A stretch of 64,000 nt of DNA from Escherichia phage vB_Eco_OMNI12. Where the stretch lies: the sequence record OL362041.1, one strand, 5' to 3'. Below the pieces are notes generated by a model. That model worked only from the letters and a program-made list of their open reading frames with translations. It was not told where the DNA came from and ran no database searches. Below are positions 1-64,000 of the stretch, one piece after another. Within the stretch, counting starts at the first letter, position 1. Each line of letters opens with the position of its first letter. The translations under genes and the position numbers were made by a program.

Positions 1-165
1 CCAAGCTTCATTCCTGTTGGACATTATTTTCGTATATTCTGATTTAAATGCATTCTTAAGCATAGATTCAGTAACTATATGCTCTTCATTAGAAAAATTA
101 TTTCTCAGAATATATCGTTTTATTTCAGGAACAGTTAATAGATGCTGTCCAGTTGAATATTCCAT
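1..165 (-). CDS. hypothetical protein, partial (gene downstream of 46, runs off window)
   Basis: Minus-strand ATG at 165-163 with GGAGG 6 nt upstream; frame open to window edge. Confidence 0.4.
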   Translation of the reverse strand, partial: MEYSTGQHLLTVPEIKRYILRNNFSNEEHIVTESMLKNAFKSEYTKIMSNRNEAW

Positions 166-220
166 GTTTTTCCTCCATAGAGATTATACTCTAATAAATT
201 AAAGCATAATCTCTTATAAA

Positions 221-1903
221 TTAAACCATTACAGTAAACCGACCAACTTTCTTCATTTGAAGATGCTGACCATATGCTTGTGGGTCATGGTCTCTATGCG
301 AAATAACAAAAACGTTAGTATTTTTTAAACTATCTAAAATAGTTGAAATAGCTTTTACACCTTCAACATCAGTTGCTGAATCAAAAACTTCATCAAGAAT
401 TAGTGTGTTTATTTTAACACCTGAAACTTTTTCAGCAATATCACGCCAAGTAAATAAAAGCGCAATATCAATTCGTGCTTTTTCACCTTGACTAAATGAA
501 GCATAACTAAAATCTTCACGACCACGGGATTTAATTGTCTCATTAAATTCTTCATCTAATGTAAACACATAATCCGCTTCCATTATTTTAAGATAATGGT
601 TAATCTGCTTATTAAATAATGGAATGTACTTTTTAATAATAGCACCTTTAATACCAGAATCTTTGAGCATGTCAGTCAAAATTCCTCTGTGGTATTTTTC
701 CATTACTAAATTAGTTTTTGTCTTAACAATTTTATCAAGTTCTTCTTGAAGCAGTGCTATTTCATCAGCATGGTCAATAAACTCAGATGATGCTTTTTCT
801 ATAGCCGCTTTAACTTTTTTAGCTTTATCTACCGTCGTGATTAAGGATTGCTTTTTATTGCGAATATCATTCGCCAACGTCTGCTGGGTTTTAATATTAT
901 CTCGGTATTCATCAACAAGAACTTTTAAATTATCACGATGTGTTGAAAGCTGTTCAAACGAATGCGTGCATTCAGAAACTTTATCTTTAATTTTAGAAAC
1001 AACTTTATCACCGGAACTTAATTGTGACAAACAGGTTGGACATAATCCACCTTCGTGATACATATTAATGACTTTATTATACGAGTCAATTTTTGATTTA
1101 ATTAAAAATGCTTCTTGACCGATTTTATTAAATGCATCAGTTGGGTCTTCATCCAAAACAATATTAACTAATCTTTCGTTAGCTTCTTCTATTTCCGATT
1201 TTAGCGTTCTAGCTTCTTTTGCCAAATCATCATACATATTTTGTAGACGAGTAAGGTTGTCACCCGTTAATTTTTTCTGGCGTTCAACGTTATCATTATA
1301 TATTTTAATTTGTTGGATAATACTATCTTTTTTAACATCAAGCACTTGGTTTTGTGAATTTAATTCACGTATTAGTGCTTTATTAAGCTTATCCATTTCA
1401 GCTAATGTTCCTACCTCAAGCAGGTCTTCCACAAGCTTTCTTCGCGCCGGGGTCGACAAACCCATGAAAGGGGTATACCCTGCTGTACCAAGGACAACAA
1501 TCTGCTTGAAACTGGCATATGACATTCCGATAAGCTGTTCAAATTCTGCTTGGAAATCTTTACTGCTGGCAGATTCATTAAGACGTGTACCGTTAACGGT
1601 GATTTCGAAAACGTTTGGTTTTTGTCCTCTTTTGATATAGTACTTTTTCTCATCATATTCCATCCACAGTTCAACTAAAAGTTCTTTCTTATTTGTGCTG
1701 TTTATTAATTGACCTTTCTTTACATCACGAAATGGCTTGCCAAAAAGCCCAAATGTGATGGCTTCTAACATAGTAGACTTACCACCGCCATTTCGTCCAG
1801 TAATAAGAGTTTTTTGAACCTTATCTAATTGAATGTCAACTCCATTTTGACCAACTGACATTATATTTTTATATTTTACTCTATTAAGTTTAAATGATTT
1901 CAT
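221..1903 (-). CDS. 46: recombination endonuclease subunit gp46 (Rad50/SbcC-like ATPase)
   Basis: 560 aa ORF; Walker A GRNGGGKST; long central coiled coil; length equals T4 gp46. Confidence 0.9.
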   Translation of the reverse strand: MKSFKLNRVKYKNIMSVGQNGVDIQLDKVQKTLITGRNGGGKSTMLEAITFGLFGKPFRDVKKGQLINSTNKKELLVELWMEYDEKKYYIKRGQKPNVFEITVNGTRLNESASSKDFQAEFEQLIGMSYASFKQIVVLGTAGYTPFMGLSTPARRKLVEDLLEVGTLAEMDKLNKALIRELNSQNQVLDVKKDSIIQQIKIYNDNVERQKKLTGDNLTRLQNMYDDLAKEARTLKSEIEEANERLVNIVLDEDPTDAFNKIGQEAFLIKSKIDSYNKVINMYHEGGLCPTCLSQLSSGDKVVSKIKDKVSECTHSFEQLSTHRDNLKVLVDEYRDNIKTQQTLANDIRNKKQSLITTVDKAKKVKAAIEKASSEFIDHADEIALLQEELDKIVKTKTNLVMEKYHRGILTDMLKDSGIKGAIIKKYIPLFNKQINHYLKIMEADYVFTLDEEFNETIKSRGREDFSYASFSQGEKARIDIALLFTWRDIAEKVSGVKINTLILDEVFDSATDVEGVKAISTILDSLKNTNVFVISHRDHDPQAYGQHLQMKKVGRFTVMV

Positions 1904-1918
1904 TTTGTATCCAATTGT

Positions 1919-2773
1919 TCACAATGAAGAAAATTCTTTAACTAAAGCCTGTAATGAAGCCTCTATTGGATATCCATTCTTAACTAACATTTTCCTAAAC
2001 ATTACATGTTTAGGACGATTATATGATATCCACAATTCATACAATTTATCTTTATTATCCCAATGATAGCCTTTTCGTCGAGATGCTATATGAGCTTTTC
2101 TAATCTCCGGATTTTTCCAACTAGCAGCTACTGAATTTGATATAGCTATTTTATATTCAGGTTTTGATAAAGCAGCACGAACAGCCTTTTGGTGTTTAAT
2201 TTTATTTTCTTCGTTATTAAACCATTCCCTTGAAGCCATTGAAATTTTTTGTTTTGTTTTAAAATTATTTAATCTTTCTTTATTATCTTTCCTATTTTTT
2301 GCTACTGAAAAATATTTTAATGCCCTTTCTCTAGCAGCATTTCTATTTTGCGGATTTGAATAATACTGTTGAAGCCTTTTTGATATTGTGTCACTTACAT
2401 CTTGTTTTATAAAACTATATTCAGCAGCTATTAAATCAACTTCGGCTAAAGATAAATTTTTATATGTTTTTCCTGACATCATTCTGTTTAAAGCATTTAA
2501 CATTTTTCCATTTTTACCTTTTGCTAATAAGAAGTGTGCTTTAAAATGATTAAAATGACTTAAATTAACTAAATTCCATGTAGATTTTAAATATTCAGGA
2601 AATATTGATTTAGGAAGCACGTGGTGTGCTTCCGTTTTACCTGGAGTTTTAACAGTTGAATTCACAGAAATAAAATTAATGTAAGACTTGGCGTCTTCTT
2701 CACTCAACGCTAATTTTTCAACTAATTCCTTTATTAAAAATTCATCATTAATGTCAAGTTTAAAATTCTTCAC
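1919..2773 (-). CDS. freestanding HNH homing endonuclease (mob-like)
   Basis: 284 aa; motif KTEAHHVLPKSIFPEY...NLVNLSHFNH; repeated basic C-terminal modules; paralog of ORF 10417-11256. Confidence 0.7.
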   Translation of the reverse strand: MKNFKLDINDEFLIKELVEKLALSEEDAKSYINFISVNSTVKTPGKTEAHHVLPKSIFPEYLKSTWNLVNLSHFNHFKAHFLLAKGKNGKMLNALNRMMSGKTYKNLSLAEVDLIAAEYSFIKQDVSDTISKRLQQYYSNPQNRNAARERALKYFSVAKNRKDNKERLNNFKTKQKISMASREWFNNEENKIKHQKAVRAALSKPEYKIAISNSVAASWKNPEIRKAHIASRRKGYHWDNKDKLYELWISYNRPKHVMFRKMLVKNGYPIEASLQALVKEFSSL

Positions 2774-3033
2774 AAAAGATTCCTTTTAATGTATCTTTTA
2801 GACCATTCTATCATATCATCATAATCTAAAAAGTATTCATCAAATTCAGCCATGCAAACAACACCTTGTGCTGCTTTTGATGTGATATAAATTATTCCAA
2901 CATATCTAGAATCTTCTTCGGTGTATTCAATATTTGCTATGAATTCATCGTTAATGTCAAATGTCGAAAACTTCACAGTATGCATCCTTAATACAAGATA
3001 CGGCCATATCTCGCAATGATTTAGGTGTGTCAT
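2770..3033 (-). CDS. hypothetical protein
   Basis: ORF track 87 aa; start uncertain (overlaps next ORF). Confidence 0.35.
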   Translation of the reverse strand: MTHLNHCEIWPYLVLRMHTVKFSTFDINDEFIANIEYTEEDSRYVGIIYITSKAAQGVVCMAEFDEYFLDYDDMIEWSKRYIKRNLL

Positions 3034-3220
3034 TATCTAAAATGTTGAAGTTAAAAGATACAGCCCAATCTGTACAGACCGTAACTTTTTTAATACAATT
3101 ATCTTCAACCTCTAGCGGTTCAAACCAATATTCAATAATTTCTTTATGCCCAATATCATCTTTTACTTCACATTCAAAATGCTGACTCATCATAACATTT
3201 TTAAATTCATCAAAAGTCAT
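2957..3220 (-). CDS. hypothetical protein
   Basis: ORF track 87 aa; 4-nt overlap with gene 47 stop. Confidence 0.45.
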   Translation of the reverse strand: MTFDEFKNVMMSQHFECEVKDDIGHKEIIEYWFEPLEVEDNCIKKVTVCTDWAVSFNFNILDNDTPKSLRDMAVSCIKDAYCEVFDI

Positions 3221-4236
3221 TGTGTTGCCTCTACATATAACTGATTTGCATATTGAATAAGTGCTTCACGGTCAGAATCAGTGATGTCTGGAATTGCATT
3301 AATGTATTCTTCCATCAACGTCTGAAGAGATTGAACTTCAACTTCTTCACTGTCATCTGACTCGACAGAGTTATCAATCTTTGACACAACTCGTAATGAA
3401 TGCACAACTTTTTCTAGTTCAGATTCGAACTTCGTTAGATTTTTGTCTACTTCAGTTACTATAACACGTACTGATAGATTTGTAAAATCTTTATAGTCAA
3501 TTTTTCCTTTAAATGGATAATGAATTCTACGATGCCAGGTAGTGTTGTTTGGAATAAATTCCATTCGTTCTGTTTCTGTATCAAACATCCAGAACCCACG
3601 AGGGTCATTCTCGTCACCTGCAGTTAGTGTCCATGGTGTCCCAATATATCTGACGTTAGCAGCCTCAGAGATAGTATGGAAGTGACCAGACCACACCTCT
3701 TTATAAGTCTTAAGGAAATCAGGTTCAAGACCGTGAGATTTCATTCCTTTATAAAAATAAAATCCATTCAGTTCCCAGTGACCGACGCAAAAAGAAGCAG
3801 ATGAAGTTTTGATGTGCTCAAGAATTTCACCAGTATTTTCTTCACACATCCAAGGAATTAAATCAATTAAACATCCGTCAAAATCTACTGTAGTAGGCTT
3901 ATCATATACTTTAACATTAGGATATTTAGCCAAAAGCTCAGTAGAGGCATTTGGAGTTAAAGTATTTTTAAAGTGCATATCATGGTTTCCTACAACAGTA
4001 TGTAGGGTAATACCATCATCATCAAGCATTTGAACTATTTCACGAGCGAACTCCATAGTTTTATGCGTGATTGCTTTTCGCACATCAAAAATATCGCCGT
4101 ATTGAATCCATGTAGTAATTCCATTTTTCTTAGAATATTCTATTGCTTGTTTAATTCCATCCAACTGAATGGATTGAACCCACTCATCATCGGCTTTAAC
4201 GCCTAAATGCCAATCACCTAAATTTAAAATTTTCAT
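3217..4236 (-). CDS. 47: recombination endonuclease subunit gp47 (Mre11/SbcD-like nuclease)
   Basis: 339 aa; metallophosphatase motifs GDWHLG, GDIFD, GNHD; length equals T4 gp47. Confidence 0.9.
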   Translation of the reverse strand: MKILNLGDWHLGVKADDEWVQSIQLDGIKQAIEYSKKNGITTWIQYGDIFDVRKAITHKTMEFAREIVQMLDDDGITLHTVVGNHDMHFKNTLTPNASTELLAKYPNVKVYDKPTTVDFDGCLIDLIPWMCEENTGEILEHIKTSSASFCVGHWELNGFYFYKGMKSHGLEPDFLKTYKEVWSGHFHTISEAANVRYIGTPWTLTAGDENDPRGFWMFDTETERMEFIPNNTTWHRRIHYPFKGKIDYKDFTNLSVRVIVTEVDKNLTKFESELEKVVHSLRVVSKIDNSVESDDSEEVEVQSLQTLMEEYINAIPDITDSDREALIQYANQLYVEATQ

Positions 4237-4396
4237 ATATCAAGAACCGTCATTGAAATGCAAAATAAAATTATTGAAATAAACCCATCTGGCGTGCTAA
4301 AGAAACCAATCCAGCATGCTCTAGTGAATAGATAAAATGCAAGAAAAAGTATCACATATCCAAGAAATATCATTATATCAAACTCCGTATAAAGCT

Positions 4397-4414
4397 AAAG
4401 GGCCGAAGCCCTTT
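4397..4414 (-). terminator. GC hairpin (UUCG loop) immediately 3' of a-gt stop
   Basis: AAAGGGC-UUCG-GCCCUUU on minus-strand RNA; weak U-tract. Confidence 0.4.
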
Positions 4415-5615
4415 ATTTTGTAATAATGTCAAACTGTTCTTTAAAGCAGAAGCTTGAATCTTGATGCTGATACAAAAATTCATATGCTTTTTCTCGCTCA
4501 CGGTCATAAAGAGCTCGGTCAGATGACAGTTCTTTAATACGTTCAAACGTTGATTCCATATCATTTTCATCAAACCAAATGATACCGCTATCATGCGAGG
4601 TCAAAGGAGTATTATCAACACGGAATTTTAAATTTTCGCCAGTAGATTTCCAAAATACCGGAATTGTTCCACATGCACCAAGCTCGAGATGAGTATATTC
4701 TAAAGAACGTTGTAGATATTTTTTGTCCAACTTACTCAGCTGATAACCAAATCCGGATTTACTCATGCGTTCAAGCATTTCGCTATTTACATAACGGTCA
4801 AGAATTTGCGTTGGCAAATTAGGAGCAATTTTAATTTGGTCTACTTGATGAAGACGATAATACTCGTATGGAATTCCTTTTTCTTTAATAGGAATGAACG
4901 CTGGAGAACGTTCCAGACCTTCCATAATAGTACTTAGTCCTGCAGGTTTAAGATGTTTTTCATGAAAATCAAACATCTGATAAAAACCTTTCCATGTAGT
5001 CGTACGACCAATCCAACGGTTAACATTCATGTTAATTTCAGAAACATCTTTCCAGTAGGTTGATCGAACCTTCGCAATATCCATTGGAGGCTGAAAGTTA
5101 TATACTGTCGGTGCTTCTTCAATATCATCAAACAGAGAAACAGTTTCTGGATACCATTCTTTCATCAGAACTTTATTAAAATCACCATTATCAGAATGGC
5201 TAAAAATAACATCAGCTCGACGAACAGTTTCTTCTAATCCCAAATTTCGGCGCAAAGAAAGAGAAGAATGGTCATGTTGATAAACTACAACACGAACCGA
5301 AGGTTTAATATTATCAATAATTTTTTTATAGTTATTAATAGTGTCTTCTTCAACTGAAGTAGCAGGAACGGAATTGATAATTAGAATATCACAATCATTT
5401 ACCAGCTTAAGTGTTTTATCGTATTCTTTTGCCAATAAAACCGGAATTGAAAATGATTTATAATCATGCGCACAATTACGAGTAAATGATTTATCTTTAG
5501 CATAAACCAAAGTTACTTCATGACCATTTTTAATAAACCAATCACGCTGCTCAAGAGAAAATTTAGTTACACCGCAACCTTCAAGACCTCGAGCCATAAA
5601 AATACATACTTTCAT
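4413..5615 (-). CDS. a-gt: DNA alpha-glucosyltransferase
   Basis: 400 aa; N-terminus MKVCIFMARGLEGCGVTKFS matches remembered T4 alpha-gt; same length. Confidence 0.85.
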   Translation of the reverse strand: MKVCIFMARGLEGCGVTKFSLEQRDWFIKNGHEVTLVYAKDKSFTRNCAHDYKSFSIPVLLAKEYDKTLKLVNDCDILIINSVPATSVEEDTINNYKKIIDNIKPSVRVVVYQHDHSSLSLRRNLGLEETVRRADVIFSHSDNGDFNKVLMKEWYPETVSLFDDIEEAPTVYNFQPPMDIAKVRSTYWKDVSEINMNVNRWIGRTTTWKGFYQMFDFHEKHLKPAGLSTIMEGLERSPAFIPIKEKGIPYEYYRLHQVDQIKIAPNLPTQILDRYVNSEMLERMSKSGFGYQLSKLDKKYLQRSLEYTHLELGACGTIPVFWKSTGENLKFRVDNTPLTSHDSGIIWFDENDMESTFERIKELSSDRALYDREREKAYEFLYQHQDSSFCFKEQFDIITK

Positions 5616-5655
5616 TTAATATCCTCTTTGTTTTGGTTTATTTTACCAAAAATTT

Positions 5656-5684
5656 ATAAAGCAATATAGGAGCCGAAGCTCCTA
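5656..5684 (-). terminator. GC hairpin (UUCG loop) with U-rich tail
   Basis: AUAGGAGC-UUCG-GCUCCUAU then U-rich tail on minus RNA. Confidence 0.45.
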
Positions 5685-5873
5685 TCCACATAATACGCCA
5701 TACAGAGGCTCGTTAGAACTTTTAAATTTTATGCGCTTATATTTTATAGTTCCTTCTGCTTTAGCTTTATCATGAGACTCTTTAAAGCGTCTCATCATTT
5801 CCTCTTGAGAGGAACGAATTTTATTATAATCTATTTCAGAAGTCTGGTGTTCATCTTTCATAACTGCCACCAT
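5682..5873 (-). CDS. hypothetical protein
   Basis: ORF track 63 aa. Confidence 0.4.
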   Translation of the reverse strand: MVAVMKDEHQTSEIDYNKIRSSQEEMMRRFKESHDKAKAEGTIKYKRIKFKSSNEPLYGVLCG

Positions 5874-6064
5874 TTTTTGACTTGATAAGAATCAACCCAC
5901 ACTTTCATATTAGGGTCTGCTCTTACAATAGGAGGATTAACTTCTTTAATTGAACTATCATGGTATTCTTTTTCAGAAATTTTCACACAAAGATGACCAT
6001 TCAAAGATTCAGTAAATCCTGCATTAATTTTAAGACGCTTGAATTTTACGTGTGTAAGCATCAA
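5858..6064 (-). CDS. hypothetical protein
   Basis: ORF track 68 aa. Confidence 0.4.
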   Translation of the reverse strand: MMLTHVKFKRLKINAGFTESLNGHLCVKISEKEYHDSSIKEVNPPIVRADPNMKVWVDSYQVKKWWQL

Positions 6065-6347
6065 TCATATCCTCAATCTGCGATCTAGTAGTCTTCCAAA
6101 GAATACTGATGAGTTCATCGTTATATGGCTGTTTCAGAATATCCCGACTTTTCTTGATAGCATATTCGTATTGAGCAAAATTATTGTTTTCAGCTGCGAT
6201 CTGAGCGTGCTTATAAAGACGATTCAGTTCGCGTTTGTTTTTAGACAATAACTTATTTGCTTTTCTTTCTGCTTCAAGACGGTTCTTTTCTTCAATAGAA
6301 GAAATAAGCTTTTCCACTTCATCATTAATTTCGGGTTTATCAGTCAT
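6030..6347 (-). CDS. hypothetical protein
   Basis: ORF track 105 aa. Confidence 0.45.
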   Translation of the reverse strand: MTDKPEINDEVEKLISSIEEKNRLEAERKANKLLSKNKRELNRLYKHAQIAAENNNFAQYEYAIKKSRDILKQPYNDELISILWKTTRSQIEDMIDAYTRKIQAS

Positions 6348-6348
6348 A

Positions 6349-6567
6349 TTATTTCTCTAATATAAAATAAAAATCATCATCTGTTAAATGATACCGATAG
6401 TTTAATTCTACACCATTAGATTTAAAAGCGGTATCATACGGATTTTCTGGATCAATATCAATGTCAAGAGCTAAAACTTCCCTGAGATACATTTTAAGTA
6501 AATAGGGAATAGCTTCAACTTCAGGTATTTCTTCCAAGAATCCGGAGAGGTTAATCGTTAGCCTCAT
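6349..6567 (-). CDS. hypothetical protein
   Basis: ORF track 72 aa. Confidence 0.4.
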
Positions 6568-7108
6568 ATAAAAAATCCAAACTAGGAGAATCGTCTACAA
6601 CACTTTTCTTTTCAGCCCCCGGTGTTCTATAGGTTGATTCTTCGTAATGCGTCATTTTATCGTAGATGTCTTGAATAAAAGTTTCATCTACTAACGCAAC
6701 CATATCGTCGTCACGACTGTCATAGACATTGTGAACGAAGTAACTATATTTCTTTGCAACTTCCTTACGTTCTTTTTTAATACGTTGGACAAATGCATTA
6801 AAACAAGCTTGAGTTATATACGCATGTGGGTTTTTATATTTCGTTTCATCAAAATTGTGAAGCCCCTTAATAGAAGCTTCTATACCATCTGCAATCATTT
6901 CTTGTTTCCAAGACTGGGTGTATCCTGAAAAGTTGAAACGTTTAGATAAGCCTTCTGCAATAAGCATAATGGCTAATCCGATAGTATCATTCTGACGAAC
7001 TACTTTATTTGGGTCTTTATTATTTGCTAATTCTGTTTTCCAATCAATAATAGCTTGTAAAAGCTCTTTATTGTTTACGTAATTATATTTAGGCTTAGTT
7101 TCTGACAT
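6551..7108 (-). CDS. 55: late-transcription sigma factor gp55
   Basis: ORF 187 aa; start at third codon gives 185 aa as in T4 gp55; [11 protein letters not shown]-terminus. Confidence 0.85.
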
Positions 7109-7186
7109 TTTCACCTCTTAGCTCAATTCATAGATCTATTATATCATAATATTTGAAGATCTATCTTAAAGCATAGAGGATATCAG

Positions 7187-7456
7187 TTATCTAAGTAAGC
7201 AGTATGCTTGGAACACTTTCTCCATCATCTTTTTAAATTCATGAATATCTATGTAATGATCATTAATATCAGCGCGATATAAAAAGTCTAAAAACTTTTT
7301 ATGGGTATTAGAATATTTACTTCCAGTTAATTCAGAAACATGGCTTTCCCAATATCCAACACCAGTTTTATTTGGGAAAAATGAAATTTTCATGTATTGG
7401 TCAACATAGAAAATACCAAAATTTTCAATAGCAATAGAAATATTAATTAATTTCAT
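7187..7456 (-). CDS. hypothetical protein
   Basis: ORF track 89 aa. Confidence 0.45.
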   Translation of the reverse strand: MKLINISIAIENFGIFYVDQYMKISFFPNKTGVGYWESHVSELTGSKYSNTHKKFLDFLYRADINDHYIDIHEFKKMMEKVFQAYCLLR

Positions 7457-7668
7457 ACATTCATCAACTTAGCCGCTTCAAGAGCTGCATCTAGTGAATC
7501 AAATTGGTCAACATATTCAATCAATTCGCCGTAATTGGCATATAACCACCATTGGCTAAATTCATACTCAAGGATGAATCCGTTTCCTTCAATTTGAGTT
7601 AAACCAATGCCATTTGTATTTACTTCATATCCAGCAAGACGCAAATCGTTAATAAGAGCTTCGTTCAT
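7453..7668 (-). CDS. hypothetical protein
   Basis: ORF track 71 aa; 4-nt overlaps with neighbours. Confidence 0.45.
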   Translation of the reverse strand: MNEALINDLRLAGYEVNTNGIGLTQIEGNGFILEYEFSQWWLYANYGELIEYVDQFDSLDAALEAAKLMNV

Positions 7669-7670
7669 AA

Positions 7671-7997
7671 TTATACCTTAGTAATTTTCAGGTCTGCAAA
7701 TTTTTTCTTACGTTGATTTTTCATGCGACGAATAGTTTTATCGGAAATTTCATGCTTTTGATAAGCTTTAGATTCTACACCAAAAGCTTTAACATCAAAT
7801 TCTGACAAGATATATTGAACCAACAATTCACGGACAGTATTGCGTCCAATCTTCTGATCATTCTGTTTCATCGTCTGATGAAGCTCTTTTTCCCATTTAT
7901 CCAAAATTTGAGGAGTTACAATATCGCCTTTTTCTAGCAAAGAAACTACTTTATCATATGCGTAAGAATTGATGGCGTTTTTAATTTGAATAGTCAT
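7671..7997 (-). CDS. hypothetical protein
   Basis: ORF track 108 aa. Confidence 0.45.
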   Translation of the reverse strand: MTIQIKNAINSYAYDKVVSLLEKGDIVTPQILDKWEKELHQTMKQNDQKIGRNTVRELLVQYILSEFDVKAFGVESKAYQKHEISDKTIRRMKNQRKKKFADLKITKV

Positions 7998-8030
7998 ACA
8001 TTATCCTCAATTACGTTAAAATTTTATTAT

Positions 8031-8052
8031 CCAAAAAGGGCCGAAGCCCTTA
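8031..8052 (-). terminator. intrinsic terminator-like hairpin
   Basis: AAGGGC-UUCG-GCCCUU followed by UUUGG, directly after stop of ORF 8050-8250. Confidence 0.55.
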
Positions 8053-8250
8053 GCTAAACTTTTTGGCACCCTTCCAGCCTTCGTACATCATTGCGACTGA
8101 CAATGACAAAGCTCCTTCACATGCTGTGTACTTATTATTCCAGAACCAATTTAGAAAAACTTCGTCCTCAATACCATTGTGTTTCATGTTCTGGAAAAAT
8201 TTGGCGCGTTCTTCAGCAATTCGCTGCGATAATTTAGATTCAGGATTCAT
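8050..8250 (-). CDS. hypothetical protein
   Basis: ORF track 66 aa. Confidence 0.45.
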   Translation of the reverse strand: MNPESKLSQRIAEERAKFFQNMKHNGIEDEVFLNWFWNNKYTACEGALSLSVAMMYEGWKGAKKFS

Positions 8251-8466
8251 TTAAATTTTCCAATTACCGTTTTCATCAATGAATTTAATCCAGTCATTTA
8301 CTGACCACTTAGTTGTATCACCTTTTGGAGTAACATTTAAAGTGTATAGCCCTTGCTTAAAAAGCATTCGCTTGATATTCATATTTTCCTCAGCTGTAAC
8401 GATAACACTCGTTTGATTTACGTTTAGCAACTCGTTGAGAAGTATTATAATCAAAATCATCGTCAA
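8251..8466 (-). CDS. hypothetical protein (start possibly internal Met at 8385)
   Basis: ORF track 71 aa; overlaps ORF 8390-8722 in another frame. Confidence 0.35.
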   Translation of the reverse strand: MTMILIIILLNELLNVNQTSVIVTAEENMNIKRMLFKQGLYTLNVTPKGDTTKWSVNDWIKFIDENGNWKI

Positions 8467-8722
8467 TGTAAACTGATTTTTTCAACTTTCTTACTTCACC
8501 ACGTAATTGGCGATTTAGCTCATCTTTAACTTCTGAATCAATACCTTTCATTCTACGCCATTTATCTGAGCGAAAAATGTTTTCAACCATATCTTTATGA
8601 CTTACACCATCAGGAGCTTTACGCTTTCCGAAATAGTCATAATCACGAACTTTCAAGTCTTTACGACGATACGTTTTACCCATGGAGTTTAATTTCCTTA
8701 GCAACTGAACTAAATGCAGCAC
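8390..8722 (-). CDS. hypothetical basic protein
   Basis: ORF track 110 aa; start uncertain. Confidence 0.4.
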   Translation of the reverse strand: MLHLVQLLRKLNSMGKTYRRKDLKVRDYDYFGKRKAPDGVSHKDMVENIFRSDKWRRMKGIDSEVKDELNRQLRGEVRKLKKSVYIDDDFDYNTSQRVAKRKSNECYRYS

Positions 8723-8858
8723 GATCGCAAATCATGCGTTTATGTAACTTGAGTATAATATAGCAAACTTCAAAACTATTTACATGAGTAACACGAACAG
8801 CATTACCATTAATGAGATAATACTGTCCCTTTTTAATTTCTTTATCAACCATAACCAT
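8676..8858 (-). CDS. hypothetical protein
   Basis: ORF track 60 aa; early promoter 25 nt upstream. Confidence 0.4.
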   Translation of the reverse strand: MVMVDKEIKKGQYYLINGNAVRVTHVNSFEVCYIILKLHKRMICDRAAFSSVAKEIKLHG

Positions 8859-8882
8859 ATCAATTCCTCAAAGGCAATTCAT

Positions 8883-8917
8883 ATGTTAATAATACCACAG
8901 TTTGAGCTCGTTGTAAA
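8883..8917 (-). promoter_or_regulatory. T4-type early promoter
   Basis: Minus strand -35 TTTACA (8912-8917), 17-nt spacer, -10 TATTAT (8889-8894); upstream element TTTCACAAAGTTG. Confidence 0.6.
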
Positions 8918-8992
8918 CAACTTTGTGAAAAATATTTTAGGGAATGATAAGAAAGGAACGATAACTTAGAATGGTAATATACAGAATGTGAG

Positions 8993-9014
8993 AAAGAAAG
9001 GCCCAGAGGGCCCG
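8993..9014 (-). terminator. terminator-like hairpin 3' of nrdH
   Basis: GGCCC-UCU-GGGCC followed by UUUCUUUC. Confidence 0.45.
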
Positions 9015-9016
9015 TC

Positions 9017-9340
9017 TTAATCTTCTATGATATCTCTATCATATCCAAGTGAAATGAGAGTTTCTTTGAAGTGTTTAATGTTCTTTTGTCTAGAATCATT
9101 AATGAAAATGACTGGATAACGAATGTTAAGAGATGTGAATCCAGCGCGTTTAGCAAGAGATACAATCAGCGGACGATCATACTCAATCTTACCATTATTT
9201 GTAAGAACTTTATAGAAAGTAAAAGGAGCATTGAGCTCCTTTAGAAGTTTTGTAACTGATTGACATCCAGGACAACGACCTACTTCATCTGGAATTCCAT
9301 AGACTTCAATCTTATTCTTTAAGTTCGAGTTTTGTTCCAC
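9017..9340 (-). CDS. nrdH: glutaredoxin-like NrdH
   Basis: CPGC redox motif; ORF-track ATG start lies far upstream in a hydrophobic extension; GTG at 9340-9338 with AAGGAA upstream proposed as start (uncertain). Confidence 0.6.
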   Translation of the reverse strand: MEQNSNLKNKIEVYGIPDEVGRCPGCQSVTKLLKELNAPFTFYKVLTNNGKIEYDRPLIVSLAKRAGFTSLNIRYPVIFINDSRQKNIKHFKETLISLGYDRDIIED

Positions 9341-9623
9341 GAGAAATAATTCCTTGGTAAGCCCAATAAGGAGGATTAACAGAATCCTCGCCAGAGTTTT
9401 CTTCAGGAAAATAAACCTGGATAACAAATCCAGATGCATCAAAGGTAAAATAAACCGTAGGCAGTTCACCTAACAATTCGGCACGAGCATTAATTTCTTC
9501 GAGATCTCGTTCACGTCCAGCCCAAAAACTAGGATTTAGACTACATTCGTAAAAATAATAGTCATTACCGAACATATCAAAACCCTTCCAACTCTCTACC
9601 ACATACCGCTCAAAACTAATCAT
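9312..9623 (-). CDS. hypothetical protein
   Basis: ORF track 103 aa. Confidence 0.45.
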   Translation of the reverse strand: MISFERYVVESWKGFDMFGNDYYFYECSLNPSFWAGRERDLEEINARAELLGELPTVYFTFDASGFVIQVYFPEENSGEDSVNPPYWAYQGIISRGTKLELKE

Positions 9624-9625
9624 AA

Positions 9626-9841
9626 TTAAGCCTTTTTATCAAGAACAGAATTCAGCTTGTTAGTAATTTTATCCAGACGCTCATTGAACTCGCTAGAAGA
9701 TAAACCCTTTTCTGGAGAAATCAAACTAATCACGAAAAATATAGCAATAAAAGGAATAAGGAAAATAGCTCCAACTGCCATAAACAGAAAGAATGTTACA
9801 GTTGTAAGAAAATCAGCTAAACCTTTACGAAATTTATACAT
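9626..9841 (-). CDS. small membrane protein
   Basis: 71 aa; single long hydrophobic helix. Confidence 0.45.
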   Translation of the reverse strand: MYKFRKGLADFLTTVTFFLFMAVGAIFLIPFIAIFFVISLISPEKGLSSSEFNERLDKITNKLNSVLDKKA

Positions 9842-9956
9842 ATTTTACCCTTAATTGATTAACCAAGCATTGATAAGCACTAAACTATACTGTGAATAAA
9901 ATTCTGGACCAAAATGAAAAATCATATCATTTATAGTATCCATAATGTAATTCAAT

Positions 9957-10427
9957 TTAATCATGTTTCCACACCCCATCGGTATTTGACCAAAGCCGCT
10001 GATTATCTGATCCTCTCCACAGCTTTTTGGTCGGAAGATTTTTCTCATACTTCCCATCAATAATAACATCAACATATTTAAGCATTTCTAGTTGTTTAAT
10101 ATCTTCAAACTTATATCCTGTCCACAACCAAATGCTTTTATTTGGATAAAGATTTTTTACTGTTTGAACAATGCAATGAATAACATCTCGATTATCAGGA
10201 TAGAGAGGGTCTCCTCCAGTTATAGTTAATCCTTCTATATAATCATTATTCAAACATTCAATTAATTGTTCTAGTGTTTCACCAGTGAATGGAATACCAT
10301 TTCTAGCATTCCATGTTGATTTATTATAACACCCTTCGCATTTATGCAAACAACCTGTAACGAAAAGAACGGTCCTGCATCCAGGACCATTCACAAAGCA
10401 GCACGGGTATATTCTGTCATAATTCAT
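9957..10427 (-). CDS. nrdG: anaerobic ribonucleotide reductase activating protein NrdG (radical SAM)
   Basis: 156 aa; radical-SAM Cys cluster CLHKCEGC. Confidence 0.85.
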   Translation of the reverse strand: MNYDRIYPCCFVNGPGCRTVLFVTGCLHKCEGCYNKSTWNARNGIPFTGETLEQLIECLNNDYIEGLTITGGDPLYPDNRDVIHCIVQTVKNLYPNKSIWLWTGYKFEDIKQLEMLKYVDVIIDGKYEKNLPTKKLWRGSDNQRLWSNTDGVWKHD

Positions 10428-11256
10428 TTATATATTTCCAATTATAGCCTTCAACACTTTTACGTTCGCCATTTAAACATTTTAAAATATTTCCTTTGCT
10501 AGAAATATTAAAATATTTTGCTGCGTCTGGTATATAATTAAATGTTTTTAAAAGAACACCATCTTTATATGCGCCAAATAAATTAAGAGTATATTTTTCT
10601 CGAAGACGCTGATGTTTCCTTTTCATAACCTCAGGATTTGCATACGCCAACCTCAATGAATTTCTATGTTTTTCTTTTACTTCAGGTTTTTGCATTGCTA
10701 ACTTAGTTAGCCTGGAAATTTTATTTCTAACTTCGTCAGTTTTCATTGCATTTGACAAATTTAATAAAGTTTTATTTCTAACTTCAGGTTTTTGCATTGC
10801 TAACTTAGTTAGTTCTCTATGTCTTTTTCTAAAATCGTCATCCTTCCATATATTTTTCGATAATTTTGACATAGAGCGGTGAAATAATTCCTTTTCACTG
10901 GAATACAATTTAAAAATTTCATCCAATTCATCCGCATTAAATCTATCGGTATTCGAGTTTATCATTCTATGAAAGGCATAACACATTTTACTATTGCTTG
11001 TTTTAGCTAAATAGTAATGAGCTAACGCATGGTCATAATATGACAAATTAACAATATTCCATTTATCTGTTTTATATTCAGGAAATATAGATTTGGGAAG
11101 CACGTGATGTGCTTCCGTTTTTCCTTTTATTTTAGGATTATTATAATTTTTTGTTATCAAATCAACATATGACAATAGTAAATCATTATTTTCTTCAAAT
11201 ATTAAAGCTAATTTATCATTCACAAAATCGCAAGGATAAAATCTATCATAATTCAT
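10417..11256 (-). CDS. freestanding HNH homing endonuclease (mob-like) between nrdD and nrdG
   Basis: 279 aa; KTEAHHVLPKSIFPEY...NLSYYDHALAH; overlaps both flanking genes; internal tandem repeat. Confidence 0.7.
   Translation of the reverse strand: MNYDRFYPCDFVNDKLALIFEENNDLLLSYVDLITKNYNNPKIKGKTEAHHVLPKSIFPEYKTDKWNIVNLSYYDHALAHYYLAKTSNSKMCYAFHRMINSNTDRFNADELDEIFKLYSSEKELFHRSMSKLSKNIWKDDDFRKRHRELTKLAMQKPEVRNKTLLNLSNAMKTDEVRNKISRLTKLAMQKPEVKEKHRNSLRLAYANPEVMKRKHQRLREKYTLNLFGAYKDGVLLKTFNYIPDAAKYFNISSKGNILKCLNGERKSVEGYNWKYINEL
10681..10812. repeat. tandem duplication inside HNH endonuclease gene
   Basis: Identical 30-mer ttcaggtttttgcattgctaacttagttag at 10681-10710 and 10783-10812 (period 102 bp); encodes repeated LTKLAMQKPEV modules. 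Confidence 0.8.
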
Positions 11257-13070
11257 TGGTGTTTAACCCTATGCATGATTTCTTTATTTTTACCGAGATT
11301 AAATCCGCGTTCGTTCGGATTTCCCAAATAACCACATGTTCTTCTTATTGTATTCATCTTTTTAGGATCAGTTTCTCCACAAATAGAACAAACAAATCCG
11401 TTTTCAGTAGGAGTCATTTCATGGGTACTTCCACACGTAAAACATTTATCTACCGGCATGTTAACACCAAAATAATCTAAATGTTGTGCAGCATAATCCC
11501 ATACGGCCTCAAGACCTTTCAAGTTATTTTTCATATCAGGAAGTTCAACATAAGAAATGTGACCACCTGTCGCAATGAAATGATATGGCGCTTCACGAGA
11601 AATCTTTTCAAACGGAGTAATATTTTCTTCTACTGAGACATGGAAACTGTTAGTGTACCAGCCTTTATCGGTAACATCTTTTACGCTTCCATATTTTTCT
11701 GTATCGAGTTTACAGAAGCGATAACAAAGGTTTTCAGCAGGAGTCGAATATAAACTAAAAGCAAATCCGGTTCTTTCAGTCCACTGTTTAAGATGAGCAT
11801 TCATTTTAGTTAAAATTTCTCGTCCAATATCACGACCGACAAGAATATTCAATTCGTGAATACCAATGTATCCTAAAGACACTGAACTTCTACCGTTTTT
11901 AAATAACTCAATTATATCGTCATCAGGTTTAAGACGAACCCCAAATGCACCTTCTTGGTAAAGAATAGGAGCAACAGTAGCTTTAACTCCTTTTAAGGAA
12001 CTAATTCTACACATCAAAGCTTCAAAACATAAATCCATTCGTTCATTGAACAATTCAACAAATTTCTGTTCATTGAACTGTGTTCCAATATAAGAATCTA
12101 ACGCGATGCGAGGAAGATTCAGTGTTACAACACCAAGATTATTACGTCCATCAAGAATTTCATTACCAGTCGAATCTTTCCATACGCCCAAGAAACTACG
12201 GCAACCCATTGGAGAAACAGGAACAGATGAACCAGTGATAGCTTTATTGTTCTTAGCTGAAATAATATCAGGATACATCCTTTTGCTTGCACACTCTAGA
12301 GCAAGCTGCTTAATATCATAGTTCGGATCGTCTTTATAAAGATTAACACCTTCTTCAACGAACATAACAAGCTTAGGGAAAATAGGAGTTATTCCATCAC
12401 GACCAAGACCTTTAATACGATTTTTCAGAATTGCTTTCTGAATCATTCGTTCAGTCCAGTCAGTTCCTGTACCAAATGTAATTGTTACAAAAGGTGTTTG
12501 TCCGTTTGAACTAAAGAGAGTATTTACTTCATATTCATAAGCTTGGAATGCATCGTATACATCTTTTTCTGTTTTAGATTGAGCATAATTCAACACATCA
12601 GCGATTTGCCATTTTTCTGCATCCTCAATATGTTTTGCATAGGTGCGTTTAACATAAGGAGAAAGTACTTTATCGACATTAGCAAATGTAGTTCCGCCAT
12701 ATTGGTGAGAAGCAACCTGTGCAGTAATTTGTGCCATAATTGCAGTAGCAACGCCAATTGATTTAGGAGTTTCAATCTGTGCATTACCAAGCTTAAATCC
12801 GTTCTCAAGCATTCCTTTTAAATCTACTAAACAGCAATTAGTAAATGGAAGAGCAGGGGAATAATCAATATCATGGAAATGAATAATTCCGCTTTCATGC
12901 GCTTTCATAATAAAAGACGGGACCATATTTTTGGCAATGTGTTTAGACACAATACCAGCCATAAGGTCCCGTTGAGTTGGAAAAACACGAGAATCTTTAT
13001 TAGCATTCTCGTTTAAAAGGTCTTTATTAGTTTTATGAATCAATCCTTCAATTTCTTTTTCAATTGTCAT
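11253..13070 (-). CDS. nrdD: anaerobic ribonucleoside-triphosphate reductase NrdD (class III), intronless
   Basis: 605 aa uninterrupted; C-terminal glycyl-radical motif RRTCGYLG. Confidence 0.9.
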   Translation of the reverse strand: MTIEKEIEGLIHKTNKDLLNENANKDSRVFPTQRDLMAGIVSKHIAKNMVPSFIMKAHESGIIHFHDIDYSPALPFTNCCLVDLKGMLENGFKLGNAQIETPKSIGVATAIMAQITAQVASHQYGGTTFANVDKVLSPYVKRTYAKHIEDAEKWQIADVLNYAQSKTEKDVYDAFQAYEYEVNTLFSSNGQTPFVTITFGTGTDWTERMIQKAILKNRIKGLGRDGITPIFPKLVMFVEEGVNLYKDDPNYDIKQLALECASKRMYPDIISAKNNKAITGSSVPVSPMGCRSFLGVWKDSTGNEILDGRNNLGVVTLNLPRIALDSYIGTQFNEQKFVELFNERMDLCFEALMCRISSLKGVKATVAPILYQEGAFGVRLKPDDDIIELFKNGRSSVSLGYIGIHELNILVGRDIGREILTKMNAHLKQWTERTGFAFSLYSTPAENLCYRFCKLDTEKYGSVKDVTDKGWYTNSFHVSVEENITPFEKISREAPYHFIATGGHISYVELPDMKNNLKGLEAVWDYAAQHLDYFGVNMPVDKCFTCGSTHEMTPTENGFVCSICGETDPKKMNTIRRTCGYLGNPNERGFNLGKNKEIMHRVKHQ

Positions 13071-13540
13071 TTTAAACTCTTTCTAAGCTGCTTCTTAAAT
13101 GAAGCTATTAACTGTGTTTTGGTGTCAGATTCATTATATTCAAATCCTCTTTGAAGCATCTCGGCCATCATTTCCTCTTTTCCTAAACGAGAAAATTCCT
13201 TTGATTTATCTCCAACAAAGTTAGGGTGAATATTATTTTGGGTGTAATCGGATTTTAAATAAGTAAGTAAATTTTCTAACCATTCAAGATAATCAACACC
13301 TTGTCCCTTTAAGCCAGAACGATTAAATTTATGCTTCATTTGACCTTCTGCGGCATTGCAGAGATTACAAAGCAATCCACGTATCTTTCCTGCTTTTGGT
13401 CCATTTAATTCATGGTCATGATCAAGATGATTAGCTTGAACATCAGGATTTAGTTCTCGTTGGCAAATTAAACATTTACCGTTTTGTGCATCATAAAATT
13501 TCTGTTTTTCTTCTTTATATAATTTGCCAGTCAATAACAT
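13067..13540 (-). CDS. 49: endonuclease VII (Holliday junction resolvase) gp49
   Basis: 157 aa; Zn-binding cysteines and HLDHDH motif; length equals T4 endo VII. Confidence 0.85.
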   Translation of the reverse strand: MLLTGKLYKEEKQKFYDAQNGKCLICQRELNPDVQANHLDHDHELNGPKAGKIRGLLCNLCNAAEGQMKHKFNRSGLKGQGVDYLEWLENLLTYLKSDYTQNNIHPNFVGDKSKEFSRLGKEEMMAEMLQRGFEYNESDTKTQLIASFKKQLRKSLK

Positions 13541-13580
13541 AATAAAACCCTTACCTTAAATAGATAAGGGTATTTATTAT

Positions 13581-13866
13581 TTTTAAGTATTGTAAAACAT
13601 TCGATGCAATCGTTTATACTGTCGAATCATCTTTTTAGTAGGACGAGAATAGGTTCCTACGCAAGTTGTCATATGAGGGTCCGTAGAATGTCCTTTAATA
13701 AAAAGTTTCCAAACCTTACCGCCATTTAACTTTTCAGTATAAACCAATTCGGTTTTCATTAAAATGTCCTGTCAGAAAAAGAATTTTGAGTTTTTTCAAG
13801 TATTGTAAAACATTTGATGCAATCGCTTATATTGCCGAATCTTTTGGTCAGAAAAAGAAATTTGAG
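13581..13866. repeat. diverged direct repeats around two adjacent genes
   Basis: About 53-bp repeat at 13581-13634 and 13793-13845 (about 90 percent identity); 20-bp repeat gtcagaaaaagaa(t/a)tttgag at 13771-13790 and 13847-13866. Confidence 0.8.
13583..13759 (-). CDS. small ORF (58 aa) sharing its C-terminal 15 residues with upstream gene
   Basis: Hand-translated: MKTELVYTEKLNGG...IRQYKRLHRMFYNT; not in ORF track (under 60 aa). Confidence 0.4.
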   Translation of the reverse strand: MKTELVYTEKLNGGKVWKLFIKGHSTDPHMTTCVGTYSRPTKKMIRQYKRLHRMFYNT

Positions 13867-14299
13867 TTTCAAGCCATTCAATGTACTCTGCGGCAGCTTG
13901 CATCAGGTTACCTTCATAGCCATCGTTATTTTCTTGCGCAGCTAATTTAGCTAATGCGTATGAAATACGTTCACCTTGAAAAGCGGCTTTAGGCTTCTGA
14001 ACATCTTGGCTAGTTCTCTCTACAACTTCTTCAATTTCACCATTTTCAACGGATTCAGTATTCCACAAACACCAGTATGTAATTGGCTTATCATAGATGT
14101 TAATAATCTTTCCGTCGGAAAGTTCAATTTCAATAATTCCAGTATCAGGTTCTATATCATCTTCACATTCTTTTACAAGTTCACGAACTTTAAAGACAGT
14201 ACCTGCACTAAGTTCCGGCCAGTAATTACATAGCCCTGTATCAACACGATTAATTCTAAACCACTTATCTACTGTAATCATGTCCCATCTCCATATCAA
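13796..14299 (-). CDS. hypothetical protein (position of T4 pin/49.x genes)
   Basis: 167 aa; ends IRQYKRLHQMFYNT. Confidence 0.55.
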   Translation of the reverse strand: MIWRWDMITVDKWFRINRVDTGLCNYWPELSAGTVFKVRELVKECEDDIEPDTGIIEIELSDGKIINIYDKPITYWCLWNTESVENGEIEEVVERTSQDVQKPKAAFQGERISYALAKLAAQENNDGYEGNLMQAAAEYIEWLETQISFSDQKIRQYKRLHQMFYNT

Positions 14300-14403
14300 T
14301 TAAGTCATTTATCGTTGGTTCATTATATACTGTTTCTTCATCAGTGTAAACCGGTTCTTCCGGCTCTGGCTCTACAGTTTCCCATCTAGCCGCCCACCAA
14401 GGT

Positions 14404-14613
14404 TTAACCCCGAAGCTTATTAAGTTCTTCATAATCAATCCAGGATTCTAATCCTGATGGCAAATCAGATTCAATTTCCCAAAGAAGCTCTTCAATTTTC
14501 TGAAGACGATCTAGTTCTTCGGCTGGAATAGTAACCATTGACGGAGCTCGTGATACATTAATATCGTAAATCATATTTACCCCAGTTTGACCATGCAATC
14601 GCCGTATTTCCAC
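14404..14613 (-). CDS. hypothetical protein
   Basis: ORF track 69 aa. Confidence 0.4.
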   Translation of the reverse strand: MEIRRLHGQTGVNMIYDINVSRAPSMVTIPAEELDRLQKIEELLWEIESDLPSGLESWIDYEELNKLRG

Positions 14614-14792
14614 TTAGAAATAGACTTTTCGCCATTAGAATAATAAACTTCGAGTTTAGCACGATTATTTTTAATTTGAATAACCTTGGCTGTCATCAAA
14701 GTTCCATACCCATAATAAACTGCAACTTCATCACCTACATATACCGCGCTTCCGCGATAATCATGAATATAGTCAGTTCCTTCGAGCATCAT
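14577..14792 (-). CDS. hypothetical protein
   Basis: ORF track 71 aa. Confidence 0.45.
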   Translation of the reverse strand: MMLEGTDYIHDYRGSAVYVGDEVAVYYGYGTLMTAKVIQIKNNRAKLEVYYSNGEKSISKWKYGDCMVKLG

Positions 14793-15052
14793 TTAAAATA
14801 TTCTCGCAGTTGGTCAAATCCACCAATATGACTTCCATCAGGAGCAAATACCTGAGGCATTGTTAAGCCGATTTGAGTATCACGACCTAGTTTAGTCAGA
14901 AGCTCAGCGATTTTCTCATCATCAAAAACACCTTTTTCCGGCATAATGTTGATAAATTCAAACGGCTGTTTCTTCACAGTCAAAAGACGTTTTGCATTAT
15001 CACAATACACACATTTGTGGATGTTGCTATCATAACCATATACTTTAAACAT
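14789..15052 (-). CDS. nrdC: thioredoxin/glutaredoxin NrdC
   Basis: 87 aa; CVYC redox motif; length equals T4 thioredoxin. Confidence 0.85.
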   Translation of the reverse strand: MFKVYGYDSNIHKCVYCDNAKRLLTVKKQPFEFINIMPEKGVFDDEKIAELLTKLGRDTQIGLTMPQVFAPDGSHIGGFDQLREYFK

Positions 15053-15053
15053 A

Positions 15054-15296
15054 TTATTCCTTAATTCCTAGTACTTGTTTAAAAGTCTCGTCGTAATCAA
15101 GACTTTGACCTGTTTGTTCTTTATGTTTGTATATAATATCACTTACTTCTGATAGCATATTTTTATATGAACGAGTTAAAGCAGATTTAAGCACGCTGTA
15201 TCTATCAGGAAATTTACCATGTTCATTATAATAAGCTATTGCTAATTCACGGACTGCCTTTTCAGCAGCCTCCATATATTCTTTACGCTTGGTCAT
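15054..15296 (-). CDS. hypothetical protein
   Basis: ORF track 80 aa. Confidence 0.5.
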
Positions 15297-15298
15297 TT

Positions 15299-15688
15299 TT
15301 AATCCAAAATATTATTAGGCATTGGTTGAACACTCACAAGTTCTTTAAAGAACTCAGTAGAGTCAGGCAATTTAACCATTTCCGGAGCATGCTTACTGAA
15401 TTTATGTTTACATTGACGGCATTTATATTCAAGCTCTGGTTTACGCCAGTTAATCAACTGAACTTGTTCAGTACCGCATTCAGGGCAATTAGGAACGTTT
15501 TTAGAAGCTCTTTCACGTCGTTCAACCATAGCCATAATAGCATCCCATGCTGGAGGTTTAAAATCTAAATCGTCGCAGCCGTGAATCTTTCCACGCATTT
15601 CCATATCATCTTCCTCACCAGCCATAATAATTTTAATTAAACTGGAATTACTTGAAGCTGCAATGTCTTCTAATAAACGCTTTTTCAT
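15299..15688 (-). CDS. zinc-ribbon protein
   Basis: 129 aa; CPECG...CRQCKH four-Cys ribbon. Confidence 0.5.
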
Positions 15689-16614
15689 TTCAATACCTCA
15701 ATAGCATTACGTAAACCATTTGCTTTTGCATTAAGAGCTTTTAACAATTTGGTGTGTTCTGCAATTTGGGCTTCAACTTCAATCAAACGGGCATTGAGAT
15801 ATTCACGTTCTTCACTCAGATTATCAACCTTTTCTACTTTAGGCTCTTTTACAACTGTCTTATATGTATTAGGGTTCTTCAGTTTAATTAGAATGCGTGA
15901 ACTGTATAACATTGAACCATTATCTTCGGTTTCGTCATACATTTCCACTACGTCCATAATTTTTAACATCATGCGGAGTTTATAAGACAACGAACGAATA
16001 GTTTTGTTGTGCTTATTAATTTCTTTAGCTGTCATGGTGCCAAGATTACGTGAGTAATAATAAGGAACCTGGATATTAATTAATACTGATGAACCACCTG
16101 GCTTGTGTGTTACTTCATCAGCAATAACCCAGTCCTTAACATGAACTGTATTTGTACGGTCATCGCCCGCGGTAAATAGTTTGCGAGCATGCTTAAAAAG
16201 CATATTCACTTGGTCATTGAATTGACAAGCAAATTTATCAGCAAATTTAGTTTCAGGAATGGTAGAAAACCAATCAGCCAAATGAGTCTTTTTAACATCA
16301 TTAACAATAGTAAATTCAACCAAATCGGTTATAGATGTCTCAGATTTAATGAAGCTCGGCTTCATAAAGTTTTTAATGTTCTCATGAGCTACAGTAGAAG
16401 ATAACATACGAGAACGTTTAAACCATTCAAGCAAATTGCCTAACGAATGAGAATACGCATTTTGTGTATCTTTACAAATATGGTTTTCCCATCCAATATA
16501 GTCTAAAAAATCACGAAGAATATTATTGATTACTGCTCTGTGTCCTATCTGATAATTACGATGTTTAGTAATAAGACTGTCAAAATAATCAATATAATGT
16601 TTACGAGTTTTCAT
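15685..16614 (-). CDS. hypothetical protein with C-terminal coiled coil (paralog family member 1)
   Basis: 309 aa; N-terminus MKTRKHYIDY; C-terminal heptad-rich 40 aa. Confidence 0.55.
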   Translation of the reverse strand: MKTRKHYIDYFDSLITKHRNYQIGHRAVINNILRDFLDYIGWENHICKDTQNAYSHSLGNLLEWFKRSRMLSSTVAHENIKNFMKPSFIKSETSITDLVEFTIVNDVKKTHLADWFSTIPETKFADKFACQFNDQVNMLFKHARKLFTAGDDRTNTVHVKDWVIADEVTHKPGGSSVLINIQVPYYYSRNLGTMTAKEINKHNKTIRSLSYKLRMMLKIMDVVEMYDETEDNGSMLYSSRILIKLKNPNTYKTVVKEPKVEKVDNLSEEREYLNARLIEVEAQIAEHTKLLKALNAKANGLRNAIEVLK

Positions 16615-16666
16615 GTTCTTCTCACTTGGTTAATGATTTATACTCCGAGCCATCCTTGGCTTTAAA

Positions 16667-17668
16667 TTACTTAATTAACTGTAAAGCTTGTTCCAGACGA
16701 TCCAGGCGATTAACAGATTCTTCCCAAATCCTTTTAGACTGCTCATATTCTTTCTGTGCTTTATTAGAAATTTCTAGAACTTCTTTATAAGCTTTTTCTA
16801 ATGCAATAACTTCTGGACGAATTTCTACCGGTTCAGGTGAATCGTCAAGACATTCCATTAGTTCCTCAAGGGTGGTTTCTTCTTTAGGAGTATTCACAAT
16901 TTCATCACATTTTTGCTGGTAAATTTCTTTATCAGTCGGTGAGTACGCACACTTTACTTCACGAAGACTAACTACAATTTTATATCCTTCCCAGCCGCAT
17001 ATATTCTTAAAAGGATAAGTATGAATATTTTCTACTGTTTCCATACAAAGTAATGCGGTCTCTAATTGACGAGTTATAGTGCTAGCAATTGAGAAAAATT
17101 TATTAATGTTCTTTTGGTTAGTTTCTGGTGTAAAAAATCCATAATTCACAAAAAAGCTTACTTTATTTTTATCAAGTTCATATTCTTTTATGATAATCAT
17201 ATCAGAAGCCAAAGGATGAATTTGACGATAATCGCCATAACATAATTTAGAAGCTGATTTTAGAATCTGTCCTTTGAAAAGTCTGAAATTACTAATCCAA
17301 CGACGAGTAAAAATATTCTCAGGGTCTTCTTTATTATTAAGATGATAAGAATTAACATCACCGAACCAATTATATCCTACTACATCTTTGGTTCGTTTAA
17401 TTTCTTTCCCAAAATTACCAAGAATATCCCGATTAACCAAATATGAAAGAAGACGAGACTCTTTAAAGGTTTTCTTGATAACATCTTTATCTACACGGCT
17501 AGAAATTTTACGAATTTCATGAATAAATTTAGTAGAAGAAACAATACTTGCATCAACACTATTGAGCCATTGATTGATAATAGAAAGAACGCTATTTTGG
17601 CCAAACATCGGTATAGCTTTATCATCAATAACGCTATTGAATGATTTGATATATTCGTTACGAGTCAT
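16667..17668 (-). CDS. hypothetical protein with C-terminal coiled coil (family member 2)
   Basis: Start moved to Met 18 (ATG 17668-17666, GAGGAG upstream) because ORF-track start lies in promoter; 333 aa. Confidence 0.55.
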   Translation of the reverse strand: MTRNEYIKSFNSVIDDKAIPMFGQNSVLSIINQWLNSVDASIVSSTKFIHEIRKISSRVDKDVIKKTFKESRLLSYLVNRDILGNFGKEIKRTKDVVGYNWFGDVNSYHLNNKEDPENIFTRRWISNFRLFKGQILKSASKLCYGDYRQIHPLASDMIIIKEYELDKNKVSFFVNYGFFTPETNQKNINKFFSIASTITRQLETALLCMETVENIHTYPFKNICGWEGYKIVVSLREVKCAYSPTDKEIYQQKCDEIVNTPKEETTLEELMECLDDSPEPVEIRPEVIALEKAYKEVLEISNKAQKEYEQSKRIWEESVNRLDRLEQALQLIK

Positions 17669-17690
17669 AATAATCTCCTCAGTAGAAAGT

Positions 17691-17725
17691 AAGAACATTA
17701 TACCACATCCTTGTGGCAAAGTAAA
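17691..17725 (-). promoter_or_regulatory. T4-type early promoter
   Basis: -35 TTTACT (17720-17725), 17-nt spacer, -10 TATAAT (17697-17702). Confidence 0.6.
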
Positions 17726-18751
17726 CTAGTTCAGTGCATTTAGTGCATTGTTCAGTTTAGAACGTTGCTTTGTCAGATTTTGAACCCTTGACTGAGCTTG
17801 TTCTAACGCCTTTTCAACTTCTAGCATTTCATTGGTCGCTTTAACGAGTTCATCATCTACTGCCTTAAGAGACTTTTCAATCGCATCAGCGTGCCATTTT
17901 TCTACAGGTTTAAAATTTGAATTTTCAGTAGGAAGAAAACTCACTTTATTAAGTTTACATGCATCTATGTTACTTGAACTGTACATCCAACATTTAGGAT
18001 CGTTTGATAAGTAATTGGATAAATTTAAATTTAAGGTATCTTGCACTTCCTGCTTTTTCTCTTGAACAATTTCATCCTTTCTCAAAAATTCATATTTAAA
18101 TGAAACGATCATATCAAGTTCATATGTTGTTGTATGTTCCCAATTTCGCTCAAAACGAGGTAAAATCTTAGATTGAACAGCGGCAACAACATCCATATAC
18201 TTAAATGCTTCTGTCAACTGTGATTTAAGGCATTCACAAATTGAAAGAGAATTTTTTGTATTAGGTTTAAAGCTAATTCGTGCAGTTCTGTTATTTTCTT
18301 TTAATGGTCTTACTTCCATCTGAAGAGTATAACCATCAAATTTCAGGTTCTTTAAGTTAATATCAGAACCTTTTAATCGACTAGCCGTCGACAAAATTTG
18401 CTTTAATTGTCTACGGAACAGAGCAATAAATCTCCATTCAATACGATAATGATTTGGATTAAAAAATCCAGATGATAAATTAACCTTACTCTGACCAACG
18501 CCTTGAACAAATAGAGGATTTTTATAATCAATAGTTTTACCGAAATCGGTGAGCTGCTCACGAGCAGTCATTTGTGTAATATACCCCGCTTTACTAAAAT
18601 GACGTAACCATTCACTGCTATTCATATATTTAAAGTGAATATCACGATTAACTTTATCAGGGTCTAAATTATTTTGGCACAAAAATGTCATAACATCACG
18701 AGTATAGCTGGCATTACGAACCATATCTTCAATTTGAGAACGAGTTTTCAT
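17726..18751 (-). CDS. hypothetical protein with C-terminal coiled coil (family member 3)
   Basis: 341 aa; N-terminus MKTRSQIEDM similar to member 1. Confidence 0.55.
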   Translation of the reverse strand: MKTRSQIEDMVRNASYTRDVMTFLCQNNLDPDKVNRDIHFKYMNSSEWLRHFSKAGYITQMTAREQLTDFGKTIDYKNPLFVQGVGQSKVNLSSGFFNPNHYRIEWRFIALFRRQLKQILSTASRLKGSDINLKNLKFDGYTLQMEVRPLKENNRTARISFKPNTKNSLSICECLKSQLTEAFKYMDVVAAVQSKILPRFERNWEHTTTYELDMIVSFKYEFLRKDEIVQEKKQEVQDTLNLNLSNYLSNDPKCWMYSSSNIDACKLNKVSFLPTENSNFKPVEKWHADAIEKSLKAVDDELVKATNEMLEVEKALEQAQSRVQNLTKQRSKLNNALNALN

Positions 18752-18759
18752 AGTGTTCC

Positions 18760-19647
18760 TTAAGATTTAAGTAAATCAACAATTTTAATTAACTTTTCAC
18801 GCTCAGATTTAGCTTTACTACTCAGTCCAGATAGTCTGAAAATTTCATCATCATATTGCTGAATAGAAATATTCAGCTCTTCAATCTGCTTATTAAAATA
18901 ATCAATTTGTTCAGAATGTTTTTCGTTACTACGAACTGGTACAGGTTTTGTAGGTAATTTAGATGAACTGGATTCATCCTGGCGATAAATTAAAATACAA
19001 CTTGAACCAATTGGACATTTTGCACCAGATGAATATTCTAATGTTCCAGCTTCTTTTAAAACTTCAAAAGCTAAACAGAGATGATGCCCCATATTGACAT
19101 AATCTGTAGAGCGAGCTCTGACGTAATAATCATCTCCGCGAATACTAAATTTAAAGCATTTAAGGTCTTCTGTATTATTGGTCTTAAAAATCATTTGTTT
19201 ATCTAGACCCTTAGCTAATCGAGCGCCTAATGCTAATAATCGTCGTTGATTTTCCCACAAATCCTCAATCATTTGATCGAATGATAATTTTGGCATTAGT
19301 CGACCATAAAGGTCATATCCTTTATTATAATTACGAAGGATTTCACTCGCGTTAATACGAGACAACGCTCCAATTTTATTAAGGGCTTTCATGATGCGAT
19401 TAGATAAACCCATTCCAGACCCGTTTGTTCGTTGTAAATGTTTTTCTAATCCAAACCCAATATCAACTTTAAATTTATCTAAAATTTCAGCATGAACGTC
19501 TCTGTCAATAACATTCAAATCCAAAGTTGGGTTAAATCTATGAAAAAATTTATCTGGCTCTCCACGACGAAGTACAGTCCATTCATTCAATTTTTTATTA
19601 ACTAAAGATTTAATTACTGCATTGACATTATTAATTACTACTGACAT
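18760..19647 (-). CDS. hypothetical protein with C-terminal coiled coil (family member 4)
   Basis: Start at Met 13 (ATG 19647-19645, GAGGAA upstream); 295 aa. Confidence 0.5.
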   Translation of the reverse strand: MSVVINNVNAVIKSLVNKKLNEWTVLRRGEPDKFFHRFNPTLDLNVIDRDVHAEILDKFKVDIGFGLEKHLQRTNGSGMGLSNRIMKALNKIGALSRINASEILRNYNKGYDLYGRLMPKLSFDQMIEDLWENQRRLLALGARLAKGLDKQMIFKTNNTEDLKCFKFSIRGDDYYVRARSTDYVNMGHHLCLAFEVLKEAGTLEYSSGAKCPIGSSCILIYRQDESSSSKLPTKPVPVRSNEKHSEQIDYFNKQIEELNISIQQYDDEIFRLSGLSSKAKSEREKLIKIVDLLKS

Positions 19648-19654
19648 ATTTTCC

Positions 19655-20062
19655 TCACTCAATTTCAATTTTACTAAATACACAGAATAAGATAGAACAG
19701 ACTATATAAGCACCACACACAGATTGAACTAATACCATTCCAAAGAACCAAACAATATTATCAAACAATGTCTGTTTTACGTCGAAAGGACGTAAACTTA
19801 CAGTAATATTATCGCCTTTTTCTATTGATGAATACATCTCTGGTGAAATATATTCGCTAAATCTATAACCGTCTTTGAGTTCATATACGGCAATAAACGA
19901 TAAACTAGACCCCTTTCCTTGAGTTCCTGTAAGGGTATTAACTACAGTAACATCATAATCTTTATAATGCATATAATCATTAATAGCATAATAACCATAT
20001 GCAACTACTACACATAAACAGCATATCAATAAATTCAATCTTTTAATTATCAACTGTTTCAT
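19655..20062 (-). CDS. membrane protein
   Basis: 135 aa; hydrophobic helices at both ends. Confidence 0.5.
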   Translation of the reverse strand: MKQLIIKRLNLLICCLCVVVAYGYYAINDYMHYKDYDVTVVNTLTGTQGKGSSLSFIAVYELKDGYRFSEYISPEMYSSIEKGDNITVSLRPFDVKQTLFDNIVWFFGMVLVQSVCGAYIVCSILFCVFSKIEIE

Positions 20063-20085
20063 AATAATCTCAATTAAAAGGGCTT

Positions 20086-20116
20086 AGAACCATTATACCA
20101 TCCTTGGTATAAAGCG
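20086..20116 (-). promoter_or_regulatory. middle (MotA-type) promoter candidate
   Basis: Minus strand CGCTTTA (MotA-box-like, 20110-20116), 12-nt gap, extended -10 TGGTATAAT (20092-20100). Confidence 0.45.
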
Positions 20117-20117
20117 G

Positions 20118-20645
20118 TTATGCGAGTACCGTCTTTAACCGTTCTTCAAACTTCCGAAGAGTATTCTGGCGTTCAGCTCTTTGCTTTTTGTAAGTTTCAA
20201 TACGCTCTGAAATGAGAGTGTATCGTTCATTTACTGATTCTTTCATAAAATCAGGAATTTCACGAGAAGCTTTAATCTCGTCAAATTTATCAATAACAGC
20301 TTGCTCTTCAGCAATTAAGTTATCATACATCAAAATATCTTTCTTGATGAACTCAATATCTTCTTGAGTTACACGAGATAATTTAGATGCTTTATCCTTT
20401 TTGTACTGTTCGTTAGTATCACGAGACCAGTGTAATGTACGATTTTTATTCGTATTCTTATAAATTTCTACAATACCAATCTCATCAATAATAACGATCC
20501 AATTCCAACGGGATTTGTAAATTTGTCCTCCATCAACCGTGATTTCACCTCCGATTGAGATGTCATTAAAGAACTTGCTTTGTGCTTCAGATTTAAATTT
20601 ACCATCGTTGTAATTTACCAGGTTGAAAATATCTTTAGCGTTCAT
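20118..20645 (-). CDS. hypothetical protein
   Basis: Start moved to Met 21 (ATG 20645-20643, GGAGG upstream); 175 aa. Confidence 0.5.
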   Translation of the reverse strand: MNAKDIFNLVNYNDGKFKSEAQSKFFNDISIGGEITVDGGQIYKSRWNWIVIIDEIGIVEIYKNTNKNRTLHWSRDTNEQYKKDKASKLSRVTQEDIEFIKKDILMYDNLIAEEQAVIDKFDEIKASREIPDFMKESVNERYTLISERIETYKKQRAERQNTLRKFEERLKTVLA

Positions 20646-20667
20646 TTTGTGTTCCTCCGTAGTTGAT

Positions 20668-20702
20668 AGTTGTATAGTACCACAGAGGAACGGTCTTGTA
20701 AA
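20668..20702 (-). promoter_or_regulatory. T4-type early promoter
   Basis: -35 TTTACA (20697-20702), 17-nt spacer, -10 TACTAT (20674-20679). Confidence 0.6.
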
Positions 20703-20705
20703 CAA

Positions 20706-21020
20706 CTAAAAGAAACTTCTTTCACAATTTTTTCCACTGAACCACGCACTCACTGCTTTCTTAGTCTCAGGAGCAGTGTTATCCATAAACCATTCAAAGG
20801 CAGCCTTTTTATGATTCTGGAGGGCTTCTCGGGCTTTAATCTGCTCACGGTCTATTAACACTAACATATGAGCCTTTCTTGTCACCAAGGGCTTCTTATG
20901 ATTTTTTGAATATTCCCAATCATTTGTCCAGCGCATCGTTGTTGCGAACTGAAATACTGCTTCTTTAATTTTAGTTTCGTAAATTTCACGAGCCTTTGAG
21001 TATAACATCATTACCTCCAT
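20706..21020 (-). CDS. hypothetical protein
   Basis: ORF track 104 aa. Confidence 0.45.
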   Translation of the reverse strand: MEVMMLYSKAREIYETKIKEAVFQFATTMRWTNDWEYSKNHKKPLVTRKAHMLVLIDREQIKAREALQNHKKAAFEWFMDNTAPETKKAVSAWFSGKNCERSFF

Positions 21021-21110
21021 TTACCAGTTTAATTCTAGTCATCTTTTTGATGGCAGTCCATATAATCTATTTCTGAACTGCCTTTTTGTCTTAGAAGGCC
21101 TCTTATGAAT

Positions 21111-22079
21111 TTATTTCAGAAGAGTAACCTCAGCGATTTCTTGCCAACCGTTTTTGTCGGTCATAATAAAGTCAGCAAGATAAAGTGCAGTACGCAGTGA
21201 AACATTGCGTAAACGATTAACATTGACTTTCATCCATGATAATGCTTTATAAGTTTCTTCATCAGAAAGACCGCGCTTTTGCATCATGTCGGTTGAAAGA
21301 ATAACATCTTCAACCCTGACCATAATTTCTTCATTAGTGTGAACACCCAAATCTAAATAAACTGAGCGGGACACTAATGCTTGTAAATGTGGAGCAAGTT
21401 TAGTACCACGGTCTAATTCGCGGTCAATGTCAACGTTTGTGATAAAAACAATCGTTCCTTTAAATTCAAACTCACGCTCAATGCCTTTTTCTTCTAAGTA
21501 AGAAGATGCAGTGCTCCAGCAGACTTTACGGGTCTCTCCAGTGTCCAGAGCAGCTTTCAGAAGATTAAGAATGTCCATATCAGAGAAAACATCCACATCA
21601 TCAATCAAAAGGACAGAATTCTCTTCACGATTATTCCAAAGTTGTTCATAAAGACCGATACCGGAGATTTTACCGTTAATGCTTTTATATTCAATGTATC
21701 CATTATCATTTGCTTTATTCAAAGCTTTATCTAAAGAATACGTTTTACCAATACCCGCCGCACCAGAGATAATTAATGAACGAATGTTTCCGTTAATAAT
21801 ACCATTCGTCATCATTCCCATAACATTAAATCTTTTATTAATGCGGGTTTTCATATCTTCATATGATTCTTTAACTTCTTCAACTTTTACACCATCATAT
21901 GAAATGTCTGATTTGTAAACCCAAACACCGCGACGCTTACCGTCAATTTCAACAAAAACTTTACCATCTCCTTGTGCATCTACCGGAGCATTATCTGGGA
22001 ACCATTCACCTAAGAGCTCAAAAGTTCCAGAGATTTCTTTACCGAAGTAGATACCCTTATTGATAGTTACAGTTTTCAT
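21111..22079 (-). CDS. P-loop ATPase (AAA+-like)
   Basis: Walker A SGAAGIGKT, Walker B VLLIDDVD, sensor-like TIVFITN; start at Met 7 with GGAG upstream. Confidence 0.6.
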   Translation of the reverse strand: MKTVTINKGIYFGKEISGTFELLGEWFPDNAPVDAQGDGKVFVEIDGKRRGVWVYKSDISYDGVKVEEVKESYEDMKTRINKRFNVMGMMTNGIINGNIRSLIISGAAGIGKTYSLDKALNKANDNGYIEYKSINGKISGIGLYEQLWNNREENSVLLIDDVDVFSDMDILNLLKAALDTGETRKVCWSTASSYLEEKGIEREFEFKGTIVFITNVDIDRELDRGTKLAPHLQALVSRSVYLDLGVHTNEEIMVRVEDVILSTDMMQKRGLSDEETYKALSWMKVNVNRLRNVSLRTALYLADFIMTDKNGWQEIAEVTLLK

Positions 22080-22109
22080 TTTATTCTCCAATCTCACATT
22101 TGTTTTGAT

Positions 22110-22144
22110 AGGGTAATAGTATCACACTACTACCCTTCTGTAAA
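22110..22144 (-). promoter_or_regulatory. T4-type early promoter with embedded palindrome
   Basis: -35 TTTACA (22139-22144), 17-nt spacer, -10 TACTAT (22116-22121); palindrome agggta...taccct. Confidence 0.6.
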
Positions 22145-22148
22145 CAAT

Positions 22149-22412
22149 TTATTTTAACGTTCGCCAAATTTTTACTGCTTCACGGCGAGATACTTCTACA
22201 GCTCCAAGTTCTACAGCTTTTTGGCGTCGGCGAGCGTGTAAGTCATAATGTTTAATGCGTTTATCTTGAAACCAAGAACGTTTCATTCCTATTGCTTCTG
22301 CCATTTCATGAAGCTCTTCAATATCTCCATCAGTGAACATATGACAATTTTTAGTTGGATGACCGCGAAGTTTCCATCCATGATTCATTAAAACATCTAC
22401 GTAAACTGTCAT
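22149..22412 (-). CDS. conserved hypothetical protein (possibly DUF4031-like)
   Basis: 87 aa; MTVYVDV...CHMFTD...KRSWFQ...HYDL pattern; family assignment from memory, low certainty. Confidence 0.45.
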   Translation of the reverse strand: MTVYVDVLMNHGWKLRGHPTKNCHMFTDGDIEELHEMAEAIGMKRSWFQDKRIKHYDLHARRRQKAVELGAVEVSRREAVKIWRTLK

Positions 22413-22558
22413 TGATTCTTCTCCAAATAAGTTTCGATAATTTTCTGAGCGAGATAAACTGCATTATCTTCAGTTGCATCTTCTAAGAAACTTTCAAAAC
22501 ACTCTGAAATTTCTTCTGTGTCAATCAACTTTTTTACTTCAATTGGTGTAATTTTCAT
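22409..22558 (-). CDS. small hypothetical protein
   Basis: ORF-track N-terminus is translation of promoter; real start likely ATG 22558-22556 (49 aa). Confidence 0.3.
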   Translation of the reverse strand: MKITPIEVKKLIDTEEISECFESFLEDATEDNAVYLAQKIIETYLEKNQ

Positions 22559-22589
22559 TTTGTTTTTCCGTTTAAGTGTTTGTTTTGAT

Positions 22590-22624
22590 AGTTGTATAGT
22601 ACCATAAAGCTTTATGCTTGTAAA
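22590..22624 (-). promoter_or_regulatory. T4-type early promoter
   Basis: -35 TTTACA (22619-22624), 17-nt spacer, -10 TACTAT (22596-22601). Confidence 0.6.
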
Positions 22625-22648
22625 CAATTTTGTGAAAAATTTTTGAAA

Positions 22649-22674
22649 TAAAAAAAGGGAGCCCGAAGGCTCCC
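22649..22674 (-). terminator. rho-independent terminator
   Basis: GGGAGCC-UUCG-GGCUCCC followed by UUUUUUU, 3 nt after stop of ORF 22677-23690. Confidence 0.75.
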
Positions 22675-22676
22675 TA

Positions 22677-23690
22677 TCATTTATAATAACTTCGGTGGTT
22701 TTCAAGATAAACCCTCTCAAGGAAGTCATCCCAGAAACCCATGTCTACTTTTTGCTGCATACCGTTCTTAGAAGCTTCAGTAGATGCTGCTTCTACTTGA
22801 TCGACCACATCTTCCAAAAACTCTTGAACCGTTTTAAATGGATGTTTACCCAACTTCACGTCGAGAATAAATGGAGCATCTTGGAGTGGATAAACCAAGT
22901 CACCAGTTTTGTAAATTTCCAATAGTTGGAGTCCACCACGGCAAGCATGACTCAGAGCTTTCCAGTCAATGCCCTCATTCGCTTCAGCCTTACGAGCACG
23001 TTCACCGTATTCAGCATCTAATTTGTTCAGTGACTGCTTAAGCTCAATAAGAGAAAGCGTTGTCTGATATTTACGACCCAACACTGTGTAGAACGTCTGT
23101 GGGCCTGTTTTCTCATGATTATGGAACACCCATTCACAGAATTCGTTTTCTGGAAGACGATGCTTAATATCTTCAACTTTAGTACGACGCTGCTTAATAG
23201 AACCATCTTCTTGGTAATCAACCCATTGCTCAGGGATTTCATTAACTACTTTCAATACATCACGTAATGCAGCCAAACGAGAACCCTTAACGCCGTATTT
23301 AGAAGCTTGCTTACGGACATATCCTAAATAGGATTTCATGTTAGTCGTATAAAAACGAGAACGGTTGTCTTGAATAAACTTCCACACATCAGGCAAATCA
23401 GATTTAACCACTAACTCAGGTGGAGTGTGAAGCATATCTAACGCTACAGTTTCACCATCTGCTGCTAATTTAAAGAAATATTTAAGACTGTATAGTTCAT
23501 GGTCAATATCATCTTTAGTGTTTTTAGATGATGTGTTGTTAGTGTTTTTACTCATGTGCTCTTTAACATTTCCAATAAGAATATCACGAGCAGGAGGAAC
23601 AAAGATTTCTTTAAAATCTACATCAGATTCTGGGGTAGAAGTTCCATAAAGATGACTACCAAAATAGCTTTTCATTACTGTTTTCATCAT
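22677..23690 (-). CDS. putative Pol-beta-superfamily nucleotidyltransferase
   Basis: 337 aa; N-terminal YFGSHLYGTSTPESDVDF fits the G[GS]x9-13DxD signature. Confidence 0.55.
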   Translation of the reverse strand: MMKTVMKSYFGSHLYGTSTPESDVDFKEIFVPPARDILIGNVKEHMSKNTNNTSSKNTKDDIDHELYSLKYFFKLAADGETVALDMLHTPPELVVKSDLPDVWKFIQDNRSRFYTTNMKSYLGYVRKQASKYGVKGSRLAALRDVLKVVNEIPEQWVDYQEDGSIKQRRTKVEDIKHRLPENEFCEWVFHNHEKTGPQTFYTVLGRKYQTTLSLIELKQSLNKLDAEYGERARKAEANEGIDWKALSHACRGGLQLLEIYKTGDLVYPLQDAPFILDVKLGKHPFKTVQEFLEDVVDQVEAASTEASKNGMQQKVDMGFWDDFLERVYLENHRSYYK

Positions 23691-24148
23691 TCAGCCTTAT
23701 ATTCAATAACAGGACATACTTTAGCTTTACGCGCTTTTAAAAATTCGACGATAATAGATTTCTTGGGTTGAATAGGAGGTAAACCTTTATACGCCCTATC
23801 AATATTTTCTACATGTAAAGCATAATCCTTTTTCCATTTATAATCTTTATATTTTTCACGCAAGTGTGCAGGAATAACAAATGAACCGATAATAAGTAAA
23901 ACAACCAAAAGTGCAAGTATAAATGCCGATGGAAGAAGAGTCCATAAACTACCAAAAATAAGCCATTTCTGTATGATTTCTGCACAGATAATAGTTAGAC
24001 CTGCGAGTATAGTACATCCGAAAAAAGAAACGAAAAATGTAGGGATAACAATAGACCAAAAGTATGCACACAGTGTCTTAGGTCGTTTCCATTCGTCGTT
24101 AAACAGTTTGAATAATTTATAGTGCCAAGAGTTTTCATTAATAATCAT
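23687..24148 (-). CDS. membrane protein
   Basis: 153 aa; three hydrophobic helices. Confidence 0.5.
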   Translation of the reverse strand: MIINENSWHYKLFKLFNDEWKRPKTLCAYFWSIVIPTFFVSFFGCTILAGLTIICAEIIQKWLIFGSLWTLLPSAFILALLVVLLIIGSFVIPAHLREKYKDYKWKKDYALHVENIDRAYKGLPPIQPKKSIIVEFLKARKAKVCPVIEYKAE

Positions 24149-24150
24149 AA

Positions 24151-24672
24151 TTATCCTTTCATTGAAGGTGTAACAGTTGTTAAATACTTAATCATAGCTT
24201 CAGCTTCTGATTTTGATAATGAAATTTCTTCATTGTTTTGACGAATAGAAATAAAATCCGGATGACGGTCACCACCAGCTTTTAAAACACACATATAAGT
24301 ATCAGTTTCATCTTCAATATCTGAAATGATTGAAGCAGTTCCACATGAATGTGGTTTTTGATAAATCAATACAGCTTTTCTTCCACCGTTTGACTGTTCA
24401 TAAACTTTTAACACATCAAACAAATCGCTTCTTTTATCAATAGCTAAGATGTTGTTTTCATCTTCAATATTAAATCCTTCGGATACTTCATAAAGTGTCA
24501 CCCATAAATCACCAATATCAATAACAGCGTTCACTTTTCCATGACTTTCAAGAGCATTACAAATTTTCTTAATTTCATCATAACTCATTTTAATAATATC
24601 ATCTCCTTGAATAAGGAAGATGTCATTTTTAAATTCAACACGAATTAAACCACTTCCACTTGAAATAAACAT
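24151..24672 (-). CDS. hypothetical protein (paralog of 24679-25236)
   Basis: 173 aa; C-terminus SKSEAEAMIKYLTTVTPSM resembles neighbour. Confidence 0.5.
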   Translation of the reverse strand: MFISSGSGLIRVEFKNDIFLIQGDDIIKMSYDEIKKICNALESHGKVNAVIDIGDLWVTLYEVSEGFNIEDENNILAIDKRSDLFDVLKVYEQSNGGRKAVLIYQKPHSCGTASIISDIEDETDTYMCVLKAGGDRHPDFISIRQNNEEISLSKSEAEAMIKYLTTVTPSMKG

Positions 24673-24678
24673 ATTTCC

Positions 24679-25236
24679 TCACTTTGAAATCATAGTTGGA
24701 ATGACAGAATCGAGATAAGTCTTTAGCGCAATAGCTTCGTCTTTGGTAAATGTGACAATATGTGATCGAAAATCGTCGATTTGGCGAATAGTTAAGACAT
24801 CTCCCTCTTCATAACATTTTGATACGTTTAAAACAGTTTCATCATTCTGATTGCAAGCGTTAGTAATAATAGCATTGCAATTTTTGAGCCATTTTAAACT
24901 ATGTTTTCTTTCATTAGAATAATAAAAATATTTAATCTTATCTATAAAACTATCCCAATGGATAACTGATAAACACATTGACTCACTTTTAATATTAAAT
25001 CCTGGGCATGAAGAATAAAAATGAATTTTGTGCTCATCATTGATGCTTACTATTTTATCAGTATAAGGATATTCAATTTGGGTTAAATGAATGATTTCAC
25101 TAGGCGTAAAATATAGCATATCGTCTTCTTGTGTCAAACAATACATATTATTTACTTTTTCTATAGCTAATTCACCAAAAAGCGGACTAACTTCTAATAC
25201 TAATCGTTTCATATTGATTCTCTTCGACTCACTCAC
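24679..25236 (-). CDS. hypothetical protein (paralog of 24151-24672)
   Basis: 185 aa; C-terminus TKDEAIALKTYLDSVIPTM. Confidence 0.5.
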   Translation of the reverse strand: MSESKRINMKRLVLEVSPLFGELAIEKVNNMYCLTQEDDMLYFTPSEIIHLTQIEYPYTDKIVSINDEHKIHFYSSCPGFNIKSESMCLSVIHWDSFIDKIKYFYYSNERKHSLKWLKNCNAIITNACNQNDETVLNVSKCYEEGDVLTIRQIDDFRSHIVTFTKDEAIALKTYLDSVIPTMISK

Positions 25237-25365
25237 AATTACATACTCCTTTGAATAATATCAATAATGTTGTTCACCAGATTATAAGTAAACATTGGAT
25301 AATTATATTGAATCATCACATACACAACAAACAAAACTTTCATTCTCTTCTCCTTGGCAGTTGAC

Positions 25366-25400
25366 AAGATTACTATACCATAACCTTGCCAACTTGTAAA
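25366..25400 (-). promoter_or_regulatory. T4-type early promoter
   Basis: -35 TTTACA (25395-25400), 17-nt spacer, -10 TATAGT (25372-25377). Confidence 0.55.
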
Positions 25401-25404
25401 CCGT

Positions 25405-25578
25405 TAAATGTTGTTTTCAATAAAATTCTGAAGCTTTGTGTGAGCATCAACCATGATTTTCATTTCTTCTTTGGCGAAAGCTGTACCTCTTTCCCGAGAA
25501 GAACACTCATAGTCAGAAACTGCATTAGCATATTCTTCAATTAGTTTCATTAAAAACATCTGCTTTTCAGTTTTCATT
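25405..25578 (-). CDS. small ORF (57 aa), not in ORF track
   Basis: Hand-translated MKTEKQMFLMKLIEEY...; AGGUGG 6 nt upstream of ATG 25578-25576. Confidence 0.35.
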
Positions 25579-25761
25579 GTTCCACCTAATCATTTCAAGA
25601 TATTGAACTAACTTAGCTTTAGATTTATCCAAATCCTTTTTAGCTGCTTCTATACCATCGTATGAATATCCTTCACAATGCTCAACTGCTAATTGATATG
25701 AATCTATTTCAATATCACGTGCTAATTTAATGATTTTTTCAAACTGTTCGCGTGTTAGCAT
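25567..25761 (-). CDS. hypothetical protein
   Basis: ORF track 64 aa. Confidence 0.4.
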   Translation of the reverse strand: MLTREQFEKIIKLARDIEIDSYQLAVEHCEGYSYDGIEAAKKDLDKSKAKLVQYLEMIRWNNEN

Positions 25762-25763
25762 AC

Positions 25764-26003
25764 TTACACTCTCGTATTATGATCGATAATTTCATCAAGA
25801 AACATATCTAACGCTTCTATAGCATTATCCACTTTAGTTTCAAAGTCTTTAATGCCTTTATTCGAAATACCCGATGAATACCAAGCAAAGTCAATCAGCT
25901 CTTCATCTGCTTTGCGAATTGAAGCCACTAATTCCTTAATTTTATCTGCTTGTTCAATGCTAGTCATTATTCCACCACATATGAAAGAGAGAATATTGCA
26001 CAC
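25764..26003 (-). CDS. hypothetical protein
   Basis: ORF track 79 aa. Confidence 0.4.
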
Positions 26004-26155
26004 GCCATATGAGTTGCAGCTTCATCACACATATCATAACGTTTCTTAAGAAGTTCTACAAGTTCTTCACTAGTAACTTCATCCATGTCGACGAAAAAAT
26101 CACCATTAATGATGACGTAGATATTTCCTTCTTGATTGAGTGCTTCAATTTTCAT
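25967..26155 (-). CDS. hypothetical protein
   Basis: ORF-track start lies in promoter; start moved to ATG 26155-26153 (GAGGAG upstream), 62 aa. Confidence 0.4.
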
Positions 26156-26177
26156 GATGTTCTCCTCTTTATCCGAT

Positions 26178-26212
26178 GGTTGTATAGTATCACAGCTCAA
26201 ATTGAAAGTAAA
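26178..26212 (-). promoter_or_regulatory. T4-type early promoter
   Basis: -35 TTTACT (26207-26212), 17-nt spacer, -10 TACTAT (26184-26189). Confidence 0.55.
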
Positions 26213-26222
26213 CTGGTAAAAT

Positions 26223-26246
26223 GAAAAAAGTCTCCCGAAGGAGACT
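26223..26246 (-). terminator. rho-independent terminator
   Basis: AGUCUCC-UUCG-GGAGACU followed by UUUUUU, directly after stop of ORF 26251-26637. Confidence 0.75.
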
Positions 26247-26250
26247 AATG

Positions 26251-26637
26251 TTATTCGAGGGAAAGAAGATATTTGCTCTGGTAAAACATCCCAGTAATAT
26301 CATCTATCGTGCTTTGAATGGCTGGAGGCATTTCTTTATAAATGCTGTTAGATTGGTCTAGTATGCGATCAATCATTTTAATTGTGTCGGTAGGAAGTTT
26401 ACTGGCATCTGGAATAGAAGGCGTGTATTTTCTACCAGAATACCCCAAATATTGCTCACCAAATTTATCAATCAAATCTGGCAACTCAGAGAAAATAAAA
26501 TCGTATGCTTTGTGTCTAGCATAACTTTTAGTTTCAAAATGCGCAGAATGAAAATAAGCTTGTGCAGCCATTAATAAACCTAAGTATTCATCTGCCTTTG
26601 AAGGTTTTCCACTTTGTGAAAAGTCGCTGAATTTCAT
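26251..26637 (-). CDS. hypothetical protein
   Basis: ORF track 128 aa. Confidence 0.5.
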
Positions 26638-26927
26638 TCAGTCTCCAATTTAATGTTCATAATTCTAGCGTATGATTGTGCCATCTCCGCGCCTCGCTCT
26701 ATACATTCAAAATCGGAAGAGCACGGGTCATTTTTATAAGTCGTTCGCATAAAACTATAGAACTGTTCAGATGATTCTACGCTTTTGTTTTCAAAAAGCA
26801 TATAAACGTGTCTAATACCAGATTCCATAAATTTATCAAAATGAGGATCGACATTCGCTTCAATTGGTGGAGATAAAGCAAACGCTAATCCTAGCATGGC
26901 AAATAGTGCCGTTGCTTTTAAGGCCAT
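26634..26927 (-). CDS. rI: lysis-inhibition regulator rI
   Basis: 97 aa; N-terminal signal-anchor MALKATALFAMLGLAFALS; length equals T4 RI. Confidence 0.75.
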   Translation of the reverse strand: MALKATALFAMLGLAFALSPPIEANVDPHFDKFMESGIRHVYMLFENKSVESSEQFYSFMRTTYKNDPCSSDFECIERGAEMAQSYARIMNIKLETE

Positions 26928-26939
26928 AAAGGCCTCCTA

Positions 26940-27152
26940 TCATTTTTGTCCTGTATTTACTTTATGCCGATGCACGGCCTTAACTTTATCAAGGTATTTT
27001 TCAAAATTTCGCAATCTAGTATAGTCTGCCGGAGATTGGTTGAGTGATACTTCTCGACGCAAAGCTGAAATGATATTTCCAACTTCCCTACGAATTTCAT
27101 CTAATTGAAGAACAGTAAGATTGCGAAGTTGCTTTTCAGTTAATTGTAGCAT
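26940..27152 (-). CDS. hypothetical protein
   Basis: ORF track 70 aa. Confidence 0.45.
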
Positions 27153-27194
27153 ATATACCCCTTTAGTTAGATAAACCTATTTATAACTTTTGCA

Positions 27195-27776
27195 CTAACC
27201 GAGCTTTTTAGTTAATTCATTCCAATGTTTTCTACACAAAGAAACATAAATTTCATCACCAATACAGATTTGATTACCTTCTTTAACTGGTGTTCCATCT
27301 TCCATTAATCGAGCTGTCATAATAGCTTTTTTACCACAATGACAAACTGCCTTTAGTTCAATAAGTTTATCTGCAATCGCCAAAAGTTCTTTAGAACCTT
27401 CAAATAATTTTCCAGCGAAATCAGTCCTTAGCCCATAAGCCATAACAGGAACATTATATGTATCAACAATTCGACTTAATTGATGCACCTGTTCAGTTTT
27501 TAAAAACTGAGCTTCATCTACAAATACACAATGAATATCTTTTTGTGCTTCAGCCCATTTATAGAACTCAAAAATATCCATATCATCCGTAATAATATTC
27601 GCTTCCTGCTTAATTCCAATGCGAGAAACGACTTCACAGACAGAATCGCGAGTATCAATAGCAGGCTTAAGAACTAATACACCCATTCCGCGTTCTTTAT
27701 AATTATGTGCAGCAGTCAAAAGAGAAGCAGATTTTCCAGCATTCATTGCTGCGTAAGTAAAAATTAAACTCGCCAT
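27195..27776 (-). CDS. tk: thymidine kinase
   Basis: 193 aa; P-loop AMNAGKS, Zn-ribbon CHCGKKA...CRKH. Confidence 0.9.
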   Translation of the reverse strand: MASLIFTYAAMNAGKSASLLTAAHNYKERGMGVLVLKPAIDTRDSVCEVVSRIGIKQEANIITDDMDIFEFYKWAEAQKDIHCVFVDEAQFLKTEQVHQLSRIVDTYNVPVMAYGLRTDFAGKLFEGSKELLAIADKLIELKAVCHCGKKAIMTARLMEDGTPVKEGNQICIGDEIYVSLCRKHWNELTKKLG

Positions 27777-27785
27777 ATCACCTTC

Positions 27786-27971
27786 TTAAAGCATATTCAC
27801 ATAAGCTATTAATTCGTTTTCTTTCTTATCAAACCGATCAGCAAATTCTTCTTGCTGTTCGGGAGATAGCGGGCCGTATTCATCATAAAAGGTGTTTGCT
27901 TCTGTATGCTCATCTAGAAGTTCATGGATAAGCTCAAACAATTTATCTTTTTGTTCTTTACTCAGACTCAT
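27786..27971 (-). CDS. hypothetical protein
   Basis: ORF track 61 aa. Confidence 0.45.
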   Translation of the reverse strand: MSLSKEQKDKLFELIHELLDEHTEANTFYDEYGPLSPEQQEEFADRFDKKENELIAYVNML

Positions 27972-28141
27972 ATATTAATTTCCAGGAGTTTTAAAATAAT
28001 TCGCTTTTGCTTAAATATTTCCATAGTTAAATGACCAGTATCTTTTTGACCGATTCCAATGGCAAAACCTTTATTGACAGCGAGTTCAATTAAATTATCA
28101 AGCTCACGTAACACTTCATACTGTAACTCAAAACTATTCAT
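27968..28141 (-). CDS. small ORF (57 aa), not in ORF track
   Basis: Hand-translated MNSFELQYEVLRELDN...; ATGA start/stop overlaps with both neighbours. Confidence 0.4.
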   Translation of the reverse strand: MNSFELQYEVLRELDNLIELAVNKGFAIGIGQKDTGHLTMEIFKQKRIILKLLEINI

Positions 28142-28365
28142 TTCGGTTTACCTTCTTTAACGAAATCAGGATAAGGATAAAATCCTGAATAAAATCCTTC
28201 ACCTTTATGATTGATGCATCCTTTATTAGAACAATAGCACCAATAATCGAAATCACAAGCCATTTCATCATTACATAAAGCAAAAACAACTGGCCATTCA
28301 CACTTTTCACAATGGGCATTTTTAAGAATACTAGTTTGGCTCATAACCATGTAACCTTTAAACAA
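28138..28365 (-). CDS. cysteine-rich small protein
   Basis: 75 aa; 10 Cys (CEKCEW...CNDEMACDFDYWCYCSNKGC). Confidence 0.5.
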   Translation of the reverse strand: MFKGYMVMSQTSILKNAHCEKCEWPVVFALCNDEMACDFDYWCYCSNKGCINHKGEGFYSGFYPYPDFVKEGKPK

Positions 28366-28553
28366 TATTCTTCTACATGTTGTTTACGACCTTTCCTATC
28401 AATAAAGGTATATTCAACGAATGTTCCAATATAGTCTTTATCTACATCATGTGGACTATTAATTGGGCATTTAGTACGGCAAATGCGTTCCCATTGACGA
28501 ATAATTTCCACTTTGTTTTTAGGATCAAACGGATGCGGGTAATGTACTTTCAT
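28341..28553 (-). CDS. hypothetical protein
   Basis: ORF track 70 aa. Confidence 0.45.
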   Translation of the reverse strand: MKVHYPHPFDPKNKVEIIRQWERICRTKCPINSPHDVDKDYIGTFVEYTFIDRKGRKQHVEEYCLKVTWL

Positions 28554-29004
28554 AATCCACCACTATTAAATCAATATCAGGAGTAAACATGTCGATTAAT
28601 TTAGAAACCTTATCCCAATCGCCGCCAGCAATACCGCAACCTATGCGTGGAATGTAAATTACTGGTTTAAACAAAAGGGTTTCTGCCTGTAGATTTAATT
28701 CTATCATGCAGTTTACTAAAGCACCATAATCAAGATTAGGACCCGGTTCGTATTGTGTATACAGGTTATAGCATATACCAAATCCCGTAGGGCTATGTTT
28801 AAAAACAATAGACATATCGCCTAATTTATCACGAGAACCGTACTCGGTAGTGGTTTTATCTATTTCTAAAATTTTGGGATAGGCTCTTGCTAATTGACCC
28901 GCTACGCCAGAGCCCATTGTGTGGAAGCAATTGCACCCGTGCGCAATAATATTACCTTGAAGAAATAGGGCGACAATATCGCCCTTGATATATTTTACAA
29001 TCAT
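28525..29004 (-). CDS. macro-domain protein (putative ADP-ribose binding/hydrolase)
   Basis: 159 aa; GDIVALF..GNIIAHGCNC..GSGVAGQL and IGCGIAGGDW match macro-domain signature motifs. Confidence 0.6.
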   Translation of the reverse strand: MIVKYIKGDIVALFLQGNIIAHGCNCFHTMGSGVAGQLARAYPKILEIDKTTTEYGSRDKLGDMSIVFKHSPTGFGICYNLYTQYEPGPNLDYGALVNCMIELNLQAETLLFKPVIYIPRIGCGIAGGDWDKVSKLIDMFTPDIDLIVVDYESTLPASV

Positions 29005-29342
29005 CTAGTACTCAATCCTCGATTATAAGAATCTACTAAACGGTCAACCATTGAATGACAAGCGGCTTTATCTTTCTCCTCCGCAACTGAACATTCTAAG
29101 GTATTCCACTTTTTAGCATATCGTTTTAACAATGTATCATTTTTGTATCTGCTTGATTTATCTCTTTCTCCGTCTTTATATGCATATATTAATTTCTGCG
29201 CAAATTCAGCTTGGCATGCTTTATTTTTCCCGCAATAATCCGCTGCAGTACGGTTTACATACTCTCTAATTTCAGTATATGATGTATCTGCTAACACAGA
29301 AAATGAAATTAATCCTATACATAAAACCAAAATTTTAGTCAT
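29001..29342 (-). CDS. secreted Cys-containing protein
   Basis: 113 aa; signal peptide MTKILVLCIGLISFSVLA. Confidence 0.5.
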   Translation of the reverse strand: MTKILVLCIGLISFSVLADTSYTEIREYVNRTAADYCGKNKACQAEFAQKLIYAYKDGERDKSSRYKNDTLLKRYAKKWNTLECSVAEEKDKAACHSMVDRLVDSYNRGLSTR

Positions 29343-29880
29343 TTACTATTTCCAAAAGTTTATTATTTTTAAGGTAATTAGCCTTTTCTAGGACTTCAGA
29401 AGCATATTTAGAACCTGCTTTAACATTCCATCCCGAATTATAAGATGATATTGCTTTTCTTATATCACCCTTATGTATATTTAACCAATAAGAAAGTTCA
29501 ATGTACGCCCAGGAAGCTGAATTGGACCGTTTATTCAACATTCTTTTTATTTCAGCATCGGTCATATTATAACCAAGTTCCTTGACTCTCGCTCGCATAG
29601 TAGGCAAATAATTTTGGAACATTCCATAAGCGTGATGCTTTGGTTTAGATTTTAAATTAACTCCGCCAGAGCTTTCTTGCCATAAAATAGCAGCCATTAT
29701 ATGACCTAATCCGCTCTTGTGGATATTTTTGTGTGTTTTATATTTTCCATCCTTAGAAAATTGTTCCCCGAATTGATACGCGTAACGCATGTTATCGAGT
29801 TGGACATTACTGAAAGTATGCTCGGAGCTATGTGCCATCATTGAAATGGCCAATAGACCAGCGAGTAGTGCTTTTCTCAT
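29335..29880 (-). CDS. secreted lytic-transglycosylase-like protein
   Basis: 181 aa; signal peptide; ILWQESSGG...GMFQ...SYNSG pattern resembles SLT domain. Confidence 0.5.
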   Translation of the reverse strand: MRKALLAGLLAISMMAHSSEHTFSNVQLDNMRYAYQFGEQFSKDGKYKTHKNIHKSGLGHIMAAILWQESSGGVNLKSKPKHHAYGMFQNYLPTMRARVKELGYNMTDAEIKRMLNKRSNSASWAYIELSYWLNIHKGDIRKAISSYNSGWNVKAGSKYASEVLEKANYLKNNKLLEIVND

Positions 29881-29887
29881 GCTTACC

Positions 29888-30349
29888 TCATTGAGTTTTA
29901 ATTACTGCTTTAGAAGCCTTTCCTGGTAAACGACGACTATTGATAATTGCCATCCTGCATTGAAGCGACGGGTCTTTGAACTTCGCATTAGGTTTACAAA
30001 CTGTAAATCCAAGCCAAAGATTTCCATCTGTGATTTCTAAACGTCCAGGACGGTATTCAACCCCATCAATAAAATCCTCATCAATGTCAGGACGCGGAGG
30101 CATACTCAGGAATTCATTAACTTCTAAAACATGGTCTTTTATTTTGTGGAATAATTCAAAAACATATGTCTCATCAATCTCCCGTTGAATTGCACGATCA
30201 AGAAGATGCTGAGAATATTTTAGATGAAACGATGAGACCCCTGCTGCTTTTGATGCCTCACGAATCTCATTGTTAATTTGACGAAACTCCGACTCAAAGT
30301 GACGACGAAGCTTATTTCGACGGATAAAAACTTCTGTATTGATAGTCAT
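29888..30349 (-). CDS. regB: endoribonuclease RegB
   Basis: 153 aa; MTINTEVFIRRN N-terminus; same length as T4 RegB (identification from memory). Confidence 0.65.
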   Translation of the reverse strand: MTINTEVFIRRNKLRRHFESEFRQINNEIREASKAAGVSSFHLKYSQHLLDRAIQREIDETYVFELFHKIKDHVLEVNEFLSMPPRPDIDEDFIDGVEYRPGRLEITDGNLWLGFTVCKPNAKFKDPSLQCRMAIINSRRLPGKASKAVIKTQ

Positions 30350-30370
30350 GTTGTTCTCCTCTTAACTGAT

Positions 30371-30405
30371 AGAAAAATTATACCACAGTCAAGAGGAAAA
30401 GTAAA
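30371..30405 (-). promoter_or_regulatory. T4-type early promoter
   Basis: -35 TTTACT (30400-30405), 17-nt spacer, -10 TATAAT (30377-30382). Confidence 0.6.
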
Positions 30406-30408
30406 CAG

Positions 30409-30729
30409 TTATTCTTTAAATCTAATCAATTTATTCATAGACTTTGAAACTTCTGCACGAACCTCATGTAGATTTTTGAGCTGTTCAAGACGCTGCTCAT
30501 AGTAAGCAATTTCATCTTCTTCGAGACAGTCCTGTGAATCTTCTTTAAGATACCGTGCATAGTCCTGGAAAGCGTTACGGACTACTTCCTGGAAGTCATC
30601 AAGACTTTGAATTTTCTTAGGAGCAGCAGACACACGACGAGGGGCAGTATAATACTCATAACCAAACCCTGCGCTTAATTGAGCCATTAATATTTTTCCT
30701 CTGGTTGGAACACAGCACGACAAGCCCAC
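30409..30729 (-). CDS. hypothetical protein
   Basis: ORF track 106 aa. Confidence 0.4.
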
Positions 30730-30989
30730 ATACTAGCTTCTTTGAGTTTCGTTTTAGCAATAGCTAACTGATCGAGGCTTTCAGCATAATTCTTCGCGAG
30801 TTCAAAGTCTTCGCAATTATCTAGTGCTTCCCAGAATTCATCATATAAAGCATCAAAGATAAGTCCTAAACGAACTTCAGCGTCTTTAATAGCATTTACT
30901 TTACCGATTTTTTCGTCGGTATGTGGCTTATAACCTTTAATATCTTCAATCATATTTGACTTCCTCACCAGTACATAAATCGTATTCAA
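30687..30989 (-). CDS. hypothetical protein
   Basis: ORF track 100 aa. Confidence 0.4.
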
Positions 30990-31167
30990 CTAAACGAATA
31001 GGTTCATGAATGCCATATCCCTGAACAGAAATTTCTGTCGTAGGATAAATTCCACTAATATCACCCATATTCCACGCTTCATTAAATTGCTGTTCGCCTG
31101 AATTACTAAACCATTCTGCGAAAGCATTTAACACATCTTTAGAACCTTCAATAATTATCTTTGCCAT
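30946..31167 (-). CDS. hypothetical protein
   Basis: ORF track 73 aa. Confidence 0.4.
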   Translation of the reverse strand: MAKIIIEGSKDVLNAFAEWFSNSGEQQFNEAWNMGDISGIYPTTEISVQGYGIHEPIRLVEYDLCTGEEVKYD

Positions 31168-31529
31168 TACAAGCTCTCAGTAAAGGTACGAGCGATAACG
31201 TCGCGCTGCTGTTCCGGAGTCAGAGAGTTAAAGCGAACTGCATAACCGGATACACGGATGGTCAGCTGCGGATATTTTTCCGGATGCTTAACTGCATCTT
31301 CCAGAGTTTCACGACGCAGAACGTTAACGTTCAGGTGTTGACCACCTTCAATTTTAACTGTAGGCTGTTGCTCAATTTCAATTTCACGGGCATGCAAACC
31401 ATAGAAAATTTCTGGGTCTACAAAAGAGTCCTCTTTAAAGGTTTTAGAGACAATAATTCGTGCTTGAATACCATCTTCAAAATAAATAGTACCTTTATGT
31501 GTGCCTTCAAGAATTTGATATGCTTTCAT
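31167..31529 (-). CDS. autonomous glycyl-radical cofactor (GrcA/YfiD-like)
   Basis: 120 aa; C-terminal [33 protein letters not shown] glycyl-radical signature; 3' half GC-rich. Confidence 0.75.
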
Positions 31530-31535
31530 ATAACC

Positions 31536-31916
31536 TCAATTAGAAAATAATTTTATCCAAGATTGTTCTTTAATTAAAAATGGCTCAGAATCATATGCCA
31601 TTAAACTTTGAGTAATTAATCCTTTAAATGGTCCATCAATAAATTCCATGGTAAAATATGGAATTTTATTCATTAATCTTGCATTAGGAGCAGTGCACAA
31701 AACTCTGCATCCTTTGAATACACCTTTTTGTAATTTGTATTGCTTGGGATAAAATTCGCTCAAGACGTTGTTATTTGCCAAAATTTCAAAATGATTCACC
31801 AATTTATTTTTAATAGTTTTTGGCGAAAAATAAAGATATTCGAAAAGTTGCGTATCTGTCATCATTGCATTCCAATTACGAAAAACTGCGGACGAGTAAT
31901 ACCGCCAATGCAGCAT
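31536..31916 (-). CDS. hypothetical protein
   Basis: ORF track 126 aa. Confidence 0.45.
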   Translation of the reverse strand: MLHWRYYSSAVFRNWNAMMTDTQLFEYLYFSPKTIKNKLVNHFEILANNNVLSEFYPKQYKLQKGVFKGCRVLCTAPNARLMNKIPYFTMEFIDGPFKGLITQSLMAYDSEPFLIKEQSWIKLFSN

Positions 31917-32401
31917 TTACTATTGCAGCAGTGTTGCACAGTTTCAATATGAATATCGTAAATCTTATCCATATCAGGAGATTTGACAGGCTCATCAATT
32001 ATATACAAAATTCGCGAAAGCGATAAACCTCTGAACTTGCTTCCTTTATTACCAATAAAACTGCGCACAGAATCAGTAAATAAACGAAAACGTATATCAT
32101 CATTAGAATAACGCGAAAATTCCTTTTTAATATTATCTGCGGAAATTTTAGCGTAAGCTGAAGTATTAGAAAGAACAATAACTGTTCCGCCATCATACAA
32201 CCAATTAGCAGCAAAGTTAGTCACAGCAATTGATTTACCAGATTGACGCCCACCATCTAGTCGAAGTGTACAATACTGTTTAAGTAAGTCTTCAAATGGC
32301 GGGATATATTCGTTTTTACAAATTTCTTCTACTCTAGCATCAGAATGGTGTGTAAAAGCATTCATCAGGGATAGATAAGGACCAGTTAAAAATGTTCTCA
32401 T
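31862..32401 (-). CDS. P-loop NTPase, hypothetical
   Basis: Walker A GGRQSGKS, Walker B LYIIDEP; start uncertain (Met 1, 7 or 17 of ORF track). Confidence 0.45.
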   Translation of the reverse strand: MRTFLTGPYLSLMNAFTHHSDARVEEICKNEYIPPFEDLLKQYCTLRLDGGRQSGKSIAVTNFAANWLYDGGTVIVLSNTSAYAKISADNIKKEFSRYSNDDIRFRLFTDSVRSFIGNKGSKFRGLSLSRILYIIDEPVKSPDMDKIYDIHIETVQHCCNSKCCIGGITRPQFFVIGMQ

Positions 32402-32546
32402 TTTGTTCTCTCTAGGTTTGGGCCATTCCATGGCGCATGAATTGTCCATTTCTGTATTTACCCATTACCGCACTTGGGCTCGACCTTATTACAGGTTGGC
32501 GGGAATCCCTCACAGAATCATGAGGTCCAGGTTATTCCCATGTTAT

Positions 32547-32963
32547 TTAAATGTAAATATTTTTGCCGTAATACTTATACCAGTGTGGCTTCATTAAAAT
32601 TTTTTCATCGAGTCGTTGTTGACTCAACTTAATAGCTGATTTGCATGGATTATAATCATTTTTTCATTCTACTGGAATATCGCTGATGTCAGGAACTTCA
32701 GTATCTTTTATACTGAACCCGCGTTTTAAGCATTCCGTTATAATGTCCGATTGACGCTTTCGCAAAAATTCTAACTTATCGTAAAAGAAAGTAACATGAC
32801 CAGAACCTAAAATAAATTTAGAAGATATTTTAAAATCTTTAACGCGCTTACCGTTTGCCACATGCTTACGAACTATACCAAAAACACGCGGCAATTCACG
32901 GTATTCTGCGATTAAATGTTGATCAGCAAGTTCAGATACTAAAGTCAAATTAATACGAGTCAT
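32547..32963 (-). pseudogene. denV: denV (pyrimidine-dimer glycosylase, endonuclease V) interrupted by in-frame TGA
   Basis: 99-codon ORF ends at TGA (32666-32664); same frame continues 38 codons ending WYKYYGKNIYI, collinear with remembered T4 endo V (138 aa). Confidence 0.7.
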
Positions 32964-32982
32964 TTTATCCCTCCAAGTAACT

Positions 32983-33017
32983 GTGAATATACTATCACAA
33001 TTCTAGGAGAAAGTAAA
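32983..33017 (-). promoter_or_regulatory. T4-type early promoter upstream of denV
   Basis: -35 TTTACT (33012-33017), 17-nt spacer, -10 TAGTAT (32989-32994). Confidence 0.5.
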
Positions 33018-33022
33018 CAACT

Positions 33023-33553
<531 letters not shown>

Positions 33554-34009
33554 TTAAAAGAGGTTGTTCATTATTCGGTAAAGTGAAGGACCCATCACAT
33601 ATTGCCACTGAGTACGAGGAATAAGAGCAAAAGCATCCATCTCTGGAATCATAACGCCATCTTTATTTTCAAAATAAGACTCACAATAGCAATTTCTGAA
33701 CATCTCATGCTCTACTGGAATCGTATAATAAAATAACTGTAAGTCTTTATTACTAGAATATTTAAATACACCTAGGTCTTCTAGAAGGTCTGGATTATAA
33801 TTGCTAAAACCAGTCTCTTCTAAGCATTCTCTTCGTGCTGCATCTAGTGCGCTTAAATCAGAATTTTCTACGCGGCCCTTTGGAATATCCCAACGATGTG
33901 CCATCATTCCAGGCTTACGAGAACCAGTAACCCGACCCATAAATAAATCTTTATCTTCTGTCATAAAGATAATACCAGCTGATAATGTTTTCATTTTAAT
34001 TTCCTGCAT
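33554..34009 (-). CDS. nudE: Nudix hydrolase NudE
   Basis: 151 aa; Nudix box GRVENSDLSALDAARRECLEETGF. Confidence 0.8.
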   Translation of the reverse strand: MQEIKMKTLSAGIIFMTEDKDLFMGRVTGSRKPGMMAHRWDIPKGRVENSDLSALDAARRECLEETGFSNYNPDLLEDLGVFKYSSNKDLQLFYYTIPVEHEMFRNCYCESYFENKDGVMIPEMDAFALIPRTQWQYVMGPSLYRIMNNLF

Positions 34010-34479
34010 TCAGTGATAAAGTTATTTAAATTTTGAGCATATTTCTTTTCATCAAAAATCTTTTGTTGTCTGCGTAACCGCCATGGCATTTCAATGAACA
34101 CACACCATATTCCGGATAATATTGCTGCAGTAAAAATATTAACAAATATAGTACAAAGAGCCCAATCTCCTATTCTGTCCATTGGATTTTTTCCAAAGAA
34201 GTAAAATACGAATGATGACGCAGGAAGACTAATGATATACCACAGAAGCATATTCTTATCCGTAAACCATTCAGCGTTCGTTAACTTAGCACGACCGTTT
34301 TGAATACATACGAACTTATCATCTGTTACAGTAAATGGCTTAGCTGCTTGATATCCCATTCTAAACTCCCTAATTAATCGTTTCTTTGTATCTTCAGAAC
34401 AGCCGCTCCAGTCAACTCTATCAACTGAAATGCCATCGTCCCCATCATCTAAATCATACCAGCGAGTTTTTAAAATCAT
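33991..34479 (-). CDS. membrane protein (2 TM), tandem paralog family
   Basis: 162 aa; two hydrophobic helices; C-terminus FITECRKLK. Confidence 0.5.
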   Translation of the reverse strand: MILKTRWYDLDDGDDGISVDRVDWSGCSEDTKKRLIREFRMGYQAAKPFTVTDDKFVCIQNGRAKLTNAEWFTDKNMLLWYIISLPASSFVFYFFGKNPMDRIGDWALCTIFVNIFTAAILSGIWCVFIEMPWRLRRQQKIFDEKKYAQNLNNFITECRKLK

Positions 34480-34838
34480 TTAATTTTCCTACAATCACTC
34501 ACAAACTCTTCCATTGATTCTTTTTCAATATAAGACATGTAGTTATTATATTCTTTTAATTGTATTTTGTAATCCTTTTTTCTTTGCCAATTTATTTTAA
34601 AATTATCATAATGAAAATATAACATGGTACCAAAGAATGAAAATAATGAAATCGCTATAGTATAACAAAGCTCACTCCAAACTTCTGTTATATTTACTGT
34701 GCCGTCGATGTTTAAAATAAGACAGTCAATCATTAATCCAATAAGACTACCTGCAAGAGCTGCAAATGCTGATATGGCAAGAATTAATAGTGCCTCTGGA
34801 AACGAATATTTGACTTTATTTAGTTTTGGCTTTTGCAT
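34476..34838 (-). CDS. membrane protein (2 TM), tandem paralog family
   Basis: 120 aa; C-terminus FVSDCRKIK. Confidence 0.5.
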   Translation of the reverse strand: MQKPKLNKVKYSFPEALLILAISAFAALAGSLIGLMIDCLILNIDGTVNITEVWSELCYTIAISLFSFFGTMLYFHYDNFKINWQRKKDYKIQLKEYNNYMSYIEKESMEEFVSDCRKIK

Positions 34839-35233
34839 CGTGATTCCTTAACAAATTTCATAATTTCATTAAATTCATACGCAGCAAGTTTAAGCTGATG
34901 TTCCTTTTTAATCTTTTTACACTGAGCTTTCCATTCGCGTACGCGTTTACGATAATGTCTTCCTTGATACCAGTATCCTACCCAATTTACAGGTACTAAT
35001 AAAAATGGAACTACTAATGGAAGAATTAATACTAACAGAAATACTGCGTCTGATTCAATATCAGTAGTAACATCTATAACTATTCCAATAATCATTAGGA
35101 TTATAAATGATACAGCTGTCACAGGACCTACTAATACATCAGTAGGAATTAGCTGGCGCTTTAATTCATACTTCAACGGTTTACTTGGAAGGTATAGTGA
35201 TGGTTTTGACATATTCTCTACATTCCTTAACAA
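34820..35233 (-). CDS. membrane protein (2 TM), tandem paralog family
   Basis: 137 aa; C-terminus FVKESRCKSQN; start may be Met 8. Confidence 0.5.
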   Translation of the reverse strand: MLRNVENMSKPSLYLPSKPLKYELKRQLIPTDVLVGPVTAVSFIILMIIGIVIDVTTDIESDAVFLLVLILPLVVPFLLVPVNWVGYWYQGRHYRKRVREWKAQCKKIKKEHQLKLAAYEFNEIMKFVKESRCKSQN

Positions 35234-35795
35234 ATTTTTCTAGTAATAAATCGCTTTCAAAATTGGGATTTTCTACGAATTTATCAAAAAGATCATCAAC
35301 AATAGTTAAGATATTCTTTTTACTAAGAATACGTTTATTTTCATGCTTCGTTTCAGAATCAACTATAAGAGTAAAGAAATATTTCTTGCCCTGAAATTTT
35401 ACAGTAGTATCAATATAAAATAAATTTGACTTTTGTAAATTACGTTTAAACCATGCGTCACTTAAACTATAAACACCGAGATAATCAAAATCGTCGTTTA
35501 AATAACAAACCGTCCATTCAGGAGAAATGAAATCAGTAAATTCAACATCAAAATCACACGTCAATGAATGAATTGATTCAATACTGTTAATGAGTATTCC
35601 AGGACGTATTAAAGACTTTTTACCTCTAGAAAATCTTCCGGAAAGGCTTTCATCAGTTTCATATGAAGACCCCCAATAGTAATTACGTCCTTCTGCCATG
35701 CGTTTAAGAGCATTTAGTAATTGGTCTGGAACATCAACCTGTCTTTGGAACTCTTCAAACATTGAATTGAAATCACTTTGCATTTTCATTTTCAT
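35181..35795 (-). CDS. hypothetical protein
   Basis: 204 aa; C-terminal KFVKECREY motif shared with downstream membrane proteins. Confidence 0.5.
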   Translation of the reverse strand: MKMKMQSDFNSMFEEFQRQVDVPDQLLNALKRMAEGRNYYWGSSYETDESLSGRFSRGKKSLIRPGILINSIESIHSLTCDFDVEFTDFISPEWTVCYLNDDFDYLGVYSLSDAWFKRNLQKSNLFYIDTTVKFQGKKYFFTLIVDSETKHENKRILSKKNILTIVDDLFDKFVENPNFESDLLLEKFVKECREYVKTITIPSK

Positions 35796-35811
35796 TCCTA
35801 TTTACTCCAGT

Positions 35812-35833
35812 ATAAGGGGCCGAAGCCCCTTAT
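35812..35833 (-). terminator. stable GC hairpin (UUCG loop) 3' of ORF 35836-36429; no U-tract
   Basis: AUAAGGGGC-UUCG-GCCCCUUAU on minus RNA. Confidence 0.4.
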
Positions 35834-35835
35834 CA

Positions 35836-36429
35836 TTATTTCAGAGAATTAATGTATTCCTGAACATCGGCAGAGGTAGTTTCAACCCCAGAAATATTAC
35901 CGTTAAAGGTTTCAACTCGAGCAAGGGTATCTTCAATATCAACCTTAGTCAGTGCTGCAATTTCAACTACATCATCAGCAGTACTAATTCCAAGGGCATT
36001 TGCTGCACGAGTTTCACGGATATATTCCAATTTAACCGCAAGTTCTTGACGAGCATCATCTAACTCAACTACTTTCTTGGCGATTTCAATTCGCATTTCA
36101 GCATAACCGTCAGCCTTAGTAGTCAACTGCTCAGCTGTTCGACGATATAGTAAACCGAGTTTAGCATGCATTGTTACATCTTGGCCTTCGGAAAGAAGTT
36201 TACGAATTTCACGCTCTTTTGATTCGGCCTGTCGATTCTTTTCGATAACAAGTTCACGAATACGTTTTTCTTCGTTAATAGATTTAACAGAAGCAGTTTT
36301 TAGATCTTTAATTTTATCAAGTAGTTTTGCTGCTGCAGCAGTATACTGTTCTTCGACAGATAGATTTTTAGCCATAGCAGAACCAAGTTTAGTGCGAATA
36401 AACTCAACAATTTTCTTCAGTGTGTTCAT
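35836..36429 (-). CDS. coiled-coil protein, hypothetical
   Basis: 197 aa; heptad-rich, alanine-rich. Confidence 0.5.
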
Positions 36430-36530
36430 AGTATTTCCTTAGGTTAATTGAGATTTAAAATCCGTAGGAGTATAATACTCTATCGTCAAATTATAGGCTC
36501 ATAATATCTCAATCATGAGCCTGCGTAAAC

Positions 36531-36794
36531 TTATTTCATATTATTGAAATATTCTTCTGCGATTTCGTCGTTATCATGGTAAACTTTAGAAGACAGTTTA
36601 ACATAACCTTCTGCTGTGAACATATTAATCACAACTTTTACAGTATACCACTGACCGTCTTCATTACCCATTACTGCGTAAGTTTCAAACATCGGATGAT
36701 CAGGACCGATAACTTTAATATCATTCACTGTACGACCGAAATCTTCTGAAACGCATTTCATAAAGAAGTTGAACAGTTCGCCGTAATTATCCAT
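36531..36794 (-). CDS. hypothetical protein
   Basis: ORF-track N-terminus (..FFHGTIQLSTT..) is translated promoter; start moved to ATG 36794-36792, 87 aa. Confidence 0.45.
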   Translation of the reverse strand: MDNYGELFNFFMKCVSEDFGRTVNDIKVIGPDHPMFETYAVMGNEDGQWYTVKVVINMFTAEGYVKLSSKVYHDNDEIAEEYFNNMK

Positions 36795-36831
36795 TTCATT
36801 CTCCAAGTTGTTTTCTGTATCAGTAGTTGAT

Positions 36832-36866
36832 AGTTGTATAGTACCATGGAAGAACAGAGATGTAAA
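36832..36866 (-). promoter_or_regulatory. T4-type early promoter
   Basis: -35 TTTACA (36861-36866), 17-nt spacer, -10 TACTAT (36838-36843). Confidence 0.6.
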
Positions 36867-36989
36867 CAGTTTTGTGAAAAAATTTTTAGGGAATTCTAGG
36901 GCAGGGATGGGCAATTAAAGGATAGGATAATATATTATAAAGGGTATAAACTAAATGATGCCTAGAGAGGTCCAGAAAGGCCTAGATAC

Positions 36990-37016
36990 CAAAAAGCCCT
37001 ATCATTTAGATAGGGA
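36990..37016 (-). terminator. intrinsic terminator
   Basis: CCCUAUC-loop-GAUAGGG followed by CUUUUUGG, after stop of ORF 37024-37587. Confidence 0.6.
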
Positions 37017-37023
37017 TTTAAAA

Positions 37024-37587
37024 TTATTTACCTAGTTTACTTATTATAGCTTCTGCAGCAGCTTTTAGCTTAGATGCAGTGTTAATACGATTTTTAATTT
37101 CAGTATACGCATCGCCAAGAACATCAAGGCTATCAGAATAAACACTTACACTATTGCGTTCGCTATTTGAAATAGAACCTTTAGTTTTGCGGTCAAAATC
37201 GGTGTACACGTCTTGAAGATCGCGGGCTGCCTTCTTTGCATCATCCAATGCATCAAGAGCTTTATTCAAAGCATTAACGTATTTTTTAGTGTCGAACATA
37301 TTCTTAGAAATTTTAACAGGTGCGCGTTCAGGAGTAGCTAACACAGATTTAGGAACCTGAGCGCCAGATGCCAATTTCTTAGAAATTTTGAAAAATGCTT
37401 TATTGAATTTATTTTCTTGACTCATTGTAAAAGAACTATTATCGATGTTGTACATTTCAATAGCTTTAGCTTTCCACTTAAGAAAATCGCCGCGGTCTTT
37501 TGGGTCCAATTGGAAGAATACTTTAGTAAGATCTGCTTCAGATGGTAATTTTGCTGCTTCGGTTAAAAATTCGGCATAGGTTTTCAT
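37024..37587 (-). CDS. internal-protein-like head protein (capsid-targeting N-terminus)
   Basis: 187 aa; N-terminus MKTYAEFLTE-A matches T4 internal-protein targeting/cleavage motif; Lys/Ala-rich. Confidence 0.55.
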   Translation of the reverse strand: MKTYAEFLTEAAKLPSEADLTKVFFQLDPKDRGDFLKWKAKAIEMYNIDNSSFTMSQENKFNKAFFKISKKLASGAQVPKSVLATPERAPVKISKNMFDTKKYVNALNKALDALDDAKKAARDLQDVYTDFDRKTKGSISNSERNSVSVYSDSLDVLGDAYTEIKNRINTASKLKAAAEAIISKLGK

Positions 37588-37676
37588 TTAAAATCCTTGA
37601 AATAATTTATCGGTTGGTTATTAATTATTTATTACTTTGTTACTATCCGTAACAGCGTTATCCGAGTGATTCAAAC

Positions 37677-37705
37677 TAAAAAGCCCCAACCTTTCGGTCG
37701 GGGCT
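37677..37705 (-). terminator. rho-independent terminator (GNRA loop)
   Basis: AGCCCCGACC-GAAA-GGUUGGGGCU followed by UUUUU. Confidence 0.75.
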
Positions 37706-37712
37706 AAGAATG

Positions 37713-38186
37713 TCATTTGATTTGTTTAGCAGACCAAATGCGGTCTTTAATAATTTTTTGGATGTCTTCAACATACTCAAGAGAGTGAACATGTGGATTA
37801 TCTTTGAAACTATAAGCACGGGCTAACTTTTGGCCTTCGGTTTTGATTACTAAAAGCTCTTTAAGGATAGCTTCATATTTAGCGATAATTCCTTTAACGA
37901 TATTTTTTTCTTGTGCCGCTTTAGGATCTGCTTTAGGAGCAGGTTTACCCGAAGCCTTTGCAAAAGCAGCGCCAGTAGCAACTAAACTTTTCCAGGCCAT
38001 ACTAACTGCATTTCCCGTAAATCCTTCCGCTTTCATGTCGCGTGCAAACTGGAATCGCGATTCATCAGAAGCATCTTTATAGGAATATTTACCCGCGGCA
38101 ATGGCAGCTTTTGCAACAGCTTGAATTTCGGTGCTAGATGCTTCATTTAACACCGCTTCATTTAAAAATTGAGTATATGATTTCAT
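37713..38186 (-). CDS. internal-protein-like protein (capsid-targeting N-terminus)
   Basis: ORF-track start lies in RNA/terminator region; start moved to ATG 38186-38184 (AGGAA upstream); 157 aa; N-terminus MKSYTQFLNE-A. Confidence 0.5.
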   Translation of the reverse strand: MKSYTQFLNEAVLNEASSTEIQAVAKAAIAAGKYSYKDASDESRFQFARDMKAEGFTGNAVSMAWKSLVATGAAFAKASGKPAPKADPKAAQEKNIVKGIIAKYEAILKELLVIKTEGQKLARAYSFKDNPHVHSLEYVEDIQKIIKDRIWSAKQIK

Positions 38187-38224
38187 CTTATTTCCTGTTT
38201 TAATTTGTAGATTTAATATACTAA

Positions 38225-38232
38225 TATTTATA
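38225..38232 (-). promoter_or_regulatory. late promoter (TATAAATA)
   Basis: Minus-strand TATAAATA 39 nt upstream of ATG 38186. Confidence 0.5.
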
Positions 38233-38234
38233 CC

Positions 38235-38262
38235 AAAAAGCCCCAACCTTTCGGTCGGGGCT
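38235..38262 (-). terminator. rho-independent terminator ending tRNA/stable-RNA transcription unit
   Basis: Same hairpin as 37677-37705 followed by UUUUU. Confidence 0.75.
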
Positions 38263-38269
38263 AAGCCTT

Positions 38270-38580
38270 GCGGCAACCTTGTCGGGGTTCCACCTGCTAA
38301 GACAAGTGTTTGTACGAAACGCCGGGATTCGAACCCGGTTATTAAGTAGTTGACGCTACTCAATATTTTTAAAAGGCCATATCTCGACCATATCCGAACG
38401 TTCCGTCAAAAACGCTACTCGGCTTACGGCAAAGATATTTCCTCGAATCGATAATTCGGTGCGCCGTTTCTGCTGTGGTGTAAGAGGGCATCAACAAATC
38501 ATAAAGATTTATTAACGCAATTCCTTACCCAGGGAACATCAGTCCGACGACTTACCGGTAGCGACCCGGTTTCTTGTCTG
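38270..38580 (-). ncRNA. tRNA-like small stable RNAs (T4 species 1/2, rnaC/rnaD-like); boundaries approximate
   Basis: No ORF; T-arm-like CCGGGUUCGAAUCCCGG element; lies between tRNA-Arg and terminator as in T4. Confidence 0.5.
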
Positions 38581-38581
38581 G

Positions 38582-38655
<74 letters not shown>

Positions 38656-38658
38656 TAA

Positions 38659-39324
38659 TTAAAATTTCATTTTTCGACCTTTAAACCATCCTTCTGGAAT
38701 TGGGTCAGTTTTCTTAATACGTTTAGAAACTTTTTCATCTAATGAATGAATCCACATCATACCAAATTGGGAATTCTTTTCACCTTGTTGGTGTTTATTT
38801 TTGGCGTGAGATTCTTTCATTTTATTAATAGTTTCAAGAGTATGGGTCTTACCCAAGAAAGATTTAATATTTAAAAATTTCTCTCTATACTTAGGATTAT
38901 CCCAAAGCTGTTTAAACCTTTCTGAACCCATTTTACGATATTTTTCTTTAAGGTCTGGGTCGTTCTCAAATCTGGTTTTAAAAGCAGCAGCCCCTTTTAA
39001 GGAAGCTTCTTTCTTTTTATCCAAATATTCTTTAGTGTTTAAATGGTCCCAACCACCTTCACCACCTAATTTCAAATTATAAACATCAGGGCGCTTTAAA
39101 AACTCTTCAGTCACAATATTCTTTTCTGACTCAAACATAGAGGTTTTATCGTCAAAGAACTCTAATATTTCTTTAGAGAAATTTTCTATACCATACTTGT
39201 CTTGGGCTCTTTTTAATAATTTACCAGAACCCATATATCCATCATCTAAATTTTCGGTAGAATGAGCGCCTATATAGATTTTATTATTAATTTTATTTGT
39301 TATTTTATAAGTGTAATGGAACAT
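38659..39324 (-). CDS. segB: GIY-YIG homing endonuclease SegB
   Basis: 221 aa; GIY-YIG motif YKITNKINNKIYIGAHS; sits inside tRNA cluster as in T4. Confidence 0.8.
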   Translation of the reverse strand: MFHYTYKITNKINNKIYIGAHSTENLDDGYMGSGKLLKRAQDKYGIENFSKEILEFFDDKTSMFESEKNIVTEEFLKRPDVYNLKLGGEGGWDHLNTKEYLDKKKEASLKGAAAFKTRFENDPDLKEKYRKMGSERFKQLWDNPKYREKFLNIKSFLGKTHTLETINKMKESHAKNKHQQGEKNSQFGMMWIHSLDEKVSKRIKKTDPIPEGWFKGRKMKF

Positions 39325-39365
39325 AAATATCTCCTATTTCTAAGAGTATTTATGTTCCCAAAATA

Positions 39366-39437
39366 TGGCCCTGGGTGGAATTGAACCACCATCTGGCGAT
39401 TATGAGTCGCTTGCTTGAACCTTCCAGCTACAGGGCC
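39366..39437 (-). tRNA. tRNA-Ile (anticodon CAU, lysidine-type)
   Basis: 72 nt; anticodon loop CU-CAU-AA; T-arm GGUGGUUCAAUUCCACC. Confidence 0.8.
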
Positions 39438-39443
39438 TTGATA

Positions 39444-39516
39444 TGCTGATTGACGGAATCGAACCGCCGACATCCTCATTACAAGTGAGGTGCTCTACCT
39501 ACTGAGCTAAATCAGC
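39444..39516 (-). tRNA. tRNA-Thr (anticodon UGU)
   Basis: 73 nt; D-arm GCUCAGUAGGUAGAGC; anticodon loop CU-UGU-AA. Confidence 0.85.
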
Positions 39517-39523
39517 GAAATTA

Positions 39524-39610
39524 CGGAGGCGATAGGATTTGAACCTATGAGTCACCGGAGCGACTGCCGGTTTTCAAGACCGGTGCATTAAACCACTCTG
39601 CCACGCCTCC
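39524..39610 (-). tRNA. tRNA-Ser (anticodon UGA)
   Basis: 87 nt with long variable arm; anticodon loop CU-UGA-AA. Confidence 0.85.
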
Positions 39611-39612
39611 AG

Positions 39613-39686
39613 TCTCCGCGGCAGGATTTGAACCTGCGACATTCTGCTCCCAAAGCAGACGCTCTACCAAACTGAGCTACACGGAG
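39613..39686 (-). tRNA. tRNA-Pro (anticodon UGG)
   Basis: 74 nt; anticodon stem UCUGC/GCAGA, loop UU-UGG-GA. Confidence 0.85.
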
Positions 39687-39698
39687 TAAATTAAATTT

Positions 39699-39770
<72 letters not shown>

Positions 39771-39776
39771 AAACTT

Positions 39777-39863
39777 TGGTACGAGAAGTGGGACTCGAAC
39801 CCACAAGGAAATCATTCCGCAGCATTTTAAGTGCTGTGCCTTTACCAATTTGACCATTCTCGC
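39777..39863 (-). tRNA. tRNA-Leu (anticodon UAA)
   Basis: 87 nt with long variable arm; anticodon loop CU-UAA-AA; CCA encoded. Confidence 0.85.
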
Positions 39864-39864
39864 G

Positions 39865-39937
39865 CTGGGAATAAAGGACTCGAACCTTTGCATCTAGCAG
39901 TCAAAGTGCTATGCCTTACCAACTTGGCTAATTCCCA
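39865..39937 (-). tRNA. tRNA-Gln (anticodon UUG)
   Basis: 73 nt; anticodon loop CU-UUG-AC; 1-nt spacer to tRNA-Leu. Confidence 0.85.
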
Positions 39938-40023
39938 ATTATTAACAAAGGCTCTCAGGAAAGAACCCTTGATGATAGAGGGTATTAATCAGTGCGATAT
40001 GAGTTAATAATAACACATAATTC

Positions 40024-40539
40024 TTAAAGCAAATCAATCATTTTAACGGTTGGCAAAACAATTTCTTTTTCAATATAAGCAAATTCGACACGTTCAACTA
40101 CACGCAAGAAATCGTAATCATAGTATTCAGAAGCATAGCCAAGAATATCAATAAGTCCTTGAGATATCTCATCGCCTTTCACAAAGAACAGGTCGAATAC
40201 GCGGGCTTCGTCTTCTTCAGATTTATCACCAAGGTCTACTTCGATACCAAAGACCTTTTTAATAAATTCCGGTTGGAGTTGGTCTGAGAACAGTCCTTCA
40301 ACCAGATATTCGTAGATAATAAGCGAGCAACGACCGAATGGTGTATTACCGCAATAACGTTCGGCTTTGGTGCTAGAATGACGGCTCTTAAATTTCTTCA
40401 AGAGATATTTAAACTGTTGGAGCTCATGCTCTTCCACTTCAAACAATGTTTTGGTTTTATAGTTGTCACCATCACTTTCATAGGTAGTGACATCAATTAC
40501 GTAGCCCTTAGGAATTGTACTGCCTAAACGAATATTCAT
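40024..40539 (-). CDS. hypothetical protein
   Basis: ORF track 171 aa. Confidence 0.5.
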   Translation of the reverse strand: MNIRLGSTIPKGYVIDVTTYESDGDNYKTKTLFEVEEHELQQFKYLLKKFKSRHSSTKAERYCGNTPFGRCSLIIYEYLVEGLFSDQLQPEFIKKVFGIEVDLGDKSEEDEARVFDLFFVKGDEISQGLIDILGYASEYYDYDFLRVVERVEFAYIEKEIVLPTVKMIDLL

Positions 40540-40543
40540 TTAA

Positions 40544-40834
40544 TCACCATACCATATTAATGTAAGTATACTCAATACATTCAAGATTTAAAGGATTCTT
40601 GAAAATATCATATTCAAGAGGGCCTTTTTCTGTTTCAATAAAGAAATCAAAGTTAACTGTGTTAAATTTACGGTCTTCCTTCACTAATTTAACTTGAGAA
40701 GATGAACGGTCAATGTAAACCTTTTCAACTTCAAAACATGTTAAAATGCCATAATCATCAATCAAAGCTTTAGCCGCGTCTTGATCATATTTATATCCAT
40801 TTTCAATGGATGATACTTTCGCATAAAGAATCAT
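40544..40834 (-). CDS. hypothetical protein
   Basis: ORF track 96 aa. Confidence 0.45.
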   Translation of the reverse strand: MILYAKVSSIENGYKYDQDAAKALIDDYGILTCFEVEKVYIDRSSSQVKLVKEDRKFNTVNFDFFIETEKGPLEYDIFKNPLNLECIEYTYINMVW

Positions 40835-40836
40835 TA

Positions 40837-41235
40837 TCAGCCTTCATCAACAATAGTGTGAGTATTAGCATTTACGATTTGCCACCAATCAAAGCGATTA
40901 GAATCCATCGGTTTGTTTTCATTTTCTTTGATAATGTCACGGAGTTCATCTTCAGAGAATGCTTTAGCGATTAAATCGGTATACCCACCACGTGGATAAT
41001 AATTATCACCTGCAAACAAAAGGAAATTTACCTTCCCGGAAGGAACATACGCTTCCTTAGGATACTTGTTTCCTGCGTGGTCAACCACTTCAATATAACG
41101 GTAAGGAATATCGGTTCTTTCAACCCATTGCCATGCCGCCGCAGGGGAATCGAAAGCATCTACACCTAAACGATTATCTTCATCTTTAGACGGATTATTT
41201 TCGTAATCCGCATATACATAATATTCAACGTTCAT
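40837..41235 (-). CDS. hypothetical protein
   Basis: ORF track 132 aa. Confidence 0.5.
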   Translation of the reverse strand: MNVEYYVYADYENNPSKDEDNRLGVDAFDSPAAAWQWVERTDIPYRYIEVVDHAGNKYPKEAYVPSGKVNFLLFAGDNYYPRGGYTDLIAKAFSEDELRDIIKENENKPMDSNRFDWWQIVNANTHTIVDEG

Positions 41236-41420
41236 TATTCACCTTTAGAAATTTTATCCATAACAATAGCAATTAAACCAATTAAAAATGCTACTACAAG
41301 TGAAAAAACATTTTCTGCCGTAGTCAATAATCCGCATATAAATCCAACAAACATTGAAAAACTGAAAGCGGAAGCAGAAATTGCAATAGCAACATTTCGA
41401 ATTAATTCACAACGTTTCAT
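41235..41420 (-). CDS. small membrane protein
   Basis: 61 aa; two hydrophobic helices; own early promoter. Confidence 0.5.
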   Translation of the reverse strand: MKRCELIRNVAIAISASAFSFSMFVGFICGLLTTAENVFSLVVAFLIGLIAIVMDKISKGE

Positions 41421-41442
41421 TTTATTCTCCTCAGTAGTAGAT

Positions 41443-41477
41443 AGGGTAATAGTATCACTACCCTATCTAAAAGTAAA
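41443..41477 (-). promoter_or_regulatory. T4-type early promoter with 11-bp-arm palindrome
   Basis: -35 TTTACT (41472-41477), 17-nt spacer, -10 TACTAT (41449-41454); palindrome tagatagggta/taccctatcta around -10. Confidence 0.6.
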
Positions 41478-41478
41478 C

Positions 41479-41712
41479 TTATTTTTTACGAAAAATTGAT
41501 TTATTTTCTGCTGCCCATTTTTCAATAACTGCAGCAGGACCAGTAACAACAATTTTATCACCGTAATCTTCTGCGGCGAGTTGACCGAAATTATCTAATG
41601 CATCACGAAGAACTCCATGAGGCATTTCACCCATTTTATCTTTCTTGCCAGTGTAAATAAACTCAACTTTTACATCAGCAGTTTCAGCAATAAATTCTTG
41701 GTAAGTTTTCAT
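41479..41712 (-). CDS. ipI: internal protein I-like (capsid-targeted, putative anti-restriction)
   Basis: Start at Met 5 of ORF track; N-terminus MKTYQEFIAE is the T4 internal-protein capsid-targeting sequence; adjacent to 57B as ipI in T4. Confidence 0.6.
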   Translation of the reverse strand: MKTYQEFIAETADVKVEFIYTGKKDKMGEMPHGVLRDALDNFGQLAAEDYGDKIVVTGPAAVIEKWAAENKSIFRKK

Positions 41713-41740
41713 TTTGATTTCCATTTGGTTTTGTTTTGAT

Positions 41741-41775
41741 AGGGTAATAGTATCACAACTAAAACCCTATGTAAA
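41741..41775 (-). promoter_or_regulatory. T4-type early promoter with palindrome
   Basis: -35 TTTACA (41770-41775), 17-nt spacer, -10 TACTAT (41747-41752). Confidence 0.6.
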
Positions 41776-41788
41776 CAACTTTGTGAAA

Positions 41789-42046
41789 TTATTTTAAATC
41801 TTCTAATCGTTTCTTCATCTTAGAACCATTTTTAGCAATTTCTCCTGCATCGGAGCATAATGCTAAAAGTGCTTTAACTTTAGTTTGGTCTCCTTTAAAA
41901 GATGAAGGATCGACCGCAGCAGCAAGTTCTTTAATACGAGAGAAAAGACGCTCAGCTTCAGCTAAAGCCATTCCAAGCTTTACTTCCATACCGTGGGAAG
42001 ATTCAGTGATAGTAGTTTTTGTAGCAAACTCTTTGAAAGTTTTCAT
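41789..42046 (-). CDS. internal-protein-like small protein
   Basis: 85 aa; N-terminus MKTFKEFATK resembles capsid-targeting sequence; AGGAAAA SD. Confidence 0.5.
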   Translation of the reverse strand: MKTFKEFATKTTITESSHGMEVKLGMALAEAERLFSRIKELAAAVDPSSFKGDQTKVKALLALCSDAGEIAKNGSKMKKRLEDLK

Positions 42047-42071
42047 TTTTATTTTCCTAATTAATTTTGAT

Positions 42072-42106
42072 GAGGTAATAGTATCACTACCTCATCAGTA
42101 TGTAAA
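42072..42106 (-). promoter_or_regulatory. T4-type early promoter with 9-bp-arm palindrome
   Basis: -35 TTTACA (42101-42106), 17-nt spacer, -10 TACTAT (42078-42083); palindrome gatgaggta/tacctcatc. Confidence 0.6.
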
Positions 42107-42119
42107 CAACTTTGTGAAA

Positions 42120-42804
<685 letters not shown>

Positions 42805-42805
<1 letters not shown>

Positions 42806-43530
42806 TATAGTACCTTTAGTGTATTTTTAATTTTAGAAAAAAGTTCTTCAAGAGAACCATCGTTTGTAATTACTAAATCGCCATCACGAATTGGCAATCC
42901 AGCTTCTGTAATATGTGTATCATTGGATTTTTGACCAGGACGAACTACATGAATTACTGTAGCACCCATCGCCCTAGCCGCATCCATTTCATGATCTTGA
43001 CGGGTATCAGGAACGATATAATAATCATAACCTGAGTTAAATTTATCAAGATAATCTAAAGCAAATAATTTTACCCAGTACATGCGGTCGAAGTTATTAA
43101 CAATCAAATCCGTACCTAGGGCTTGCATCAGACGACGGACTGACCATTGATCTTCAATATTATTTATAACGTCAATAATCTTGTTAAATGCTACGGAATT
43201 AACTGATTCTTGTCCTTCGTCATCAAAAACAAACACACCTTTAATTGGGCTTTTACCATTAAGATAGCAAAATGCTTGTTCCATAATCGTGATTACTTCT
43301 AATTTAGTTAGATTTAAATTAGTCTCACGATCATAGTCAATTCCTTCAAACTCTTTACGAGTTAAGCAAGGATAGTCGGTATTTGCTGCAAATACTCCCC
43401 ATGCATAAGCCAATGCATCCTTAATAGGACCAGCAAGTTGGTATTTAACTGCAGAATAATTGCTCATGATAAAATCAGCAGTAGTATCTTTTCCACTACG
43501 CTTTACACCGCTTAAAAAGATTAGTTTCAT
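42805..43530 (-). CDS. 1: deoxynucleoside monophosphate kinase gp1
   Basis: 241 aa; P-loop GVKRSGKDT; length equals T4 gp1. Confidence 0.85.
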
Positions 43531-43579
43531 ATGTTTCTCCTCAAATTTAGTTAAGATTATAACACATGAAACTGAAGCA

Positions 43580-44110
43580 TTAAACTTCCGCTATAATTTT
43601 TCCATCTTTTTCTACTTGAAAATACGTATAAGGAATCGTTGCTGTACATACTAAAGCCGGGTCTGAATCTTCTGTGTAGCTAAATTCTACTTCAGACAGG
43701 TCAGAAACCCAAGGCTTATAAAAATTTATTGACATCACGATTTCAGTTTTGCTATTATCTAAAATGTAAAGCGTAATGTATTCAGGACCTGTTTTTTGGG
43801 CAGTATTTTCACCTGTAAGATAGTTGCTAGTTCCTAGCATCCATTCATACATTCCTATCCATGACTTAAGTTCTTCATCAACTATAAATCTCACGATGAG
43901 TGGATCGTACTCAAATGTAGCACCTGGACGTTGTGCTCGGCCCAGTCCAAACGGCCCAGTCACGGTATCAGTAACAGGTATTCTAATTCCTGGAATAGGA
44001 ACTGACTGAGCATTTAAAGTAAAAGCAGATGTAGTATTACTATGTGGTATTGATACTACAAAGTTAGTTGTATTTGCTTGGTTAAAAATTTGTTGCAGTG
44101 CTTGCGACAT
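43580..44110 (-). CDS. 3: tail completion / sheath stabiliser gp3
   Basis: ORF track 203 aa; start at Met 28 gives 176 aa as in T4 gp3. Confidence 0.7.
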   Translation of the reverse strand: MSQALQQIFNQANTTNFVVSIPHSNTTSAFTLNAQSVPIPGIRIPVTDTVTGPFGLGRAQRPGATFEYDPLIVRFIVDEELKSWIGMYEWMLGTSNYLTGENTAQKTGPEYITLYILDNSKTEIVMSINFYKPWVSDLSEVEFSYTEDSDPALVCTATIPYTYFQVEKDGKIIAEV

Positions 44111-44216
44111 ATATTCCTCATAATGCTTTATAACTGTTGGTGGTATAATGGGTCTAAGTCCCTTCCATTCAATTCCAATTAGAACAAACAATAGAAAAGA
44201 ATGGAAGATAATAGAA

Positions 44217-45041
44217 TTAAATATTTGACCAGACTTTGTTTGCAGAGAAACGTTTTCCTTTTGAAACGAACTGCTGAAGTGGCATTAACACAACGTTCGC
44301 CCAGTCTTTCGGGGCGATTTCAACAAGGCTACCCATAATATTACCAGGTATATATGCCTTAATCATTTGGTCTGCACCCCTAAATCCTTTCACTTGACTC
44401 CAATCAATTTTTAATTTCGTTTTATTAGTAATAGTAGGTGTATTTGAATATTGCTTTAAAAGCTCTTCTAGGAATTGCTGGCGAGCTTTAGGTGGAATAT
44501 AGTGCAAGTTCAATCCGTACATTAAATTATGCTTACCTAAACCAAGGTAAATTATCAAAGGAAATTTATCCCAGTAAGGAAGAGTTTCCTTGTGTTTAGC
44601 ATCATAAGCAAAAGCATATATTCGTCCCGGCTGCGGGCGAACAACTTTATGTCCTTTTACTTGCTTAATAGTTTCAGCAAACCACTTTCTGGTTTTATTA
44701 TTAATTGCTGCGCCTTCATTACGAATTTTATCACGTAATGTTTGCCTGAATGAATTTATCATAAGCAGTTGTCTTTCTTGCTTATTGAGTTTATTCATTG
44801 GTTTTGATTCAAGCTTTTGAATCTTTTCAGCCGTTTTAATTCCTGAAGCATATTTTGACATTGCTGAAGTAAACGTAGAGTATTTGATTCCTCTTTCTTC
44901 AGCAAATTGCTTTCCGGTCATTCCTTTTGCTTTGGCCTTTTTATATTCAAGACCTATCTGAATCCATTTCTTTTCGTTTAATGATTGCTTAACCTTTGGA
45001 ACTTGGGGAGTGCTTTCATTAATTATTTGAAAAATAGCCAT
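44217..45041 (-). CDS. 2: DNA end protector gp2
   Basis: 274 aa; length and position equal T4 gp2. Confidence 0.8.
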
Positions 45042-45493
45042 TATGCCCCCTTAAAGCCAAGAGCTCGTAATCCATCTTCTGTTAAAATTCTAAATTTTAT
45101 TCCACGCTTTTCAGCTAAAGCTTGAGCTGCTTTCCATTTGTCAGTATTAACGGAATATGTATAAATTTCATTCATAAATCTTTTCTTCGCTGCAGTTGTT
45201 AGATGTGCTGGTTTAACTGGTGGTTGTGTTTCTTTTTTAGGTTTTATTTCAATAAAAAATTCTTGTCCAGAAGAATCTTTCATCCAAATATCCATGAAGT
45301 ATCTACGTTTTTTCCCTTCTGCATTACAAAAATAAGGAATTACTGCTGTTTCACTACCCCATGCAATAATTTCTGGATTTTTATCTAACCATTCAAAAAA
45401 GAATTTTTCCCAATTTGATCTATACGTAATTTTTTTAGGGTCACCTCTATACTTTGATATATTTTTAGGAACCCATTTTCCAGAATATGCCAT
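45041..45493 (-). CDS. 4: head completion protein gp4
   Basis: 150 aa; length and position equal T4 gp4. Confidence 0.8.
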
Positions 45494-45504
45494 TGGATTC
45501 TCCT

Positions 45505-45512
45505 TATAAATA
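45505..45512 (+). promoter_or_regulatory. late promoter (TATAAATA) for gene 53
   Basis: Plus-strand TATAAATA 29 nt upstream of ATG 45541. Confidence 0.6.
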
Positions 45513-45519
45513 GATAATA

Positions 45520-45527
45520 TATTTATA
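45520..45527 (-). promoter_or_regulatory. late promoter (TATAAATA) for gene 4
   Basis: Minus-strand TATAAATA 27 nt upstream of ATG 45493. Confidence 0.6.
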
Positions 45528-45540
45528 AACAGGAGGGCCC

Positions 45541-46131
45541 ATGCTCTTTACATTTTTTGATCCGATTGAATATGCGGCCAAAACGGTGAATAAAAACGCG
45601 CCGACTATTCCTATGACAGATATTTTTAGAAACTATAAAGACTATTTTAAACGCGCTCTTGCGGGATACCGCTTACGTACTTATTATATCAAAGGTTCAC
45701 CACGCCCGGAAGAATTAGCAAATACTATATATGGAAATCCACAGTTGTATTGGGTTTTATTGATGTGTAATGATAATTATGACCCGTATTATGGATGGAT
45801 TACTTCACAAGAAGCAGCTTATCAAGCATCTATACAAAAATACAAAAATGTAGGTGGAGACCAAATAGTATATCATGTGAATGAGAACGGTGAAAAATTT
45901 TATAATTTAATATCATACGATGATAATCCATATGTTTGGTATGATAAAGGTGATAAAGCTAGAAAATATCCTCAATATGAAGGAGCACTTGCTGCTGTTA
46001 ATACGTATGAAGATGCTGTTCTTGAAAATGAAAAACTTCGTCAAATAAAAATAATAGCAAAATCAGACATTAATTCATTTATGAACGACCTTATACGTAT
46101 AATGGAGAAATCTTATGGAAATGATAAGTAA
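45541..46131 (+). CDS. 53: baseplate wedge protein gp53
   Basis: 196 aa; length and position equal T4 gp53. Confidence 0.85.
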   Translation: MLFTFFDPIEYAAKTVNKNAPTIPMTDIFRNYKDYFKRALAGYRLRTYYIKGSPRPEELANTIYGNPQLYWVLLMCNDNYDPYYGWITSQEAAYQASIQKYKNVGGDQIVYHVNENGEKFYNLISYDDNPYVWYDKGDKARKYPQYEGALAAVNTYEDAVLENEKLRQIKIIAKSDINSFMNDLIRIMEKSYGNDK

Positions 46132-47842
46132 TAACCTTAATTGGTTTGTTGGTGTTGTTGAAGATAGAATGGACCCATTAAAATTAGGTCGTGTTCGTGT
46201 TCGTGTGGTTGGTCTGCATCCACCTCAAAGAGCACAAGGCGATGTAATGGGTATTCCAACTGAAAAATTACCATGGATGTCAGTTATTCAACCTATAACT
46301 TCTGCAGCAATGTCTGGAATTGGAGGTTCTGTTACTGGACCGGTAGAAGGAACTAGAGTTTATGGTCATTTTTTAGACAAATGGAAAACTAACGGAATTG
46401 TCCTTGGCACGTATGGTGGAATAGTTCGCGAAAAACCGAATAGACTTGAAGGATTTTCTGACCCAACTGGGCAATATCCTAGACGTTTAGGAAATGATAC
46501 TAATGTATTAAACCAAGGCGGAGAAGTAGGATATGATTCGTCTTCTAACATTATCCAAGATAGTAACTTAGACACTGCAATAAATCCCGATGATAGACCA
46601 CTATCAGAGATTCCAACCGATGATAATCCAAATTTGTCAATGGCTGACATGCTTCGCCGTGATGAAGGATTAAGACTAAAAGTTTATTGGGATACTGAAG
46701 GATATCCGACAATTGGTATTGGTCATCTTATCATGAAGCAGCCAGTTCGTGATATGGCTCAAATTAATAAAGTTTTATCAAAACAAGTTGGTCGTGAAAT
46801 TACTGGAAACCCAGGTTCTATTACGATGGAAGAGGCGACGACTTTATTTGAACGTGATTTGGCTGATATGCAACGGGACATTAAATCACATTCTAAAGTA
46901 GGACCAGTCTGGCAAGCTGTCAACCGTTCTCGTCAAATGGCGTTAGAAAATATGGCATTTCAAATGGGTGTTGGCGGTGTAGCTAAATTTAACACAATGT
47001 TAACTGCTATGTTAGCCGGAGATTGGGAAAAAGCATATAAAGCCGGTCGTGATTCATTGTGGTATCAACAAACAAAAGGCCGTGCATCCCGTGTTACCAT
47101 GATTATTCTTACGGGGAATTTGGAATCATATGGTGTTGAAGTGAAAACCCCAGCTAGGTCTCTATCAGCAATGGCTGCTACTGTAGCTAAATCTTCTGAC
47201 CCGGCTGACCCTCCTATTCCAAATGACTCGAGAATTTTATTCAAAGAACCAGTTTCTTCATATAAAGGTGAATATCCTTATGTGCATACAATGGAAACTG
47301 AAAGCGGACATATTCAGGAATTTGATGATACTCCTGGGCAAGAACGATACAGATTAGTTCATCCGACTGGAACTTATGAAGAAGTATCACCGTCAGGAAG
47401 AAGAACAAGAAAAACTGTCGATAATTTGTATGATATAACCAACGCTGATGGTAATTTTTTGGTAGCCGGTGATAAAAAGACTAACGTCGGTGGATCAGAA
47501 ATTTATTACAACATGGATAATCGTCTTCACCAAATAGATGGAAGCAATACAATATTTGTACGTGGCGATGAAACTAAGACAGTTGAAGGCAATGGAACTA
47601 TCCTAGTTAAAGGTAATGTTACTATTGTAGTTGAAGGTAATGCTGACATTACAGTTAAAGGAGATGCTACCACTTTAGTTGAAGGAAATCAAACTAACAC
47701 AGTAAATGGAAATCTTTCTTGGAAAGTTGCTGGGACAGTTGATTGGGACGTTGGTGGTGATTGGACAGAAAAAATGGCATCTATGAGTTCTATTTCATCT
47801 GGTCAATACACAATTGATGGATCGAGGATTGACATTGGCTAA
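46115..47842 (+). CDS. 5: baseplate hub / tail lysozyme gp5
   Basis: 575 aa; lysozyme domain ADMLRRDEGLRLKVYWDTEGYPTIGIGHL; C-terminal VxGxxxxx beta-helix repeats. Confidence 0.95.
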   Translation: MEMISNNLNWFVGVVEDRMDPLKLGRVRVRVVGLHPPQRAQGDVMGIPTEKLPWMSVIQPITSAAMSGIGGSVTGPVEGTRVYGHFLDKWKTNGIVLGTYGGIVREKPNRLEGFSDPTGQYPRRLGNDTNVLNQGGEVGYDSSSNIIQDSNLDTAINPDDRPLSEIPTDDNPNLSMADMLRRDEGLRLKVYWDTEGYPTIGIGHLIMKQPVRDMAQINKVLSKQVGREITGNPGSITMEEATTLFERDLADMQRDIKSHSKVGPVWQAVNRSRQMALENMAFQMGVGGVAKFNTMLTAMLAGDWEKAYKAGRDSLWYQQTKGRASRVTMIILTGNLESYGVEVKTPARSLSAMAATVAKSSDPADPPIPNDSRILFKEPVSSYKGEYPYVHTMETESGHIQEFDDTPGQERYRLVHPTGTYEEVSPSGRRTRKTVDNLYDITNADGNFLVAGDKKTNVGGSEIYYNMDNRLHQIDGSNTIFVRGDETKTVEGNGTILVKGNVTIVVEGNADITVKGDATTLVEGNQTNTVNGNLSWKVAGTVDWDVGGDWTEKMASMSSISSGQYTIDGSRIDIG

Positions 47843-48371
47843 TATACTTCCAATGAGCGCTGATTTAGGAGAATCCATGGAAGGTTCTTCTATCGACGTC
47901 ACCTTTACCGCTCAATTAGAAACAGGTGAAACGTTAGTATCTATAAATATAACTAGTTACGAAGAAACTCCTGGGGTTTTAGTAGAAGAAAATCGCTTAT
48001 ACGGAACATATGAATCTGTGTTTGGATTTGGAAATGACGCGTTGAAATATCGTTTAGGCGATGAATTTAAAACTGCTGCTTCATGGGAAGAACTTCCTAC
48101 TGATTCTGATACTCAGTTGTATTTATGGAAAGCTCCTCAAAACCTCCAGAAGACATTCACTTACGAAGTAACATTAATATATGACTACCAAGAACAAAGT
48201 GAATCTGGAGGTTCTGGCAGTAATTCTAGGTCATCTTCTGATACTACTGAACCGACGGATCCTCCTGCTCCAGTAAGAAAAACTCTCGTTAAAAATTATA
48301 CTAAAACTATAGTTGGAAATTGGAGTCGTTGGGCTAATAAATTAAGAAGCTATGTGTATGAGAGGTCATAG
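47814..48371 (+). CDS. 5.1: gp5.1-like protein
   Basis: ORF track 185 aa; start may be Met at 47853. Confidence 0.55.
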
Positions 48372-48665
48372 ATGTCAGGATTAAGTTATGATAAGTGTGT
48401 TACTGCTGGCCATGAAGCATGGCCTCCAACAGTTGTGAATGCAACACAAAGTAAAGTATTCACTGGAGGAATTGCTGTTCTCGTAGCAGGTGATCCAATT
48501 ACAGAACATACAGAAATTAAAAAGCCATATGAAACACATGGCGGAGTGACACAACCCAGAACTTCTAAGGTATATGTCACTGGAAAGAAAGCTGTTCAAA
48601 TGGCTGATCCAATATCATGCGGTGATACTGTGGCTCAGGCATCATCTAAAGTATTCATTAAATAG
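48372..48665 (+). CDS. 5.4: PAAR-like spike tip protein gp5.4
   Basis: 97 aa as T4 gp5.4; directly follows gene 5 region. Confidence 0.7.
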
Positions 48666-48673
48666 GATTTAAA

Positions 48674-50656
48674 ATGGCAAATACCCCTGTAAATTATCAA
48701 TTAACAAGAACAGCAAATGCTATTCCCGAGATATTCGTCGGGGGTACGTTTGCTGAAATAAAACAAAACCTCATTGAATGGCTTAATGGCCAAAATGAAT
48801 TTTTGGATTATGATTTTGAAGGCTCAAGATTAAACGTTCTGTGTGACCTTTTGGCTTATAATACATTGTACATTCAGCAGTTTGGTAATGCTGCTGTGTA
48901 TGAAAGCTTTATGCGTACTGCTAACTTACGAAGTTCAGTTGTTCAAGCTGCACAAGATAACGGATATTTACCTACTTCAAAATCCGCTGCGCAGACCGAA
49001 ATTATGTTAACATGCACCGACGCATTGAATAGGAATTACATTACAATTCCTCGCGGAACTCGCTTTTTAGCATATGCAAAAGATACTTCTGTTAATCCAT
49101 ATAACTTCGTTTCTACCGAAGACGTTATTGCTATTCGTGATAAAAATAACCAATATTTTCCGCGTTTAAAATTGGCCCAGGGACGTATAGTAAGAACTGA
49201 AATCATTTATGATAAATTAACACCTATTATCATTTATGATAAAAATATTGATAGAAACCAGGTTAAATTATACGTTGATGGAGCAGAATGGATTAACTGG
49301 ACAAGAAAGTCAATGGTTCATGCTGGTTCTACATCGACAATTTACTACATGCGTGAAACTATTGATGGAAATACTGAATTCTATTTTGGTGAAGGTGAAA
49401 TTTCTGTTAATGCTTCTGAAGGAGCTTTGACTGCTAATTATATCGGAGGTCTTAAACCTACTCAGAACTCTACGATTGTTATTGAGTACATCAGTACTAA
49501 TGGTGCTGACGCGAACGGAGCAGTCGGATTTTCATACGCAGATACATTAACAAATATAACTGTCATCAATATTAATGAAAATCCAAACGATGACCCAGAT
49601 TTTGTTGGGGCAGATGGCGGCGGTGATCCAGAAGATATTGAGCGTATCCGCGAATTGGGTACTATTAAACGCGAAACCCAGCAACGCTGCGTAACTGCGA
49701 CTGACTATGATACATTCGTTTCAGAGAGATTTGGTTCTATTATTCAAGCAGTTCAGACTTTCACTGATTCTACTAAACCTGGTTATGCATTTATTGCTGC
49801 TAAACCTAAATCAGGTCTGTATTTAACTACTGTACAGCGTGAAGATATTAAAAATTATCTCAAAGACTATAATTTAGCTCCTATTACGCCATCAATTATT
49901 TCTCCTAATTACCTTTTTATTAAGACTAATTTAAAAGTCACATATGCTTTAAATAAACTACAAGAATCCGAGCAGTGGCTTGAAGGTCAAATAATTGATA
50001 AAATTGATCGCTATTATACCGAAGATGTAGAAATTTTTAACTCGTCTTTCGCTAAATCTAAGATGTTAACTTATGTAGATGATGCAGATCATTCTGTCAT
50101 TGGTTCATCAGCGACTATTCAAATGGTTCGTGAAGTACAAAACTTCTATAAAACACCTGAAGCAGGTATTAAATACAATAATCAAATAAAAGATCGTTCT
50201 ATGGAATCTAATACGTTTTCATTTAATTCTGGACGAAAGGTTGTAAATCCTGATACTGGTTTAGAAGAAGATGTATTATATGATGTTCGTATAGTATCAA
50301 CAGACCGAGATTCTAAAGGAATTGGTAAAGTTATTATTGGTCCATTTGCTTCTGGCGATGTTACAGAAAATGAAAACATTCAGCCATATACAGGCAATGA
50401 TTTTAATAAATTAGCAAATTCTGATGGACGCGACAAATACTATGTTATCGGTGAAATAAATTATCCGGCTGACATGATTTATTGGAATATCGCTAAAATT
50501 AATTTAACATCTGAAAAATTTGAGGTTCAGACTATTGAATTATATTCTGACCCAACCGATGATGTTATCTTTACCCGTGATGGTTCACTGATTGTATTTG
50601 AAAATGATTTACGTCCGCAATACTTAACTATCGATTTGGAGCCTATATCACAATGA
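48674..50656 (+). CDS. 6: baseplate wedge protein gp6
   Basis: 660 aa; length and order equal T4 gp6. Confidence 0.85.
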   Translation: MANTPVNYQLTRTANAIPEIFVGGTFAEIKQNLIEWLNGQNEFLDYDFEGSRLNVLCDLLAYNTLYIQQFGNAAVYESFMRTANLRSSVVQAAQDNGYLPTSKSAAQTEIMLTCTDALNRNYITIPRGTRFLAYAKDTSVNPYNFVSTEDVIAIRDKNNQYFPRLKLAQGRIVRTEIIYDKLTPIIIYDKNIDRNQVKLYVDGAEWINWTRKSMVHAGSTSTIYYMRETIDGNTEFYFGEGEISVNASEGALTANYIGGLKPTQNSTIVIEYISTNGADANGAVGFSYADTLTNITVININENPNDDPDFVGADGGGDPEDIERIRELGTIKRETQQRCVTATDYDTFVSERFGSIIQAVQTFTDSTKPGYAFIAAKPKSGLYLTTVQREDIKNYLKDYNLAPITPSIISPNYLFIKTNLKVTYALNKLQESEQWLEGQIIDKIDRYYTEDVEIFNSSFAKSKMLTYVDDADHSVIGSSATIQMVREVQNFYKTPEAGIKYNNQIKDRSMESNTFSFNSGRKVVNPDTGLEEDVLYDVRIVSTDRDSKGIGKVIIGPFASGDVTENENIQPYTGNDFNKLANSDGRDKYYVIGEINYPADMIYWNIAKINLTSEKFEVQTIELYSDPTDDVIFTRDGSLIVFENDLRPQYLTIDLEPISQ

Positions 50657-53600
50657 CAGTAAAAGCACCTTCAGTCACTAGTCTCAGAATTTCCAAGTTA
50701 TCCGCAAATCAGGTGCAAGTACGCTGGGATGACGTTGGTGCTAATTTCTACTATTTTGTAGAAATCGCTGAGACAAAAACAGACTCGGGGGAAAATCTCC
50801 CGAGTGATCAATATCGTTGGATTAATTTAGGATATACAGCAAACAATAGTTTCTTTTTTGATGATGCTGATCCACTAACATCATACATCATTAGAGTAGC
50901 TACAGCTGCGCAAGATTTTGAGCAGTCTGATTGGATTTATACCGAAGAGTTTGAAACTTTTGCTACAAATGCTTATACATTTCAAAACATGATTGAAATG
51001 CAATTAGCCAATAAATTCATTCAGGAAAAATTTACTCTTAATAATTCTGATTATGTTAATTTTAACAATGACACTATAATGGCTGCATTGATGAATGAAT
51101 CATTTCAATTCAGCCCATCGTATGTTGATGTTTCATCAATAAGTAATTTTATTATTGGTGAAAATGAGTATCATGAAATACAAGGTTCTATTCAGCAAGT
51201 ATGTAAGGATATTAACCGAGTTTATTTGATGGAATCAGAAGGAATTCTATATCTTTTTGAGCGCTATCAACCTGTAGTTAAAGTATCCAATGATAAAGGA
51301 CAAACCTGGAAAGCTGTAAAGCTCTTCAATGACCGTGTAGGATATCCTTTATCTAAGACAGTATATTACCAATCTGCGAACACAACATACGTTCTAGGAT
51401 ACGACAAGATTTTCTACGGCCGTAAATCTACTGATGTTAGATGGTCAGCAGATGATGTCAGATTTAGTTCGCAGGATATAACATTTGCTAAACTTGGTGA
51501 CCAATTGCATCTAGGATTTGATGTAGAAATTTTTGCCACTTATGCGACTTTACCAGCGAATGTATACCGCATTGCAGAAGCTATTACTTGCACCGATGAT
51601 TACATTTACGTTGTCGCCAGAGATAAAGTTAGATACATAAAAACGAGTAATGCACCTATAGATTCTGATCCATTATCTCCAACATATTCGGAAAGACTTT
51701 TTGAACCTGATACAATGACTATAACTGGAAATCCTAAAGCAGTATGCTATAAAATGGATTCTATTGGTGATAAAGTTTTTGCTCTTATTATCGGTGAAGT
51801 TGAAACATTAAATGCTAATCCTAGAACGTCAAAAATAATTGATTCTGCTGATAAAGGAATATATGTTTTAAATCATGACACAAAAACGTGGAAAAGAGTT
51901 TTTGGCAACACTGAAGAAGAAAGAAGACGTATTCAACCTGGATACGCAAACATGTCAACTGACGGTAAATTAGTTTCTCTGTCTTCGAGTAATTTTAAAT
52001 TTTTAAATGATAACGTTGTTAATGACCCTGAAACTATGGTGAAATATCAGTTAATCGGTGCCGTTAAATATGAATTTCCTCGTGAATGGTTAGCTGATAA
52101 GCATTATCATATGATGGCATTTATAGCAGATGAAAAGTCTGATTGGGAAACTTTTACGCCTCAGCCAATGAAATACTATGCAGAACCGTTCTTTAACTGG
52201 TCTAAAAAGTCTAATACACGGTGCTGGATAAACAACTCTAATAGGGCTGTGGTAGTTTATGCTGATTTAAAATACACTAAAGTTATTGAAAATTTTCCAG
52301 AAACATCGCCAGATAGATTAGTTCATGAATACTGGGATGATGGTGATTGTACGATAGTAATGCCAAATGTTAAATTCACGGGATTTAAAAAATATGCGTC
52401 TGGGATGCTTTTTTATAAATCTTCTGGTGAAATAATTTCTTACTATGATTTTAACTATCGTGTGAGAGATACAGTAGAAATTATTTGGAAGCCGACTGGA
52501 GTATTTTTAAAAGCATTTTTACAAAACCAAGAGCATGAGACTCCTTGGTCACCAGAAGAAGAGCATGGATTAGCTGATCCTGATTTAAGACCATTAATTG
52601 GCACAATGATGCCTGATTCTTATTTGTTGCAGGATTCGAATTTTGAGGCATTTTGCGAAGCATATATTCAGTATCTTTCTGATGGATATGGAACTCAGTA
52701 TAACAATTTACGAAATTTAATTCGTAACCAATATCCACGAGAAGAGCATGCGTGGGAATATTTGTGGTCAGAGATATATAAAAGAAACATTTATTTAAAT
52801 GCTGATAAACGTGATGCTGTTGCGAGATTCTTTGAATCACGTAGCTATGATTTTTATTCTACTAAAGGAATTGAAGCATCATACAAGTTTCTTTTTAAAG
52901 TTCTTTATAATGAAGAAGTTGAAATTGAAATTGAATCTGGGGCCGGTACTGAATATGACATAATCGTTCAATCTGATTCTTTGACTGAAGATTTAGTAGG
53001 ACAAACGATTTATACAGCCACAGGAAGATGTAATGTTACTTATATAGAAAGAAGTTATTCTAATGGTAAATTGCAATGGACCGTAACTATTCATAATCTT
53101 TTGGGAAGATTAATTGCTGGTCAAGAAGTTAAAGCAGAAAGACTCCCTAGTTTTGAAGGCGAAATTATTCGTGGAGTTAAAGGAAAGGATTTGCTTCAAA
53201 ACAATATAGACTATATTAATAGAAGTAGATCATACTATGTAATGAAAATTAAATCCAATTTACCTTCTTCCCGCTGGAAATCTGACGTTATTCGTTTTGT
53301 TCATCCAGTAGGATTTGGATTTATAGCAATTACCCTTTTAACGATGTTTATTAATGTTGGTTTAACTCTTAAACACACAGAGACAATAATTAATAAATAT
53401 AAAAACTATAAATGGGATTCTGGATTGCCTACTGAATATGCTGATAGAGTAGCTAAATTAACTCCAACCGGTGAAATTGAGCATGATTCAGTAACAGGCG
53501 AAGCAATTTATGAGCCTGGCCCAATGGCTGGTGTAGAATATCCTCTTCCTGATGACTATAATGCTGAAAATAATAATTCAATATTTCAAGGTCAATTGCC

Positions 53601-53751
53601 GTCTGAACGACGTAAATTAATGAGTCCTTTATTTGATGCATCTGGAACAACATTTGCGCAATTTAGAGATTTAGTTAATAAACGTCTAAAAGATAATATA
53701 GGAAATCCAAGAGACCCTGAAAATCCAACACAGGTTAAAATAGATGAATGA
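50653..53751 (+). CDS. 7: baseplate wedge protein gp7
   Basis: 1032 aa; length and order equal T4 gp7. Confidence 0.85.
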   Translation: MTVKAPSVTSLRISKLSANQVQVRWDDVGANFYYFVEIAETKTDSGENLPSDQYRWINLGYTANNSFFFDDADPLTSYIIRVATAAQDFEQSDWIYTEEFETFATNAYTFQNMIEMQLANKFIQEKFTLNNSDYVNFNNDTIMAALMNESFQFSPSYVDVSSISNFIIGENEYHEIQGSIQQVCKDINRVYLMESEGILYLFERYQPVVKVSNDKGQTWKAVKLFNDRVGYPLSKTVYYQSANTTYVLGYDKIFYGRKSTDVRWSADDVRFSSQDITFAKLGDQLHLGFDVEIFATYATLPANVYRIAEAITCTDDYIYVVARDKVRYIKTSNAPIDSDPLSPTYSERLFEPDTMTITGNPKAVCYKMDSIGDKVFALIIGEVETLNANPRTSKIIDSADKGIYVLNHDTKTWKRVFGNTEEERRRIQPGYANMSTDGKLVSLSSSNFKFLNDNVVNDPETMVKYQLIGAVKYEFPREWLADKHYHMMAFIADEKSDWETFTPQPMKYYAEPFFNWSKKSNTRCWINNSNRAVVVYADLKYTKVIENFPETSPDRLVHEYWDDGDCTIVMPNVKFTGFKKYASGMLFYKSSGEIISYYDFNYRVRDTVEIIWKPTGVFLKAFLQNQEHETPWSPEEEHGLADPDLRPLIGTMMPDSYLLQDSNFEAFCEAYIQYLSDGYGTQYNNLRNLIRNQYPREEHAWEYLWSEIYKRNIYLNADKRDAVARFFESRSYDFYSTKGIEASYKFLFKVLYNEEVEIEIESGAGTEYDIIVQSDSLTEDLVGQTIYTATGRCNVTYIERSYSNGKLQWTVTIHNLLGRLIAGQEVKAERLPSFEGEIIRGVKGKDLLQNNIDYINRSRSYYVMKIKSNLPSSRWKSDVIRFVHPVGFGFIAITLLTMFINVGLTLKHTETIINKYKNYKWDSGLPTEYADRVAKLTPTGEIEHDSVTGEAIYEPGPMAGVEYPLPDDYNAENNNSIFQGQLPSERRKLMSPLFDASGTTFAQFRDLVNKRLKDNIGNPRDPENPTQVKIDE

Positions 53752-54748
53752 TTCAAGTGTTATCTATCGTGCGATAGTTACTTCAAAATTTAGAACAGAA
53801 AAAATGTTGAATTTTTATAATTCAATTGGAAGTGGTCCGGATAAAAACACTATCTTTATCACATTTGGAAGATCAGAACCGTGGTCATCAAATGAAAATG
53901 AGGTGGGCTTTGCCCCACCTTATCCAACCGATTCTGTATTAGGCGTAACTGACATGTGGACGCATATGATGGGAACAGTAAAGGTTCTTCCATCAATGCT
54001 TGACGCAGTTATTCCTCGTCGAGATTGGGGAGATACTAGATATCCGGATCCATACACATTTAGAATTAACGATATTGTAGTGTGTAACTCAGCTCCTTAC
54101 AACGCTACTGAATCAGGCGCAGGCTGGTTAGTATATCGTTGTTTAGATGTTCCTGATACTGGAATGTGTTCAATCGCATCTTTAACTGATAAGGATGAAT
54201 GCCTTAAATTAGGCGGAAAATGGACACCTTCTGTTAGGTCAATGACTCCTCCTGAAGGTCGAGGAGATGCTGAAGGAACAATTGAACCTGGGGACGGGTA
54301 TGTATGGGAATATCTTTTTGAGATTCCACCCGATGTATCTATAAATAGATGCACGAATGAATATATTGTGGTTCCTTGGCCTGAGGAATTAAAAGAAGAC
54401 CCGACTAGATGGGGATATGAAGATAATCTCACTTGGCAACAAGATGATTTTGGATTAATTTACCGGGTTAAGGCAAATACTATCCGTTTTAAAGCATATT
54501 TAGATTCAGTTTATTTTCCTGATGCTGCATTGCCAGGAAATAAAGGATTTAGACAAATATCAATAATCACGAATCCTCTTGAAGCTAAAGCTCATCCAAA
54601 TGACCCAAACGTTAAAGCTGAAAAGGATTATTATGACCCAGAAGATTTAATGAGGCATTCGGGCGAAATGATTTATATGGAAAATAGGCCACCTATTATT
54701 ATGGCAATGGATCAAACAGAAGAAATCAATATTCTGTTTACATTTTAA
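53744..54748 (+). CDS. 8: baseplate wedge protein gp8
   Basis: 334 aa; length and order equal T4 gp8. Confidence 0.85.
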   Translation: MNDSSVIYRAIVTSKFRTEKMLNFYNSIGSGPDKNTIFITFGRSEPWSSNENEVGFAPPYPTDSVLGVTDMWTHMMGTVKVLPSMLDAVIPRRDWGDTRYPDPYTFRINDIVVCNSAPYNATESGAGWLVYRCLDVPDTGMCSIASLTDKDECLKLGGKWTPSVRSMTPPEGRGDAEGTIEPGDGYVWEYLFEIPPDVSINRCTNEYIVVPWPEELKEDPTRWGYEDNLTWQQDDFGLIYRVKANTIRFKAYLDSVYFPDAALPGNKGFRQISIITNPLEAKAHPNDPNVKAEKDYYDPEDLMRHSGEMIYMENRPPIIMAMDQTEEINILFTF

Positions 54749-54753
54749 ATTAA

Positions 54754-54780
54754 GGGAGCCCATGGGCTCCCTTTTTCTTT
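54754..54780 (+). terminator. rho-independent terminator after gene 8
   Basis: GGGAGCCC-AUGG-GCUCCC followed by UUUUUCUUU. Confidence 0.75.
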
Positions 54781-54787
54781 ATAAATA
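54780..54787 (+). promoter_or_regulatory. late promoter (TATAAATA) for gene 9
   Basis: TATAAATA 24 nt upstream of ATG 54812. Confidence 0.65.
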
Positions 54788-54811
54788 CTATAAACTCATA
54801 AGGAAACCGCT

Positions 54812-55678
54812 ATGTTCATTCAAGAACCAAAGAAATTGATTGATACCGGCGAAATTGGTAACGCTTCTACTGGTGATATCTTATTCGACGGTGGTAATAA
54901 AATTAATAGTGATTTTAACGCAATTTATAATGCGTTTGGCGATCAGCGTAAAATGGCAGTAGCAAATGGCACTGGAGCAGATGGTCAAATTATCCATGCT
55001 ACTGGGTATTATCAAAAACACTCTATTACAGAGTACGCAACTCCAGTGAAAGTTGGCACTAGACATGATATTGATACCTCTACTGTAGGTGTTAAAGTTA
55101 TTATTGAAAGAGGCGAACTCGGCGATTGTGTTGAATTCATTAACTCTAATGGATCAATATCAGTTACTAATCCTTTAACAATTCAAGCTATTGATTCAAT
55201 TAAAGGTGTTTCAGGTAATTTAGTAGTAACTAGCCCATATAGTAAAGTAACTTTACGCTGTATTTCATCTGATAATTCTACATCGGTTTGGAATTATTCT
55301 ATTGAAAGTATGTTTGGACAAAAGGAATCACCAGCTGAAGGTACATGGAATATTTCTACATCCGGATCAGTTGATATTCCACTATTTCATCGCACTGAAT
55401 ACAATATGGCTAAATTGTTAGTTACGTGCCAATCGGTAGATGGAAGAAAAATTAAAACGGCAGAAATAAATATTCTTGTAGATGCTGTTAATTCAGAAGT
55501 CATTTCTTCTGAATATGCTGTCATGCGGGTTGGAAATGAAACAGAAGAAGACGAAATCGCTAATATTGCATTTAGTATTAAAGAAAATTATGTAACGGCA
55601 ACTATAAGTTCTTCAACTGTCGGTATGAGAGCAGCAGTTAAAGTTATCGCTACGCAGAAAATCGGGGTGGCTCAATAA
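54812..55678 (+). CDS. 9: baseplate wedge / long-tail-fibre socket gp9
   Basis: 288 aa; length and order equal T4 gp9. Confidence 0.85.
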   Translation: MFIQEPKKLIDTGEIGNASTGDILFDGGNKINSDFNAIYNAFGDQRKMAVANGTGADGQIIHATGYYQKHSITEYATPVKVGTRHDIDTSTVGVKVIIERGELGDCVEFINSNGSISVTNPLTIQAIDSIKGVSGNLVVTSPYSKVTLRCISSDNSTSVWNYSIESMFGQKESPAEGTWNISTSGSVDIPLFHRTEYNMAKLLVTCQSVDGRKIKTAEINILVDAVNSEVISSEYAVMRVGNETEEDEIANIAFSIKENYVTATISSSTVGMRAAVKVIATQKIGVAQ

Positions 55679-57483
55679 TGAAACAAAATATTAATATCGG
55701 TAATGTTGTAGATGATGGTACCGGTGACTACCTGCGTAAAGGTGGTATAAAAATAAATGAAAACTTTGATGAACTTTATTATGAACTTGGCGATGGAGAT
55801 GTTCCATATTCAGCCGGTGCCTGGAAAACTTATAATGCTTCATCCGGTCAAACATTAAAAGCTAAGTGGGGAAAATCATACGCTATTAATACCTCTTCTG
55901 GAAGAGTAACTTTACAACTTCCTAAAGGAACTGTTAATGATTATAATAAAGTAATTAGAGCTAGGGATGTATTTGCAACATGGAACATTAATCCAGTTAC
56001 TTTAGTAGCTGCTTCTGGGGATACAATTAAAGGGTCGTCATCGTCAGTTGAAATTAATATTCAATTTAGTGATTTAGAGCTCGTTTATTGCGCTCCAGGA
56101 CGTTGGGAGTATGTCAAAAACAAACAAATTGATAAAATTATTAGTTCAGATATTAGTAATGTAGCTCGCAAAGAATTTTTAGTAGAAGTTCAAGGACAAA
56201 CTGACTTTTTAGATGTTTTCCGCGGAACTAGCTATAATGTTAATAACATCCGAGTAAAACACCGTGGTAATGAATTATATTACGGCGATGTATTTAGTGA
56301 AAACAGTGACTTTGGCTCTCCCGGAGAAAATGAAGGAGAATTGATTCCTCTTGATGGATTTAATATTAGGTTAAGACAGCCTTGTAATATTGGTGACACT
56401 GTTCAAATTGAAACATTTATGGATGGTGTATCACAATGGAGAAGTTCATATACAAGACGCCAAATAAAAGTATTAGATTCAAAACTAACGTCAAAAACGT
56501 CTTTAGAAGGAAGTATTTACGTTACTGATTTATCAACAATGAAATCAATTCCATTTTCTGCATTTGGATTAATTCCTGGAGAACCTATTAATCCTAATTC
56601 TCTTGAAGTTCGTTTTAATGGAATTTTACAACAACAAGCTGGAACAGCAGGATATCCTCTGTTTTTGTGTGAAGGTGCTAACTCAGATACGCAAGCAGGA
56701 TGTATATCTCTTGGTGGTGAATGGAAAGAATCGAACACAGATTATTCTATAGAATATGAAGATGGAAAACCTGTCAGTCTTTTATTTGATAGAAAATTTG
56801 AATCAGGTGATATAATCGTTATAACATGGTTTAATAATGATTTAGGAACTCTTTTAGAAAAAGATGACATTATTGAATTAACTGATGACCGTTATGTTAG
56901 TAAAGGATCATCTACTGAAGTTACTGGGGATGTAGCCTTAACAGATTTTGATAAAATCGGTTGGCCAAATGTTGAAAAAGTTGATTCTTATACTAGAACG
57001 TATAATTCAATATCATCTATTTTCGACAGCATTTATCCTGTTGGTTCAATTTATGAAAATGCTATAAATCCAAATAATCCGGTGACTTATATGGGATTTG
57101 GTTCATGGAAATTATTTGGTAAAGGACAAGTTTTAGTAGGATGGAATGATGATGTTACGGATCCAAACTTTGCTTTAAACAATAATGATTTAGATTCTAG
57201 CGGAAATCCTTCACATACTGCCGGTGGAACAGTTGGAACAACATCGGTGACACTTGAGAACGCAAATCTTCCTGCGACTAAAACTGATGAAAAAGTTTTA
57301 ATTGAAGATGAAAACGGATCAGTTATTATTGGAGGTTGTCAATATGACCCAGACGAAACTGGTCCTATATATACAAAATATCGTGAAGACTACGCAACAA
57401 CAAACTCTTCACATACTCCTCCTACTAATATTAGTAATATTCAACCGTCTATTACTGTATACCGTTGGATAAGGATTGCATAA
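55678..57483 (+). CDS. 10: baseplate wedge protein gp10
   Basis: 601 aa (T4 gp10 602). Confidence 0.85.
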
Positions 57484-58142
57484 TGAGTTTACTTAATAAT
57501 AAAGCGGGAGTTATTTCCCGCTTAGCAGATTTTCTTGGTTTTAGAACTAAGAAAAATGATATTTCGGTTATGAATAATCAGCCAGTAGGCGCTGTAACAA
57601 TTTCACAAATAGCAAAAGGTTTTTATGACCCGAATGTAGAATCTGCTATCAATGATGTTAGAAATATGGCAGAGCAACCGGTTGGAGCTGTATTAGTTAA
57701 TATAAGCGGCGTATCTCCTACTGGCGTGCAACAAACCGACTATTGGTCATTTGAAGGAACTGTTACTGATACTTCAGTCAAATCAGGTGACCCAGTTATT
57801 GTTAACATGTTTGGTATTCCAGTTAAAGCTACTAATGGAATGACTTCAATTGAATTTACTAGTGCTGTTAGAACAGCTCTACAGGAAATGGTTGTAAAAT
57901 TTATTGCAATTGATTCATTTGAAGACCATCCTACTATAGGGAATAAAATACAAGTTAAGTATTTAGATAACCAAGAACATATCTTAGAGCAATACTCTGA
58001 TAAAGGAATTACTTTCAAACAAGAAATAATTTCTCCTTCTAAACCCGGGTATGGAACTTGGCAATTATTAGGTGCGCAAACTGTTACGCTAGATAGTCAT
58101 ACACAACCTACAGTATTTTATTATTTTGAGAGAATAGCATGA
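57483..58142 (+). CDS. 11: baseplate wedge / short-tail-fibre connector gp11
   Basis: ORF track starts upstream; ATG at 57483 overlapping gp10 stop gives 219 aa as in T4. Confidence 0.8.
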
Positions 58143-59689
58143 GTAACAATACATATCAGCACGTATCAAATGAATCAAAATATGTTAAATTCGATCCTAC
58201 TGGATCGAATTTTCCTGGCACTGTTACGACAGTACAGTCTGCATTATCAAAAATAAGTAATATCGGCGTAAATGGTATTCCTGATGCAACTATGGAAGTT
58301 AAAGGAATAGCAATGATTGCATCAGAGCAAGAGGTTTTAGATGGAACAAATAATTCTAAAATCGTTACACCAGCTACATTAGCAACAAGATTATTGTATC
58401 CAAATGCTACTGAAACTAAATATGGTTTAACGCGCTATTCAACAAATGAAGAAACATTAGAAGGCTCAGATAATAATTCATCAATAACGCCGCAAAAACT
58501 GAAATACCATACTGATGATGTGTTCCGAAATAGATATTCATCTGAGTCATCAAACGGGGTTATTAAAATATCATCTACGCCTGCGGCTTTGGCTGGTGTT
58601 GATGATACTACGGCGATGACTCCGCTAAAAACCCAAAAACTCGCAATAAAATTAATTTCACAAATAGCTCCTTCCGAAGATACTGCATCAGAATCTGTGA
58701 GAGGTGTGGTTCAATTATCAACTGTTGCGCAAACTCGTCAAGGAACTCTCCGCGAAGGATATGCAATTTCTCCGTATACCTTTATGAATTCTGTTGCAAC
58801 ACAAGAATATAAGGGTGTTATACGTTTAGGAACACAATCGGAAATTAACAGTAATTTAGGAGATGTTGCAGTAACAGGTGAAACACTAAATGGTCGAGGA
58901 GCTACTGGTTCTATGCGTGGAGTAGTTAAATTAACGACGCAAGCCGGTATTGCCCCTGAAGGTGATAGCTCTGGAGCATTAGCATGGAACGCAGATGTAA
59001 TTAATACTCGTGGTGGACAAACTATTAATGGTTCTTTAAATTTAGACCATCTTACAGCAAATGGAATTTGGTCACGCGGTGGAATGTGGAAAAATGGCGA
59101 TCAACCTGTTGCCACTGAAAGATATGCGTCCGAACGAGTTCCGGTTGGAACTATTATGATGTTTGCGGGTGATTCAGCACCTCCAGGTTGGATTATGTGT
59201 CATGGTGGAACCGTGTCAGGTGACCAATTTCCTGATTATAGAAACGTAGTTGGAACAAGATTTGGTGGCGATTGGAATAATCCTGGCGTTCCTGATATGC
59301 GGGGTCTTTTCGTCAGAGGAGCCGGCACAGGCGGTCATATTTTAAATCAACGTGGACAAGATGGCTATGGAAAGGATAGACTGGGCGTAGGATGTGACGG
59401 AATGCATGTTGGTGGTGTTCAGGCACAACAAATGTCATACCATAAACATGCTGGTGGTTGGGGTGAATATAACAGAAGTGAAGGCCCATTTGGCGCGTCA
59501 GTTTATCAAGGATATCTTGGAACTAGAAAATATTCCGACTGGGATAATGCTTCATACTTCACTAATGATGGATTTGAATTAGGTGGACCGAGAGATGCTC
59601 ATGGTACACTTAATCGTGAAGGATTAATTGGTTATGAAACTAGACCATGGAATATATCATTAAACTATATTATTAAAGTTCATTACTAA
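58139..59689 (+). CDS. 12: short tail fibre gp12
   Basis: 516 aa (T4 527); position between 11 and wac. Confidence 0.85.
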
Positions 59690-59698
59690 GGATTACAA

Positions 59699-61156
59699 AT
59701 GATTGAATTAAAAGAGTTACCTTTTGTTGATAGCGTTCCTGACGAAGGTCAGGAACGTATTTCATGGATTAAAAATGGTGAAGAAATATTAGGAGCTAGT
59801 ACTAAGTATGGAAATGATGGATCAATGAATAGACCAATTGTTTCCGTGTTTAAAAACGTCGAAGTTCTTGATGAAAATGTGGGAATTCTTAAAACTGCCA
59901 TTGAAACATCACAGAAAGATATTAAAACAATTCAAGGAGTTTTAGATGTATCAGGAGATATAGAAGCACTATCGCAGATCAGTGTTAATAAAAATGACAT
60001 ATCGAATTTAAAGACACTTACCAGTGAACACACTGATATATTAACTGGAACTAATAATACAGTTGACAAAATTATTGCTGATATAGGTCCATTTAATGAT
60101 GAAGAAAACTCTGTTTATAGAACAATTAGAAATGATTTATTGTGGATTAAACAGGAATTAGGACAATATTCTGGCCAAGACATTAACGGTCTTCCTGTTG
60201 TTGGTAATGCTAGCACAGGAATGAAACACAGAATAATAACAAATAGTACATTATTATCTTCACAAGGCATTCGTTTAAGTGAATTAGAAAATAAATTTAC
60301 TGAATCTGACGTAGGATCATTAACTGTTGAAGTTGGTAAATTACGTGATGAACTTGGTAATAAACCAGTAGATTTTGGGCCAAATATTTATAATAGATTA
60401 AACACCATAGATGATAAACAAACTTTAATAATTTCTGATATAGCAGAAATTAAATCTTCTATTGGATACCCAGAAAATGTTTCTATAATAACAGAAATTA
60501 ATAATAACAAAAGTAGCATTGAAGCTATTAATAATGAATTAAATCAGAGTGAAGGTGTTAAACAGCGCTTAACGGCTATTGAAACTTCTATAGGTTCAGA
60601 TGATATTCCTTCTAGTATTAAAGGAAAAATTAAAAATCACACAACTTCTATTGAGTCTTTAAACGGAATTGTTGGTGAAAACACTTCGTCTGGTTTAAGA
60701 GCGAATGTTTCGTGGTTAAATCAAATTGTTGGAACTGACTCCAGCGGAGGACAACCGTCTCCTTCTGGATCTCTATTAAATAAAGTTTCAGTGCTTGAAG
60801 GAGAAGTTTCAGTTTTAAACAATAATGTTCAAAATATACAAGTTGAAATAGGAAATAATAGAACAGGAATTAAAGGTCAAGTTATTGAACTTACTTCACT
60901 TATAAATGGAAATAATCCTGACGGATCAACTGTTGAAGAACGAGGATTAACTAATTCTATAAAAACGAATGAAACTAACATTGCGGCAGTCACGCATGAA
61001 GTAAATACAGCTAAAGACAATATATCCTCTTTACAGAGCAGCGTTCAAGCTCTACAAGAAGCGGGTTATATTCCTGAAGCTCCAAAAGATGGCCAAGCTT
61101 ACGTTCGTAAAGACGGCGAATGGGTACTACTTTCTACCTTTTTATCACCAGCATAA
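59699..61156 (+). CDS. wac: fibritin (whisker) wac
   Basis: 485 aa; heptad coiled coil; C-terminal foldon [27 protein letters not shown]. Confidence 0.9.
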
Positions 61157-61159
61157 CAT

Positions 61160-61175
61160 GGGGCCGCAAGGCCCC
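61160..61175 (+). terminator. GC hairpin (GCAA loop) after wac; no U-tract
   Basis: GGGGCC-GCAA-GGCCCC. Confidence 0.35.
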
Positions 61176-61187
61176 AAAGGATTTTAA

Positions 61188-62889
<1,702 letters not shown>

Positions 62890-62930
62890 TAAATATTATA
62901 AACTAATTAAAGCCCAGATTAGGAGAAATC

Positions 62931-64000
<1,070 letters not shown>

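Follow-up and report, generated by a model that had tools for sequence, protein, structure and literature searches.

An earlier note on this DNA had placed six ORFs, three of them each with an early promoter, between the tRNA cluster and 57B of Escherichia phage vB_Eco_OMNI12 (sequence record OL362041.1). All of them were confirmed at the same coordinates within the 64,000-nucleotide stretch analysed here (the window), together with three promoter/stem-loop repeats. The six ORFs were encoded on the minus strand and were bounded by 57B on one side and by tRNA-Gln (39864-39937) on the other (Table 1). The phage is T4-like (Tequatrovirus), and the region is its ip1 hypervariable locus, with the Ip5 plus Ip6 configuration known from Bas37. 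It resembled the T-even ip1 locus of Repoila 1994, as relayed by Arbiol 2010 and the database records, in its position from 57B to trna.4 and in its small leader-bearing ORFs behind a conserved promoter/stem-loop. Ip5 and its neighbours were already named in the database records deposited with Repoila 1994, and every gene of the locus had a counterpart, identical or nearly so, in public phage genomes. The Ip6 ORF would encode 81 aa if the longest ATG were used, as opposed to 77 aa from the MKTYQEF start. At the far end, the gap between the 171-aa ORF and tRNA-Gln contained a hairpin that the local scan did not identify as a canonical terminator; in phage ASO78A, a rho-independent terminator is annotated at the syntenic spot, which lies between the homologue of the 171-aa ORF and tRNA-Gln.

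Table 1. Features of the ip1 locus and its boundaries in the window.
Feature	Position	Strand	Evidence
57B / Acb1, anti-CBASS phosphodiesterase, bounding the locus upstream	42120..42578	-	Pfam Acb1 E=2.7e-60; 100% identical to T4 57B
Cassette 1, early-type promoter overlapping a 13-bp hairpin (42068-42097)	42068..42106	-	-35 TTTACA at 42106, -10 TACTAT ending 42078
Ip5, internal protein, 85 aa	41789..42046	-	100% identical to RB15/RB32 Ip5
Cassette 2, promoter (41775 to 41747) and imperfect hairpin, overlapping	41739..41775	-	Repeat, sigma-70-type scan, fold z=-3.7
Ip6, internal protein, 77 aa from MKTYQEF start	41479..41712	-	Identical to bas37_0260; PHROG 8111
Cassette 3, promoter-like TTTACT-17 nt-TACTAT (41477 to 41449) and 14-bp hairpin (41438-41469), overlapping	41438..41477	-	Repeat, z=-3.4
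Trna.4, 61 aa, two hydrophobic segments, without targeting leader	41235..41420	-	100% identical to T4 Trna.4
Trna.3 homologue, 132 aa, acidic	40837..41235	-	64% identical to T4 Trna.3; Pfam PF26894 in C-terminal domain
Trna.2 homologue, 96 aa, acidic	40544..40834	-	94.5% identical to T4 Trna.2; PHROG 2023
171-aa ORF, RB32ORF135c family	40024..40539	-	Found in T2 and RB32; lacking in T4 and Bas37
Hairpin separating the 171-aa ORF from tRNA-Gln	39946..39971	-	Folding scan

As the earlier note had proposed, two of the genes encoded products with capsid-targeting leaders of the Ip family, which are of the MKT(Y/F)(Q/K)EF type. The leader of Ip5 (MKTFKEFATKTTITE) starts with MKTFKEF, and that of Ip6, MKTYQEFIAE, is the very decapeptide with which T4 IPII and IPIII begin. 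The prohead-protease motif (L/I)-x-E, seen here as a motif only, was present at the leader end in both proteins (in Ip5 as ITE, with its last residue at 15, and in Ip6 as IAE, with its last residue at 10), in parallel with ITE at residue 19 of T4 IPI and IAE at residue 10 of IPII and IPIII. Consistently, the leaders and [LIV]-x-E sites of both proteins lined up with those of the three T4 proteins. The T4 prohead protease, gp21, cuts at this leader-end motif, and the predicted mature forms were 70 aa long with a pI of 9.2 for Ip5 and 67 aa long for Ip6. The leader was absent from Trna.4 (MKRCELI), Trna.3 (MNVEYYV), Trna.2 (MILYAKV) and the 171-aa product (MNIRLGS), none of which was found by the motif scan. 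The pattern MK[ST][FY]x[EQ]F was matched four times in the six-frame translation, each time at the start of a minus-strand ORF, against a roughly estimated chance expectation of ~0.01. Two further leader-bearing ORFs lay to the left of the tRNA cluster, and their similarity to T4 IPII and IPIII stopped at the leader. One of the two, at 37024-37587, was identical to a Bas37 gene (bas37_0243) that was scored essential and that is absent from the discussion in the main text of the preprint describing those data (10.1101/2025.11.20.689424).

A repeated intergenic element was found 5' of each of the first three genes (42065-42135, 41734-41804 and 41436-41506); Ip5 and Ip6 each stood behind one, which is the arrangement expected of an IP locus. 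The core GTGATACTATTAC occurred in four exact copies in 64 kb, three of them inside the locus, and in nine copies when up to two mismatches were allowed, compared with 1.6 expected; nine was reached in no shuffle. In T4 and RB32 as well as in the present window, the GTTTAC...GTGATACTATTAC core was conserved between the members of each gene pair. Cassette 1 differed little from the intergenic region that separates 57B and ipI in T4, and cassette 2 shared 96.6% identity over 59 nt with the T4 ipI-trna.4 cassette. Each cassette contained one hairpin, with a folding z-score of −4.2 in cassette 1 (the values for cassettes 2 and 3 are given in Table 1). Two copies of the repeat passed the sigma-70-type scan (TTTACA, 17 nt, TACTAT, with TG upstream), whereas the promoter of cassette 3 (TTTACT, 17 nt, TACTAT) scored 8/12, slightly below the threshold of the scan. 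The start of trna.3 overlapped the stop of trna.4 by 1 nt, and the remaining gaps in the four-gene run were 2-4 nt long; given this packing, the third promoter most likely serves all four genes and not one, as the earlier note had it.

The cassettes were compared with the PeSL cassettes of phages RB49 and phi1, which likewise combine a promoter with a stem-loop in intergenic repeats, lie on either side of accessory ORFs and mark the breakpoints of recombination (Arbiol 2010, PMC2839356; Comeau 2014, PMC4122927). The plasticity of the IP loci was ascribed to promoter/stem-loop elements by the authors of the former study, who class the T-even IP-associated elements as analogues and not homologues of the PeSLs (Arbiol 2010, PMC2839356). 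Unlike PeSLs, the T-even elements have promoters of the T4 early type and AT-rich stems without poly-G/poly-C. Promoter-like hexamers and stable hairpins did occur in the cassettes studied here; however, the PeSL combination of a sigma-70-consensus promoter with a G/C-rich terminator stem-loop was not found, as the stems were AT-rich and no terminator-like site was detected at the cassettes in the terminator scan. The hairpins also differed from those of PeSLs in overlapping the -10 element and in having no U-run behind them. The transcriptional role of the hairpins is uncertain, since they lack U-runs and were not recovered by the scan. The late-promoter consensus (TATAAATA) was not found upstream of either ip gene. 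This was counted against the preferred explanation given below, as Ip5 and Ip6 must be present in head assembly, but it is not contradictory, because T4 ipI has the same cassette architecture.

The hypervariability claimed for the position was borne out in the databases. A total of 876 phage records matched the region and only 50 of these covered at least 80% of it, and a survey of 34 related loci showed anything from none detected to about five leader-bearing ORFs behind 57B, with varying types. The Ip content is Ip5 and Ip6 in the present phage, as opposed to IpI in T4, Ip5-Ip9-Ip7 in RB32 and Ip5-Ip7 in T2; beyond this, nothing essential sets the present locus apart from the known one. Homology to T4 extended from 57B to 42012, covering cassette 1 and the first ~11 codons, was lost through the bodies of Ip5 and Ip6, and resumed at 41458 inside cassette 3. 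Thus, T4 homology breaks exactly at the promoter cassettes, in line with Arbiol 2010 (PMC2839356) and reportedly with Repoila 1994. The conserved cassettes, together with the shared leader codons, would offer short homologies for recombination, and exchange between co-infecting phages could swap, add or delete whole ip genes.

Ip6 was identical to bas37_0260 of phage Bas37 over 234/234 nt and 77/77 aa, and it is annotated as ip6/ipVI in the later records of phages fFiEco06, PST, GiZh and VR7. Bas37_0260 was shown to inhibit McrBC of E. coli K-12 and was described as capsid-targeted, and its knockout led to a specific gain of sensitivity to McrBC; its packaging was inferred from the leader in the same preprint (10.1101/2025.11.20.689424), leader-directed packaging being stated in general terms in the literature. 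In the transposon data, insertion counts in bas37_0260 were ~32-fold lower (log2 5.0) on K-12 BW25113 than on two clinical isolates. The present Ip6 is therefore probably an McrBC inhibitor, on the strength of a preprint result obtained for the identical protein of another phage. As background to such a target, glucosylation of the T2/T6 type leaves ~25% bare 5hmC. The Bas37 (KarlGJung) locus of that HIDEN-SEQ study has the same neighbours from trna.2 to 57B, at 99.0% DNA identity; it differs in having no 171-aa ORF and in carrying a homing endonuclease gene where tRNA-Gln stands here. All the genes from bas37_0257 to bas37_0262 were non-essential in the Bas37 reference library. The similarity of Ip6, as well as of Ip5, to T4 IPI* was confined to the leader and did not reach the mature domain, and the PDB sequence search returned a credible match for neither protein. 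At the level of 50%-identity clusters, an exhaustive search with Ip6 yielded four genuine relatives. A 491-aa match was spurious, its score being inflated by tandem repeats with 'DKDKSGELNHPSGV' segments, and a 6899-aa protein matching in 20 stretches was presumed to be an artefact of the same kind.

T4 internal proteins are reported as injected inhibitors of GmrSD-family type IV restriction enzymes by Bair 2007 and Rifat 2008. More recently, T4 Ip1, Ip2 and Ip3 were each found to block a different GmrSD enzyme (Silas 2025, PMC12373910). Ip5 and Ip6 share with T4 IPI*, Ip2 and Ip3 the leader, the cleavage motif, a similar size and the predicted delivery route, as well as, for Ip6, modification-dependent nucleases as the target class; they differ in showing no sequence similarity past the leader and, for Ip6, in having McrBC and not a GmrSD enzyme as the target. 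Nearly 500 phage records contained Ip5, with identity below 60% in about half of the cases. The Ip4-10 genes were among those tried on a GmrSD panel and reproducible inhibition was not found for them (Silas 2025, PMC12373910), so an anti-GmrSD role of Ip5 lacks direct support. This result would suit a mainly structural or DNA-condensing component of the head core with no specific defence target, as would the basic predicted mature form, the dispensability of the gene and the neutrality of insertions on K-12 compared with CFE299. However, T4 IPI* is similarly basic (pI 9.0) and is nevertheless a dedicated inhibitor, and all four internal proteins of known function (Ip1, Ip2, Ip3 and Ip6) are specific inhibitors of type IV restriction. 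Moreover, insertions in Ip5 were significantly depleted in the Bas37 transposon data on uropathogenic E. coli CFT073 (log2 fold change of −2.09, adjusted p ~0) and not on CFE299. A mainly structural Ip5 is unlikely in our view. CFT073 carries the GmrSD homologue c5421, and Ip5 could be an injected inhibitor of a CFT073 defence such as this one.

The four downstream genes were of a different kind. The trna.4, trna.3 and trna.2 genes were orthologous to those of T4 and followed the ip genes in the same order as there. Of the 'three unknown ORFs' of the earlier note, two had T4 homologues in trna.3 and trna.2, and the third belonged to a family found in many large phages, with invariant E21, D23, D25 and R146. 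The gene behind the third cassette, which had been listed as one of three cassette genes of an internal-protein locus, is of another nature: Trna.4 is not a variable internal protein, as it is fully identical to its T4 counterpart, has two hydrophobic segments that are each long enough to span a membrane according to hydropathy, and recurred after the leader-bearing ORFs in 30 of 34 informative related loci. Trna.3 and Trna.2 recurred likewise at most of the 34 loci surveyed, so the three are not the variable part. The presence of the 171-aa ORF did vary between phages. The three soluble products (Trna.3, Trna.2 and the 171-aa protein) were acidic, with pI values from 4.4 to 4.7. The PF26894 assignment was a precomputed annotation on Trna.3 relatives, and Trna.3 was modelled as a pair of small alpha/beta domains in which the secondary-structure elements follow one shared order. 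Confident AlphaFold models of two of the four proteins gave no informative structural match, and PDB sequence searches with family profiles of the 171-aa ORF, Trna.3 and Trna.2 gave no credible match. A kinship between Trna.2 and the 171-aa ORF, suggested by a weak BLAST hit between their N-termini (E=0.01 in a tiny database), was rejected at a profile-profile probability of 0.4%. The 171-aa protein has an invariant E-x-D-x-D loop and one invariant Arg, and may be an enzyme whose fold is unseen in solved structures.

An intracellular accessory or counter-defence role of the four leaderless genes is only a guess. That they are early, non-injected proteins counteracting defence or taking over the host from within the cell is a possible, tentative reading, suggested by their tight packing behind an early-type promoter, the acidity of the soluble products, the wide distribution and invariant residues of the 171-aa family, and the dispensability of the genes in the laboratory. 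It is further suggested by a pulldown with active DRT1, in which T4 Trna.2 and just one other phage protein were enriched, and Trna.2 could bind this reverse-transcriptase defence system directly; the enrichment was not followed up by its authors. Arguing against such a role, none of the six products scored above threshold in Pfam, NCBIfam and PADLOC scans for known anti-defence or defence families, the fold comparisons were uninformative, and no host-specific phenotype was seen in two Bas37 data sets; PHROGs offered only 'internal head/virion protein' or 'unknown function'. Coupling an early counter-defence module of these four genes with a separate action of Ip5 on a CFT073 defence makes a doubtful combination. 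The broad reading of the earlier note, in which all six products are injected host-defence antagonists, is highly improbable. The variable accessory region does lie beside the proven anti-defence genes 57B/Acb1 and Ip6, and the 171-aa ORF comes and goes between phages. Nevertheless, the targeting leader was restricted to Ip5 and Ip6, so that the 'candidate set of injected antagonists' is inapplicable to the other four; Trna.4 may be membrane-spanning, the trna genes belong to the recurrent part of the locus, and the trna.2-4 homologues of Bas37 had no host-specific phenotype in the two comparisons. What stands of this reading are the two leader-bearing genes, one of them encoding the equivalent of the McrBC inhibitor. 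The six genes did not all turn out to be well-characterised T4 genes of unrelated function, a result that the earlier note had named as contrary to its proposal, since characterisation is lacking for the trna.x genes of T4 as well.

The preferred explanation, which we consider very probable as a whole, combines the ip1 identity of the locus, injected Ip5 and Ip6, cassette-driven swapping and a leaderless four-gene run. The gene identities, leaders, cleavage motifs, cassettes and homology breakpoints were observed; we infer the packaging and injection of these Ip5 and Ip6 proteins, the target of Ip5 and the operon role. According to this explanation, Ip5 and Ip6 would each be expressed from a separate promoter of the T4 early type and would be sent into the prohead core by the N-terminal leader. 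The prohead protease would then cut after I-x-E, at E15 in Ip5 and E10 in Ip6, and the mature proteins of ~7.5 kDa would be packed with the DNA and injected before gene expression. Ip6 would shield the DNA on its entry from McrBC, a type IV restriction enzyme of the host, and Ip5 probably counters another strain-specific, DNA-targeting defence. Cassette 3 most likely drives the compact early run of trna.4, trna.3, trna.2 and the 171-aa ORF, whose leaderless products would not be injected.

Nothing here is new: the locus is an established one, as are its variability through cassettes and the action of its injected proteins against restriction. The earlier note was correct in outline and ordinary, the anti-restriction idea having been published for two of the six genes. 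The value of the locus lies in the leads to which it points: Ip5, for which public transposon data hint at CFT073; the genes from Trna.4 to the 171-aa ORF, which recur across related phages; and the neighbouring leader-bearing gene that was scored essential in Bas37.

The window derives from a Tequatrovirus (T4-like phage), and the 22-kb stretch around the ip1 locus shares 95-99% identity with hundreds of T-even genomes. The minus-strand genes are ordered gp2, gp3, gp1, 57A, 57B, six ORFs and eight tRNA genes, with segB among the latter. 57B encodes Acb1, an anti-CBASS enzyme (Pfam E=2.7e-60), with 100% identity to its T4 counterpart. ORF calling recovered all six ORFs described in the earlier note.

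Features of the ip1 locus and of related sites in the window
Feature	Coordinates	Strand	Product	Remarks
Ip5	41789-42046	minus	85 aa	
Ip6	41479-41712	minus	77 aa	ip6 or ipVI in the annotation of several phages; found in 245 phage records
Trna.4	41235-41420	minus	61 aa	100% identity to T4; two hydrophobic segments
Trna.3 homologue	40837-41235	minus	132 aa	64% identity to T4
Trna.2 homologue	40544-40834	minus	96 aa	94.5% identity to T4
171-aa ORF	40024-40539	minus	171 aa	81% identity to RB32ORF135c
Cassette 1	42068-42106			ahead of Ip5
Cassette 2	41739-41775			ahead of Ip6
Cassette 3	41438-41477			ahead of Trna.4
tRNA cluster	38579-39937			
segB	38659-39324			
Late-promoter consensus	38225-38232			TATAAATA
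Leader-like ORF	37713-38186	minus	157 aa	MKSYTQFLNE
Leader-like ORF	37024-37587	minus	187 aa	MKTYAEFLTE
denV-e gap	32964-33022			
denV homologue	32546-32963	minus		

With 57B as a probe, 36 related loci were fetched, of which 34 were informative. The number of leader-bearing ORFs following 57B ranged from none to about five per locus, and these represented many unrelated families, in agreement with the earlier note, which had recognised a hypervariable T-even internal-protein locus. A Trna.4 homologue came next in 30 of the 34 loci, with Trna.3 and Trna.2 homologues next in most of them; a relative of the 171-aa ORF was present in about a third. Given the turnover of ORFs after 57B and the recurrence of Trna.4, the variable part extends from 57B to trna.4; the remainder of the locus is a semi-conserved backbone. 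The 171-aa ORF is present in T2 and RB32 and missing from T4, Paracelsus and Bas37. The indel removing it from these three phages begins in the final codons of trna.2, altering the Trna.2 C-terminus, and stops approximately 10 nt short of the stop codon of the ORF, the final TGCTTTAA being kept in T4.

Homology to T4 runs from 57B to 42012, spanning cassette 1 and approximately 11 leader codons, is lost over the bodies of Ip5 and Ip6, and restarts at 41458, within cassette 3. The 5′ ends of the Ip5 and Ip6 genes are 77% identical over 44 nt. When compared to Bas37 (KarlGJung, MZ501089), 40578-42626 showed 99.0% identity, and Ip5, Ip6, Trna.4 and 57B were identical. The tRNA cluster contains segB and the same eight T4-type tRNAs in both the window and T4, whereas Bas35, Bas36 and Bas37, otherwise near-identical to the window, carry another tRNA set (extra His, Asn and Tyr) and lack segB there; in Bas37, a different homing endonuclease replaces tRNA-Gln. 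The window therefore combines T4-like and Bas37-like segments in a mosaic.

The earlier note had given each of the first three genes its own early promoter; a recurring intergenic element precedes each of them. A sigma-70-type scan accepts two of the three copies, which read TTTACA, 17 nt, TACTAT and have a TG upstream; the third (TTTACT, 17 nt, TACTAT) scores 8/12, slightly under the threshold. Each element contains one hairpin, far more stable than shuffled controls (z = −4.2, −3.7 and −3.4); a U-run follows none of the three, and the terminator scan gave no match. Intergenic alignment of the window, T4 and RB32 revealed an invariant core, GTTTAC followed by GTGATACTATTAC within the hairpin. 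Exactly four copies of GTGATACTATTAC occur in the window, three of them at the ip locus; the fourth (22113-22125, minus strand) lies far from it. 'PeSL-like' elements at both variable IP loci were observed by Repoila et al. 1994, as cited by Arbiol et al. 2010 (PMC2839356), who regarded them as analogues rather than homologues of true PeSLs and suggested that they possibly explain IP shuffling.

In the six-frame translation of the window, MK[ST][FY]x[EQ]F had four matches, every one opening a minus-strand ORF. Residues 1-10 of Ip6, MKTYQEFIAE, are those of T4 IPII and IPIII, and the Ip5 leader MKTFKEFATKTTITE parallels the T4 IPI leader MKTFKEFTSTTTPVSTITE. In all five proteins the leader ends in an [LIV]-x-E motif; the gp21 protease cleaves after motifs of this type. 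The predicted mature proteins comprise 70 aa with a pI of 9.2 (Ip5) and 67 aa with a pI of 6.5 (Ip6). Such leaders direct proteins to the capsid, as stated by Silas et al. 2025 (PMC12373910) and in the HIDEN-SEQ preprint of November 2025 (10.1101/2025.11.20.689424).

According to the latter study, bas37_0260 of Bas37 sits at the ipI locus, and its product resembles IPI, IPII and IPIII in the N-terminal packaging signal alone. Disrupting this gene strongly reduced fitness on E. coli K-12 BW25113 but not on a derivative without McrA, McrBC and Mrr, and a clean knockout gained sensitivity specifically to McrBC (10.1101/2025.11.20.689424). We took the position of bas37_0260 (145553-145786) from the HIDEN-SEQ annotation table and compared the Bas37 record with the window; Ip6 was identical in 234/234 bases and 77/77 residues. 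Thus, experiments have already assigned to one of the six genes exactly the kind of role proposed in the earlier note. McrBC recognises 5hmC, approximately a quarter of which is left unglucosylated by T2- and T6-type phages; the literature on these phages makes unglucosylated 5hmC a plausible rationale for the role of Ip6.

T4 Ip1, Ip2 and Ip3 each inhibit a single GmrSD-family enzyme, without cross-protection, and reproducible inhibition by ip4-10 was not found with a GmrSD panel (Silas et al. 2025, PMC12373910). In the HIDEN-SEQ tables (10.1101/2025.11.20.689424), insertions in bas37_0261, the Ip5 counterpart, were depleted on uropathogenic CFT073 (log2FC −2.09, adjusted p reported as 0) and not on CFE299 (−0.01). 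CFT073 encodes a GmrSD homologue, c5421, and we regard this combination as a lead to the Ip5 target, not a result. In 228 phage records (e.g., VR20, AV115 and HX01), Ip5-like genes with 47-54% identity are found at the second IP locus, adjacent to the lysozyme gene e, which points to ip gene exchange between these loci.

The remaining four genes lack a leader. The trna.4 stop and trna.3 start overlap by 1 nt, the next two gaps measure 2 and 4 nt, and no cassette lies between the four genes; therefore, the third promoter most likely drives them all. A hairpin separates the 171-aa ORF from tRNA-Gln. In the Trna.3 model (pLDDT 87), two small domains stand in tandem, and their secondary-structure elements follow the same order, strand-strand-helix-strand. 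The N-terminal domain varies; the C-terminal one corresponds to Pfam PF26894, which hundreds of phage and metagenome sequences carry as a stand-alone ORF of 60-70 aa with a conserved YYPxGG motif. A fold search with Trna.3 gave no informative match. No relatives of known structure were found for Trna.2, and its relatedness to the 171-aa ORF was rejected upon comparison of the two. A published hint comes from a pulldown with active DRT1, which enriched T4 Trna.2 and one other phage protein. Trna.2, Trna.3 and Trna.4 have dispensable homologues in Bas37, for which two HIDEN-SEQ comparisons revealed no host-specific effect (10.1101/2025.11.20.689424). The proposal of injected host-defence antagonists holds for the locus as a whole and for two of six genes, on the basis of their leaders and the Ip6 match to bas37_0260, and was overstated for the four leaderless genes. 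Every correct part of that reading is already in the literature and database annotation.

Arbiol et al. 2010 (PMC2839356) noted that no IP genes occurred beyond the two loci already known. The T4 ipII/ipIII site, between denV and e, is empty in the window, only approximately 60 bp separating the two genes; read by eye, this gap holds an early-promoter-like sequence with its −10 region within a short hairpin. Over 99 residues the denV homologue shares 86% identity with T4; codon 99 is followed by an in-frame stop, past which the reading frame, with recognisable denV sequence, runs on to the normal end. The gene could be a pseudogene or be read through, or the stop could be a sequencing error. 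The 187-aa and 157-aa leader-like ORFs lie across the tRNA cluster from the ip locus, flanked by the e.8 homologue and tRNA-Arg; T4 lacks an ORF at this position. A hairpin and a late-promoter consensus are located upstream of the 157-aa ORF. Both ORFs belong to PHROG 2280 (function unknown) and are named hypothetical in public records; similarity to IPII and IPIII was not found past the leader. They are 100% identical to bas37_0243 (187 aa) and bas37_0244 (157 aa). In the HIDEN-SEQ tables, bas37_0243, with 1 of its 48 TA sites hit, is scored essential, and bas37_0244, with 29 hits in 34 sites, non-essential; bas37_0243 is absent from the main text (10.1101/2025.11.20.689424). A third site with a possibly indispensable leader-bearing protein, the product of the 187-aa ORF, may merit attention.

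Follow-up and report, generated by a model that had tools for sequence, protein, structure and literature searches.

The internal-protein loci of T4-type phages encode injected anti-defence proteins, IPI* acting against GmrSD and IPIII against an unknown system. The T-even internal-protein (IP) genes are reportedly flanked by elements that combine an early promoter with an inverted repeat, which Repoila, Tetart, Bouet and Krisch are said to have described in EMBO J in 1994 together with a proposal of recombinational shuffling. As reported, the elements lie at the same loci (ipI, and ipII/ipIII in T4), consist of the same T4 early promoter with an overlapping inverted repeat, and are repeated up- and downstream of IP open reading frames that share an 11-residue leader.

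The later-named ‘PeSL’ cassettes are made up of an AT-rich tract, −35 and −10 elements, a stem-loop and a Shine–Dalgarno (SD)–ATG, and occupy intergenic positions in hyperplastic regions, with stems commonly placed between −35 and −10 or overlapping −10 (Arbiol et al. 2010; Comeau et al. 2014). They are tied to indels and replacements, and those of the T4/PST pair were catalogued with the consensus TTTACW-N17-TAYWAT (Comeau et al. 2014). The authors describing T-even and PeSL elements proposed roles both as terminator or attenuator and in shuffling by recombination. The T-even IP elements are regarded as analogues, not homologues, of the PeSL of RB49 and phi1 (Arbiol et al. 2010); the RB49/phi1 stems are G/C-rich (GGGG...CCCC), one of them blocking downstream expression, whereas the T-even IP stems are weaker and AT-rich.

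Two further arrangements are comparable. In the T4 hairpins that sequester ribosome-binding sites (e, soc, I-TevI/II/III, segB, 49 and others), a promoter lies inside the hairpin, so that both arms are present only in read-through RNA; this internal promoter is late (or middle) and serves late genes. In bacterial promoter-coupled terminators (Fletcher et al., bioRxiv 2026), the stem-loop of the upstream unit and the downstream promoter share DNA, with the stem coinciding with the −35, a T-tract in the spacer and termination approximately 10 bp upstream of the start site.

Early-promoter cassettes of the ipI locus

The window, a stretch of 64,000 nucleotides from Escherichia phage vB_Eco_OMNI12, is part of a T4-type (Tequatrovirus) genome, with 98–100% identity to Tequatrovirus genomes. 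Its variable ipI internal-protein locus (41439–42106) is transcribed from the minus strand, downstream of genes 1/57A/57B. It contains a gene for an 85-residue internal head protein (41789–42046, minus strand; phrog_3499, E 1e-49), whose N terminus, MKTFKEF..., is the conserved capsid-targeting leader, and a gene for a 77-residue internal virion protein (41479–41712, minus strand; phrog_8111, E 1e-52) beginning MKTYQEFIAE.... At the same place T4 has one IP gene, different from those of the window. The window is devoid of ipII/ipIII, and its e–denV junction holds a single promoter. The gene content of internal-protein loci shifts fast among T4-type phages.

The preliminary description had proposed that three early promoters of this locus and one elsewhere share a core with a ‘(T)ACC’ extension. 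The core GGTAATAGTATCAC is exact in all four copies, occurring on the plus strand at 22112, 41445, 41743 and 42074 (0.49 matches expected by chance, even with two mismatches allowed); the extension is confined to copies 1 and 3. All four are read on the minus strand as GTTTAC-N18-TACTAT, the T4 early promoter, and more fully as GTTTAC-N14-GTGA-TACTAT, with an A/T tract upstream and an SD and ATG downstream. By this sequence architecture they are predicted T4-type early promoters (Pe). The loop of the inverted repeat holds the −10 hexamer, which is enclosed by arms of 11, 10, 7 and 6 bp in the four copies (RNA fold z −3.4 to −4.6). The SD lies outside the stem, with 17–26 nt between the end of the 3′ arm and the ATG.

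Copies 3, 2 and 1 flank the two IP genes in intergenic positions between 57B and a trna.4-like gene; the head protein gene lies between copies 3 and 2, and the virion protein gene between copies 2 and 1. Copy 3 (42068–42107, minus strand; −35 GTTTAC at 42107–42102, −10 TACTAT at 42083–42078), upstream of the head protein gene, has exactly the sequence of the promoter that precedes ipI in T4. Its arms TGATGAGGTA (42088–42097) and TACCTCATCA (42068–42077) pair at 10 of 10 positions around the 10-nt loop GTGATACTAT, with a predicted RNA fold of −20.5 kcal/mol (z −4.6). Copy 2 (41739–41776, minus strand; −35 at 41776–41771, −10 at 41752–41747), upstream of the virion protein gene, has a 7-bp stem, ATAGGGT (41764–41770) with ACCCTAT (41739–41745), and an 18-nt loop. 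In an outer helix its −35 region pairs with the downstream segment CAAAACAA (21-nt arms, 81%), and the RNA fold reaches −18.1 kcal/mol (z −3.7). Copy 1 (41438–41478, minus strand; −35 at 41478–41473, −10 at 41454–41449) precedes the trna.4-like gene for a 61-residue membrane protein; the arms TAGATAGGGTA (41459–41469) and TACCCTATCTA (41438–41448) are perfectly paired over 11 of 11 bp, with a loop of 10 (−19.7 kcal/mol, z −3.4).

Copy 4 (22110–22145, minus strand; −35 at 22145–22140, −10 at 22121–22116) is located upstream of a gene for a 322-residue protein of unknown function (phrog_1250). It can form a 6-bp stem, AGGGTA with TACCCT (22110–22115/22131–22136), or an alternative 11-bp stem with one G·U pair and a 5-nt loop (RNA fold −20.7 kcal/mol, z −4.3).

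Inspection of the sequence argued against a promoter reading in the other direction: the plus-strand loop has a TAGTAT hexamer, with no −35-like hexamer at the right distance. A search of the window with Rfam gathering thresholds returned only eight tRNAs, and no known RNA family at the cassettes. Neither promoters nor terminators are annotated at ipI in the curated T4 records NC_000866 and AF158101; the deposited annotation MZ726795 marks a T4 early promoter at the same site.

Other early promoters of the window carry stems with different arms. A GTTTAC-N18-TATTAT promoter (36495–36530, minus strand) has an unrelated 8-bp stem, AGGCTCAT with ATGAGCCT, whose 3′ arm overlaps the end of the −10 (RNA fold −19.6 kcal/mol, z −4.3). 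The same architecture recurs at 25360–25401 (minus strand), where GTTGGCAAGGTTA and TAATCTTGTCAAC enclose TATAGT; the two G·U pairs of this stem are on the sense strand, and it folds as single-stranded DNA (ssDNA) to −6.7 kcal/mol on the sense strand, compared with −3.6 kcal/mol on the antisense strand. In a variant termed class B, the spacer pairs with the SD region. At 30354–30406 (minus strand), the spacer segment TTTTCCTCTTGACTG pairs with CAGTTAAGAGGAGAA, which includes the SD of a downstream endoribonuclease (regB-like) gene (−21.5 kcal/mol); at 20651–20703 (minus strand), GTTCCTCTGTGGT pairs with ACTACGGAGGAAC, which covers the SD of a downstream 175-residue gene (−23.2 kcal/mol). A 3′ arm covering the SD is found at the window promoters at 30406, 20703 and 8918.

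Comparison with the described elements

The element is already known, both from the T-even IP loci (Repoila et al. 1994) and as the ‘PeSL’ cassettes (Arbiol 2010, Comeau 2014). As in those systems, a stem-loop overlaps an early promoter in intergenic positions on both sides of small, variable open reading frames. Set against the reported description of 1994, the window cassettes show no essential difference and are the same element. With the PeSL they share the composite make-up, the intergenic location and a stem that often overlaps −10. They differ from the RB49/phi1 type, defined by TTGACA/TATAAT and a polyG...polyC stem, in having GTTTAC/TACTAT and AT-rich, variable arms. According to a figure legend in Comeau et al. 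2014, the stems of PST lie just upstream of the promoter, whereas the window stems enclose the −10.

The class B promoters appear to work like the T4 hairpins that sequester ribosome-binding sites around an internal promoter, except that the window promoters are early. The four GGTAATAGTATCAC copies are unlike the e, soc and I-TevI type, as their 3′ arms do not cover the SD. They are also unlike the terminators of Fletcher et al., since their loop contains the −10, their −35 is found at the margin of the 5′ arm or beyond it, and a T-tract is lacking.

Recombination junctions are found within the cassettes. The T4 trna.4 promoter is a chimera, its 5′ part corresponding to window copy 2 and its 3′ part to copy 1, with the crossover in the shared core. 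L044 has two chimeric cassettes with mismatched arms, and chimeric copies are present both in T4 and in metagenomic contigs. At the sequence level, these chimeras fit a role of the cassettes in shuffling by recombination.

Complementarity and covariation of the arms

Across 14 early promoters of the window, the mean best stem spanning the −10 is 6.29 bp, a value reached in 0 of 2,000 spacer shuffles, which give 4.39 ± 0.25 bp; stems of at least 7 bp occur in 6 of the 14, with 0.5 expected. The whole window has 17 perfect inverted repeats whose arms reach 9 bp or more with loops of 3–20 (7.7 ± 2.8 in shuffles); the only two to surround the −10 of a promoter are those of copies 1 and 3. A wider set of 154 unique promoters of this type from other phages was compared with a control in which arms were paired across copies. 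Stems of at least 7, 8 and 10 bp were present in 30, 17.5 and 7.8% of the promoters, and in 3.9, 0.86 and 0.04% of the cross-paired control.

Covariation was assessed in an alignment of 75 promoters, unselected for pairing and placed in the register of the preliminary description. Both sides had changed in 121 cells, compared with 80.6 ± 8.7 expected, and none of 500 shuffles reached 121; the covariation score was 0.246 in this register and did not exceed 0.149 in any slid register. A hairpin overlapping the −10, as originally suggested, is backed by this covariation and by the excess of stems over shuffles, and the promoter-wide alignment places arm complementarity far above chance. Another register, in which the −10 pairs with the spacer around a GTGA tetraloop, was discarded because its score (0.148) did not stand out from those of slid controls (0.153 at +1).

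Within the window, the statement that the arms differ between copies but stay complementary applies only to the copy-1 and copy-3 types, which three Watson–Crick double changes separate (stem positions 5, 6 and 10); copies 2 and 4 carry the arm sequence of copy 1, differently spaced. Between families the arms are unrelated, as in GTGTAGGAGC/GCTCCTACAC and TGGTAGAAGAC/GTCTTCTACCA; T4 has ATTGTGA/TCACAAT at ipIII and the 14-bp TCCTAGAATTGTGA/TCACAATTCTAGGA at ipII. Arm position varies, as does loop length, from 4 to 18 nt or more. Of 36 stem families, 16 have the stem around the −10/start site and 16 over the SD. Since stems are missing from about two thirds of early promoters and chimeras with broken stems persist, the hairpin is dispensable.

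Level of action of the hairpin

Mismatches within the stems are asymmetric between strands. Counted on the sense strand with families collapsed, there are 16 G·U mismatches and one A·C (p = 9e-4, composition-matched control), and G·U accounts for 67% of stem mismatches, compared with 19% in the control; an enlarged set of stem families gives 18 G·U and 3 A·C. The cassettes fold as RNA to −18 to −23 kcal/mol (z −3.1 to −4.6) and as ssDNA to about −8 kcal/mol. Strand-biased C-to-T mutation could inflate a G·U excess.

Of the functions offered in the preliminary description (a DNA structure such as a cruciform, a protein-binding site or an RNA element in read-through transcripts), the last is favoured by the sense-strand G·U bias and the stable RNA folds. 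Taken with the missing U-tract described below, the excess of G·U relative to A·C makes an RNA hairpin that forms in read-through transcripts a better fit to the sequence than a canonical terminator, a cruciform or a site for protein binding.

A symmetric DNA cruciform is disfavoured because of the strand asymmetry of the mismatches: ratios of 16:1 and 18:3 mean that the complementary strand would often bear A·C mismatches, which a cruciform does not tolerate. Arms of 7–11 bp with loops of 10–18 nt are in any case poor cruciform formers, and stability as ssDNA is only about −8 kcal/mol. A DNA-level action, in which a cruciform or single-strand hairpin drives shuffling by attracting recombination or a nuclease such as endonuclease VII, the promoter being incidental, would accommodate the junctions inside the cassettes and the two perfect copies (1 and 3), whose ssDNA folds equally on either strand and so does not discriminate between strands. 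It would also accord with the mini-circle crossover mapped to a PeSL loop, for which a stem-binding recombination protein was speculated (Arbiol et al. 2010). Homology between the conserved promoter cores alone, however, accounts for the crossovers just as well, and a DNA-level action is quite unlikely. Control of early promoter activity by a dimeric regulatory protein bound to the palindrome is extremely improbable. The symmetry is centred on the −10 region and T4 early promoter shut-off is not fully explained, but a sequence-specific site is disfavoured because the arms are unrelated between copies, lacking the conservation among sites expected of a palindromic operator; arms that are unrelated yet self-complementary are the signature of a nucleic-acid structure, and their position and loop length vary. 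The compensatory changes might instead have arisen without function through quasi-palindrome templated repair, in which one arm is copied onto the other by intrastrand template switching, a process first shown in T4 rII. The perfect palindromes of copies 1 and 3 accord with such an origin, as does the dinucleotide swap at stem positions 5–6, mirrored on both arms as if by a single templated event, and so does the dispensability of hairpins, given the chimeras and the stemless majority of promoters. Templated repair yields Watson–Crick complements, however, and does not predict 16:1 G·U over A·C; it also leaves unexplained the enrichment over shuffled spacers and the positioning of stems at the −10/start site or SD (16 + 16 of 36 families), and this account is highly unlikely. 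The earlier statement that covariation implies selection holds as to the covariation itself; the step to selection is not fully secure, given the alternatives of templated mutation at quasi-palindromes and of strand bias in mutation, and the natural occurrence of broken-stem chimeras.

It is unlikely, too, that the stems are genuine transcription terminators forming a composite terminator–promoter, the designation used by the PeSL authors and by deposited annotations. An RB49 PeSL stem lowered the expression of a downstream lacZ about as far as a strong terminator does (Arbiol et al. 2010), overlapping promoter–terminator units are reported to be common in bacteria, and in MZ726795 WebGeSTer and TransTermHP label these exact hairpins, overlapping the T4 early promoter, as rho-independent terminators. 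Against this, in none of 36 families do the 8 nt following the stem hold a U-tract (5 or more T), and a consensus terminator scan of the locus gave no match at the hairpins, which makes efficient intrinsic termination at the cassette stems doubtful on sequence grounds. The G+C-rich stem, short loop and immediate U-tract of a canonical intrinsic (Rho-independent) terminator are not found here. Because the same genome uses canonical stem-plus-T-tract terminators just upstream of other early promoters (for example, at 22675–22656 and 26246–26229), the −10-spanning stems are a different kind of object; the geometry is unlike that of Fletcher et al., and the T-even stems were called weaker by Arbiol et al. 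themselves. The absence of a U-tract from every stem family calls into question the ‘terminator’ label used in papers and genome annotations. A test for mutual exclusion of −10-spanning stems and canonical upstream terminators gave 4/43 against 54/332 (OR 0.53, p = 0.37), a non-significant trend with the sign expected of an anticorrelation. No usable T4 transcript-end mapping at these sites was found in the searchable literature.

Proposed function and significance

The RNA-level reading is that the cassettes are probably composite early-promoter/stem-loop units, in which a hairpin in read-through RNA delimits the upstream cistron at its 3′ end and the core serves recombination. Each cassette occupies the gap from a small gene's stop codon to the following gene's ribosome-binding site. 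Its promoter is predicted to be strong (UP-like A/T tract, GTTTAC, TGn, TAnnnT), with the 5′ arm carried by the spacer and the 3′ arm by the start-site region. Transcription from the cassette's own promoter would begin approximately 7 nt after the −10, within the 3′ arm, so that the hairpin could form only in RNA reading through from upstream. There it may attenuate or pause transcription, or else shield the end of the upstream cistron from 3′ exonucleases, and would insulate adjacent gene cassettes from one another. Short homology for swapping, deleting and inserting internal-protein genes would come from the invariant promoter core, which lies in the loop.

A more tentative possibility, less probable than not to hold, is that the stems are not terminators but devices that tell transcripts apart by origin, as only RNA from upstream would fold. 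About half of the stem families would mask the SD of their own gene, including that of the regB-like endoribonuclease, and the other half would place a stable hairpin at the cistron boundary. If true, a sizeable fraction of T4-type early genes would be translated or stabilized mainly from transcripts of their own promoter, and early promoters would join the late and middle promoters of late genes for which this logic has so far been documented.

Nothing here is categorically new, since the element dates from a 1994 publication and received its name in 2010–2014. What is sharpened is the covariation of the arms, the sense-strand G·U bias that points to RNA over DNA or protein, and the lack of a U-tract in any stem family. 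For T4-type phages, the cassettes are the proposed joints of internal-protein gene shuffling, and would make each inserted gene transcriptionally self-sufficient.

Early promoters and stem-loops at the ipI locus

The 3-kb stretch around the internal-protein promoters shares 98-100% identity with many Tequatrovirus (T4-type) genomes from Escherichia, Shigella and Yersinia phages. All of its genes lie on the minus strand, in the order dNMP kinase (gene 1), 57A, 57B, two small internal-protein (IP) genes (41789-42046 and 41479-41712), each starting with an MKT(F/Y)(K/Q)EF capsid-targeting leader, and a trna.4-like 61-aa gene. Of the two hypervariable internal-protein loci that T-even phages carry, this one is ipI.

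The sequence GGTAATAGTATCAC occurs exactly four times in the window, on the plus strand at 22112, 41445, 41743 and 42074. Read on the minus strand, all four copies (copy 1, 41438-41478; copy 2, 41739-41776; copy 3, 42068-42107; copy 4, 22110-22145) give GTTTAC-N14-GTGA-TACTAT, by its sequence a T4 early promoter of textbook form. An A/T tract carrying the stop codon of the preceding gene comes before each copy and a Shine-Dalgarno (SD)-ATG after it, and each lies in an inverted repeat with the -10 hexamer in its loop. The arms are perfect over 11 bp in copy 1 (TAGATAGGGTA/TACCCTATCTA) and 10 bp in copy 3 (TGATGAGGTA/TACCTCATCA); the stem of copy 2 has 7 bp around an 18-nt loop, and that of copy 4 has 6 bp or, if a single G·U is counted, 11 bp. 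The stems end 17-26 nt before the ATG, leaving the SD of all four copies uncovered.

The preliminary description had proposed palindromes with compensatory arm changes around the -10 element, and these are real: between copies 1 and 3, stem positions 5, 6 and 10 show Watson-Crick double changes, all three compensatory. In copies 2 and 4 the copy-1 arm sequence recurs at a different spacing, so that the evidence for compensatory substitution within the window amounts to one pair of arm types. At 41731-41778 and 22095-22150 complementarity continues beyond the inner stem, between the -35 region (TTGTTTAC) and a CAAAACAA motif right after the start site, so that the promoter as a whole forms a near-palindrome some 48 nt long (arms of 21 nt, 81%); RNA folds there show an additional outer helix.

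Complementarity of promoter arms

Across the 14 early promoters of the window, the best contiguous stem between the spacer and the -10/+24 region averaged 6.29 bp, against 4.39 ± 0.25 bp for shuffled spacers, none of 2000 shuffles matching the observed mean; six of the 14 had stems of at least 7 bp (0.5 expected). Arms unrelated to those of the four copies occur at other promoters, such as the one at 36530 (AGGCTCAT/ATGAGCCT). An unbiased count of all perfect inverted repeats with arms of 9 bp or more and loops of 3-20 in the window gave 17, against 7.7 ± 2.8 in dinucleotide shuffles, and among these only copies 1 and 3 enclose a promoter -10. The longest perfect short-loop palindrome of the window, at 39318-39358 (12-bp arms GGAACATAAATA ... 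TATTTATGTTCC, 17-nt loop), adjoins the tRNA cluster (38582-39937, minus strand; eight genes, as in T4). Another palindrome, TTATAAATA-gataata-TATTTATAA at 45504-45528, puts the T4 late-promoter consensus TATAAATA back to back on both strands.

IMG/VR was scanned with GTTTAC-N14-GTGATACTAT, leaving both arms free. The 112 loci recovered contained 89 unique promoters with the exact core; a broader T4-type promoter pattern gave 154. Among the 154, stems of at least 7, 8 and 10 bp were present in 30, 17.5 and 7.8%, compared with 3.9, 0.86 and 0.04% when 5' halves were paired with 3' halves of unrelated promoters. Self-complementary arms around one common loop differ widely (GTGTAGGAGC/GCTCCTACAC, TGGTAGGAGC/GCTCCTACCA, TGGTAGAAGAC/GTCTTCTACCA, GTTGATAGGGT/ACCCTATCAAC, CCGGAAGT/ACTTCCGG; also GGTCTAT/ATAGACC versus AGGCTAT/ATAGCCT). 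In an ungapped alignment of 75 promoters, selected only by core and downstream SD-ATG, the register with the -10 in the loop had changes on both sides in 121 cells; shuffles, a control inflated by relatedness, gave 80.6 ± 8.7 (0 of 500 as high). Its covariation score was 0.246 (shuffled, 0.173 ± 0.014), and every slid register, a control free of that problem, scored 0.149 or less. The promoter alignment thus places arm complementarity above chance, and the earlier proposal of a hairpin is sound. An alternative register, containing a GTGA tetraloop, could not be told apart from its controls.

Nature of the paired structure

A protein binding site, a DNA cruciform and an RNA element had all been suggested. 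That the arms are free to vary while remaining complementary argues against a sequence-specific protein site. RNA and duplex DNA were compared by tallying single mismatches flanked by pairs within stems, with related copies collapsed to families: 16 were G·U on the sense strand and one was A·C, whereas in cross-paired halves of the same arm compositions G·U made up 55% of the two (p = 9e-4). G·U accounted for 67% of all mismatches, against 19% in the cross-paired control (p = 4e-7), and in the set enlarged by two more collection scans (381 promoters; 36 families with stems of 8 pairs or more) the counts were 18 versus 3. A cruciform requires pairing on both strands, so the asymmetry disfavours it and points to a structure of the sense strand, either RNA or, less likely, non-template single-stranded DNA. 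RNA folds of the elements reach -18 to -23 kcal/mol (z -3.1 to -4.6), with G·U pairs lengthening the stems into the 'loop'; folded as single-stranded DNA, the perfect copies yield no more than about -8 kcal/mol, the same on both strands. Part of the G·U excess could come from strand-biased C-to-T mutation.

One deposited genome, relying on prediction programs, labels the same hairpins 'rho-independent terminator' and has them overlap a T4 early promoter. The sequences do not support this label: no stem family of the 36 is followed by five or more T within 8 nt, and a scan for consensus terminators found no match at the locus. Canonical terminators exist in the same genome, several directly upstream of other early promoters, on the minus strand at 22675-22656, 26246-26229 and 10392-10367 before the promoters at 22625, 26213 and 10351. 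With a G+C stem, a tetraloop and a T-tract running into the promoter's upstream A/T element, these form a second, different promoter-terminator arrangement. Mutual exclusion of -10-spanning stems and canonical upstream terminators had the expected sign and was not significant. Two identical terminator-like hairpins (AGCCCCGACCGAAAGGTTGGGGCT then TTTT) lie 557 bp apart at 38239-38262 and 37682-37705 (minus strand), just 3' of the tRNA region.

Transcription from sigma-70 promoters normally starts about 7 nt after the -10. The cassette's own transcript would therefore begin within the 3' arm and lack the hairpin, and only read-through RNA would fold. The observations are best explained by a composite early-promoter/stem-loop cassette whose hairpin would act in read-through RNA at the cistron boundary, as an attenuator of transcription, a block to 3' exonucleases or something else, and whose conserved promoter core would serve as a recombination joint.

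This element is already published. Arbiol et al. 2010 defined promoter-early stem-loops (PeSLs) in RB49/phi1, with the stem mostly between -35 and -10 or overlapping -10, found that one PeSL stem lowered downstream reporter expression, and proposed modular shuffling via PeSLs. By their account, the elements of Repoila et al. 1994 are built on T4 early promoters, and their AT-rich stems are weaker and vary in size. A catalogue of such elements in T4/PST, with the consensus TTTACW-N17-TAYWAT, followed in Comeau, Arbiol and Krisch 2014. Promoter-terminator overlap is widespread in bacteria according to a 2026 preprint, but its geometry is unlike that of the window cassettes.

Recombination between cassettes

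In T4 this place is taken by only one IP gene, ipI, which differs from those of the window. The cassette upstream of ipI has the same sequence as copy 3, and the one downstream matches copy 2 up to TACCCTATC and copy 1 thereafter, which indicates a crossover inside the shared core. The metagenomic T4-like contig IMGVR_UViG_3300045988_118042 (L044) carries two chimeric cassettes (3490-3519 and 3823-3852), in which the 5' arm of one type is joined to the 3' arm of another (ttttaaatagggta...tacctcatc; atggggttttagtt...tacctcatcg). Their broken stems show that the hairpin is dispensable and that exchange took place within the conserved loop.

At the second IP locus of T4, between e and denV, ipIII and ipII each have their own hairpin-enclosed early promoter (ATTGTGA/TCACAAT for ipIII; a perfect 14-bp TCCTAGAATTGTGA/TCACAATTCTAGGA for ipII; compare 1840-3020 of comparison locus L309). 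Neither gene is present in the window phage, whose e-denV junction (about 32963-33040) has one promoter only (33018), with a 5' arm like that of the T4 ipII promoter; this arrangement fits a deletion through recombination between cassettes. The adjacent denV (endonuclease V) ORF (32664-32963, minus strand) has only 99 aa, matching positions 1-97 of the 139-position PHROG profile, and none of the listed ORFs evidently continues it in another frame; the gene may be truncated or a pseudogene.

Complementarity of spacers to the Shine-Dalgarno sequence

Half of the stem families have a 3' arm that covers the SD of the gene it precedes. The excess of such complementarity is significant: at least 7 bp between a spacer and its own SD were found in 15 of 261 promoters (1.25 ± 1.1 expected), and anti-SD tetramers occur in 16% of spacers versus 8%. 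Such class B promoters lie on the minus strand of the window at 30354-30406 (spacer/SD pair TTTTCCTCTTGACTG/CAGTTAAGAGGAGAA, before a regB-like endoribonuclease gene), 20651-20703 (before the gene at 20645) and 8860-8918, and at comparison loci L004, L016, L053/L054, L104 and L008. Because the spacer is complementary to the SD, only read-through transcripts would have a masked SD. Hairpins with a promoter inside, which fold only in read-through RNA, are a classic T4 device for late genes such as e, soc and I-TevI; those cases combine late promoters with late genes, whereas the promoters here are early. Class B seems to be the early-promoter counterpart of this known mechanism of late genes, and these promoters are the most interesting lead of the analysis.

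Follow-up and report, generated by a model that had tools for sequence, protein, structure and literature searches.

Late transcription in bacteriophage T4 relies on compact promoters, each built around an 8-bp box, TATAAATA, located at positions -13 to -6 relative to the transcript start (consensus and position: Nolan 2006; Geiduschek & Kassavetis 2010, PMC2988020). RNA polymerase carrying gp55 recognizes this box without a -35 element, and an AT-rich segment is found downstream of it (PMC2988020). About 50 late sites are listed for T4, not all of them proven to be active in vivo, and the most common functional variant carries an A at -13 (9 of the 50 sites) (PMC2988020). At gp55 promoters, the DNA is unwound from -12 to +2 (PMC7892883). 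The gp45 clamp is placed just upstream of the enzyme, lengthening its footprint by about 13 bp, and the activating nick must lie on the strand that is not transcribed. Late transcripts run in either polarity, whereas early and middle T4 transcripts all run leftward (PMC2988020).

Divergent promoters that share a short stretch of DNA have been described in bacteria (Warman, Grainger; PMC12825309). In these bidirectional promoters, a single sigma-70 -10 element is shared, and the divergent starts flank it or lie within it, typically with 18, 10 or 23 bp between them. Once polymerase is bound in one orientation, the opposite one is blocked, and the competition matters only at high activity (PMC12825309). 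In T4 and RB69, the divergent late baseplate genes 26 (minus strand) and 51 (plus strand) are separated by a gap of about 47-50 bp carrying one late box per strand:

T4 AF158101, 116429-116478: 26/51 gap
RB69, 118623-118669: 26/51 gap, with predicted late promoters Pl:118620(+) and Pl:118672(-)

A divergent late pair is also known between genes 4 and 53 of RB69 (gap 80627-80687), where a hidden Markov model (HMM) predicted Pl:80613(+) and Pl:80684(-); Additional File 5 of that work gives the RB69 promoter coordinates only and leaves their geometry undiscussed (Nolan 2006). Lastly, genes e, soc, 49 and I-TevI use a device in which early read-through RNA hides the ribosome site, while late RNA starts inside the hairpin (PMC3014915).

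The present work deals with the 4/53 gap of Escherichia phage vB_Eco_OMNI12, within a stretch of 64,000 nucleotides (OL362041.1), hereafter called the window. An earlier note on this DNA had proposed that the gap holds two late-type promoters, one on each strand, for the divergent genes 4 and 53, and this core claim is well supported by box placement, conservation and late timing. The gap very probably holds two bona fide T4-type late promoters, P53 and P4, whose activity would depend on gp55, gp33 and the gp45 sliding clamp. Such a divergent pair is already known in kind and at the homologous RB69 locus; the feature is real and deeply conserved, and thus ordinary.

The 4/53 gap and its flanking genes

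The window comes from a Tequatrovirus that is a very close relative of T4 (gp4 is 98.7% identical to T4 gp4). The gap is base for base the same as T4 AF158101 77338-77384, between T4 genes 4 and 53 (window-to-T4 offset of +31844), and the 651 bp around it are 100% identical in many T4-like isolates. It is 47 bp long (45494-45540), with an AT content of 68%, and is bounded by the gene 4 start codon (CAT on the plus strand, 45491-45493, minus-strand gene) and by the gene 53 ATG at 45541. The features of the locus, together with the gene of the late sigma factor, are as follows:

6551-7114, minus strand: gene 55 homologue (phrog_234, 'late sigma transcription factor', E=3.7e-69)
45041-45493, minus strand: gene 4, head completion/closure protein, 150 aa (phrog_218, head closure, E=1.8e-62; T4 annotation)
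45500-45504, minus strand: gene 4 Shine-Dalgarno (SD) sequence AGGAG, or AAGGAG with 45505 (from the sequence; CTCC block conserved in a 10-genus alignment)
45505-45512, plus strand: P53 late-promoter box TATAAATA, predicted -13 to -6 of the gene 53 transcript
45513-45519, between the boxes: AT-rich spacer GATAATA, 7 bp, containing both predicted starts
45520-45527, minus strand: P4 late-promoter box TATAAATA, predicted -13 to -6 of the gene 4 transcript
45532-45536, plus strand: gene 53 SD sequence GGAGG, 4 nt 5' of the ATG (GGAG block conserved in the 10-genus alignment)
45541-46131, plus strand: gene 53, baseplate wedge subunit, 196 aa (phrog_232, baseplate wedge, E=2.5e-73; T4 annotation)

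The earlier note had rightly named genes 4 and 53, given their matches to phrog_218 and phrog_232, and had placed both boxes in the 47-bp gap at the positions that the sequence gives. Read on the plus strand, the gap and its two start codons run CAT / TGGATT / CTCCT / TATAAATA / GATAATA / TATTTATA / AACA / GGAGG / GCCC / ATG, TATTTATA being TATAAATA read on the minus strand. The gene 4 SD abuts the P53 box and has one base in common with it. Gene 4 opens the leftward late unit 4-2-3, in which the gene 4 stop and the gene 2 start codon (45041) overlap, and gene 53 opens the rightward late baseplate cluster 53-5-5.1 and onward.

The trans-acting late sigma factor that recognizes TATAAATA has its gene in the window as well (gene 55 homologue). 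The gp33 and gp45 genes presumably lie outside the window, by T4 synteny. No promoter features are present in the T4 GenBank and RefSeq records. Both P53 and P4 reportedly figure among the roughly 50 late promoters of the T4 list (Miller et al. 2003). Transcript starts of T4 have been mapped by dRNA-seq, which yielded 150 phage transcription start sites (bioRxiv 10.1101/2024.04.04.588121).

Promoter characters of the two boxes

Both boxes are exact copies of TATAAATA, in which an A is tolerated at -13. Each is followed by AT-rich DNA, namely the spacer (6 of 7 positions AT) and then the opposite box, which is entirely AT. In the 10-genus alignment, no -35 positions are conserved in the gap, and a promoter scan of 41.5-49.5 kb found no sigma-70 -35/-10 pair within it. 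In these respects P53 and P4 resemble the roughly 50 listed T4 late promoters (e.g., P23), which share the 8-bp box, the lack of a conserved -35 and the AT-rich downstream DNA, and which also directly precede the SDs of late structural genes in a phage encoding gp55. There is no difference in kind: P53 and P4 are two ordinary members of that set, interleaved on opposite strands.

The absence of a -35/-10 combination and of any conservation at -35 positions also bears on a different reading, in which the boxes would be sigma-70 -10 elements of early or middle promoters, or the site of an AT-specific protein such as DsbA, instead of gp55 promoters. It is true that TATAAATA matches TATAAT at 5 of 6 positions (TATAAA), and that DsbA sites have been reported to overlap two late promoters, with micromolar affinity. 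However, DsbA is non-essential and a weak binder, genes 4 and 53 are late rather than early, and the invariant sequence is the full 8-mer, which extends beyond the hexamer. This reading is, thus, extremely unlikely.

A terminator-like match at 45532-45549 was also considered and discarded, as it corresponds to the SD/ATG region of gene 53; in total, terminator-like matches over 41.5-49.5 kb are no more numerous than in shuffled sequences.

Geometry of the divergent pair

Since the T4 late box occupies -13 to -6 relative to the transcript start (Nolan 2006), the predicted +1 of P53 is at 45518 (±1; T4 77362), rightward, and that of P4 at 45514 (45513-45515; T4 77358), leftward. The plus-strand box lies to the left of the minus-strand box, so that the 7-bp spacer contains both predicted starts, at a distance of 4 bp, and each box forms positions +3 to +10 of the opposite predicted transcript. 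The two predicted transcripts diverge without overlapping. Their leaders would be 23 nt long for gene 53, with GGAGG, and 21 nt for gene 4, with AAGGAG; folding found no structure in either of these two leaders (z of about 0). Each box is correctly spaced from the SD and start codon on its own strand.

The boxes form a crossed, interleaved pair. The earlier note had described them as back-to-back, which the order of the boxes contradicts, as the plus box is to the left of the minus box and both predicted starts lie between them. The back-to-back class, reportedly defined by Beck and Warren in 1988, is said to comprise non-overlapping divergent promoters with the promoter elements between the two starts. 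The elements of such a pair are upstream of, and outside, the region transcribed from the other promoter, whereas the 4/53 boxes are at +3 to +10. The same geometry corrects one of the two transcript ends that had been proposed. The plus-strand start at 45519 fits the prediction of 45518 ± 1, but the minus-strand end at 45498 is about 16 nt away from the 45514 or so predicted by the box; it cannot be the P4 start, because the gene 4 SD (45500-45504) is upstream of this position, which is only 5 nt away from the start codon.

The RB69 4/53 gap has the same crossed boxes and 7-bp spacer, but differs from that of the window by its length (61 bp) and by gene 53, which has a longer leader and starts with TTG. 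The 26/51 gap is comparable in its length, its divergent late baseplate genes and its one late box per strand. Unlike at 4/53, its boxes are fused in a 12-bp palindrome, TATTTATAAATA, with the TATA common to both; the minus box is on the left, which makes the pair truly back-to-back, and the predicted starts flank the shared element at a distance of about 23 bp from each other. The T4 26/51 pair therefore fits the definition of a shared symmetric -10, while the 4/53 pair, with two boxes 7 bp apart, does not. As in bacterial bidirectional promoters, one short, AT-rich and pseudo-symmetric region would drive divergent transcription at 4/53. In contrast to them, two separate gp55 boxes flank both predicted starts, 4 bp apart, there is no -35, and activation would come from a DNA-tracking clamp of defined polarity. 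T4-type phages thus offer two solutions for divergent late pairs, crossed (4/53, starts about 4 bp apart) and fused (26/51, about 23 bp), both of which are conserved across large distances.

Box counts and placement in the window

Exact copies of TATAAATA number 12 in the window, for 11.4 expected. With no overall enrichment, the 8-mer by itself is weak evidence, and the case rests on placement and conservation; a window-wide enrichment argument was consequently dropped. The core ATAAATA is even depleted, with 22 occurrences compared with 41.4 ± 5.9 (both strands, dinucleotide shuffles) and all 100 shuffles giving at least 22, which is consistent with selection against stray late boxes.

Placement is far more informative. 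Seven of the 12 exact boxes are followed, 12-50 nt downstream and on the same strand, by an SD, an ATG and an open reading frame (ORF) of at least 60 codons, while only 3.0% of all positions are so placed (binomial P=1.6e-8). The probability of finding both boxes in a single 47-bp gap is about 1.2e-5 with a Markov-1 background, and shuffling the bases of the gap itself produced both boxes in 129 of 2,000,000 trials. A mere coincidence, with two AT-rich 8-mers falling by chance within an AT-rich gap, could draw on the unremarkable whole-window count and on the base composition of the gap (68% AT). Yet the probability of the pair is only about 1e-5 to 6e-5, and the pair is conserved in every relative examined for it, down to a gp53 identity of about 56%, so that this explanation is effectively refuted. 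The paired boxes in the 4/53 gap are not a chance event.

The five exact boxes without an SD, ATG and long ORF in the 12-50 nt interval are the following:

40788-40795, minus strand
43161-43168, minus strand, within gene 1 (ORF 42805-43530)
47942-47949, plus strand
54340-54347, plus strand
60385-60392, minus strand, antisense, the long ORFs of that region all being on the plus strand

Elsewhere in the window, the lysozyme gene e (start at 33517) has tandem exact boxes directly upstream (33531-33538 and 33544-33551, minus strand), 13 bp apart. They are the classic late-promoter pair located in the inhibitory leader hairpin (PMC3014915).

Conservation among relatives

An alignment of 10 genera (Tequatro-, Mosig-, Karam-, Winkler-, Gelderland-, Dhaka-, Kanagawa-, Jiaoda- and Gapriverviruses, and Acinetobacter Hadassahvirus) gives a clear picture of what is maintained in the gap. 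In the plus box, ATAAATA is invariant, preceded by T or A at -13, and the minus box is invariant at all 8 positions. The boxes, SDs and coding ends are conserved, while the spacer, the flanks and the gap length vary. The crossed layout is likewise present in Bragavirus and in RB49-like Krischvirus. Among relatives, the spacer measures 6-15 bp and its sequence is variable.

A sample of IMG/VR, independent of this alignment, consists of 27 uncultivated viral contigs encoding gp53 (20 distinct gaps, gp53 identity of 56-100%). All 27 have a late box on each strand: the layout is crossed in 25 and fused, as TATTTATAAATA, in the other 2. The spacer of the crossed loci is 7 bp in 20 cases, 10 bp in 4 and 6 bp in 1. 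In each of these 25 loci, the minus box is invariant at 8 of 8 positions.

These data help in judging whether only one of the boxes works, for example P53, with the other being a by-product of AT-richness or of palindromic symmetry. In the record of Yersinia phage fPS-2 (LR215722), only the plus box is annotated, as a 'predicted late promoter', and the minus box was left unannotated. In addition, the activity of some listed T4 late sites is unproven (PMC2988020), and the tolerance of A at -13 of the plus box in many genera points to unequal constraint on the two boxes. Nevertheless, the box left out of the fPS-2 annotation, the minus-strand one of gene 4, is the more strictly conserved of the two, with 8 of 8 positions in every crossed locus. 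The A at -13 is itself the most common functional variant of T4 sites (PMC2988020), and Nolan 2006 scored both RB69 promoters, at 11.6 and 8.1 bits. Gene 4 is also late, with no other promoter candidate in the gap. It is therefore very unlikely that a single box is active, and the reading of two late promoters is retained.

Expression class and strand switch

In a T4 time course by RNA-seq and proteomics, genes 3, 4, 53 and 5 have late RNA and late protein (PMC9697503, Tables S2/S4). The late class of genes 4 and 53 is, thus, that measured in T4, which has an identical gap, and not in vB_Eco_OMNI12. The locus had been presented as an early/late strand switch; the coding strand does flip at the gap, but genes on both sides are late, and the gap is a late/late divergence separating two late units. 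Gene 2 has middle RNA and late protein in T4 (PMC9697503), so the leftward unit may have further inputs. As genes 4 and 53 are each the first on their own strand, neither can be supplied by co-directional late read-through.

The sign of the GC skew changes exactly at the gap (about 44750-46250), from about -0.05 to -0.13 up to +0.13, and the cumulative skew has its minimum there. In T4, oriE is located about 2 kb to the right of the gap (T4 79355, about 47511 in the window), and origins E, F and G are near such strand-switch points (PMC3016281).

The inverted repeat of the gap (box and SD facing SD and box) could also act as an RNA hairpin, in addition to its promoter function. Leftward read-through RNA, for example from the repEB/oriE side via antisense gene 53, would pair CCUCC...UAUAAAUA, in which CCUCC resembles an anti-SD, with UAUUUAUA...GGAG and hide the gene 4 ribosome site, and late RNAs would escape by starting in the loop. 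The gap RNA folds to -13.6 kcal/mol on the plus strand (z=-2.7) and to -14.6 kcal/mol on the minus strand, where the 3' arm contains the gene 4 SD. T4 early and middle transcripts, all leftward (PMC2988020), run in the appropriate direction, and gene e offers a precedent, with its late promoters inside the 5' arm (PMC3014915) and its SD in the 3' arm. However, the minus-strand value (z=-1.4) and those in a 101-nt context (z=+0.6 and -1.1) are not significant, and the stem is mostly A-U. The gene e hairpin is experimentally established and its early read-through abundant, whereas that of 4/53 is weak, predicted only, and a by-product of symmetry: a symmetric divergent pair with the same box and SD on both strands automatically gives an inverted repeat, and no separate selection is needed. 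Both arms are constrained for other reasons, hence beyond covariation testing, and since gene 4 RNA is late, there would be little early read-through for a hairpin to silence. A hairpin role is, overall, rather unlikely.

Proposed mechanism

For the two late promoters, a working scheme can be drawn from the known properties of the T4 system. Host RNA polymerase with the phage sigma factor gp55 would recognize each 8-bp box as a -10-like element and melt the DNA from -12 to +2. Initiation would then occur about 6 nt past the box, at about 45518 rightward (gene 53 and the baseplate cluster) and at about 45514 leftward (genes 4-2-3). The predicted bubbles extend over 45506-45519 for P53 and 45513-45526 for P4, and their overlap is exactly the 7-bp spacer. 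Each box would also serve as the AT-rich melting and initially transcribed region of the opposite promoter, and this double use may explain the compact and stable crossed layout.

As both open complexes would require melting of the same 7 bp and would cover nearly the same DNA, only one polymerase could occupy the gap at once. This mutual exclusion of the P53 and P4 complexes is suggested by their geometry; we infer it in the same way as the exact starts and the gp55 dependence at the gap. Clamp activation being polar, P53 and P4 would need clamps loaded in opposite orientations. The crossed pair would offer a small natural system in which to study polymerase competition and the clamp polarity rule. 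If the P53/P4 reading is true, a point mutation of one box (e.g., TATAAATA to TATACATA) would alter the late expression of the cognate gene.

A more ambitious proposal is that the crossed layout goes beyond compaction and is a selected device. Units 4-2-3 (head/tail completion) and 53-5 and onward (baseplate) would be forced onto a single site the size of one polymerase, with 7 bp of melted core in common, and only one clamp orientation could activate each direction. The ratio of left to right late transcripts would be set by the strand carrying nicks or primer ends, reflecting the direction of forks past the switch point near oriE, and the gene 4 ribosome site would possibly be unmasked only on late-initiated RNA. 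This proposal is considered unlikely.

From a methodological standpoint, a reading of the sequence alone can pick out real T4 late promoters, here at the price of three corrections, to the geometry, the minus-strand start and the gene class.

Variation of the locus in other phages

Other layouts are encountered outside the crossed set. Serratia phage SP1 has the fused TATTTATAAATA layout in its 4/53 gap in place of crossed boxes. In more distant relatives (Aeh1-like AP1, Schizo-T4 PVA8, Slopekvirus, a cyanophage and a Kuttervirus), the CTAAATA variant is found, mostly back-to-back. CTAAATA is the late consensus reported for Aeh1 (Nolan 2006). CTAAATA-type boxes replace TATAAATA at the gene 4 gap in PVA8, AP1, Rpl1, S-SSM7, Maynard and CfP1, and AP1 and PVA8 have a true back-to-back inverted pair, TATTTAG...CTAAATA. 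In Aeromonas phage 44RR2.8t, genes 4 and 53 are not adjacent: gene 4 comes after gene 5.1 on the same strand, and the divergent promoter pair is absent.

Some database records probably give wrong gene starts at this locus. The gene 4 start of the EP32a record, which overlaps gene 53, is probably over-extended, and the gene 53 starts of the SP1 and E26 records are probably placed too far downstream. Both the conserved MLF(S/T)FF start and the arrangement of boxes and SDs indicate a true gap of about 47-61 bp.

Homing-endonuclease genes are also observed next to gene 4. In some Karamvirus-like IMG/VR contigs, the late box and leader of gene 4 are directly followed by such a gene (HNH + NUMOD3). 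Its ORF spans at least 217 aa and runs off the end of the locus (1-651, minus strand), and a second contig has an identical upstream sequence. Judging from the sequence, it appears to be a mobile gene that landed exactly at the gene 4 start codon, replacing the 5' end of the gene and using the P4 promoter and SD. In Klebsiella phage 15882-3-4, the head-closure gene is split, with a homing endonuclease.
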